Positions 1 through 39,215 of a stretch of DNA of 39,215 nucleotides are shown one piece after another. The stretch is from the IMG/VR virus record IMGVR_UViG_3300031539_000125, positions 1 through 39,215 of that record. One strand, given 5' to 3'. The DNA is from a virus (taxonomy: Duplodnaviria; Caudoviricetes). The translations under genes and the position numbers were made by a program. The number at the start of each line of letters is the position of its first letter. Position 1 is the first letter of the stretch. The notes under the pieces were generated by a model. It was not told the origin of the DNA. It worked only from the letters and a program-made list of their open reading frames with translations, and searched no databases.

Positions 1-555
1 CTCCTTGCTGTAATGGAGGCTGAAGGCGCGGACATAGCGGTCCTTTGTCACCAGGATATGTTTTTCCGGCACGATTGGATCAAGCAGGTTGAGGAACAAT
101 TGGCGAAACTACCCGATTCATGGCTTGTTGCCGGTTCAATCGGGAAGGATATGCGGGGGCGGATTTGTGGCAAATTTCATGCCATGCAGATTCCTAATCA
201 CCATGATACATCAGAGATTCATAACTTCCCGGAACCCGCATGTTGCCTTGATGAATGCGTTCTTATTGTTAATCTTAAAAAGGGTTTTAGGTTCGATGAA
301 GGCTTGGAAGGATTTGATTTGTATGGAACATTAATTGTTTTGCAGGCTTGGCAAATGGGTTTAACGGCTTGGGTTATTGATGCTTTTTGTGAGCATTATT
401 CTTTACGGCCACTTCCATATTTTCCAGATGAGTCATTTCGGAATGGTTTTAAATGGATTTATAACAAGTTCAATAAAAAAGTGATTAGGATTGATTCAAC
501 AGCAGCGGAATTTTCCGCAGAAAAAACAGAGCTTGAAACGCCAACGGCGGTATAG
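1..555 (+). CDS. GT-A fold glycosyltransferase-like protein (StrF/Glyco_tranf_2_5-like), 5'-truncated by the window edge
   Basis: Frame is open from base 1; HQD motif (LCHQDMFF), DECVLIV and FDEGLEGFDLYG..IVLQA patterns typical of this GT2-related family. Confidence 0.65.
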   Translation, partial: LLAVMEAEGADIAVLCHQDMFFRHDWIKQVEEQLAKLPDSWLVAGSIGKDMRGRICGKFHAMQIPNHHDTSEIHNFPEPACCLDECVLIVNLKKGFRFDEGLEGFDLYGTLIVLQAWQMGLTAWVIDAFCEHYSLRPLPYFPDESFRNGFKWIYNKFNKKVIRIDSTAAEFSAEKTELETPTAV

Positions 556-638
556 AGGAATATAGTGGGAAGTAATGTTTTTTGATGAAACGCAAGTTAA
601 TGAAGTGAACGTAATACAACAATTAGGAGGGAAGTAAA

Positions 639-1064
639 ATGAAGATTTCAGGTAAAGCTGGGTATGTGATGTATGGCGGCAATACGATTGCCGAACTTAC
701 GGAATGGGCAATAACCGGAGTATCAATGGCGGTTATCAAAAAAGATCCTGCTTTTGCGGATACTGTCGTTGAAAAGATTGCTGATGGAGTTGCGGAACCC
801 GGATCGGTTTCATTCAAAGGGAATTACGATCCGAATGATTCAACCGGTCAGACATTGTTAGCAGCAGCATGTAAGGCGGGGATTGGGATATACAATCTGT
901 ATCTCTACGCAGCCGCTGCTACCTGGTGGCATGTTGGTACTGGTGGCACAATCCTTATTAGCAAAGCAGATGCCGTCACGCTTCCAAGGAGTGGGATGGG
1001 AGTTATCGACTTTGCGGGAGAGGTTGAAGGCGCATGTATGGAGCAGGTAGGTACAGGATCATAA
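639..1064 (+). CDS. Major tail (tube) protein
   Basis: 141 aa, SD GGAGG; N-terminal ISGKAG, a W in the first beta-hairpin, GSVSFKGNYD and C-terminal IDFAGEVEG are typical of siphovirus tube proteins; directly upstream of the chaperone pair. Confidence 0.75.
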   Translation: MKISGKAGYVMYGGNTIAELTEWAITGVSMAVIKKDPAFADTVVEKIADGVAEPGSVSFKGNYDPNDSTGQTLLAAACKAGIGIYNLYLYAAAATWWHVGTGGTILISKADAVTLPRSGMGVIDFAGEVEGACMEQVGTGS

Positions 1065-1088
1065 CAATAGCAGAAAGGAAATCTTATT

Positions 1089-1568
1089 ATGTTGATTGAC
1101 CTTGATGTCTCACAGGGAGAATGGTTTCCGTTTTTCGGTTCACATATCGATCAAGCAACTGGCGATGTTGTTTATCATGACCCGGAGCCGGATGCGCGAG
1201 CACAAATCAGAAGCACAGCTCCGTTCTTTGAACTGAAATTGAAGGGCAGGGAAAGACGCAGGGAACACGTCTTCAATCCCAAATCCAGGGGTATGGATCG
1301 AATAACATATTTCAAAGACCAAACCGTTGAAGAACAGATGGTTGAACTCGATGAAATGTACGACTATGCCATTACAGAACTAGAGGGATTCAAAGACAAG
1401 CGCACGGGGAAGGTAATAGACTGCACAAGGGAAAATAAGGCGCTCTTGCGACACAATGAGGTGTTCAATCGCTACTTTAATCGCTGCCAACAAATCCTGC
1501 ATGGCAGCAGCATTAAAGATAAAGAGGACGCCGAAAAAAACTCCTCGACTCCGCAGGATGGGCAATAG
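1089..1568 (+). CDS. Tail assembly chaperone (gpG-like)
   Basis: Follows the tail tube gene; slippery sequence GAA AAA AAC (EKN) near the 3' end. Confidence 0.75.
   Translation: MLIDLDVSQGEWFPFFGSHIDQATGDVVYHDPEPDARAQIRSTAPFFELKLKGRERRREHVFNPKSRGMDRITYFKDQTVEEQMVELDEMYDYAITELEGFKDKRTGKVIDCTRENKALLRHNEVFNRYFNRCQQILHGSSIKDKEDAEKNSSTPQDGQ
1535..1541 (+). other. Programmed -1 frameshift site A_AAA_AAC (gpG to gpGT)
   Basis: X_XXY_YYZ heptamer in frame with 1089..1568; the -1 frame is stop-free from 1538 into ORF 1601..1861. Confidence 0.85.
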
Positions 1569-1861
1569 AGTATGCTTCGTCTTGCGGAGGATGCAGGAAG
1601 ATGTATGCGAGGAGAATGCCCCCTGAAGAGCCTCCGTGTGCGGCATGCAGGATAGACCCGGTTGAAGAAAATGGAGATGCACTAAGGATATTCTTCATTG
1701 TTCAGAACCAGTTTGTGATGGGATTTAATGGACCTGTAAGTATTAATCAGCTTGCAATACATGAGGCCATTAGGCTTTACGAGGTTGCTGACCATCAGGG
1801 ATGCTTCGAGGGGGTCTTGCGGCTGGGGCGATGGTGGATCGAGAAGATGAGGGAGAGATAA
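1538..1861 (+). CDS. Tail assembly chaperone frameshift extension (gpT part of gpGT)
   Basis: -1 frame reads KLLDSAGWAIEYASSCGGCRKMYARR...CAAC...QFVMGFNGPVSIN, resembling DUF1799-type gpT segments. Confidence 0.75.
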   Translation, partial: KLLDSAGWAIEYASSCGGCRKMYARRMPPEEPPCAACRIDPVEENGDALRIFFIVQNQFVMGFNGPVSINQLAIHEAIRLYEVADHQGCFEGVLRLGRWWIEKMRER

Positions 1862-1886
1862 CGATAATGTGCAAAGAGGCAACGCC

Positions 1887-2276
1887 ATGAGAATATCCAA
1901 CTGGAACCCTAACAAATTCGATGAAGAATTTGACAATGTAGCCATTGAACGCCTTGTCGAGGCTGGTGAGGTTGTGGCTGGTGCGGCTCGTCAAAAATGT
2001 CCTGTCGGGACCATTAGCAGACCTATGTATAAAACCGGACCTTATGCGGGTCAACCCTGGACAGCTAGGGATGCAGGGCAACTCAAAAAGTCTATCCGGG
2101 TTACTCGTAAGCACTCAAAGACTGGAAAACTATTAGCGAAAAAGAGGGATGTCCGTATCTATGTAGGTAATTTCCTGGCGTACTATGCTTCGATTGTTGA
2201 ATACTCAAAACCGTTTATGAGGCCTGCTCTGGCTCAATCAATACCTGCAATTAAGACAATCATAGGGGTGAAGTAA
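1887..2276 (+). CDS. HK97 gp10-like tail completion/neck protein
   Basis: ARQKCPVG...AGQLKKSI...YYASIVEY..PFMRPAL signature; ATG at 1887 preferred over GTG at 1869. Confidence 0.8.
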   Translation: MRISNWNPNKFDEEFDNVAIERLVEAGEVVAGAARQKCPVGTISRPMYKTGPYAGQPWTARDAGQLKKSIRVTRKHSKTGKLLAKKRDVRIYVGNFLAYYASIVEYSKPFMRPALAQSIPAIKTIIGVK

Positions 2277-2277
2277 A

Positions 2278-3432
2278 GTGGCGCAATTCTCCGAAGAACA
2301 TAGAAGAAAACTATCTGAGGCAGCGAAACGACGTTGGCAAGATCCTGAGTATTGCAAGGAAATGGCATCCATCGTGATAACGGATGAAGGCAGAAAGGCG
2401 ATATCCGATAGCATGAAAGCTAGATGGCAAGATTCGGAATATAAAAAGAATCATCCGAAAGTTAATCTATCTGAATCAGCAAGGCGTAGTATATCTGAGA
2501 AAGCCAAAAAAAGATGGTCCGATCCTATATTTAAATCACGAGTAACAAAGAAAATAGGCAAAACAGCCAAGGAAGTTTGGGAACGACCTGGATACAAAGA
2601 AAAAATGTCCGAATCTTTAAGGGGATGTTGTGCTGGCGAAAAGAACCATATGTGGGGGAAAAAGCTATCAATAGAAGGTCGCAAAAAGCTAAGTGAGGCA
2701 CATAAGGGAATCCAAGCTGGAGAAAATCATCCAATGTTCGGCAAACATCATTCTAATGAATCAAAACAGAAAATGAGTGAATCCCATAATGATTATCAAT
2801 CTGGGGAAGGGCACCCGATGTTTGGGAGGCATCATTCTGAAGACTCCAAAGCAAAGATAATCGCGGCTCATTTAGGCATCCCATTATCAGAGGAACATAA
2901 AAAGAAAATAGGAAAAGCCAGCAAGAGAGTTTGGGCAACAATAGATGAAGAAAAAAAGAAAGTATGGCGACAGAAAATAGGTGATGGCAACAAGGGAAAA
3001 ATTATTTCTAAAGAATCCAGAGAAAAATTATCCAAAGCACACAAGAAACTTTGGGAAAACCCAGAACACGCAAAAAAATGCCTCGTTTTTAATTCTCCTA
3101 ACAAGTGCGAAACTAAACTTATGAATCTTTTGGATAAAATATATCCTGGCGAATGGAAATTTGTAGGGGACGGACAGGTTGTTATAGACGGGAAATGCCC
3201 TGATTTTATCAATATAAATGGGAGGAAACAGATTATAGAGCTTTACGGCGAAAGATGGCACCAGGATGATGATCCGCAAGACAGGATCAATGTATTCAAA
3301 CCATTTGGATATGATACCTTAATCATCTGGGTGAAAGAATTATCAAACAAAAAAAGGTTAGAGCGCACGCTTGTTACCTTTTGCCAAGGAGATCCTAACT
3401 TTTTGGTATTGGAAAAAGGAGGTTGTCGATAA
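2278..3432 (+). CDS. Free-standing homing endonuclease: NUMOD3 DNA-binding repeats plus C-terminal Vsr/DUF559-like PD-(D/E)XK nuclease
   Basis: Repeats GEKNHMWGKKLS, GENHPMFGKHHS, GEGHPMFGRHHS; C-terminus PNKCE...PDF...IELYGERWH...GYDTLIIW; AT/Lys-rich relative to its neighbours. Confidence 0.8.
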   Translation: MAQFSEEHRRKLSEAAKRRWQDPEYCKEMASIVITDEGRKAISDSMKARWQDSEYKKNHPKVNLSESARRSISEKAKKRWSDPIFKSRVTKKIGKTAKEVWERPGYKEKMSESLRGCCAGEKNHMWGKKLSIEGRKKLSEAHKGIQAGENHPMFGKHHSNESKQKMSESHNDYQSGEGHPMFGRHHSEDSKAKIIAAHLGIPLSEEHKKKIGKASKRVWATIDEEKKKVWRQKIGDGNKGKIISKESREKLSKAHKKLWENPEHAKKCLVFNSPNKCETKLMNLLDKIYPGEWKFVGDGQVVIDGKCPDFININGRKQIIELYGERWHQDDDPQDRINVFKPFGYDTLIIWVKELSNKKRLERTLVTFCQGDPNFLVLEKGGCR

Positions 3433-6400
3433 TGGCTGGTAAACCTATCGGCACGGTATTTCGTATCTCTTGATTTAGACAAAACAAGGTACATGAAAGG
3501 CCAGCAGACCCTTTTCAAAGAGGCCCAAGATGGCGCATCTGTCCTTGAAAAGAACTTTAAGAATCTGGGTATCAAATCCGGGGCGACTTTTGATCTCATG
3601 CGGGCGCAGGCCGAGAAGTCCTTTGAAGCCATTCAAAAGAGCGGCAAGGCTACGGCAGATGATCTTGTCCGGGCAGAAAAGGCTAAGACCGACAAAATCA
3701 AGCAACTCAATGAGGAGCAGTACGGACACCAAAAGACTCTTTTAGAAGACCTGAAAAATCATTGGAAGGCATACGCGATAGCGGTAACGGCCGCTGTATA
3801 TGCGGCTCAGAAAATAGCGGTGAAATCAATCTCATTGGCTATGGAACAGGAAAAGGCTGAGGTTGCTTTAGCTGCATCCCTGAGAGCCAATAATGAATAT
3901 ACCAAGGAGCTTGTCAAGAGTTATGCTGATTTTGCTTCTGGTATTCAGGCAGTTACGACATACGGGGATGAAGAAGTCTTGAAGTTAATGGCGCTTCAGA
4001 AAAACCTTGGCGTGACTTCTGATAGGCTGGAAGATGCTACTAAGATGACTATCGGTCTTGCTGCTGCAACGGGGCGAGATGTGCAATCTATGGCAATGTA
4101 TATTGCCCTTGCGGAGCAGGGCGAGTTTACAATGCTCCGAAGGTATATCCCTGCCCTTCGGTCTACCACTGATGCCACTGAACAATTACAAATTATAACA
4201 GAGTTCGCAGCAAGGGGCTTTGAGGTTGCGAAGGAAAATGCCAAGACCTTCTCCGGTGGCCTGGACCAGCTAAAAAATCTCTTTGGAGACTTACAGGAAC
4301 GCGTAGGGAATGTGGTTGTCAAGAATGAAGTCTTATTGCATTTAATGGAAGAGGGCAAATCAACCTTACTGGAATGGATTGATAAAGTTGAACAATGGGT
4401 AAATGCCAATGATAAACTAATAGAACAAAAGACGTATGAAACTATTGATAAGATAAAGGCAAGCATCCAAGGTATCGTTGATATTTACAATGCACTTCCT
4501 GAAGGAATTGTAGGGGCTGGTGCCGTTGGCCTTGTGGGAAGGATACTCATAGGCCATCCAGCCGGATTATTGCTTGGCCTATTGCCACTTATAGCTGCCC
4601 AGATAGATAATCTTGCAAAAAAGATGAGTGGTCTTAGTGTTGCTGAACTTTATGAGGAGCATCAAAAATTAATCGATAATATGTATGCTGCCTCTAAAGC
4701 CGGGATCCCATACGAAGAATGGTCTGCAATATTCGGCGGCGGTAAGGGCGGTAAGGGTGCAGGGGGTGAATTTGGAACGGTTGTAAGTGATGAAATCAAG
4801 AAGATTGCAAAAGCCTTGGAGGAAGAGGCAGATGCTATCGAGAAGGTAAAGAAGCTCGCAAAGGATCTTTATGGTCCCACTAAGATTTCCGCTGCCGATG
4901 CTGAAAAAATTCTTAAAGATGTCACCGATGAGATGGACAAATTTAACGCTGCGAGTGAGGAGGCTTGGGCGACTTATCAGAACCTTCATGATGAACGTTT
5001 CAATCTGGGCGATGCCGCTGGTGACTTAGAAACCCTGAAAGAATTGACTTGGGGATGGGCGAATGAATTACAGGCTGTTGCGGATCTGGAAAAAGAGATC
5101 GCAGTGGGAATGGAAGCGACTGAGTGGAGCCTAGGGAAAGCTAACGAACAAACAAAAAAAGCATACGAAGAGGCAGAAAAAGCCGCCGAGAAAGCCGCAA
5201 AAGAATATGAAGCTATTTGGACTCATGCGCTTGAAGGCTTGCAGGATGCCTTCAGGGACTTTTGGTACAACGTGCTCGATGGGCAGATAGATAACTGGGA
5301 GAGTTTCCTGGATGAAATATCCAACTTGTTCAAGAAAATGCTGTCAGAGCTTATCGCGTATGCCATGACGAAGCAGATAATAATTCCTGTCGTGGGTAGC
5401 ATATTCGGCACAGCAGGCACTTCACTTTTAGGTCAAGCGGGTACGAGTGCCGGTGGAAGTCTTCTTGGAAATCTAGGTATGAATTTGGCGGGTAAACTCG
5501 GTTACGAAGTAGGATATGCTGGGATTACGGGCGGCATTCCTTCGCTCGGGTCCCTTCTCAATACTCCTATCGGTGGGGGCGAGGTTTATGGTGCCATGTA
5601 TGGCGGGGGTATGTCGGGCACCTCAAGCATGGGGGCGACTTTAGGCACGACCGGATTTCTTGCGGCTGCTGCAGCCATGGCTTACTATATCATATCAGAG
5701 ACATTGAATAAGAATAAACGGCCTACTGCGGGTACTGAATTTACTATCGGAAGAGGTGGACCGGAGGAATCGCTATTGACAGGGGAATTGGGGTATGTCG
5801 GTTCCTCTAATCTTTCTGCCGATATGATAAATCAGGTAATTGAGCAGAATCAGGCAATCCTTGATGATGCCCTGGGGTTCTATCAAACGCTATATGACAA
5901 CTTGGGGCCAGAGGCTCAGCAGAATATCCTTGCACAATTAGACGATCTTACGCCTTTTAAAATTACTGCAAACCTTGGGGGCGAAGCGTCAAATACAACG
6001 CGCCAAATGACCGAAGAAGAACGGACATATTTTCAAGGTATAGCGGCCCAAAGAGATGCACTGGTAATAAGAACCTGGGATGATTGGATGGGGGTATTTA
6101 TCGAGACCATTTCTGATACTAGTCTTTATGATGAGTTGAACTTGCAATTACAACGAGTAGATCTCGCAGCTAATACTATCTTTGAATCCTTGGGTACAGC
6201 ATATACGCACTATTGGGATGAAGCTATAGGCCAGTGGGTTAAATATTGGGAAGACAGCAGTGATTTCTTTACAGGTTCAGAACACCCCAGCGTATTTAAG
6301 CTAGTTGGTCATACTATCGGTGCTCCATTTGCCGAGGAATTCATATCAAGCATACGAGAGGGATTTGAAGGATCGGATGTTTTTGATATCGCATCGGAAC

Positions 6401-7374
6401 AACTCAAGGGTCTCCTGGACACTCTTACGGTAGGTAATTTCGTTGATGACATTGAGCTATTCCTAACTCAGTTAAATCAAGTGGGAATTGCGATTAATAA
6501 TGCCGAGGTGATATGGGAGAGCTTTCAGCGATTTATCGATACGAGCGCGGAGTCCACGAATGCAGTTACTGAAGCGATTGCAACTGCTAACCAGCAGTTT
6601 GATGCCTATCTGGTAGCATTGGAAGAGGTAGGCATTGACCTTTCTTTAGTGACCGACCTTGAGGGTAAACGAGCGCAGGCGATAGAGAAGACCATTGAAA
6701 AATTGGCTGAGCCTATCTGGAAACCCATCAAGGATATTATCGCAAAGAATACCCTTTCCTCTTTCAATTACGAACTACAAAACCTCAATGAATGGTATGA
6801 AACCCAGCTTGACAGCATCAAGGGCTTTGAGACGGAGGCCCCGGACATTTTTACCCAGATGCTTGCCAACCTGAACGAAGCCGCCGGATACCAGGCTCAA
6901 AATCTCATTGACAATTACATTACTCCTGTCACTGATGAATGGCAAAATTTCTTTTCCGACCTTGCCCTATCTCAATTAGCTCCTGTCCAAAGTTATGAAG
7001 CCTATCAAATGGAATACCAGCGGCTACTCGCAATGGCCGGTCAGAGTGCAGAGGATTTTCAGAAATATTCTGATTATGTCAAGAACGAATACTTGCCCTG
7101 GATGAAAGCCTATACTGGGGAAGGCCCGGATTATAAAGACATTTGGGAATCGGTATATGCCCAAGGAACGGCAATAGGTGTACCGGGTGCAACCGAGCAA
7201 GCGCCACTGAGTCTTGATTTGACTGGGCTGAGTAATGCCTTTCTTGATGCGATACAACCGATCCTGGAACGAGACCAATCAATAACGATAGTCATTGATG
7301 GCCACACAATAGCAGATATCATTGTTGAACAATACAATAACGGGCATGAAGGTTTAAGGTCAATTTGGGTATAG
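3432..7374 (+). CDS. Tape measure protein (probable start at 3432 with a +1 frame break at ~3459-3462; long ORF 3493..7374)
   Basis: ~1300 aa helical Ala/Glu/Leu-rich protein with Gly-rich hydrophobic segments, in canonical position; SD GGAGG at 3418-3422 precedes ATG 3432. Confidence 0.85.
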
Positions 7375-7391
7375 TTTAAAAGGAGTTAGGT

Positions 7392-7610
7392 ATGGCACAT
7401 AGCGAAAAATGTCCTGTCTGCAATGGCAAGGGTAAGGTTAAAAAGGAACAATGTCATGGGTGTCTTGGTTTAGGCTGGGTGACTGTGCAAGATCAGCTAA
7501 TTATTAAAGAAACAGAATGTGCAGTTGTTGTTGATGGTCACAGTATAGCCGACGCTATCATTGAACAATATAATAATGGTCATCAAGGATTGAGATCAAT
7601 CTGGCAGTAG
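7392..7610 (+). CDS. Small protein: DnaJ-type CxxCxGxG zinc finger plus a copy of the tape measure C-terminal peptide
   Basis: CPVCNGKG...CHGCLGLG; 21 of its last 27 aa are identical to the TMP C-terminus; SD AAGGAG. Confidence 0.7.
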   Translation: MAHSEKCPVCNGKGKVKKEQCHGCLGLGWVTVQDQLIIKETECAVVVDGHSIADAIIEQYNNGHQGLRSIWQ

Positions 7611-7619
7611 GATTGAATT

Positions 7620-8039
7620 ATGGCTGAAATTGAAATGTATGACTACTTAGCGACGATTGCGGCTGACAATAACCAGACGTTAACAGTTAGCCCCCGGAAG
7701 GTCATTGTTGAGACTGGCTATAAGAATCAAGTCATCCACAAGATGGATGATAATAGCGAAGAGAGGATTGATTTTGGCACTGCTAACATATCAGAGTTTG
7801 ATGTGACACTTCCATTTACCTCTCTAACCGCATCAGACGCAGGAACCTTAATGTTATTCTGGCATAATAGCGGTTATGGCAATGGATGTACTAAAACCTT
7901 TAAATGGGCTCATCCTGAAGATACTCATACTTATGTAATCAGGTTTGATTGTGATTTACCACGAGCCATTAAATATTATGGAGAACATGAAATAGCCAAT
8001 GTAAAAATAAAAGTCTTAGGTAGGATAGCAGACGCATAA
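7620..8039 (+). CDS. Distal/minor tail protein (lambda gpM/Dit-like)
   Basis: 139 aa after the TMP; G..EERI...F...G..KTFKWAHP...YVIRF pattern. Confidence 0.6.
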   Translation: MAEIEMYDYLATIAADNNQTLTVSPRKVIVETGYKNQVIHKMDDNSEERIDFGTANISEFDVTLPFTSLTASDAGTLMLFWHNSGYGNGCTKTFKWAHPEDTHTYVIRFDCDLPRAIKYYGEHEIANVKIKVLGRIADA

Positions 8040-10570
8040 TGGCTGTAACCTTTGGTGCAAATCAAATCACTATCGCAGCTTCAAGATATAAGCTGGTGTC
8101 ATGGTTATTTACTATTACCACAACAGCTACCGCCGATCCTCCAGCAGGGAACGCATACCCTTGGTCACACAAGGCAATTATTTATGATGCACAACCTTAT
8201 ACGGCCAAGATTGACCTTGAATCGATTGTAGTCACTCTCACTCGTGGTAAATCCGAACTCGGGCTTGTCACCCCTAATAGCCTGAAATTCCGATTTACAA
8301 ATGCTGGAAACACTTACACCTCTGCTAAACTTCGGGGTGCCGCTGTGCTTGTTAAACTCGTTGTCAGTGATGGCACCCTCACTGAAATTATGAGGACATG
8401 GCGGTTTCGGGTAAAGAAGGCCGAGGGCGCATATCAGTGGATGAATGTCGAGTGTGAGGATTTTGTGCAGCAATATATCAAAGGCGATTATCCTAACACG
8501 CCACTTGTAAAAAATTTATGGTATTCCATTGATCCTGATGCCAAAGGGATCAATGATACTCTTTCCATTCCTATCCCATTCGGGACTTGTTATGTGCCGT
8601 TAAGATCGGTCTATATTAGCGCGGATACTGCGCGGTATTATGTGCTCGGCCCCAGTGCCCATACCTATACAATTACAGAAGTCCGATCTCCAAGAGCATG
8701 GGGCGCAAAACGCGTATGGGCAAGTGGTGACGGCTATGCATTTACCCAATCCACGAAAACAGGAAGTGACGGAAATACTTATGATGTATTTCAGCCAATA
8801 ATCGCAGATAGCGATTCGGATACTGTTGCTGACGCGAATGGTCTATGGCGGGAAGGTGAGCGATTTTTGGATATGCCCACCAAGTTTAGTCGTGATGATA
8901 CCTCTGCATTAACCGCCCCTGGCGATGTTATCGAGTTTGTTCTAGAAGACATGGGAGTGCCTTCTGCTGATATTAATACTGGCGCAGGTTCAACTTTTGC
9001 GACTGCCAATACCGTCTATTCGGGATGGTCGCTCGCTTATAATGGCGGGTATTTCTACAAGCAAGATAGAGCCGAAGTCATATCACAACTCCTCTATCAG
9101 TGCCATTCCTGCTTCCAGGTCACCGATAAACTTGAACTACATGTGCTATCAAAGGACTCACAAGCAACCCTCACGAAAGCAAATGTAATTCGGCAGGTCA
9201 AACAACCAGGGCAAAGAGAGGGTAAAGGGGAAGGCAGTTTCAAGTATTCTTTGCTTGATCCATCCCTTGAAGATGCGGGTAATGTGGCATATCAGGAAGC
9301 AGGGGAAGCACAAGATGAATTTCATAAAATCATAGTACCGACTGTTGACGGGGGTACACCTACTCAATATGCGGCAGAAACGATTATTTGCAATATGGTC
9401 TCGGATAGCCAGGATGTTCAGCGAATAGGGACGTTATACTTTCAGCGCAAACTTGAAAAGGATGGCATGGCATCGTTTAAGGCCGGGGGATTCAACCTTG
9501 ACTTACAACCGAATGATGTAATTACCCTCAATCATGCTGATTATGGTGGTAACTATGCGGTGCTGATGGATACGATGACTATCCATTATGACCTATCCAT
9601 TGACATGAAGTGCATTAAGTATGCTGTAGCCTTAGAGGATTGGGCAGGTGTTAACCCTGGTGCGATAACAATTGCTATTGACGCTGGCGCTACTTACTGG
9701 ACGTCAGTTATAGTAGGGCCAGATGCTTCCGTATCATCTGGCACAATGCCCAATCTTCTTCCTGGCCGTCTTAAAGTGGGGGATGCCACAAACTATATCC
9801 TCTTTGATCCTTTCATTCCCATAATGAGTTTTTATCAGGGGGCACAAATAAGGGTCAAAGTTGGGGATTTAGGAACGGGCGATTATGGAGTTGAATTTCT
9901 AGATTCTTCTGGCAATTCCATTCTGAAGCTTGATGGCTCTGGTGGCAATATCCTAGCTGGGTGGACAGTGGATTCCAATAAATTCACCTGTGACAGTGGT
10001 GCGGTGGGCCTGAATAGTGAAGTAACTGGAGGAACTGACTGGCGCATCTGGGCAGGACACGCAACGCCGGGAAGCGCACCTTTCAGAGTTGATGAAAACG
10101 GCAACCTTTATGCCACATCAGCCATTATCCAGGGGATCATCACGGCAGGCGAGATCCACATCCCGGATCAGGACGTAACAGGTGAGAGTTTTCATGTCCA
10201 GCCGGACGGGGATTCCTGGTGGGGCTGCACCGAAACCGAGTTCAACGCCGATCCTGATAACGCCCTTGCCTATATTCTGAAGACCGGGATTGCAAAGTTT
10301 CAAAATGTGGCCCTGGGTGCCACGGTGGGTGGGGCGGTGGAGCTCGGTTATACCAACATGGATACCTTTATTATCAATTTCGATGAGGATGATGTAGATG
10401 TCGAACTGCGTTTCGCCAGGACTACCGGCGGTGCTGCAAGTATCACCTGGAACGGTGCCCTGGTACAGTGCAGCAAGGCTTTAAAACCGGTGGATCTCGG
10501 CATCAATAACATATCAGCCAGTGCACCTGGCACGCCGTTTGCTGGTCAAGTTTGGCTAGATGTATCATAG
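8039..10570 (+). CDS. Tail tip / central hub protein
   Basis: 843 aa, translationally coupled (TAATG); IPIPFG, LQPNDVITL and APFRVDENGNL motifs typical of phage tail-tip proteins. Confidence 0.75.
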   Translation: MAVTFGANQITIAASRYKLVSWLFTITTTATADPPAGNAYPWSHKAIIYDAQPYTAKIDLESIVVTLTRGKSELGLVTPNSLKFRFTNAGNTYTSAKLRGAAVLVKLVVSDGTLTEIMRTWRFRVKKAEGAYQWMNVECEDFVQQYIKGDYPNTPLVKNLWYSIDPDAKGINDTLSIPIPFGTCYVPLRSVYISADTARYYVLGPSAHTYTITEVRSPRAWGAKRVWASGDGYAFTQSTKTGSDGNTYDVFQPIIADSDSDTVADANGLWREGERFLDMPTKFSRDDTSALTAPGDVIEFVLEDMGVPSADINTGAGSTFATANTVYSGWSLAYNGGYFYKQDRAEVISQLLYQCHSCFQVTDKLELHVLSKDSQATLTKANVIRQVKQPGQREGKGEGSFKYSLLDPSLEDAGNVAYQEAGEAQDEFHKIIVPTVDGGTPTQYAAETIICNMVSDSQDVQRIGTLYFQRKLEKDGMASFKAGGFNLDLQPNDVITLNHADYGGNYAVLMDTMTIHYDLSIDMKCIKYAVALEDWAGVNPGAITIAIDAGATYWTSVIVGPDASVSSGTMPNLLPGRLKVGDATNYILFDPFIPIMSFYQGAQIRVKVGDLGTGDYGVEFLDSSGNSILKLDGSGGNILAGWTVDSNKFTCDSGAVGLNSEVTGGTDWRIWAGHATPGSAPFRVDENGNLYATSAIIQGIITAGEIHIPDQDVTGESFHVQPDGDSWWGCTETEFNADPDNALAYILKTGIAKFQNVALGATVGGAVELGYTNMDTFIINFDEDDVDVELRFARTTGGAASITWNGALVQCSKALKPVDLGINNISASAPGTPFAGQVWLDVS

Positions 10571-10582
10571 AAAGGAGAAAGT

Positions 10583-11854
10583 ATGATTTCTATCCTGACA
10601 CCCGTGCATAAAGCATCAGAGCAATATCTTAGTGAGGCTTATGAATCTTTGACGACGCAAACCCTTCCAGATTGGGAATGGATAATAATAACTAATGGAG
10701 GTGGTACAGTCTCTGAAGATTTAATAAGAGATAAGAAGATCAAAATCTTTCCAGTTGAGGATGATGATCCTAAAGGAGAATATAACTGCATTGGCCGTCT
10801 TAAAAAATATGCTGCTTCTCAGGCTCAGGGAGAAATCCTGGTGGAGCTGGATGCCGACGATATCCTGATGCCGGATAGCCTGGAGGAGATCCGCAGGGCC
10901 TTTGAAGACCCGGCCGTGGCCATGGTGTATTCCAACAGCGCGGAGTTCAAGCAGGAGACCTGGGAGAGTTCAGCTTATTCCAACTATTGGGGCTGGCAGT
11001 CCCGGCCGTTCTTCTATAACGGTCACAAATTGCAGGAGATGCTCGCCTGGCCTCCGGGGCCCCACATGATGCGGTTTATCTTCTGGGCCCCGAACCATGT
11101 GAGGGCCTGGCGCAAGGGCGCCTATGACGCGATCGGCGGCCATAACGAGAAGCTGAAGACCGGGGACGATCATGAACTCTGCTGCCGCTTTTATGCGGAA
11201 TACGGGGCGCGAGGCATGAGGCATATTGATAAGTGCCTGTACCTCTACCGGGTCCACGACGGGAATTCCTGCCGGGTCTATAATAACGACGTGCAGGTAC
11301 AGACCCTGCAAAACTATCTCAAATTCAGCCGGTCCATGGCCGTCCGCTGGGCAAGGGATGAAGGGCTGCGGCTCATTGACCTTGGCGGCCAGTTTAATCC
11401 GTGGGCCGGGTTCGAGACCGTTGATCTCGTAAATGCGGAGATCTCCGCGGATCTCAACAAAAAATGGCCTTTTAAAAACAGCAGCGTGGGGGTGATCAAG
11501 GCCTCCCATGTGTTCGAGCACCTGAAGGATCCGGTCCATACCATGAACGAGGCCTATCGCGTGCTGGCACCGGGCGGGTGGCTCTTTATCGAGGTGCCTT
11601 CCACGGATGGCCGCGGGGCCTTCCAGGATCCGGGCCATGTCTCGTTCTGGAACCAGAACTCGATCTGGTACTACACAAATCGAAATTATTCCCGTTTTAT
11701 CCCGGGCTATAAGGGACGGTTTCAGAACAGCCGCACGGTCACGTATTTCCCGACCGAGTTTGAGAAGAATAACAACATCCCTGTCGTACAGGCGGACCTG
11801 ATCGCCTTGAAACCGCCATACGATGAACGCCCTGTTGGAGAGGTATTGATTTAA
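10583..11854 (+). CDS. GT2 glycosyltransferase fused to a class I SAM methyltransferase (Methyltransf_11-like)
   Basis: ISILTPVH, ELDADD (DxD), GDDHEL, LYLYRVH; C-terminal IDLGG, SHVFEHL, RVLAPGGWLFIEVP, AFQDPGH. Confidence 0.88.
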   Translation: MISILTPVHKASEQYLSEAYESLTTQTLPDWEWIIITNGGGTVSEDLIRDKKIKIFPVEDDDPKGEYNCIGRLKKYAASQAQGEILVELDADDILMPDSLEEIRRAFEDPAVAMVYSNSAEFKQETWESSAYSNYWGWQSRPFFYNGHKLQEMLAWPPGPHMMRFIFWAPNHVRAWRKGAYDAIGGHNEKLKTGDDHELCCRFYAEYGARGMRHIDKCLYLYRVHDGNSCRVYNNDVQVQTLQNYLKFSRSMAVRWARDEGLRLIDLGGQFNPWAGFETVDLVNAEISADLNKKWPFKNSSVGVIKASHVFEHLKDPVHTMNEAYRVLAPGGWLFIEVPSTDGRGAFQDPGHVSFWNQNSIWYYTNRNYSRFIPGYKGRFQNSRTVTYFPTEFEKNNNIPVVQADLIALKPPYDERPVGEVLI

Positions 11855-11866
11855 TATGAACAATTA

Positions 11867-11964
11867 GGGTTCTTCGGACGGTAGGCCAACCAGAAGAAGA
11901 CGCAAGAAAGAATTAAGGGCGGCAGTGAGGTGCCTCGCCATCTCATTGTTGCCCTTTTTCTTTG
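11867..11964 (+). ncRNA. Two-hairpin structured RNA with predicted kissing loop and U-rich tail (cis-regulator/terminator)
   Basis: Hairpin 1 TTCTTC..GGT-AGGCCA-ACC..GAAGAA (11870-11898); hairpin 2 is an 18-bp stem at 11915-11956 with four G-U pairs; AGGC in loop 1 is complementary to GCCT at the top of hairpin 2. Confidence 0.6.
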
Positions 11965-12022
11965 CCCTGAAAGAACACAACAGAATGCCACAGAGACTCA
12001 GGAGTCATGAGGTCTTGATTTA

Positions 12023-15000
12023 ATGGCCATATTGAAGATCAGAAATGCAGCGAACGACGCCTGGTATGAGCTGAGCGGCGCCCAGGGTGATATCGGCCCA
12101 CAGGGGCCGCAGGGCTTTCAGGGCGTTGTCGGTGCACAGGGCGATCAGGGGGTGGTCGGCAATCAGGGCGCCCAGGGCGTGACAGGAGCGCAGGGATCGA
12201 CAGGCGCCCAAGGGTCGACAGGCGCACAGGGCGACCAGGGTGTTGCCGGCGCAACAGGTGCACAGGGCGCCCAGGGGATCGCAGGAGCACAAGGATCGCA
12301 GGGACCGCAGGGTGTTGTAGGAGCGCAGGGCGATGAGGGCGCAACCGGCGCAACAGGTGCACAGGGCGCCCAGGGGATCGCAGGAGCACAAGGATCGCAG
12401 GGACCGCAGGGTGTTGTAGGAGCGCAGGGCGATGAGGGCGCAACCGGCGCAACAGGCCCGCAGGGTACGCAGGGGGCGACAGGTACCCAGGGCTCGCAGG
12501 GGCCGCAAGGAAGTGTAGGTGCTCAGGGCGATGAAGGTGCAACAGGAGCAACAGGAGCTCAAGGTAACCAAGGCATTCCTGGAGCTCAGGGTAGTGTAGG
12601 TGCACAAGGTTCAGTAGGTGCACAAGGCGATGAGGGAGCTACAGGTGCAACTGGATCTCAGGGTGCACAAGGAATTACAGGTGCGCAAGGTTCACAGGGT
12701 CCGCAAGGCGTCGTAGGGGCTCAAGGCGATGAGGGTGCAACTGGAGCGACAGGATCTCAAGGTGATCAGGGAGCAACAGGTGCTCAAGGATCTATCGGTG
12801 CACAAGGATCAGTTGGTGCTCAAGGATTCCAAGGTGTAACAGGTGCAACAGGTGCTCAGGGTAATCAAGGAGTAACTGGTGCACAAGGAAGTATTGGTGC
12901 ACAGGGAAGCCAAGGACACCAAGGATTCCAAGGATCTACAGGAGCTACTGGATCACAAGGTACACAAGGTGTAGCTGGTGCACAAGGTTCAACTGGAGCT
13001 CAAGGTTCGGTAGGCGCTCAAGGATTTCAGGGAGATACTGGACCTGCGGGAGCAGAAGGTATTGTATGGCAAGGTACATGGAACAGTGAAACAACTTATG
13101 TAATTGATGACGCCGTAGCCGAGGGCGGGACATCTTATATATGTATTTTAGGACATACTAATCACCAACCTCCGAATGCAACATACTGGCATATTTTATC
13201 TTTAGAAGGTGCACAAGGATCAACTGGCCCACAAGGTTCAGTCGGAGCACAAGGAAATCAAGGTGCAACCGGCGCCCAAGGTGCTACAGGATCTCAAGGT
13301 TCTCAAGGTGCAACTGGAGCAGTTGGTGCTCAGGGATTACCTGGGGATCAAGGATTTCAAGGTGCTACAGGTGTTCAAGGAGCTCCAGGCGCTCAAGGAT
13401 CACAGGGTGAAACAGGAACAACAGGTGCTCAAGGATCTGTCGGAGCTCAAGGCTTTCAAGGAGCTACTGGAGTTCAAGGTGCACCAGGTGCACAAGGAAG
13501 CCAAGGTGCGACTGGTGCCACAGGCGCTCAGGGATCAGTAGGCACTCAAGGTGATCAAGGTGATACGGGATCACAAGGTGCAACTGGATCTCAAGGAAGT
13601 CAGGGGGCTACGGGTGCAACAGGGGCACAAGGCTCGGTGGGGCCACAAGGATTTCAGGGTTTAACAGGTACACAAGGAGCTACGGGATCACAGGGCGCTC
13701 AGGGAGCAACAGGTTCTACGGGTGCACAGGGATCTGTAGGTGCACAAGGTGATCAGGGCGACGAAGGAGCTCAAGGTGCTACAGGAACTCAAGGAAGTCA
13801 AGGAGCCACTGGCGCGACAGGAGCTCAAGGATCGACAGGTGCTCAGGGATTTCAAGGAGTTACGGGTGCACAAGGAATAACTGGTGCACAGGGATCGCAA
13901 GGTGCAACTGGCGCAACGGGCGCTCAGGGTTCCACAGGACCTCAAGGATTTCAAGGTTTAACAGGAGATCAGGGAGCCACTGGTTCACAGGGTAGTCAAG
14001 GTGCAACAGGGGATATAGGTGCTCAAGGTCCAACTGGAGCACAGGGTAATCAGGGTGCTACAGGATCACAGGGAGCTACAGGTGCGCAAGGCAGTCAAGG
14101 AAATGTAGGAGCACAAGGATCTACAGGAACACAGGGTGCACAAGGGGCTACAGGATCAGAAGGTGCGCAGGGAGCTCAAGGTGCACAAGGAGCTCAAGGA
14201 CTCCTTGGTGATACACTTGCACATTCAGTTACGATTAGTGATACTGGCAGTATACATTCCATGGGAAAGGATACTTATGATAGCATTGTACCTGGATTCA
14301 TCCTTGGGTATGATGTAGATGCTTACAAATTAAAAGTTGGTAGTCCAACATCAAATTTAGATTGGGATGGAAACGAGCTTACAATACTCGGTGCTGTAAC
14401 AGCAGATTCTTTTGAATCAACCCTTTATGGTGACCTCACCCAAGCAATGTCGTATGTAAAAACTGTCCTTGGTGCTGGAGATGAATATAATCATGATTTA
14501 ACTGATACAGATTTATCAGATGGAACAGAAAGTAATATAAATGCTGATACTCATCTTGATTATGGAGTTTCGATTAGATTAGCCACGCAAAAAGAATGGG
14601 ATGATGTAGGAGCTGTTTGGGATACAGGTACATGGGATGTACCAATCGATTCTTCGGGAGATTGGACATCAGCATCAATAGATTTAGGAGCTCTCCAAAC
14701 CTTACAACTTGGAATGCGTTTTATTTTAGAAGAAGAAGTCCCAGCATCTACTGATGTTATCATTTTTCTACAATATTCTATAGATGGTGTCGACTGGGGA
14801 GCAAACAGTCCAGACTTTGATGATACTAACTGGGAAACCTTAGTTCAAACATTACTAACAGGAAAAGTATATAAAGCTACTGGAGCTGTTTATACTTTCA
14901 GATACTTTAAGTTAAAAATAGAGCTTGCAACAACAGTTACTACAGATGAAATAGTTTTGCATATGATGACATACTTGGGAAATGTTGTAAATCTTTTCCA

Positions 15001-15214
15001 AGAATTCACAGCTCAAACTATAGCAGCGGGTGGAACAGTTTTCTCATTAGGTGATTTTAATTCAGCTCCTGCTATAACAGTAACTCCAGTAGGATCAACA
15101 GTTCTAGTTCCTTTGATTACTACGCAGTCAGAATTAAGTGTAACTATAAAACTGTATAATTTAGCAGGAAATGATGTAGGCGGTATTGCTAATATAAATA
15201 TTATAGGTGTGTAG
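12023..15214 (+). CDS. Collagen-like (Gly-X-Y) tail fibre with an internal CBM5/12-like module and C-terminal beta-rich domains
   Basis: Two long Gly-X-Y tracts ([15 protein letters not shown]) separated by [17 protein letters not shown]...GTSYIC...PPNATYW. Confidence 0.88.
12246..12456 (+). repeat. Exact 99-bp tandem duplication inside the collagen gene
   Basis: GCAACAGGTGCACAGGGCGCC... starts at 12251 and again at 12350 and continues identically. Confidence 0.85.
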
Positions 15215-15229
15215 GAAAGGAGTAATGAA

Positions 15230-16048
15230 ATGGCATATGATGCAACCAAACCAGTAACAGGTGGCTCTCTTGTTGCTGCGGATATAAGAGAAAATTTTAG
15301 GGCATTAAAAGAAGATGAGATAGTGATTGCTGCGGAAATTAGTGATGCTAGTATATCTCAAGCTAAACTAAAGACATCTTCAGGAAGTGTTAGTGTTGTT
15401 TGTGGGATGGGGGCTGATGGATTGACAGGTAATCTTCCTGGTGGTGAATATGGTTTTGTGGTGCAAACAAAAGCAGACTCAATATACATAAATTTTATAG
15501 GATTAGAAGATCTAGATTTAACAGCAAGTTACGCAACCCCAGGTGTTCTTTTTCACAACATTGATGGAAAAGCCACTCATACAGGATATGCTCAGCAACG
15601 TTATGTTACAGCGTCTGGTGAGGTATATTGGATTTTTATTTTGAGAGATAATTTAACAAAGGATATTTATAAAATGTGGCAATCTAATGATCATCCTTGC
15701 TTTTTTTGTGGAGGAAAACCATTGCTTATGCCTCATCCATTTTCAGGATATGATCCAATCACTGAAGAAATTATTGTAATTAACCCTTCAGAAAATGAAG
15801 TCCTTGAAATAAGAGAAAAATGTATCATGGGAGAAGATGAACCGGATAAAGATTTTCTGGAAGTATTTGAAAAAGAATATGAGATAGATGAAAGTTCTAA
15901 TCCATCATGGCCTACAAAAGGAATTACGGTAAAGTTGCCCTCTGATAAAGATTGGAGAATTATGCCACCTGGGACACTAATAAAACCTATTAAGAAAGTA
16001 ATCACTAAGCCTGATTATATTATAGTCAAGAATCTTAAAAAGAAATAA
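15230..16048 (+). CDS. Putative minor virion/fibre-associated protein
   Basis: N-terminal AYDATKP...AADIRENFRAL and ISQAKLKT motifs are common in fibre proteins; SD AAGGAG. Confidence 0.55.
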   Translation: MAYDATKPVTGGSLVAADIRENFRALKEDEIVIAAEISDASISQAKLKTSSGSVSVVCGMGADGLTGNLPGGEYGFVVQTKADSIYINFIGLEDLDLTASYATPGVLFHNIDGKATHTGYAQQRYVTASGEVYWIFILRDNLTKDIYKMWQSNDHPCFFCGGKPLLMPHPFSGYDPITEEIIVINPSENEVLEIREKCIMGEDEPDKDFLEVFEKEYEIDESSNPSWPTKGITVKLPSDKDWRIMPPGTLIKPIKKVITKPDYIIVKNLKKK

Positions 16049-16064
16049 ATGTAGGAGGACAATA

Positions 16065-16511
16065 ATGGCTAAAAAAGCAACGATGAATGATTTGGTTGAT
16101 ATAAAAAATTGTTATATGCAAAGCGGTTATGAATTCAGGCCTTCTTATCGTAATGAATTAGAAGACTATTTAACACGTCATATACGGGATGGTCATTGTT
16201 ATTGGGACTATGGAGCCGCAGTTATTGCTTGGGTAATCACTAAACGTGGAGAAAACACATTTGATCCTAGTGCGAATGTTGGCGATTTGATGATAGTATC
16301 AATTGTTAATGGAACTGATGATCAGATGAATTTAGATAGACTATTAAATGAAATATATGATGAGCATCCAGGAGCCACTTGTTATGGTAGAACAAAAAAA
16401 ACTAATATAAAGATGATTACTAGATTCAACCGACGTTTTAAATCAATACAAACAAAAGAGATGGGTGACTATATTTTATATTGGTGGAAGATCGAAGATG
16501 TTATTAAATAA
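16065..16511 (+). CDS. AT-rich accessory gene, possibly GNAT-fold
   Basis: SD AGGAGG; GDLMIVSIVN...N.KMI..FN..F pattern loosely GNAT-like; markedly AT-rich. Confidence 0.4.
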   Translation: MAKKATMNDLVDIKNCYMQSGYEFRPSYRNELEDYLTRHIRDGHCYWDYGAAVIAWVITKRGENTFDPSANVGDLMIVSIVNGTDDQMNLDRLLNEIYDEHPGATCYGRTKKTNIKMITRFNRRFKSIQTKEMGDYILYWWKIEDVIK

Positions 16512-16585
16512 ATGCATGCATGAAATGAAATCAATACTACTAAAAATAGATTAGTGGAAAGTGCGGTTTTTTTAGTATTATATAA

Positions 16586-16702
16586 TTAACGTTTCTCTTC
16601 AACATTGCAGAAGAAAAAGAGAAAAAGTTGATCAAAGATAAAGAAGCTGAGATCCTTGAAAGATTGGCGCGAGAGGAACTTATTGCAGAAGGAAAGTTAT
16701 AA
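16586..16702 (+). pseudogene. Start-less C-terminal gene remnant (EEKEKKLIKDKEAEILERLAREELIAEGKL*)
   Basis: Protein-like coiled-coil frame bounded by a TAA at 16583, with no ATG/GTG or SD at its 5' end. Confidence 0.35.
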
Positions 16703-16799
16703 ATAACAAAAAATAATTTATCAAAATAAATGCTGTGGCCGTGGACAAACCACCTAAAAAGGGCAAGGGATAAAAACTTAGAGAAGAAAGGAGTACCGG

Positions 16800-17261
16800 A
16801 TGAAGAAGCCCGATAATGAGCAATCAATCATTGTGACGAACAGGTACATCGACGAATTGACCGCCAGAAAAGGACCGAAGGAAGCGATAGAGCATAATAA
16901 GACTTTGCCGGTAAAAGCACGCTACTGGCTCGCCAGGGCATTCGACAAGCTAGAGCAGGAGGCCAGGATCTATTTCAAGAGTAGACAACAACTCGTTAAT
17001 CAGTATGCCAGCTACTATGATGCGGACCTCAAAGGCGAAGACGGAAAGGTGCTTCACAAAAAAGGAGACATCATCTCGTATCCTGATGGGTCGGTGCAAT
17101 TGCAGAACCTAGCGGCGTTTCAGAAAGACCTTTTGGTACTACAGGAGATCGAGATCCGGCTTGATATCAATAAGGTAGCGCTCCGATTGGAAGATGTGGA
17201 GGACCTGGACATCGAGCAAATGCAACTCTTGTTGCCGCTTGTGGATATAACGGTGAACTAA
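16800..17261 (+). CDS. Conserved phage protein (DUF1617-like)
   Basis: LPVKARYWLARAFDKLEQE...RQQLVNQYA pattern; SD AAGGAG; lies between the tail and lysis genes. Confidence 0.55.
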   Translation: MKKPDNEQSIIVTNRYIDELTARKGPKEAIEHNKTLPVKARYWLARAFDKLEQEARIYFKSRQQLVNQYASYYDADLKGEDGKVLHKKGDIISYPDGSVQLQNLAAFQKDLLVLQEIEIRLDINKVALRLEDVEDLDIEQMQLLLPLVDITVN

Positions 17262-17262
17262 C

Positions 17263-17502
17263 ATGCCAAACGGAAAACTGACGTGGACGGAATGGCAAAA
17301 CCTGACTGACGATCAAAAGGATTTCAAGTTATATGAAGCCCATGCAATATCTGTGAATGCTTTTTCTAACCATGATATTCGGCTTGTTAAGTTAGAATCA
17401 CGGAAACGATTTGATACGACTATTGCCGGATCAATGGGTTTCATTGGGGGATTCGCCGGAGGTTTTGCGGCAATGCTGGGAAGGTGGTTTATAGGAAAAT
17501 GA
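17263..17502 (+). CDS. Holin/XhlA-like membrane protein
   Basis: Coiled coil (HDIRLVKLE) plus a C-terminal Gly-rich TM helix; upstream of the endolysin. Confidence 0.5.
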   Translation: MPNGKLTWTEWQNLTDDQKDFKLYEAHAISVNAFSNHDIRLVKLESRKRFDTTIAGSMGFIGGFAGGFAAMLGRWFIGK

Positions 17503-17636
17503 CTGACACATCAAACCACGATTTCCGCAATGGTCTCTTGATTATCCGGGGTCTTATTAAGCAGGTCGAGAAGAAACTAAAAGAGATGGAAAAGGCTTAC
17601 AATGACAAACTCAAAGAGAATGATAGTCAGGATTGA
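17499..17636 (+). CDS. Small coiled-coil protein (45 aa, not in ORF track)
   Basis: ATGA overlap with the upstream stop; MTDTSNHDFRNGLLIIRGLIKQVEKKLKEMEK... Confidence 0.4.
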   Translation: MTDTSNHDFRNGLLIIRGLIKQVEKKLKEMEKAYNDKLKENDSQD

Positions 17637-17997
17637 TGATGCCGGGTCAGGAGAGTTCGGGGCCAAGCGTGAAGGCAGGTTGCACCTTGGGGTTGATCTC
17701 AGATACGAACCCACCGAACCAGTCAGGGCTTTCTTTGATGCCCATGTCACCCGTATGGTGTACCCCTACACTGACACGCTTACTTGGCAGGGGCTAGAGT
17801 TGGTAAGCAAAGACCGGAAATGGATTATGCACATATTGTATGTTCATCCCCTTGTCGAAGTCTTACGATATGATGTTGTGGAAGGTCAAATAATAGGACA
17901 CGCCCAAGATATTAGACAGCGTTATCCTCACTTGCCCAAGATGACCAACCACATCCATATAAATTTATATGCAAATTTAACCGAGTTTTTTAGGTGA
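17602..17997 (+). CDS. M23 metallopeptidase (probable endolysin), LECT2-like
   Basis: HxxxD (HLGVD) and HxH (NHIHI) zinc motifs; V.EGQIIG motif. Confidence 0.8.
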   Translation: MTNSKRMIVRIDDAGSGEFGAKREGRLHLGVDLRYEPTEPVRAFFDAHVTRMVYPYTDTLTWQGLELVSKDRKWIMHILYVHPLVEVLRYDVVEGQIIGHAQDIRQRYPHLPKMTNHIHINLYANLTEFFR

Positions 17998-18001
17998 AAC
18001 C

Positions 18002-18655
18002 ATGAAAAAACTATTACTGGCGATTGTCGCCACAGCCTTGATGGGATGTGTGACCACGGAACCAATTACCCCCACAATAACCGCTGAACCTGAACCTGCA
18101 ATTAAACAACTTGAAAGCGTTACGACAAAGATCACAGGGGACGATATCTTTGAATTGCGTGACTGGCTGGAGAATAAGCCGTCAGACTCTTGGGATGAAG
18201 TCCTGCAAGAAGGTCAGGGCTACCGCATCATTGAACGCAAGGTAGTGCGGGAACAGAATTTGACCGGACACGATAATTTCCGATGGCGCTGGGATGAACG
18301 ATATATCTCAATCGTAATGCTGGAAACGGAAGAGAAACTTCGCATTGCACCGGAGATATATTTCACAATTAAACAATATCAGGAGTTAGTTTCGGTTAAT
18401 AGTAGGCAATTTGTATTGTGGAATTTAGTAGAAGCCGACACGGATGGTACGGTCGATGTATGGGAAAGAGGTTATTATTTGAACTTTAATTGCTTCGAGG
18501 ATGATCCTCTATACACTTTTGTGATGCCATATTGGCCCGAAGGTTTTACTAATCCTGATTGGGGAACACCGCCACGACAGGAAGCCCAGGACTTAATTGA
18601 CGAGTTGGTTACTTGGTGGTTGGAGCAATCGAAGATAATTAAGCAGGGGGTGTGA
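18002..18655 (+). CDS. Lipoprotein
   Basis: MKKLLLAIVATALMG-C lipobox. Confidence 0.7.
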   Translation: MKKLLLAIVATALMGCVTTEPITPTITAEPEPAIKQLESVTTKITGDDIFELRDWLENKPSDSWDEVLQEGQGYRIIERKVVREQNLTGHDNFRWRWDERYISIVMLETEEKLRIAPEIYFTIKQYQELVSVNSRQFVLWNLVEADTDGTVDVWERGYYLNFNCFEDDPLYTFVMPYWPEGFTNPDWGTPPRQEAQDLIDELVTWWLEQSKIIKQGV

Positions 18656-18656
18656 T

Positions 18657-18833
18657 ATGGACCTAGGGGGATATTATCCTGCCAATCCAGGTAGTCTTCG
18701 TCTTATGAAACTTAGACGGGTATGGCTTGCCAGAAGATTAGAATATTTAGATCAACTAATTGGAAAAAAAGAATTGAAAGAGCAGGAAGAATCAGTAAAA
18801 AGGGGAAATATAATGATTAACAAGGGGGTGTGA
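18657..18833 (+). CDS. Small basic protein (58 aa, not in ORF track), paralog of the next ORF
   Basis: MDLGGYYPANPGSLRLMKLRRVWLARRLEYLDQLI...NKGV*; GGGGGTG SD-like. Confidence 0.55.
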   Translation: MDLGGYYPANPGSLRLMKLRRVWLARRLEYLDQLIGKKELKEQEESVKRGNIMINKGV

Positions 18834-18834
18834 T

Positions 18835-19014
18835 ATGGCCCTGAAACAATACTACCCGACAGATGAGGACAAGCTCCATGCCCTAAAGACCAGAAGGAGA
18901 AGGTTGGGGGTGCTATGGATAGCAACAAATAATGAGATTAAGGAACTGGAAGCTAAGCAGATGCCGGAATTAAACAAGAAGTCTTGGTGGTCAAGGATAA
19001 CTAGGAGATGGTGA
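18835..19014 (+). CDS. Small basic protein (59 aa, not in ORF track)
   Basis: MALKQYYPTDEDKLHALKTRRRRLG...KKSWWSRITRRW*; its upstream 16-mer is identical to that of the previous ORF. Confidence 0.55.
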   Translation: MALKQYYPTDEDKLHALKTRRRRLGVLWIATNNEIKELEAKQMPELNKKSWWSRITRRW

Positions 19015-19218
19015 CATTATGACAGCATGGGGATGGATACAACTGACAGGCATCAGCCTTTACCTTATAGGGTTAGGGATTGTCCATAAGATTAAAAAGG
19101 TGTTCAAGCGTGAAGAGAAAGATTGACGGCGTAATGGTCACAATCCGAATCGAGACAGTCGTTGCGATTTGGAAATGGATAATACGTAAACTTAAACCAA
19201 GAAAAGGAGAGTAGAAAA

Positions 19219-19419
19219 ATGAGAGCAAAAATTATTGCAAAATTGTTTGAGATTTTATTGGGGCTTTTTCCAGCAGAACTTCTCAAGGGATTCGTGGATC
19301 AATTGATTGACTTGATTGAGAATGCAGTAGCCAAGAGTGAAAATAAGCTGGACGATCAGATCGTATTGCCTTTGTGCGTTATGATTCGGTCTGCTTTTGA
19401 CATTCCTGACAATGACTAA
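19219..19419 (+). CDS. Small conserved phage protein of the lysis region
   Basis: SD AAGGAG; amphipathic; SENKLDD.IV motif. Confidence 0.6.
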   Translation: MRAKIIAKLFEILLGLFPAELLKGFVDQLIDLIENAVAKSENKLDDQIVLPLCVMIRSAFDIPDND

Positions 19420-19431
19420 CGGGGTGACAAA

Positions 19432-19818
19432 ATGAAAAAACTATTACTTGCTCTGGCGTTGTGTGGGCTTTTGGTCTTGCCCACTTGGGCAATGGCAGGG
19501 GAAAAGACGCTGACGTTTCAATGGAATCAAACACTCTCGGATGACTTTGCCGGGTGGCGGCTCTATAAATCTGAGGTGGCGGGGGGACCATATGCTAAAC
19601 ATGGTAATGACATTCTTTTTGTCTCTGAACAACCAGTTTATGAGTCGGCCCAGGCCCTCACTTCTCCTGATGCTGAGACCCATATCTATTATTTCGTTCT
19701 TACTGCATTTGATACATCTGGTAATGAGAGTGGGTTTTCCAATGAGGTCAATGCTAGGATTGATTTTGAGTCACCAGGATCTCCATTTACTCTTAAAGTA
19801 ACAGTAACGACACCCTAG
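19432..19818 (+). CDS. Secreted fibronectin type III / Ig-like protein
   Basis: Signal peptide (..WAMA); LTFQW...AGWRLY...YYFVLTAFDTSGNESGFSNEV is an FN3 signature. Confidence 0.8.
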   Translation: MKKLLLALALCGLLVLPTWAMAGEKTLTFQWNQTLSDDFAGWRLYKSEVAGGPYAKHGNDILFVSEQPVYESAQALTSPDAETHIYYFVLTAFDTSGNESGFSNEVNARIDFESPGSPFTLKVTVTTP

Positions 19819-19877
19819 CTTATCCGCCATGTGCGGAAAAAGTTACGAGGCCGTTATGCTATGGCGACTTCAGCTTA

Positions 19878-19908
19878 GCAAAAGGGGCCATCCTGCGGCC
19901 CCCTTTGC
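19878..19908. terminator. Probable bidirectional intrinsic terminator between the convergent arms
   Basis: GCAAAAGGGGCC-7nt-GGCCCCCTTTGC; fully paired with one G-U on the minus strand. Confidence 0.65.
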
Positions 19909-20013
19909 GCCCTGCTAGCCCCTTCATCACCTCCCTTCAATCCATCAAAATTATGCGCAGGGGACTGCCTGCTTTAGCTGGCAGAGGAATGCGCATCCTT
20001 TCTCTTTTTTAGG

Positions 20014-20042
20014 TTGACAAATATTATATAAGGCGATATTAT
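20014..20042 (+). promoter_or_regulatory. Sigma70 promoter for a leaderless tnpA transcript
   Basis: TTGACA-N17-TATTAT, 7 nt before ATG 20050; no SD. Confidence 0.6.
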
Positions 20043-20049
20043 ATAATAC

Positions 20050-20445
20050 ATGAGCAAATACAGTAAAAACACCGGTGCAGTTTTCAGCCTTAAATATCAC
20101 ATCGTTTGGTGTCCGAAATATCGACGGAAAGTTCTTGAAAATGAAGTTGCCAAACGCCTTGAAATGTTGTTGCACCAAAAAGCCGATGAAATAAATATGG
20201 TTATTCATGGGCTTGAAATAATGCCCGATCATGTACATCTGTTTGTTGAATCCGATCCAACGTGGGCAGTTGCCGGCCTCGCACACGCTTTTAAGGGCTA
20301 TACGAGCCGTATTCTTAGAAAAGAATTTGCTTTTCTTCGTTCCAGACTGCCTACTCTTTGGAGTAAAAGCTATTATGCAGGGACAGTCGGGCATGTGTCT
20401 GAAGAAACGATTAAAAAATATATCGAATCTCAAAAAGGAAAATGA
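20050..20445 (+). CDS. tnpA: Y1 HUH transposase
   Basis: YHIVWCPKYRR, PDHVHL (HUH), LWSKSYY, IKKYIESQ (catalytic Tyr). Confidence 0.96.
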   Translation: MSKYSKNTGAVFSLKYHIVWCPKYRRKVLENEVAKRLEMLLHQKADEINMVIHGLEIMPDHVHLFVESDPTWAVAGLAHAFKGYTSRILRKEFAFLRSRLPTLWSKSYYAGTVGHVSEETIKKYIESQKGK

Positions 20446-21555
20446 ATGCGGAAAGCTTTCAAATATAGGCTTTTTACAAATAAGACTCAAGAAACCAAAC
20501 TGGAAAAGCTTTTCGATTCCGCCCGGTTTCTTTACAACTGCGCCCTTGAACATCGTATGGTTTACTGGAAGCAATGGCGCAAATCGGTCAATTATTACGA
20601 CCAGGCAAATACGATTAAAGAAATAAGAAGCTTCGATGAAGGCATTGCACAACTTAATTATTCCGCTTCTCAGGATATTCTCAGGCGACTGGATAAATCG
20701 TTCCAGGCTTTCTTTAGGCGATTGAAATTGGGTGACAAACCCGGCTTCCCCCGATTTAAAGGCCGAGACCGCTTTGATTCGATCACCTTCCCGTCCTATG
20801 GTGATGGAATCCGCCTCAAGAACGGCAAGCTCTACATTCAAAATGTCGGCAGTGTCAGAATCAGGGTGCATCGGGATCTTGAAGGAAAGATCAAAACTCT
20901 TGCTATCAAGTGGCAGAACGGGCACTTTTACGCTTGCTTTTCCTGTGATAATGTAATTCCAAAGATTCTTGATCCCTGCACTGATGAAGTCGGCATCGAT
21001 GTCGGTATCAAATCTTTTGCCGTGATGTCCAATGGTGAAGTCATAGATAACCCCAAATACCTGAAACAGTCCGAAGACAAGCTTAAGGATCTTCAGCGCA
21101 AACACTCTGAAAAGCGTACTCGCAAAACCAGAAAGAAGCTTTCCCGCCTGCACGCTAAAGTCGGCAACCAGCGCAAAGACTTTTTGCATAAGCTCAGCCG
21201 GAACATAGTCAACCGGTTCGGCTTTATCTTTGTCGAAGCCCTGAAGCCGAAACAAATGGTTAACGGCAATCACAGAATTTTGAACAAGTATATCAACGAC
21301 GCGGCATGGGCGATGTTCTTTGGCTGTTTGCAATACAAGGCAGAATGGGCCGGTAGAGCATTTGTCAAAGTCAACCCAAAAGGAACAACACAATCCTGCT
21401 CCAACTGTGGTGTGATTGTTCCAAAGGATTTGAGTATTAGAGTCCACGATTGTCCTTGTGGCTTTAAAACTTCCAGGGATCATAATGCCGCCTTAAATAT
21501 TCTCAGGCTGGGACACAGCCTTTGCTTTACGCAAGAAGCCGTCTGCTTCAGCTGA
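20446..21555 (+). CDS. tnpB: RNA-guided endonuclease TnpB
   Basis: PGFPRFK; RuvC residues GIDVG, FVEAL, RDHNAALNI; Zn finger CSNCG...CPCG. Confidence 0.95.
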   Translation: MRKAFKYRLFTNKTQETKLEKLFDSARFLYNCALEHRMVYWKQWRKSVNYYDQANTIKEIRSFDEGIAQLNYSASQDILRRLDKSFQAFFRRLKLGDKPGFPRFKGRDRFDSITFPSYGDGIRLKNGKLYIQNVGSVRIRVHRDLEGKIKTLAIKWQNGHFYACFSCDNVIPKILDPCTDEVGIDVGIKSFAVMSNGEVIDNPKYLKQSEDKLKDLQRKHSEKRTRKTRKKLSRLHAKVGNQRKDFLHKLSRNIVNRFGFIFVEALKPKQMVNGNHRILNKYINDAAWAMFFGCLQYKAEWAGRAFVKVNPKGTTQSCSNCGVIVPKDLSIRVHDCPCGFKTSRDHNAALNILRLGHSLCFTQEAVCFS

Positions 21556-21590
21556 CGGAGTTGTCACCTCCTACCCCCTTCACTGCCAGA

Positions 21591-21791
21591 TTATAATTCA
21601 TCTCCAAAATCTCTCATAACCATCTCAAATTCTCTTTGGATACACTGTGCTTTATGATTGGCTTCCATTAACTCTTTGAGCATCCATATTGGGGTGTATT
21701 TACGATTAATTCTATCTAGTATTCGTTGGATGCCATCCACTAGATGTTTTGCTTGATTACGGTTGTACTTTCTAGCTGATATTGCACTCAT
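21591..21791 (-). CDS. Hypothetical protein
   Basis: 66 aa with SD GGAGGT; last gene of the leftward arm. Confidence 0.55.
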   Translation of the reverse strand: MSAISARKYNRNQAKHLVDGIQRILDRINRKYTPIWMLKELMEANHKAQCIQREFEMVMRDFGDEL

Positions 21792-21977
21792 CTCCTACCT
21801 CCCCCACTGCCTCCGGTCTTATGTTATTTTTTTACAGTAAACCATCCAGATGTACATTCATGCACGTCTAAAATTTGAATGGTTTCTTTGTTAAACCCCC
21901 GATACTCCTTATTCCCCGAAACAGTCAAACAACAAAGATTAAATATAAACAAGTAAAACATTTCAACCCCTTACGCT

Positions 21978-22145
21978 TGATACCAATCTGATACCCCTAT
22001 AAATTCAGCTAGTTACACGGATTTAGTATCAGCCCATTTTTAAAGTTGTGGAATATCAACTACTTGCTAATGTAGGTCTTGGGGTTCAAATCCCCGCGTC
22101 CCGACCAAGTATCAGCAACACAATCCTTGCAATTACAACTACTTA
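21978..22145. other. attP: core is the 3' end of a tRNA-Pro gene (22081-22107), with IHF site and arm-type repeats
   Basis: GGGG-TTCAAAT-CCCC-G-CGTCCCG-A-CCA (T-arm plus Pro-type acceptor strand, no 5' half); exact IHF consensus TATCAACTACTTG at 22054-22066; TGATACC at 21978 and 21989, inverted GTATCAGC at 22026 and 22109; ~470 bp from the integrase 3' end. Confidence 0.8.
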
Positions 22146-22176
22146 TCTTGTCCGTGGTCATGGTTTTCACTCGGTT

Positions 22177-22419
22177 TCACCCTTCTAAAAACGGTTCAAG
22201 CGGGTTGCAACGGAGTAGCAAGGAATTTTTTTCCATTATAATCGAATATCGCCCCAATGGATCGGTTAAAATCTGAGGTTGGTTTAATGCCTCAGCATAC
22301 CAAATATCAGCGTCCCTATTGCCTTTTTGATAACCATTCCCGAATCCAATTTGATATGCTATATATCCCATAAATCCAAACATTCCTAAGATTATTAAAA
22401 AGGATAATAATTTCTCCAT
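22177..22419 (-). CDS. Small membrane protein
   Basis: N-terminal TM helix followed by GF.NGY.KG repeats; SD AAGGTG. Confidence 0.55.
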   Translation of the reverse strand: MEKLLSFLIILGMFGFMGYIAYQIGFGNGYQKGNRDADIWYAEALNQPQILTDPLGRYSIIMEKNSLLLRCNPLEPFLEG

Positions 22420-22446
22420 TTCCCACCTTTGCTTTGGATTAAGGTT

Positions 22447-22635
22447 TCAATCACTTACCCCTGGTTTGATTGATGCAGCTTTATCCAATACTAAACGAAG
22501 TTCTTTAGGGGAAATTCCCCACATTAAATTAATAAATTCAACGGAAATACCAACGTATTTTTCATTGGATAAATCAAAGTATTTCTTGTACTTTTCCCAT
22601 AATTCTGGGGGACATTTTTGTTTCTGCATAGACAT
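22447..22635 (-). CDS. Hypothetical protein
   Basis: 62 aa, SD GAGGTG; overlaps the integrase 3' end. Confidence 0.45.
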   Translation of the reverse strand: MSMQKQKCPPELWEKYKKYFDLSNEKYVGISVEFINLMWGISPKELRLVLDKAASIKPGVSD

Positions 22636-23656
22636 TTCTCACCTCATCCATCTCTATCTGGAAGTATCTTTCAAACGCCTTATTAGTCGAGTGCATGGTA
22701 GCCCGCTTGATTTGCTCCGGTGAACAATGCTCCCTCAGGGCCCGGGCCGAGCTGTGCCGTGTTCCTCCGTAGAGGTCAACACCCTCGATACCAAGATTTT
22801 TGCAAGCTTTTTTCCAATATCTGTATAGGTGTTTTCGTCCAAAGCCCGATAATTTGCTAGGGTTGACATTAGCACTGACCGCTTTGTTGTGTCGAAAAAA
22901 ATATACATGAGGCAGTGCTCTCGGAAAGGATTTGACCAATTCAATATCTTCAGCCAGTAAAGGAACAGTCTTAAGCTTATTTTCCTTATTATATTTAACA
23001 TTTACCACCCCCAGGGAGAGGTCAAAGTCTCCCTCTTTAATGTTTATAAGCTCCACTGGCCTGATGCTAATGTAAGTCGCCAGCCACTTAATCCCTATCC
23101 AAATCTTCGGGTTGATGTGATATGATATGCGTTTGACTTCCTCTATGATTCGCTGCTGTGTTTCCTTGTCTACTGTGCGCCGCCAACCTAGTTGGTACTT
23201 GACTTTCGGGAACTCGGGAAGCGGAATCTTTCGGTCCCGTTTACAGACCCACGAAAAAAAGGCGTGGATCGTTTCAAGATGCCGTGCTTTCGTAGTTGCA
23301 GATAATCCCCCTGGTAGAGATATAAGGAAATCCTCAATGTCACCGAAGGAAATGCTTTTAATATTCCGCGTTCCAAAGAAATCCATAGCTCTGCCCATGT
23401 GAGTTTTAAGATGACATATATCTCTGAGCCGATCTTTACGAACATCAATCCACTTCCCCGCCAAAGCAGAGAAAGCCAAAGGCTGATCTTTTTGATAATC
23501 TCTGACATCTAGTACCCCCTTGTCATGTTCATAACGTAGCCCGGTTAAGAATCTCTCTGCCTCGTCCCAGCTCTTAAACCGCCGGAATACCCCCGGAAAC
23601 TTGACGAAAAATGGAGCACCCTTGCCACTTTTGTTGACATATACCCTGCCTTTCAT
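22574..23656 (-). CDS. int: Tyrosine integrase
   Basis: Catalytic pattern SIRPVEL (R)...K...YGGTRHS...MHS...ERYF (Y); SAM-like core-binding region; start MKGRVY with SD AAGGGGG. Confidence 0.9.
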   Translation of the reverse strand: MKGRVYVNKSGKGAPFFVKFPGVFRRFKSWDEAERFLTGLRYEHDKGVLDVRDYQKDQPLAFSALAGKWIDVRKDRLRDICHLKTHMGRAMDFFGTRNIKSISFGDIEDFLISLPGGLSATTKARHLETIHAFFSWVCKRDRKIPLPEFPKVKYQLGWRRTVDKETQQRIIEEVKRISYHINPKIWIGIKWLATYISIRPVELINIKEGDFDLSLGVVNVKYNKENKLKTVPLLAEDIELVKSFPRALPHVYFFRHNKAVSANVNPSKLSGFGRKHLYRYWKKACKNLGIEGVDLYGGTRHSSARALREHCSPEQIKRATMHSTNKAFERYFQIEMDEVRNVYAETKMSPRIMGKVQEIL

Positions 23657-23716
23657 ACAGATCCCCCCTTTCTGTTTTTGGGGGAGTGTACTATGGAAGG
23701 GGGAAGGGGTCAACAT

Positions 23717-24391
23717 TCAGGAAACTCCCACAGGGGTAATTCTCACAAGATTCTTTTTTAGCTTAGCCTTTGTGAATATCCGTAAATCTGCTACTAATCT
23801 TTCTATCTTCTCCACACTTGGTGGCTCAGGTAAATTACTGTGCTGGCTGTCTGCTCCGATATTGACCCATGCAGGATTGCAAAGACCAATAAGGTTTAAC
23901 AATTCCTCTTCATCAAAATCCATGATTGGTTCGATTGTGACCATCGTTGAGAAGGTCTTTGAAAGTAAACCGAGAAATGTTGCCCGCTGATCTACCGGAG
24001 GAGCCATACCCATTTGAGGATAATTCCTGTTGGTTTCAATGGTAGTACCAAGGATTGAATTAATGGGAATATACTCTCTTAGCTTAAACATTCTCTTGAG
24101 GTTCTTGCTCTGGAAAAGATATCGAGGAGTAGGAAACTTAGCACAATATTCAAGAGTATTTTTTATCCATTCAACAGGAATTGCGTCTGCCCACATATCA
24201 CAAGAACTACCCACAAAAATGAAGTTTCCTTTCCCCAAGTCTGTCTTAAGTTCTTCCTGGTCAAATCGGAGATCACCCTGTTTGAATCTTCTCATGTAGC
24301 AGTAACTACAATCATGGGGGCATTTGCCCTTGATCGTATTCCAGGTGTGGGTGACAAAAGAATACATATTACCTTTACTTGGGTTAAGCAT
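23717..24391 (-). CDS. DUF5131 / gp37-gp68 family radical-SAM-like protein
   Basis: TWN...GKCPHDCSYCY (CX3CX2C), IFVGSSCDMW, FQSKN, GTTIE, TIEPI, WVNIGAD. Confidence 0.8.
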   Translation of the reverse strand: MLNPSKGNMYSFVTHTWNTIKGKCPHDCSYCYMRRFKQGDLRFDQEELKTDLGKGNFIFVGSSCDMWADAIPVEWIKNTLEYCAKFPTPRYLFQSKNLKRMFKLREYIPINSILGTTIETNRNYPQMGMAPPVDQRATFLGLLSKTFSTMVTIEPIMDFDEEELLNLIGLCNPAWVNIGADSQHSNLPEPPSVEKIERLVADLRIFTKAKLKKNLVRITPVGVS

Positions 24392-24394
24392 ATT

Positions 24395-24625
24395 TTACTC
24401 TCCCTCCTCCTGGGCTTTCATAGGATAATTAGCTGCCATTATGGTTAGCGGGCTATCTTGCACTAAATCTGGGTGATATATCGCAGCATAACATGCCTTC
24501 AGAGCGTCCGCAGCATCCTGGGCACTAGCCTCTTTCCCTCGCAATTTGTGTAATGCTTTTGCTGCTATCCTTATTTCATGTTCCCATAGGATTACTACGG
24601 TTTGCGTTTTTATTTTTGCTGGCAT
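24395..24625 (-). CDS. Hypothetical protein
   Basis: MPAKIK start with SD AAGGAG. Confidence 0.5.
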   Translation of the reverse strand: MPAKIKTQTVVILWEHEIRIAAKALHKLRGKEASAQDAADALKACYAAIYHPDLVQDSPLTIMAANYPMKAQEEGE

Positions 24626-24677
24626 CTCTCTCCTTTCAATGCCCCGTTTCGCATTCTTGCATGGTGGGGCTGACCAG

Positions 24678-24872
24678 TTATTTAGGAGGAGGAAACCATT
24701 CACCACCTTTCGAGTGGATTCTTACCTTGCCTGTCTTTGTTACATATACCTCTATGTCGTGTTTATCTGTTTTAATGCCTATTGTCACACAACCCTTTCT
24801 TTCATCTGAACAAATCCGGGTGACCTTGGCATTCCCCCACTCAAAGCCGTAGTGTGTCTCCTTATAGTGCAT
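24678..24872 (-). CDS. Hypothetical protein
   Basis: MHYKETHYGFEWG...YVTKTGKVRI; SD GGAGG; overlaps the upstream gene's stop. Confidence 0.55.
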   Translation of the reverse strand: MHYKETHYGFEWGNAKVTRICSDERKGCVTIGIKTDKHDIEVYVTKTGKVRIHSKGGEWFPPPK

Positions 24873-26043
24873 CTCCCTCCTCAATAACCGGAGCCCTGTT
24901 CTGATACTCCCACTCGCTGTACGCCTGGCACTTGGGCTTGTCGTCACAGTTTCCTTCACAGACTCGAATGAATACATACCTCTTCTTTTCGGGACACCAG
25001 ATCGACGCCCCATTCCCCTTTACCTCCTTCTCCTCTTCATGGCGCTTATGGATGCCAGCCGCTACCTCTTCGGCAGGGGTAATGGGTTTAACTTCTGGCT
25101 TTGGGTCCAAAGGCCAGGGCTCGGCATACAGCTTATGCCACTTTGCTTTTGCCTCCTGTAGATCTTCAGGTGAAAGCGTCCTGAGTTCCTCAAGGTGGGT
25201 ATGGATGTAGGTACTGTATCCATGGCTTTTGAGGTTAATCCATTCCTCACGGAAAGGATCTTTGGCCTCTGGCTCAGGGTCAGGGCTCTTCGTCGAGCCT
25301 GGGGCATCCTGCGAAGCTTGGGGGGGGTTCTCCGCTTCTCCTTTGACAGAGTAAAGGTCTACCCCTTCTTTCGATTCGGCGCCATTTGCTACCTTTAATG
25401 TTCTCTCAGGCGTGACATCAATAATCATGTCTTCCAGTTCATCAATAGTCTGTATCCCCATTTTTAGACCGGGCTCATACGCATTGATGAAAAAAGACGC
25501 TGATCGATAGCGATACATTTGACCGGGCATGTTTCGCCACATATTTGATTCAACTTTTTTGTCCGGCCCCGGTTTGTCATACCAACCCATCCCCTGGATT
25601 AAATCAAAATCAATCCAATCTCCGTAAAGATTTTCTCCTGTTTCTTTGTCTTTCGCATAAGCTCGACACGCAGCATCTTTTCCTTTTGGGAAATCTCCCT
25701 TCATCTCCCATCGAAGCGGAGGAACAAAAAGTTTTGTTCGTTCATTGAAAAGTGCAATGAGCAACTTCGCCTCAAATCCTGGCCTTCCGTGAACTGTATA
25801 GCTTGTTTGCATGAGACCAAAAACGTCTATGCCAAGGCGCTCGGAAAGATTCAGCATTATCATACAATTTCCTACGCCTGCTCCCCCTCTGAAATGATCA
25901 GGAACCATTGTTGAAGCGGCTAGCATTCCGGCTACTTTTTTGGCAAATTCAAATCTTTCCACATCCAGAAAGATAGATGATTCTCCACGCTTTGCCAAAG
26001 CCAACTCATGTCGTTTAATTTCTGCCAATCCTGTCTCTTCCAT
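24862..26043 (-). CDS. RecT/Bet-like single-strand annealing protein
   Basis: LAASTMVPDHFRG..GNC...LMQ..Y.VHGRP...W..MP.QM.RYRS..F...Y.P..KMG; adjacent to the exonuclease. Confidence 0.8.
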   Translation of the reverse strand: MEETGLAEIKRHELALAKRGESSIFLDVERFEFAKKVAGMLAASTMVPDHFRGGAGVGNCMIMLNLSERLGIDVFGLMQTSYTVHGRPGFEAKLLIALFNERTKLFVPPLRWEMKGDFPKGKDAACRAYAKDKETGENLYGDWIDFDLIQGMGWYDKPGPDKKVESNMWRNMPGQMYRYRSASFFINAYEPGLKMGIQTIDELEDMIIDVTPERTLKVANGAESKEGVDLYSVKGEAENPPQASQDAPGSTKSPDPEPEAKDPFREEWINLKSHGYSTYIHTHLEELRTLSPEDLQEAKAKWHKLYAEPWPLDPKPEVKPITPAEEVAAGIHKRHEEEKEVKGNGASIWCPEKKRYVFIRVCEGNCDDKPKCQAYSEWEYQNRAPVIEEGDAL

Positions 26044-26055
26044 CCTTCTCCTCCG

Positions 26056-26874
26056 TTATTCAATTATAAAATTTTGACGTTTCTTCCATCCCGGCAGATC
26101 CAAGTTATTCACCTCTATTGGGTAACATGGCCAGGAGTTTTCCTTCATGCAACGCTCATAAATCCCAAGTATTTGATTGCACCTAACAAGGCCGTCTTGA
26201 ATCAGGTCATTTGTGGCCTTATATACGATAACCCCGAAAGGCGGCTCCTTCTCCACTGCAACAAAATAGAAGTCCTCATGCTCGACTTGCGTTATTTGTG
26301 TGAGTCCATAGAGATACCAAGCTGCTTGAATGCCGTACCCTAAGTCATAGGCCTTCTTCCCCCACGGTCCCGGTCGTGCGTCAGTCGTAGATTTCAAATC
26401 AACAATGACTCGCTGTTCGGTATTGAGCCAATCCAAGCGGAGTTTACACAAGATATCTTTTACCATCGAATCATACCAATAACCCGAAAGCTCTTTTTTG
26501 CCATATTGCAACAACTCCTTTGCCTGGGGATGTTCAAAAATTGCATTTCGCATACCTTCAATGTTGGCCTTCTCCTGATGTGCAAGGAGATATTGATTTT
26601 TCTCTTGAGCCTCGACTGCCATTTCCTTGCCGAGTTTCATTGCTTTGGTGATTCCAGGAGGCAGGAAAACAAAATTTTGTTTGTAATAATCAGGCTCCAA
26701 AGCAGCAGCATGAAAGGCTGAACCTAAAATCATGGCCGACGTTTCTTGATATTGTTCTTTGGCTTTGTAATGGGCTGGTGAGCGTTCGAGTAGTCGAAGA
26801 TCAGAACTGCTCAGACCTGGCCCATCATGATATTTCTGATTCTCTATATTATAAAAACCTGTTTCCATTTGCAT
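26056..26874 (-). CDS. RecE/DUF3799-type PD-(D/E)XK exonuclease
   Basis: YH...LSSSDL...SPAHY, GSAFH..ALEP, KLRLD, VDLKST, YGIQAAWY, FVAVEKEPPF. Confidence 0.88.
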   Translation of the reverse strand: MQMETGFYNIENQKYHDGPGLSSSDLRLLERSPAHYKAKEQYQETSAMILGSAFHAAALEPDYYKQNFVFLPPGITKAMKLGKEMAVEAQEKNQYLLAHQEKANIEGMRNAIFEHPQAKELLQYGKKELSGYWYDSMVKDILCKLRLDWLNTEQRVIVDLKSTTDARPGPWGKKAYDLGYGIQAAWYLYGLTQITQVEHEDFYFVAVEKEPPFGVIVYKATNDLIQDGLVRCNQILGIYERCMKENSWPCYPIEVNNLDLPGWKKRQNFIIE

Positions 26875-26965
26875 ATTTACCCTCCTATCACTGCGAAATA
26901 ATGCCAGGCATACCCACACATTACCCCTGTCGCAAACAGGCACAGGGCACACATTAACAAGATCG

Positions 26966-27190
26966 CTATGGTTGTTTCGATAGACATTCCAGGGCCTCCT
27001 TTGCTATGTTTGCGATGTTAAAACAGATAGCTCGCTGATCTATCCAGGGAAGGGTATCTGATTGCTCAGGACTAGCCCAAGCGTATATCACCGTGAGCGC
27101 ACTTTCCATCTCCTGATATCGGTACTCCCGGCAGTCACAACCGTAATAATGGGTCACGCACTTCTCGGCTCGCTTCTTTGATATAGTCAT
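26966..27190 (-). CDS. Hypothetical protein
   Basis: CVTHYYGCDCRE motif; start uncertain. Confidence 0.5.
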   Translation of the reverse strand: MTISKKRAEKCVTHYYGCDCREYRYQEMESALTVIYAWASPEQSDTLPWIDQRAICFNIANIAKEALECLSKQP

Positions 27191-27339
27191 TTGCGAACTG
27201 GCTCTACATAACAATAACATTCCCAACAAAAAGGTTCTCCATTAAACCCAGCAGCATAAAGTCTTCCATTACAATGGGGGCACCTGAAAGACTCAGGCCA
27301 TAATAATTTATTATCCGTATTCATTTATGTACCTCTACT

Positions 27340-27579
27340 CTAACCGCATTTAGGGCAGGGCTTCCCTTCTCGGAACCATCCCCTACCTTCATGTCCACAA
27401 GGTTCTTTAGTTGTAGGTTCGATATCAGGTTTCGCAGGGGTAGGCTTAACCATAAGTTTAGTACGGCAAAACCCACACCAACAAAACCCTATAAATCCTT
27501 CACTCGTAGGTTTATCAAATTGGTATCTCTCCAGAAAAATATGTCCACAACTGCATTGACTAGGATAAAAAATCTTCAC
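27340..27579 (-). CDS. Small Cys-rich zinc-binding protein
   Basis: CSCGH, CGFC, CGH, CPKCG; GTG start with SD GGAGGTG. Confidence 0.55.
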   Translation of the reverse strand: MKIFYPSQCSCGHIFLERYQFDKPTSEGFIGFCWCGFCRTKLMVKPTPAKPDIEPTTKEPCGHEGRGWFREGKPCPKCG

Positions 27580-27742
27580 CTACACCTCCTACACACAAAC
27601 ACCCCCGGCCATATATAGGCCCGATTAGTTACCGGTTTATTACACTCGATGCACACAGAAACAATCGGCAAGGGTTTAGGAACTGGTGGCATGGCGATTG
27701 CGGATGGGGCCAGGAGCAGCAGGCTAAAAATTAACGCCCTGA

Positions 27743-28009
27743 TCATTTCCAACAATGCTTCCCACCATGCCAGTTCTGTAGCTTGCGTTTAAGAGCGGAA
27801 ACTTCTTCAGAATCCAGGTAATACACTGGATCACTGGCAATTTTTGTATAGAATTTATTAAGTTCTTTATTGAATTGCCGTGTTACCAATTCAGCAGTTT
27901 CTTGGCTATCACATTCATGGCTAAACGCATAAAAAGGTTTACAGGTTTTTAATCCACTATCCATTTGTAGCCAAACAACATCATTTACACGCTCAAAAGA
28001 GGGGTTCAT
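27743..28009 (-). CDS. Hypothetical protein
   Basis: 88 aa, SD AGGAGGTG. Confidence 0.6.
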   Translation of the reverse strand: MNPSFERVNDVVWLQMDSGLKTCKPFYAFSHECDSQETAELVTRQFNKELNKFYTKIASDPVYYLDSEEVSALKRKLQNWHGGKHCWK

Positions 28010-28431
28010 TTTTCACCTCCTAAAAATTAGAATCCTAATCATCGTCATCATCATCACCCCATAGCGGCTTGGCGAAGTACCGGACTATCCAAATCACCGC
28101 AGCAGCAATTACGATTACGAATATGATTTCTAACATTCCCTTTCCCTCTCAACGATAGGGTACTTGGCGGAAATCCTCTTCAGAATGCGTCCGGTTATCA
28201 AACCCGCAAAGATGCTTACAATGAACCAACCCAATATCCAGACTATCCATAATTTCAACGGTGCCATTTCAATCTCCTTCTAGCCGGAGGCCCTACCCCA
28301 AGACCCCCGGCATATACTAGGGTTAGGCTGTTAGTTGACATGCCAACAGGTAAGAGTTAGGGGGGAAAGCTCCATTTGTTCTTGGGATTTAAGGAGCGGC
28401 CCCACACCTTGTTGACCCCCCTAATTTTAGA

Positions 28432-28583
28432 CTTGCCCTTGAACCTTGTCTTTTATTCGTAGCATGTTACTGTGTATCAAGGCCGTTCCTATAGCTACCT
28501 TGACAGTGACCAACATCGGGTGTTGCCCAAGCACCTGTTTCCAGGTCGCACACACGGTTTTTCTTTCCTTTAACAAGGGCAAG
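28432..28583 (-). ncRNA. Multibranch structured RNA domain
   Basis: 10-bp closing stem CTTGCCCTTG/CAAGGGCAAG; inner ACCTG-GAAA-CAGGT GNRA hairpin, TTGGG/CCCGA hairpin and ACTG-TCAAGG/CCTTGA..CAGT stem. Confidence 0.55.
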
Positions 28584-28707
28584 ATAACCTCTACTGGCAA
28601 CCAGGGATTCCCGATTCTCCACCCTGTAATTCGTACCTCCAAAAAGGACGCGTGCTAAATACGAACTAGCAATTTATTAATCGTTCTACGCACTGCCAGC
28701 GATTTTG

Positions 28708-28898
28708 TGCCGGTAGCCAGGATTTGAACCTGGACGTGGTTGTTGGGTCATCTCTTCTTAGTTTCCCAAGCCCCTGTCAACAAGATGCTATATTTGACAC
28801 GAGATATAGTATAGCTTGCTCGTAGTTTAATGTGAATTACAACTGTCCACTTCTATTCACTTTGAATGCGTCTACCAAATCTTTCCGCCACTACCGGC
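28708..28898 (-). ncRNA. tRNA-Leu-like RNA (~191 nt) with the anticodon/variable region replaced by a ~130-nt structured domain
   Basis: GCCGGTAG-TG-GCGGAAAGATTTGGTAGACGC-A ... CGT-CCAGG-TTCAAAT-CCTGG-CTACCGGC-A: 8-bp acceptor, Leu-type D arm, perfect T arm, no encoded CCA. Confidence 0.75.
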
Positions 28899-28899
28899 T

Positions 28900-28995
28900 T
28901 GTCAAAGAACATTGCGGGGAGTGTCTCAACTTCCTCCCTCTTTATCAGGGCTGTCAGCCGTTACTCACTCAGCTCCCCGCATATCAAAGAACATT
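28900..28995 (-). promoter_or_regulatory. Two boxA-like antitermination sites (AATGTTCTTTGA at 28902-28913 and 28984-28995)
   Basis: Exact 12-bp repeat resembling rrn/nut boxA (GYTCTTTRANA), in the sense of the leftward operon. Confidence 0.6.
28914..28980 (-). ncRNA. 67-nt structured module between the two boxA-like sites
   Basis: Closing stem GCGGGGAG/CTCCCCGC; inner GGCT-GAC-AGCC and CCT-GATAAAG-AGG hairpins. Confidence 0.5.
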
Positions 28996-29065
28996 TTTAC
29001 TAAGTGCCCGTCTGCTGCCCTCTGACGGCCTCTTGAGGTCCGTACTAGCGAGGGTCTTGTGCTTC

Positions 29066-29254
29066 TTAGGCTGTACCGCTCTGAGTGACGTTGCGCTCAG
29101 AACAGTTGGAATCCATCTTCTCCACCAGTTCCTTGTAAAACCTAGCCAAAGAATCCCAGCAAGGTGGTAGTGTTCTCATAAATTCAACGAGCCATTTCAA
29201 TTGCTCGGCTTCTTCTTGGGTCTCAATGAATATGTAGGATGATCGAAATGTCAT
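29066..29254 (-). CDS. Hypothetical early protein
   Basis: MTFRSSY start after AAGGAGCCAGCC. Confidence 0.5.
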   Translation of the reverse strand: MTFRSSYIFIETQEEAEQLKWLVEFMRTLPPCWDSLARFYKELVEKMDSNCSERNVTQSGTA

Positions 29255-29267
29255 GGCTGGCTCCTTT

Positions 29268-29435
29268 TTAATCGCTCTCCTGTGGTTCATACTGAAAGCA
29301 TCCCTCCTCATTGTGACATCCCACGCAGGGTTGCTCTATGCCAGCCCAAAGAATTTGCTGAAGCAGATCGGGCGTGAGCATGCAACCCACTCGGATTTTG
29401 CCTTGGGCTTGTAATATGGCTCTCGGGGTGTTCAT
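29268..29435 (-). CDS. Small Cys-containing protein (55 aa, not in ORF track)
   Basis: MNTPRAILQAQGKIRVGC...CVGCHNEEGC; SD AAGGAG. Confidence 0.5.
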   Translation of the reverse strand: MNTPRAILQAQGKIRVGCMLTPDLLQQILWAGIEQPCVGCHNEEGCFQYEPQESD

Positions 29436-29451
29436 GTGAGGCTCCTTGGTT

Positions 29452-29622
29452 TCAATCTGGAATATAATCAGTTACCGGAACCGAATAAACGCCCTCAGTC
29501 AACTGGGCACGGCCAGGCTCAATAATCGCGGTCACATGAGGGTGACAGTTTTTATTCAGCCATTCGATCAAGGGTCGTGCGGCTGTTTCAAAATATTTCT
29601 GCTGCTCGTCGGTTAAAATCAT
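29452..29622 (-). CDS. Small conserved phage protein (56 aa, not in ORF track)
   Basis: MILTDEQQKYFETAARPLIEWLNKNCHPHVTAIIEPGRAQLTEG...; SD AAGGAG. Confidence 0.65.
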   Translation of the reverse strand: MILTDEQQKYFETAARPLIEWLNKNCHPHVTAIIEPGRAQLTEGVYSVPVTDYIPD

Positions 29623-29669
29623 GATGTTCTCCTTTTCATGGATTTTAGGTTTGTGGTCATAGCGGCTCC

Positions 29670-30005
29670 TTATTGCCTATCGTTGTGAATAGCTAACCCT
29701 GCATTAATCGCAGTCTTAACCCCCAGAAGTGGCTTTCTGAGCCACGGAATATAATGGGAAATGATAACAGCCAAAGTCTGTGAACCAACCATACAGCCGG
29801 CGAGGTGAGCTCTTGAGTGATGCTTGCCCAAAATAAGATTCCGTGCAGATCCCCCTCTATCCATGATGCGCTCGGACGTATAATAATCAGCGGCCGCCGC
29901 CAGCGTTGAAGCCACAAGCAATGTCTTCTCTGTTGTCGTCCACGGCCTGGGGCTGTGCGCGCAGGCGGTTAAAGTGAGAATTAAGATGAAAAGGGTTAGT
30001 TTCAT
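29670..30005 (-). CDS. Membrane lipoprotein, first gene of the leftward operon
   Basis: MKLTLFILILTLTA-C lipobox plus further hydrophobic helices; SD AAGGAG. Confidence 0.65.
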   Translation of the reverse strand: MKLTLFILILTLTACAHSPRPWTTTEKTLLVASTLAAAADYYTSERIMDRGGSARNLILGKHHSRAHLAGCMVGSQTLAVIISHYIPWLRKPLLGVKTAINAGLAIHNDRQ

Positions 30006-30035
30006 GGCTGGCTCCTTGATTTGGGTTTGGGGTAT

Positions 30036-30118
30036 ATTATAAATTCCTTCGTTGGAAAATGTCAAGGAAAATCTTTGGAAAAAAATATCTTGACTTTATT
30101 TCTTTCTGGGATTATCAT
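30036..30118. promoter_or_regulatory. Divergent sigma70 promoters (genetic switch region)
   Basis: Minus: TTGACA(30060-65)-N18-TATAAT(30036-41). Plus: TTGACT(30090-95)-N17-TATCAT(30113-18). Palindrome TTCC-N6-GGAA at 30044-30057. Confidence 0.7.
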
Positions 30119-30124
30119 TTTGCC

Positions 30125-30541
30125 ATGCTGACAGAACTGAGAAATGCAGAGGTTAAAGCCTTCCGCAAAAAGATTGATGTATTTATCGCCAAAAAGCTGA
30201 AATTTATGCTCGACGTAGAGAATTGGCAGGGGGTTGAACTCCACCGAAAATATGGCTTTCCATCTAACCGCCAGTCCGAGTTAATGAATCCCGAAAAATA
30301 TCTAGGTCCTATAGTCAGTGATGACTTACTGGCAATTTTATTAGGAGGTAATTTTGTGACAACGGAACAGATCAAGAAGGATGCGGGGTTAACAGAGAAG
30401 GAACTGGACTATTTCAATGAGAATTTCGGGTTTTATGGCAACAAGGAGCTGCGACAGGAGATTATCCGGCTTCTTAGGGCGGGGGAAGATCCGGAGAAGG
30501 TGTTGCGGAACTACCGCTTAGAGAAGGGCATCCCAGACTAA
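30125..30541 (+). CDS. Putative HTH regulator (repressor/Cro-like), leaderless
   Basis: KLKFML...WQGVELHRKYGFPSNRQSELMN fits Xre-HTH spacing; ATG 6 nt after the -10 box, no SD. Confidence 0.5.
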   Translation: MLTELRNAEVKAFRKKIDVFIAKKLKFMLDVENWQGVELHRKYGFPSNRQSELMNPEKYLGPIVSDDLLAILLGGNFVTTEQIKKDAGLTEKELDYFNENFGFYGNKELRQEIIRLLRAGEDPEKVLRNYRLEKGIPD

Positions 30542-30673
30542 AAATTTTTTACCCAAATTTTTCCAGCAATGGATACAGGCTAGGAAAGACAGTATATTTT
30601 CCCTTAAGTATAATAATTATAACCTTGTGTCAATACTCGAAAAATACCGATTTTATACGGATGAGAATAGGCA

Positions 30674-31765
30674 ATGAACATTAAACTCGATTCTGAATTT
30701 CAATCTTTAATCCCACCGATCACCCCAGAAGAAAAACTGCTATTAGAGCAAAGTATAATAGCTGAAGGATGCCGTGATGCCCTTGTAGTATGGCAAGAGA
30801 AAAATATTCTGCTAGACGGCCACAATCGCCTAGAAATTTGCAACCGCCGGGGGATTTCATTTCAAACCGCTGAAATTAGCTTGGCAGACAGGGAAGAGGC
30901 CGCCGATTGGATAGATAGAAACCAGCTAGGCCGTAGAAATCTTACGCCAGACCAGATGAGTATTCTGCGGGGGCGCAGATATAATCGGGCGAAACAGAAT
31001 CTCGGCGGACAGATCCCGGGATCAAGGGTAGATCAAAATGAGCCACCCATATCCACCGCTGACCGCCTCGCAAAAGAGCATGGCGTATCACCGGCCACGA
31101 TCAAACGGGATGGGAAAATTGCCATATTTCTTGAACAGTATCCAGACGAATCGCAAGCCATTATACAGGGCAAAAAAAGCCTTGCTGACGTCCGGCGTGA
31201 GATTAAGCGCAAGGAAATAATTGAAAAACTGGAAGATATAGATACAAAAAAAGTCAAAGCCATAGAAGGAATTTACGATGTTATTATTATTGATCCACCT
31301 TGGCCGACAGAAAAGATAGAACGTGATATAGCGCCAGATCAGGTTGGGTTTGATTATCCAACTATGACGACAGCTGAACTTGAGGCGTTTAATATCCCGG
31401 CAGCTGATAATTGTCATGTCTGGCTATGGACAACACATAAGTTCCTACCAATAGCATTTCGCTTATTGCAAGTATGGGGCTTGAAATATGTGTGTTGTTT
31501 CGTGTGGCATAAACCAGGCGGATTCCAACCCTTTGGATTACCACAATATAACTGTGAGTTTGCTTTATATGCCAGAAAAGGAACACCGCAATTTATTGAT
31601 GCTAAAGCTTTCCCGGTATGCTTCGAAGCATCCCGCACCGGACATTCTGAAAAGCCAGAATTATTTTATGATGTAATCCGGAGAGTTACCGCTGGTCGCC
31701 GGATAGATATTTTTAATAGGCGTTTAATTGAAGGATTTGATGGTTGGGGACTAGAAGCAATATAG
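30674..31765 (+). CDS. ParB-like N-terminal domain plus MT-A70 family N6-adenine methyltransferase
   Basis: LEQSI..EG...LLDGHNR...NQLGRRNL; IIDPPW, YPTM, LWTT, WHK, HSEKP, IDIFNR. Confidence 0.88.
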   Translation: MNIKLDSEFQSLIPPITPEEKLLLEQSIIAEGCRDALVVWQEKNILLDGHNRLEICNRRGISFQTAEISLADREEAADWIDRNQLGRRNLTPDQMSILRGRRYNRAKQNLGGQIPGSRVDQNEPPISTADRLAKEHGVSPATIKRDGKIAIFLEQYPDESQAIIQGKKSLADVRREIKRKEIIEKLEDIDTKKVKAIEGIYDVIIIDPPWPTEKIERDIAPDQVGFDYPTMTTAELEAFNIPAADNCHVWLWTTHKFLPIAFRLLQVWGLKYVCCFVWHKPGGFQPFGLPQYNCEFALYARKGTPQFIDAKAFPVCFEASRTGHSEKPELFYDVIRRVTAGRRIDIFNRRLIEGFDGWGLEAI

Positions 31766-32254
31766 ATGGAAAAATGGCAATACCAAAAACAATGGGCTGA
31801 TGGATTTTTACCAGAAATAAAACGCATTTTAGGCGAACATCTTATTAGCGAACCGCCGATAGAAGAAGATGCTGAACATAACACAGATTTAATGGTACTT
31901 CGGCTTGATGCTGTACGGATTGCGTGTCGAATCCGAAAATATGATTATTTAAAAATTTACGGGAATGAATTTACTATTAGAGCAGGATTACCAAGTGGAG
32001 CCAAAACGGAATTAACCAAAATCATAGAAGGCTGGGGGGATTATTTTTTCTATGCCTTCTGCGATGAGCAAGAAGAACACTTAGCGAAATGGTCTTTGTG
32101 CAATCTGAATGTCTTCAGGCTATGGTTCAACCGTCAAATAATCAAAAATAAAGAACTTCCTGGAGACAAAATTCCCAATCGCGATAATTCATCCTATTTC
32201 ATGGCTTTTACTTTTTCAGATTTACCAGAAGATTTTGTTATCGCAAACCTTTAG
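31766..32254 (+). CDS. Phage protein coupled to the methylase, possible PD-(D/E)XK-like nuclease fold
   Basis: ED...TDL...IACRIR, EFTIR, TELTKI..GWGDYFFYAF; starts immediately after the MTase stop. Confidence 0.5.
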   Translation: MEKWQYQKQWADGFLPEIKRILGEHLISEPPIEEDAEHNTDLMVLRLDAVRIACRIRKYDYLKIYGNEFTIRAGLPSGAKTELTKIIEGWGDYFFYAFCDEQEEHLAKWSLCNLNVFRLWFNRQIIKNKELPGDKIPNRDNSSYFMAFTFSDLPEDFVIANL

Positions 32255-32480
32255 GTGGCAATTGGCCCTAACCCCCAAGTGCATAAAATGTGGAAGGAAA
32301 CATGAGCCGGTAGCAAGCCGGTTTAATGATATCACCAGCACAATATGCGACGAGCCCTGCTTGACGGAGTGTATCCAGTGCATTCAAGCTCGGAATGACT
32401 TGTGGCCATGTTTCAGGACAGGCACCCGGACTTATTGTGACCAAGTAAAATGCAAGTATAGGGGGAGATGTTTAGTATGA
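32235..32480 (+). CDS. Cys-rich small protein
   Basis: CIKCG, IQ...PCF.T...CDQ..C.YR..C; start uncertain. Confidence 0.5.
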   Translation: MLSQTFRWQLALTPKCIKCGRKHEPVASRFNDITSTICDEPCLTECIQCIQARNDLWPCFRTGTRTYCDQVKCKYRGRCLV

Positions 32481-32842
32481 AGCTCCCTCCACCCAGGCCC
32501 TGCATCCACTGTCATAAAATGTTTCAACCAGGCTTTAGAGGCCAAGCGCAAAAATGGTGTCTTAAAACAGCAGAATGCCGAGAAGATCACCTGGAAGTCA
32601 AAAGGGAACGCACCCGACAGATCCGGATCCTCCGGAAAGAGAATGGCCCAGTATATAAGCTCTCGGATGGTCACGGGGAGAGGACAAAACAGGGGGGGCC
32701 CAACGGTTGGAATTGCGTGGAGTGCGGCAAGCCCCTGTCTGGTCCATATCGGTACCGGCATCCTGGGGCATGTCAGCAAAAAATGTTTGCTCGGGAGCAA
32801 CGGACTGAGGGAGATTGGCTTTATGCGGAGGCGGGGGAGTGA
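32468..32842 (+). CDS. Zinc-finger protein
   Basis: CIHC..C....C and CVECG...H...C. Confidence 0.55.
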   Translation: MFSMKLPPPRPCIHCHKMFQPGFRGQAQKWCLKTAECREDHLEVKRERTRQIRILRKENGPVYKLSDGHGERTKQGGPNGWNCVECGKPLSGPYRYRHPGACQQKMFAREQRTEGDWLYAEAGE

Positions 32843-32859
32843 GGCCATATTACCAAACT

Positions 32860-33138
32860 ATGAATCTATTAAACCTTAAAGAGAATTTTAAGAAATATAA
32901 AGTACCTGCCAAGTCGCTCGAAGATTTTCTAAATCGTTATTATAAACACGAGAGGTTCAGGGGTCGAGGAGATGAGTACGCAAGGAAACTAATTGAATCC
33001 CATCGATCTGATTTTGAACAAGATGGATATGACATTATCAGTCATCATGACAGCGTAACTGGTAGAATTGTAGCCTATTATGGGTCATCTATTAGACAGA
33101 AGGCATCAAAGCAAGAACAGGAGAGGTTGTTTAATTGA
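32860..33138 (+). CDS. Hypothetical protein
   Basis: Protein-like composition in operon orientation. Confidence 0.5.
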   Translation: MNLLNLKENFKKYKVPAKSLEDFLNRYYKHERFRGRGDEYARKLIESHRSDFEQDGYDIISHHDSVTGRIVAYYGSSIRQKASKQEQERLFN

Positions 33139-33205
33139 CAGATTATTCCACATACCAGCAGGAGCAGGAAGACAGGATGAGGGCCTTGCTGGGAGATAGA
33201 GGAAT

Positions 33206-33667
33206 ATGATGAGAATATATCTCGCATCAAGTTGGAAAATGGCTGAATGGGTAAGCACCTGGAAAAGTACTCTTGAACAAGCGGGGCATGAAGTAGATGC
33301 GTTTTGTGATGATTCATCTGGGCGATTTGTATTTCATTTTTCGGAAATAGGTGATCCAGCAGAACTTGATGCTATTAACTTCTTACTAGATCCTCGAAGC
33401 CAAAAAGCGTTTCAGGAAGACAAAAAATGGCTTGATTGGGCCGATGTGTGTTTGCTTATTTTGTCTGCTGGGAAATCGGCACACCTTGAAGCCGGTTATG
33501 CAAAAGGCCAAGGAAAGCTACTTATTATCTGGCAAAACGAATATCCCAAGGGCGAATTTGATGTGATGTATGGATTTGCGGATTTAATCACAGAGAGCCA
33601 TACAGCCGTAATGGAATTTTTGGCTGATAAAGAGAAAGGAATTGTTCGAGTCAATACCGTCAGCTAA
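33206..33667 (+). CDS. Nucleoside 2-deoxyribosyltransferase/hydrolase-like protein
   Basis: RIYLASSW, D...LDWADV, GKSAHLEAGYA.GQGK (catalytic Glu); the last codons are supplied by the tnpB element. Confidence 0.75.
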   Translation: MMRIYLASSWKMAEWVSTWKSTLEQAGHEVDAFCDDSSGRFVFHFSEIGDPAELDAINFLLDPRSQKAFQEDKKWLDWADVCLLILSAGKSAHLEAGYAKGQGKLLIIWQNEYPKGEFDVMYGFADLITESHTAVMEFLADKEKGIVRVNTVS

Positions 33668-34810
33668 AATAGACGGCTTGCAGTTCCAAGAGAAGGAGAA
33701 TTTGGAGAATGAGAGCGGACTGCGATAGGCAAATTGACTATTGCCCTTGTAGCGATGTTAATTGCGCCGTTAATATCGGCATGAATTTGGAAACCACATT
33801 TTTTGCAAAGAAAAACGGCTTGTATCTTTCGGTTGGATTTTGAGACATGATTGCATTGACTACATTCTTTACTTGTATTCCGGGGATCAACCCTGAAAAC
33901 AGGTATGCCCGATTTTTTTGCTTTGTAGACGATGAACTGCCCCAGTTCGTCGAAAGCCCACTTTCCAAATCTTTCCTTTTGCGCTCGATTGACCGTTACC
34001 TTAAAGCCCTTGAGATCTTCCAGCCCAATAGCTCTATTTGTGCCCGCGGCAATAGAAACGATTTGTTTGGAAATGACGTGATTGGTGTTTTTCTTGAATC
34101 TTGTTTCGTGTCCGGAAAATTTCTTCAGGTGGCGCTTGGCAGACTTGCTTCCTTTCGCCTGAAGGGTCTTTTTGATCTTGTTCATTTTTATTCTGACAGC
34201 ATCACACCCTTTGCCGGAAAAAAAATCCCCATCGGACGTGGTGGCGATGTTTTCAATACCAAGATCGACACCAAGAACGCCCCGAGATTTAATCAATTCC
34301 GGTTCGTCAATGTCACACACACAGGCGAGATAAAACTTACCCCTGACCAGCAGGAGGTCCGATTCTCCCTTGCGAAAAGGGAAGAACTTCCGTTGATACT
34401 CGCCCATGACAAAGGGGATTTTAAGACGCCCCTCTGTTGTGCTGATAGAGACAATGTCGTCCTTTTTGGAAAATCTCAAAATGTGGTGATTGTAAGGGTG
34501 TGCCGAATATTTTCTGAATACCCTCTGCGTTTTTTTGTCCAGCTTATACGCATCGGACACCTTTGCAATGCAGCGTATTACCATGTCAGAGACAATGCCA
34601 AACTTGTTTTTAGTATTGCGATAGGCAAGTTTCTGAAGGTCATATTGCCGCAAGACCCCGGCATTCCAACCAACTTCCGACAGATAGTTACAGGCTGCAT
34701 TGGTTCGCTCAAGTGTTTCTCTGAGGATGCTATGCTGTGGTGCATCCGGAAGAAGCTTTATGTTCACCACGATCTTCATAATTCCAAGTATAGGCATTAT
34801 ATTTTCGTTT
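33650..34810 (-). mobile_element. Non-autonomous tnpB-only (IS1341-like) element inserted at TTGAC
   Basis: Right end CAAG-CCGTCTATTTTAGCTGACGG-TA-TTGAC; GTCAA at both 33650-54 and 34811-15; removing it restores the NDT gene end as IVRVND*. Confidence 0.8.
33664..34779 (-). CDS. tnpB: RNA-guided endonuclease TnpB
   Basis: RuvC GVDLG, LEDL, HADINGAINI; CSQC..CKKC; start MKIVVNIKL. Confidence 0.93.
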   Translation of the reverse strand: MKIVVNIKLLPDAPQHSILRETLERTNAACNYLSEVGWNAGVLRQYDLQKLAYRNTKNKFGIVSDMVIRCIAKVSDAYKLDKKTQRVFRKYSAHPYNHHILRFSKKDDIVSISTTEGRLKIPFVMGEYQRKFFPFRKGESDLLLVRGKFYLACVCDIDEPELIKSRGVLGVDLGIENIATTSDGDFFSGKGCDAVRIKMNKIKKTLQAKGSKSAKRHLKKFSGHETRFKKNTNHVISKQIVSIAAGTNRAIGLEDLKGFKVTVNRAQKERFGKWAFDELGQFIVYKAKKSGIPVFRVDPRNTSKECSQCNHVSKSNRKIQAVFLCKKCGFQIHADINGAINIATRAIVNLPIAVRSHSPNSPSLGTASRLF

Positions 34811-34815
34811 GTCAA
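34787..34815 (-). promoter_or_regulatory. Sigma70 promoter for a leaderless tnpB transcript
   Basis: TTGACA-N17-TATACT, 7 nt before the ATG. Confidence 0.7.
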
Positions 34816-34855
34816 CGATTAAAAGAAGAGTGGTTGGAGGAGCAAGAACGATATT

Positions 34856-35035
34856 ATGAAAATTTTATTAGTTGATTTTTGCGATAACTGTTTTTGGGTG
34901 GCAAGTTCGGTTGGATGTTCATGGTGTGGTCACCCCGATGCACCAAAGAAAAGGACTTTAAGGAATTGGAGGAATATCCCTACATGGTGCCCCTTACCCG
35001 ATGCACCAAAGGAGGAAGATGCAAAACCTGAATGA
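34856..35035 (+). CDS. Small Cys-rich protein (59 aa, not in ORF track)
   Basis: CDNC..C..C...IPTWCPL; in-frame 15-bp repeat CCCGATGCACCAAAG at 34934 and 34997. Confidence 0.55.
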   Translation: MKILLVDFCDNCFWVASSVGCSWCGHPDAPKKRTLRNWRNIPTWCPLPDAPKEEDAKPE

Positions 35036-35222
35036 GCTGAAGAAGGCTGCCGGTGTCCTGGGGATGCCGGTTGAAGACTTCATCAAGCGCAAGATAGCCC
35101 TCAAGCATCAGGCCAAGAAACTGCTGGCCGTAGATATAGTTAGGTTGCAGGTGGAGATAGAGGAGCTGATGGGGATGCTGCCGCTAAGCCAGAACAATTG
35201 TATTTCAGCAGTGGGTAAGTAA
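35019..35222 (+). CDS. Hypothetical protein
   Basis: MQNLNELKK, SD GGAGG. Confidence 0.5.
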   Translation: MQNLNELKKAAGVLGMPVEDFIKRKIALKHQAKKLLAVDIVRLQVEIEELMGMLPLSQNNCISAVGK

Positions 35223-35371
35223 GAAAGGGATTTGTGAAAAACTCACTTTTTCACTCTTACTATCTTTCTCTTATTTTTACTCTTAGTTTAACTCTTTCAC
35301 TATTATCTTACGCGTGTCCGCACCTGCGCGCGCGCGTTACTATAAGAGAATGTTCAAAATTTGAACGCAAG

Positions 35372-35541
35372 TGTCGCCAACTGTCGTCAAAGTGTCGTCT
35401 CGAATCGTCATTGTCGTCATTGTCGTCATAGTATCGGTTAATAATGGTAAATATCTTAGCTACAACTAATAACTTCTTAATCAAGCATGAAAAGAGAACC
35501 AAAGTGTCGTCAAAATCGTCATTGTCGTCATTGTCGTCATA
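35372..35541. repeat. Iteron-like array, probable replication origin
   Basis: About ten TGTCGTCA-type copies in two clusters (35372-35428, 35505-35539) around an AT-rich spacer, directly upstream of the helicase. Confidence 0.75.
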
Positions 35542-35551
35542 ATTAAGGTTA

Positions 35552-36835
35552 ATGAAACCATACAATCTTGAATCAGAGCAAATAATACTAGGTAGCATCT
35601 TCCATGATGCGAGCTGTTTGAAGCAGCTAAAGCTAGATTTACAGCCAGATGATTTAGGATTAGAAAAGCATCGCTACCTACTAGAGGTAATTTATGACTT
35701 AGCTGATTCAGGTATCACCCCTGAGTTATCGGTTGTCTATGAAGCCATTAAAAAGAATGGCAACCTTGTCTTACTCGACAAGGATTATTTGATGCAGCTC
35801 ACTGATAGTAGCTGCGGGATAGCCGCACTTGATTTCCATGTCCAGGCAATAAAGGAACACAATAGCCTTTTTAGGTTGAGTGAACTTTCAGACCTTATTA
35901 AAAAGCGGATAAGCGCAAAAGCCAGCCCAGATGAGATCACTTCTGAAGCACAAGACGTTCTACAGTCTTTACGTTTGCCAGCTAAGAAAACAGATAACAT
36001 CACAAGTGATGTCAGTTTGTTTATAGATACGACAACAGGCATTTTCTACTCTACCGATATCATAACCGCCTTAAATATTCGAGATCGAAAAGCTAAGAAA
36101 AACGCTTCGAAGGTACTTTCAAGATTGTGTGATGAAGGAATTATAGAGCGGTATGGCAGTCGAAACGGATGTTTCCGTAAGATTGAAAAGGAAAGTGAAA
36201 TCATCGACTGGAAGACTTTCGAGGGCCAGGATCTCGATTTCCGGTTTCCTCTTGGCATACATCGATGGATTAAAATCTATCCCAAGAGTCTTTTTGTTTT
36301 CGCCGGTGCCCCAGATAGTGGCAAGAGCGCTTTTGCCTTCAACCTGATTTTCCTAAACCAAGGGCGATTCAAGACCCATTACTTCACGTCAGAGATGGGA
36401 CCCCAGGAACTCAAGAGTCGGCTTGAGAAATTCGATGAAATAGGCATAGACGATTGGAAGTTTATAGCTAAAGAACGAGCTACTGATTTTGCCGATGTAA
36501 TCCAACCTGACGATCTCAATATTATAGACTTCCTAGAAATCACAGATAACTTTTACCTGATAGCCCGTCAATTAGCTGAAATCTACGCAAAGCTCAAGAC
36601 CGGCATAGCGGTTGTCTTTATTCAAAAAGCTCCAGGCGCTTCCCTTGGTCGCGGAGCATCTTTCAGCCTCGAAAAACCTCGGCTTTACTGTACTCTCGAT
36701 AAGCATACCCTCAAGATTATTAAAGCTAAGAACTGGCGAGACTCGGACAAGAACCCTAATAATCAGATTGTCAAGTATAAGATCGTGGCTGGCTGTAAGA
36801 TATTTCAAGATACGGACTGGAGCTTGGATATATGA
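35552..36835 (+). CDS. Replicative helicase-like protein: DnaB N-terminal domain, HTH-like linker, RecA-fold ATPase
   Basis: PYNLESEQIILGSI (DnaB-N), Walker A GAPDSGKS, TSEM, Walker B IIDFL. Confidence 0.8.
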   Translation: MKPYNLESEQIILGSIFHDASCLKQLKLDLQPDDLGLEKHRYLLEVIYDLADSGITPELSVVYEAIKKNGNLVLLDKDYLMQLTDSSCGIAALDFHVQAIKEHNSLFRLSELSDLIKKRISAKASPDEITSEAQDVLQSLRLPAKKTDNITSDVSLFIDTTTGIFYSTDIITALNIRDRKAKKNASKVLSRLCDEGIIERYGSRNGCFRKIEKESEIIDWKTFEGQDLDFRFPLGIHRWIKIYPKSLFVFAGAPDSGKSAFAFNLIFLNQGRFKTHYFTSEMGPQELKSRLEKFDEIGIDDWKFIAKERATDFADVIQPDDLNIIDFLEITDNFYLIARQLAEIYAKLKTGIAVVFIQKAPGASLGRGASFSLEKPRLYCTLDKHTLKIIKAKNWRDSDKNPNNQIVKYKIVAGCKIFQDTDWSLDI

Positions 36836-37035
36836 AAATTAGACTTATGTACGACGAGATGAATCAGGCGCTAGCGACACCAAAGGCACTGCCTTTCGTC
36901 TTTGGCCGGAAACGGGTGTGGTTGCCAATAAGCCAAATCGAGCTTGATGAGATGTACGCCAACTCGGTGCTGGTGGAGGACTGGTTGGTTAAAAGTAAAG
37001 GACTGGAAACTTATAGGTGGGGAAAGGAGCTATGA
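36832..37035 (+). CDS. Hypothetical phage protein
   Basis: TPKAL...VWLPISQI...VEDWL...KGL motif; ATGA coupled. Confidence 0.6.
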   Translation: MKIRLMYDEMNQALATPKALPFVFGRKRVWLPISQIELDEMYANSVLVEDWLVKSKGLETYRWGKEL

Positions 37036-37442
37036 TAACAATAACCATACCAGGTAAACCAATTGCTAAAGCAAGACCGCGTTTTTACAGACGTGGGAAT
37101 TTTGTTGGTACCTATAATAGCCAAGAAACGGAAGAGGGTCGCTGGCTATTGGAAGCAAAAAGCCAAATTGAGCTAAAAGAGCTATTAATAGGGGCGATTA
37201 GCTTAAAAGTTAGATTTTATATGCCAATGCCTAAATCATTTCCAAAGAAGCTGATACATTTGTTGAAAGCTGGCTTTTGGATACCACATATCAAACGCCC
37301 CGACCTGGATAACCTCATAAAATTTGTTAAAGATTGTCTTAATGGCGTTGTCTGGAAAGATGATAGCCAAATTTCAAAACTCATGGGATTTAAGATTTAT
37401 GGGATCGAGCCTCGAACAGAGATAACAATAGAGGCAAACTAA
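37032..37442 (+). CDS. rusA: RusA-family Holliday junction resolvase
   Basis: PGKPIAKARPR, RPDLDNLIK.VKDCLNG..WKDDSQI. Confidence 0.92.
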   Translation: MITITIPGKPIAKARPRFYRRGNFVGTYNSQETEEGRWLLEAKSQIELKELLIGAISLKVRFYMPMPKSFPKKLIHLLKAGFWIPHIKRPDLDNLIKFVKDCLNGVVWKDDSQISKLMGFKIYGIEPRTEITIEAN

Positions 37443-37501
37443 AGAGGCCTTGGGGCTTGAAGTGGAACTGTGGCCGTTATTTGAGAGAGGAAAAGATCCG
37501 G

Positions 37502-37561
37502 AGCGCAGCGAAGCAAAGCGCAGCGAAGCAGAGCGGAGCACAGCCTAGCGCAGCAAAGCAA
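37502..37561 (+). repeat. Twelve contiguous AGCNN pentamers
   Basis: AGCGC AGCGA AGCAA AGCGC AGCGA AGCAG AGCGG AGCAC AGCCT AGCGC AGCAA AGCAA. Confidence 0.85.
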
Positions 37562-37585
37562 ATAACCATGAAAGGCGTTAGATAA

Positions 37586-37972
37586 TTGTCTCCAATGAAA
37601 CCATATAGGCCTTGTCCTGGCCGGGGATCGAGACGCAATGCCTGCCCTAATCTGATACGAGGCCCTGAAGTATGCCCTCAATGTCAAGTCTATGAGAAGA
37701 CAGCAGCTAAAGAATATGATCAGCAGCGAGGTAGCTCAAGAGAGCGTGGATATGATACCCAGTGGGAAAAGGTAAGGGATCTTAAAGCAAGCCGCGATCC
37801 TTTGTGTGAAGAATGTTTAAGTCAAGACCGCGATAAAGCCCTTGATGTTGTGCATCATGTCATTGCTATAAGCGAGGGCGGAGAACGATTATCAATGGAA
37901 AATCTACAAAGTTTATGTACTGAATGCCATGAAAGAAAACATAGTTCCGGGAGGTTTGGAAGGGCTAAATAA
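37586..37972 (+). CDS. Terminase-associated HNH endonuclease (HK97 gp74-like)
   Basis: RGSSRERGYD..W, PLCEEC, VHHV, ENLQSLC..CH..KH. Confidence 0.9.
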   Translation: MSPMKPYRPCPGRGSRRNACPNLIRGPEVCPQCQVYEKTAAKEYDQQRGSSRERGYDTQWEKVRDLKASRDPLCEECLSQDRDKALDVVHHVIAISEGGERLSMENLQSLCTECHERKHSSGRFGRAK

Positions 37973-38069
37973 AGGCTTGACAATATGTTACCATTAAGGA
38001 GGTTTATTATGCCTTGAGGATTGGCCTGGATATAGAAGAGACTAAAAAGAAAAAGGATTGAGGCGAACA

Positions 38070-38222
38070 ATGATTTACGAGTATAACTACATCATCACCG
38101 TGGAGATCCAGTCAGAGACAGAAGAGGAACAGAAGGAATTACGCAAGAAGCTCAAGCAAGAACTGTTCCAGGTCTACGGCGGCAACGAGATAACCAGGCT
38201 GGTTGAAATGAAGAGAGTATAG
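38070..38222 (+). CDS. Small hypothetical protein (50 aa, not in ORF track)
   Basis: MIYEYNYIITVEIQSETEEEQKELRKKL...; SD GAGG. Confidence 0.5.
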   Translation: MIYEYNYIITVEIQSETEEEQKELRKKLKQELFQVYGGNEITRLVEMKRV

Positions 38223-38252
38223 GGATGGGGGTGGGTCAAGAAAAAAGGAAGA

Positions 38253-39185
38253 ATGCCCCGAAAACATAAGTTAATCCGCAAATGTAACTGGTGTGAAAAA
38301 CAATTTGAAACAAATAGTCTTCATCAAGAGACATGCTCGCGTAGTTGCGGGATATCATTGCTTAGGCAAAGAGAATTAGAAATGAACGAAAAGGAAGGCA
38401 TTATGCAAGTGTGGGCATGTGGTGGAGGCGTGCAGAGTACAGCAATTGCGGTTTTGATTTGTCAAGGTAAGTTACCTACACCTGATTTTGCATGGATCGT
38501 TGATGTTGGATATGAAAAGAGTAAGACTTTCGATTACGTGAAATCAACAATTATTCCACGGCTCAGTGAGATAGGGGTTAGATTAAAAATAATTAGGACA
38601 ATAGACTATTTCGATAATAGCCTATTCGATGCAACGAACAACGTGAGATTACCCCTCTATGAAAAGGGAAATGATGGCATCGTGAGAAAATACAAAACAC
38701 ATTGTTCTGGGACATGGAAGCAAAGGGTGGCCCATCATTGGCTAAGGGAGCAGGGTGTTAAGCGATGTGATACTTGGATCGGTATTTCGGTTGATGAGAT
38801 GCGAAGGATAAAGATCAGTTCGGTTAAGTGGAATCAAAATAAATATCCATTAGTTGATCTAGGTATAAGGCGTGAAGACTGTATTGATCTTATTGCACGC
38901 GCTGGATGGCCTAAGCCAGAGCACACTTCTTGTTATCTGTGTCCGAATCAACCTGATTTTCAATGGCAGGATTTAAAAGAGAATTACCGGGAAGACTGGG
39001 AACGAGCAGTTGGATTTGATGAATACATAAGGAGCATCAATCCCAACTTATTTCTACATACGAGCTGTAAGCCGTTGAAAGATAAGGCGTTTGATACCAA
39101 GTACACAAATAAATTTTTTGTAGGTAAAGAATGTTTTGGGGATTGTGAATCGATAGTTGAAGAGGGGGGTGGGTCAAATCTCTAG
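38253..39185 (+). CDS. PP-loop / PAPS-reductase-like protein with an N-terminal zinc finger
   Basis: CGGGVQSTA, DVGYE, C...WK, WIGISVDE..R, YPL, SCYLCP; N-terminal CNWC...CSRSC. Confidence 0.75.
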   Translation: MPRKHKLIRKCNWCEKQFETNSLHQETCSRSCGISLLRQRELEMNEKEGIMQVWACGGGVQSTAIAVLICQGKLPTPDFAWIVDVGYEKSKTFDYVKSTIIPRLSEIGVRLKIIRTIDYFDNSLFDATNNVRLPLYEKGNDGIVRKYKTHCSGTWKQRVAHHWLREQGVKRCDTWIGISVDEMRRIKISSVKWNQNKYPLVDLGIRREDCIDLIARAGWPKPEHTSCYLCPNQPDFQWQDLKENYREDWERAVGFDEYIRSINPNLFLHTSCKPLKDKAFDTKYTNKFFVGKECFGDCESIVEEGGGSNL

Positions 39186-39215
39186 GGACCAATGCTCCCG
39201 AACCGAGTGGCTAGC
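39164..39215 (+). other. cos-proximal packaging motif
   Basis: GGGGGGTGGGTCAAATCTCTAG...CCGAACCG resembles the sequence preceding 3'-cos ends of HNH-encoding HK97-like phages; the window ends here. Confidence 0.55.

Follow-up and report, generated by a model that had tools for sequence, protein, structure and literature searches.

The RNA gene at 28708..28898 (minus strand, 191 nt up to the discriminator A) consists of a tRNA-Leu frame in which the anticodon and variable arms are replaced by a 134-nt insert, referred to below as the cargo. The gene was found in the window, that is, the whole stretch of phage DNA that was analyzed (39,215 nucleotides). On balance it probably encodes a non-decoding phage RNA, for which the tRNA-Leu frame serves as a natural scaffold and in which an exchangeable insert is cut from the early transcript and protected. 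Although the frame is certain, the inner fold of the cargo is plausible and still unsettled.

Phage contig and location of the RNA gene

The gene content of the 39.2-kb contig is that of a temperate tailed phage. Tail genes, an integrase (22574-23716), which marks the phage as temperate, RecT, exonuclease VIII, DnaB, RusA and HNH proteins were recognised, and no head genes were seen in the 39.2-kb contig, which is incomplete. Within a leftward early operon about 750 nt are non-coding, and the RNA gene is located there on the minus strand; the genes around it are small and without a known family. This operon is headed by a perfect sigma-70-type promoter consensus (12/12) at 30036..30065 on the minus strand. 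The same locus was also present in a longer, separately assembled contig (L001) with a 100% identical insert, which excludes a one-off assembly error. A search with exonuclease VIII as a handle returned only this virus, and the protein relatives of exonuclease VIII indicated no host. Two TnpB/IS605 OrfB (Cas12f1-like) genes were observed in the same 39-kb phage, at 20446-21555 on the plus strand and at 33664-34815 on the minus strand. A NUMOD3-repeat homing endonuclease gene (2278-3432, plus strand) lies between the tail completion and tape measure genes.

The tRNA-Leu frame

An 8-bp acceptor stem, a discriminator A, a Leu-type D arm and a flawless T arm had been described in the original prediction, and all four were found in place on the minus strand. 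The 5' strand of the acceptor stem (8 nt, 28891..28898) forms eight of eight Watson-Crick pairs with 28716-28709. The 3' strand, the discriminator A (28708) and an encoded C-A-A occupy 28705..28716, so the CCA end is incompletely encoded, with CAA after the discriminator A. U8-G9 and the D arm (28868..28890, minus strand) show a 3-bp stem, A14, A15, G18G19 and A20a. The D loop is 4 nt longer than the usual Leu form, and the extra nucleotides stand before G18, at the site of a long hairpin insert in the metagenome contig L141. The T arm (28717..28733, minus strand) has a canonical loop and five of five base pairs, and U48 is the last nucleotide of the insert, directly before the T arm. Compared with canonical tRNA-Leu as described in section 12 of PMC9976931, A15-U48, G18G19, A20a and the T-loop partners are all present. 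The pattern running from the D arm to the T loop matched once in the window and in none of 100 shuffles, and the tRNA frame is far beyond chance.

The absence of a normal anticodon arm between the D and T arms was likewise confirmed. A 5-bp stem with a 7-nt loop, U33 and a Leu anticodon is absent from the RNA gene, and the 134-nt insert (28734..28867, minus strand; ending in U48) stands there instead. As there is no anticodon arm and none can be restored by one cut, the RNA gene cannot decode.

The acceptor end also deviates from canonical tRNA-Leu. Instead of a 7-bp stem followed by A73, the RNA gene has 8 bp followed by A, and in a 7-bp register position 73 is C. In this register the top pair can be read as G-1:C73, a histidine signal, but the following bases A and C match the A73-C74 end of the class described below. 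Positions 3-70 are C3-G70 in the 8-bp register and G3-C70 in the 7-bp register, and G3-U70 occurs in neither. The acceptor stem and T stem together form a 13-bp (8/5) branch, as in bacterial tRNA-Sec.

ARAGORN found no ordinary tRNA or tmRNA gene in the 39-kb contig and did not call the tRNA-Leu-framed element, and RF00005 did not match the RNA gene even at an E value of 10. The original prediction had expected partial tRNA hits from tRNA finders and Rfam. ARAGORN and Rfam missed the element outright. A match to a described Rfam family had been named as evidence against the prediction, and none was found within the 39.2-kb window.

Predicted fold of the insert

All inner stems, the GNRA hairpin, the complementary loops and the GTTGT and ACAAC strands that had been named were located where they had been placed; all coordinates below refer to the minus strand. 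The first cargo hairpin (28832..28860) pairs GTGAAT with ATTCAC (28860-28855 with 28837-28832) around a 17-nt loop. A predicted 5-bp stub hairpin at 28867-28855 is a rival to it; under the enforced frame, the pairing probability was about 0.4 for the stub and about 0.5 for the first cargo hairpin. Two adjacent 5-bp hairpins (28776..28823) have the stems ACGAG/CTCGT (28823-28819 with 28803-28799) and GTCAA/TTGAC (28798-28794 with 28780-28776). Their loops are complementary over 6 nt (GCTATA at 28815-28810 and TATAGC at 28792-28787), and a kissing loop is predicted, although the region may alternatively form one plain hairpin with a probability of about 0.25. A hairpin with a GAAA tetraloop of the GNRA type and one G-U pair is predicted at 28757..28770 with a probability of 0.2-0.4. 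The strand before the T arm (28736..28743) is the predicted partner of GTGG (28850-28847) and of GTTGT (28843-28839), the latter pairing with ACAAC (28743-28739). This strand is predicted to form either a pseudoknot or a closing helix.

The whole element folded with a z score of -1.05 relative to shuffles, and 406 of 500 shuffles were at least as stable as the insert. In two post hoc tests, 31 of 5000 shuffles gave a pair of perfect 5-bp hairpins whose loops match over 6 bp, and 90 of 2000 shuffles of the insert gave the pseudoknot topology. A rival nested fold combines the stub hairpin after the D stem with a closing helix of GTGG/CCAC and GTTG/CAAC. Its energy was -43.4 kcal/mol, 2.4 kcal/mol better than the -41.0 kcal/mol of the nested part of the fold proposed earlier.

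The same frame around different cargos

A pattern consisting of the T arm and the acceptor 3' strand matched five metagenome loci, two of which were this virus. In contigs L141 and L138 the same 8-nt acceptor register and the same ending surround an unrelated 92-nt cargo, with one C-A mismatch in the 8-nt register of L141. Both contigs carry a long D-loop hairpin insert where the RNA gene has its 4 extra bases. A third cargo end stands beside the same T arm and acceptor 3' strand in contig L140. As L140 shares 173 nt at 94% with the early genes of the window, it derives from a related phage. In three groundwater runs, five different sequences abut the same T arm on the cargo side, and the same leader and acceptor 5' strand continue into other D-loop inserts. 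One 162-nt groundwater contig contains the 3' end of one frame and, 81 nt later, the 5' end of another. Judged from these sequences, the frame has been kept and the cargo changed within this lineage, which is the clearest sign of modularity in this analysis.

The cargo itself appears to occur only in this virus, as judged from searches of phage, plasmid, viral and metagenome sequences. When 811 nt were compared with 50,697 phage records by BLAST, the only match was a chance one of 30 nt, and no cargo homologues were found among 72,556 plasmid records. Exact or lineage patterns across the viral collection returned only the same virus, and the lineage pattern gave no match in cellular genomes. 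The enlarged-D-loop pattern matched nine loci, namely the RNA gene itself, one other closed frame, one degenerate frame, and tandem tRNAs or chance matches for the remainder. The whole viral collection was scanned for frames with a middle of about 123-149 nt, which yielded 62 loci (51 closed frames, 42 distinct, 31 clusters), and the best non-self match to the cargo among these middles had an E value of 0.95. Because T at position 33 was excluded, about one quarter of the true members would be missed. The contigs of four groundwater runs leave the cargo uncovered, a contig gap not being equivalent to absence.

A class of Leu-type frames

The RNA had been regarded as a unique oddity. This view was not borne out, since the RNA is one member of a widespread class for which RNA1 of phage T5 is an annotated precedent. 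A class scan (Leu D arm, T loop about 120-150 nt away, U at position 33 excluded) covered 28 of the 64 parts of the viral collection and gave 120 loci. In a first set of loci, no anticodon arm was present in 96 of 109 distinct frames. Among the 59 frames with a middle of at least 60 nt, A73 was present in 51 and U48 in 56, neither being required by the broad pattern. As the search patterns demanded a Leu D arm and a T loop, the conservation of these parts is built in.

All loci taken together comprised 92 distinct Leu-type frames with inserts of at least 60 nt. These had 66 different acceptor 5' strands, and 86 of the 92 acceptors were fully paired, where the filter required six of seven pairs. 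A73 was followed by C74 in 66 frames. An acceptor of 8 bp followed by A was found in five, one of which (L199) has a full CCA. Within cargo families the acceptor pairs covary, at six of seven pairs in one family and at seven of seven in another. A boxA-like leader was rare (exact core in 2 of 59 frames, one mismatch in 4) and was too weak to be retained as a class feature. Rfam, applied to 39 other loci, detected only tRNA, tmRNA and one sub-threshold abiF match and no intron family.

The class is mostly viral: in 185,579 cellular genomes a similar pattern matched only 17 times, and several of these matches were ordinary tRNAs in tandem. As the two patterns differ, the comparison is rough. ARAGORN and Rfam miss this RNA and most of the class, which points to a widespread and largely unannotated layer of phage non-coding RNA. 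By one narrow pattern this layer is estimated to extend over about 280 viral contigs overall, against the 17 cellular matches of the similar pattern. A literature search, from which subscription journals and the older T4/T5 work were mostly outside coverage, returned no paper describing this class. Fremin 2023 (PMC10690425) lists 10,006 candidate viral RNAs, and that list could include some of the cargos.

Several individual members were peculiar. One cargo family has varied acceptors, with 8 bp followed by A-CCA in L199 (393-570, plus strand), 7 bp in L204 (392-567, minus strand) and 8 bp in L118 (286-458, minus strand). In L134 (near 801-946, minus strand) and L147 (371-541, plus strand) the acceptor 3' strand is displaced behind a segment that repeats the start of a D arm, and L136 (793-1022, minus strand) has a long D-loop insert. 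On viral contig L196 (393-746, plus strand) a class frame is directly followed by a permuted tmRNA and on viral contig L198 (1-589, minus strand) by a standard tmRNA, both being Rfam matches.

Cargo folding across the class

The 80 cargos of at least 100 nt fell into 52 BLAST clusters. Of 45 representative cargos, 22 are closed by a helix whose end lies 1-4 nt ahead of the T stem. Shuffles gave 8.0 such cases (at most 15 in 200 shuffles), and shifted positions gave 6-11. In 14 of the 52 clusters this closing helix starts inside an early hairpin loop, against 2.83 in shuffles (maximum of 7 in 100 shuffles). The 134-nt cargo is one of these 14 pseudoknot-topology clusters, and five others resemble one remote family. 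A stub hairpin after the D stem was present in 9 of 45 cases, with 7.1 in shuffles, and was therefore rejected as a feature of the class.

In that remote family, with six members that were picked because they showed the long-range helix, this helix was paired in 36 of 36 cells and had double changes at three of six pairs. The enclosing first hairpin in that family was only 67% paired. Support from this family is stronger for the long-range helix than for the pseudoknot geometry, and for the 134-nt cargo it is indirect. Of the GTTGT-ACAAC pseudoknot that had been proposed, the possibility of pairing and the recurrence of the topology in the class have held up, but a nested closing helix competes with it. 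The pseudoknot topology has class-level support; the kissing loop is predicted, and without such support.

Expression

One metatranscriptome run (X5) contained 45% of the sampled words. It yielded the pieces 28339-28850, 28845-28999, 29171-29321, 29353-29503 and 29607-29757, all of which lie between the promoter at 30036-30065 and 28339; the longest spans the non-coding stretch and ends at 28339. There were no differences and no joints, and the insert was present unspliced. The X5 evidence consists of contigs with a depth of 2-4 from one run, in which strand and ends are unreadable and contamination with DNA is possible. As the pieces run across both predicted mature ends, they would represent a precursor, and no processed product was seen among them. 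These data fit transcription with the insert in place.

Flanking elements

The leader TGTTCTTTGA (28902..28911, minus strand) is located 3 nt before the frame and is boxA-like in sequence. A second copy at 28984..28993 (minus strand) precedes an upstream 68-nt element (28913..28980, minus strand) that has its own 8-bp closing stem followed by A. The two copies are the only ones in the window and both are at this locus, whereas shuffles contained 0.12 on average and one at most. The 68-nt element folded with a z score of -4.0, none of 200 shuffles being as stable, and has no canonical T arm. Its CTGATAA heptamer resembles an Ile anticodon loop. In the viral collection the element was found in this virus only. 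Groundwater contigs match it with differing flanks and with loose ends at 28912, 28974 and 28981, and because of these differing flanks it looks like a second mobile RNA cassette.

Downstream of the frame lies a structured non-coding stretch of about 300 nt (28339..28640, minus strand) with long-range helices of 9-10 bp and possible pseudoknots. Its fold z score was -1.34 and it gave no Rfam match. In a hairpin near 28369-28398 both strands were changed in one contig from each of two groundwater runs, and from the sequences these changes appear to keep the pairing. A 17-nt repeat (88%) is common to this stretch and to the GNRA region of the cargo. A G+C-rich hairpin at 28283-28310 (minus strand) immediately precedes the ribosome-binding site of the small gene that follows and has an alternative pairing upstream. 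This hairpin is variable in relatives, and a role in translational control is possible.

Comparison with known RNAs

Through RNA1 of phage T5, RNAs of this kind are already on record as a GenBank label, without a family model. T5 RNA1 (AY543070.1, 30501-30644) is annotated as 'tRNA-like stable RNA with unknown functions', as are RNA2 and RNA3. It shares with the RNA gene a Leu-type D loop, U48, a canonical T arm, ends paired as an acceptor helix and a long folded domain where the anticodon arm belongs, the cargo here being folded by prediction only. In both cases further non-coding RNAs follow, RNAI and RNAIII directly in T5. T5 RNA1 differs in its 6-bp acceptor, in an insert of about 80 nt that retains a separate variable-arm hairpin, and in its position within the full tRNA cluster that a large lytic phage carries. 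The RNA gene, by contrast, has an 8-bp acceptor and a 134-nt insert with a predicted pseudoknot, and it lies in a 39-kb temperate phage contig with no ordinary tRNA gene. No match of the insert to T5 RNA1 was found among the 50,697 phage records at an E value of 1. Rfam does not match T5 RNA1 at the gathering score. Most of the length of T5 RNA1 is retained in 487 phage records, and a comparison of six copies showed paired changes. Species 1 RNA of phage T4 (rnaC, AF158101.6, 70908-71046) is likewise annotated as a small stable RNA, lies in a phage tRNA cluster and has a T arm close to the 3' end, but no Leu-type D arm could be recognised by eye.

Bacterial class II tRNA-Leu (RF00005) has the same acceptor, D and T arms, A14, A15-U48, G18G19, A20a and discriminator A; the RNA gene differs from it by the missing anticodon arm, the 8-bp acceptor and the longer D loop. 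An engineered tRNA scaffold keeps the acceptor, T and D arms and takes up its cargo at the anticodon stem; its processing in E. coli is precise (PMC3753655). Foreign RNA in place of the anticodon stem-loop is common to both. Unlike that construct as described there, the phage RNA is natural and Leu-derived, its variable arm is replaced too, it has a second slot in the D loop, and its processing is predicted.

YrlA Y RNAs, as described in PMC4201824, mimic the D and T arms and the acceptor stem, and one of them is cut by RNase P and gains CCA. They are likewise phage or bacterial non-coding RNAs that imitate tRNA arms, but their strand order is different, their acceptor-like stem is internal and their gene adjoins a Ro60 orthologue, whereas the ends of the RNA gene themselves form the acceptor stem and the tRNA order is normal. 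No Ro60/TROVE family member was found in 46 ORFs searched with PHROGs or 35 ORFs searched with Pfam in this contig, which lacks head genes, and Rfam gave no YrlA match for the RNA gene.

The parallel to tRNA-Sec drawn in the original prediction extends to the 8/5 acceptor-T geometry and no further. According to PMC5389517 and PMC7609411, tRNA-Sec has a UCA anticodon arm and a long D stem with a tetraloop, and allo-tRNAs are 8/4 or 9/3, unlike the RNA gene with its 8/5 branch. The RNA gene lacks both an anticodon arm and UCA, its D arm is of the Leu type with a large loop, and its discriminator is A. A tRNA-Sec identity was rejected, as only the geometry matches and neither a UCA anticodon arm nor a long D stem with a small loop is present. 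What appears from the sequences to be new here is the 8-bp frame, the two slots, the unique cargo and the exchange of cargos around one frame.

Interpretation and alternative explanations

The original prediction of a functional tRNA-shaped RNA is supported, here as a non-decoding RNA, while its tmRNA option fails and its decoy option keeps some probability. Of its proposals, a scaffold matured by RNase P fits best, because compensatory change holds the frame across the class while the inserts differ, even within the exact frame. Transcription of the RNA gene would start at the leftward early promoter, with which the RNA contigs of low depth agree. Nus factors at the boxA-like leaders may aid or shield the transcript (for boxA function see PMC4807359). 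The conserved acceptor, elbow, U48 and A-C end suggest that RNase P cuts at G 28898 and that 3' trimming and CCA addition then lead to a stable RNA of about 194 nt. By analogy with tRNA-Sec, for which a 100-fold lower affinity to EF-Tu is given in PMC7609411, the 8-bp acceptor stem probably weakens the binding of EF-Tu. The folded cargo, closed by a helix beside U48, would be the likely working part. Its position among early genes and the turnover of cargos suggest that it is most probably a protein-binding decoy or aptamer that acts on the host early. The acceptor stem is not constant in length, with 6 bp in T5 RNA1 and both 7 bp (L204) and 8 bp (L199) inside one cargo family, and this drift would suit a processing handle better than a synthetase substrate. 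More tentatively, the RNA may be part of a tRNA-scaffold platform evolved by phages, with two slots, one in the anticodon/variable region and one in the D loop, for a repertoire of unrelated pseudoknotted aptamers exchanged in the manner of anti-defence genes; in this lineage the added eighth pair would end any role in translation, and the cargos would be decoys for host defence or RNA-binding proteins; this possibility we hold with some reserve.

It is less probable, though still worth considering, that the tRNA part is the working end. The RNA would then be a codon-blind and possibly leucylated look-alike that soaks up host proteins which bind or attack tRNA, such as acceptor-end toxins, synthetases and EF-Tu, and the insert would be tolerated bulk that removes the cleavable anticodon loop. 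The class keeps the E. coli leucine identity set (A73 in 73 of 92 frames, A15-U48, G18G19, A20a), and as A73 and U48 belong to this set, leucine charging may be what is selected. According to section 12 of PMC9976931, this set works without the anticodon and variable arms, and E. coli tRNA-Leu lacking both is still charged. Phage tRNAs can also counter a retron defence, as stated in 10.1101/2023.03.15.532788. However, a short filler would suffice for such a look-alike, yet the cargos have conserved, covarying helices. Moreover, 19 of the 92 frames are without A in the 7-bp register, acceptor length varies, the 7-bp register of this copy reads G-1:C73 rather than a leucine signal, and an 8-bp acceptor carries the loss of EF-Tu affinity cited above for tRNA-Sec.

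Rather unlikely is a frame that serves as punctuation, at which RNase P and 3' nucleases free the neighbouring 68-nt and ~300-nt RNAs, the insert being incidental. The position of the frame between two structured non-coding elements is in line with this, as are T5 RNA1 with RNAI and RNAIII directly behind it and the two class frames that are immediately followed by tmRNA genes (L196 and L198). Elsewhere, however, the same frame is followed by protein genes within about 30 nt (L138 and L141), a tRNA-like motif within 120 nt downstream was found in only 9 of 92 frames, and 12 of 92 had a ribosome-binding site and an ATG within 70 nt downstream. Such punctuation also requires no folded 134-nt insert. 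It is compatible with the scaffold reading, and both may act.

We give very little weight to the view that the locus is a tRNA-Leu gene in decay, or the scar of an integration, into which a random sequence was inserted. The insert folds no better than shuffles and has no homologue, and the phage is temperate with an integrase, but the frame flanking the insert is paired perfectly on either side and is found again with other inserts. The acceptor stems of the class covary, and the retention of T5 RNA1 over most of its length in so many phage records also argues against decay.

An intron-containing tRNA-Leu (mini group I or bulge-helix-bulge) that is spliced to a working tRNA is highly improbable. 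The insert sits where tRNA introns sit, and its TATAG motif loosely resembles a group I P7 strand. Against this, no one-deletion product with an anticodon arm was obtained here even at four of five pairs, and in the class one of 59 frames was restorable and none to a Leu anticodon, against 3.1 in shuffles. Rfam gave no intron family match, and the RNA run X5, at its low depth, contained no joint. A tRNA split by an intron removable with one cut was thus refuted, because no single deletion restores an anticodon arm.

Hardly any credence is left for the tmRNA-like hybrid of the original prediction, a miniature with a resume codon in the insert: the insert does contain a pseudoknot-capable hairpin and, after it, an A-rich spacer and an open stretch of 11 codons, but this stretch has no hydrophobic tag end, G3-U70 is absent here and present in only 2 of 92 class frames, the full D stem is retained, and ARAGORN and Rfam find no tmRNA here, though Rfam detects real phage tmRNAs beside two other frames.

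Should the preferred scaffold reading hold, every cargo would be a functional RNA whose borders are already marked, and searching with the frame would be an easy way to reach dozens of new RNA folds and possible counter-defence factors made of RNA. Swaps of frame and cargo in E. coli would then also allow a direct test of the long-known stable RNAs of T5, which are annotated with unknown functions. The contribution of this locus is one distinctive 8-bp frame that encloses several unrelated cargos. Several frames with near-identical acceptor and T arms and with differing inserts of about 35-140 nt were also observed on single viral contigs (L015, L020, L030, L037 and L076).
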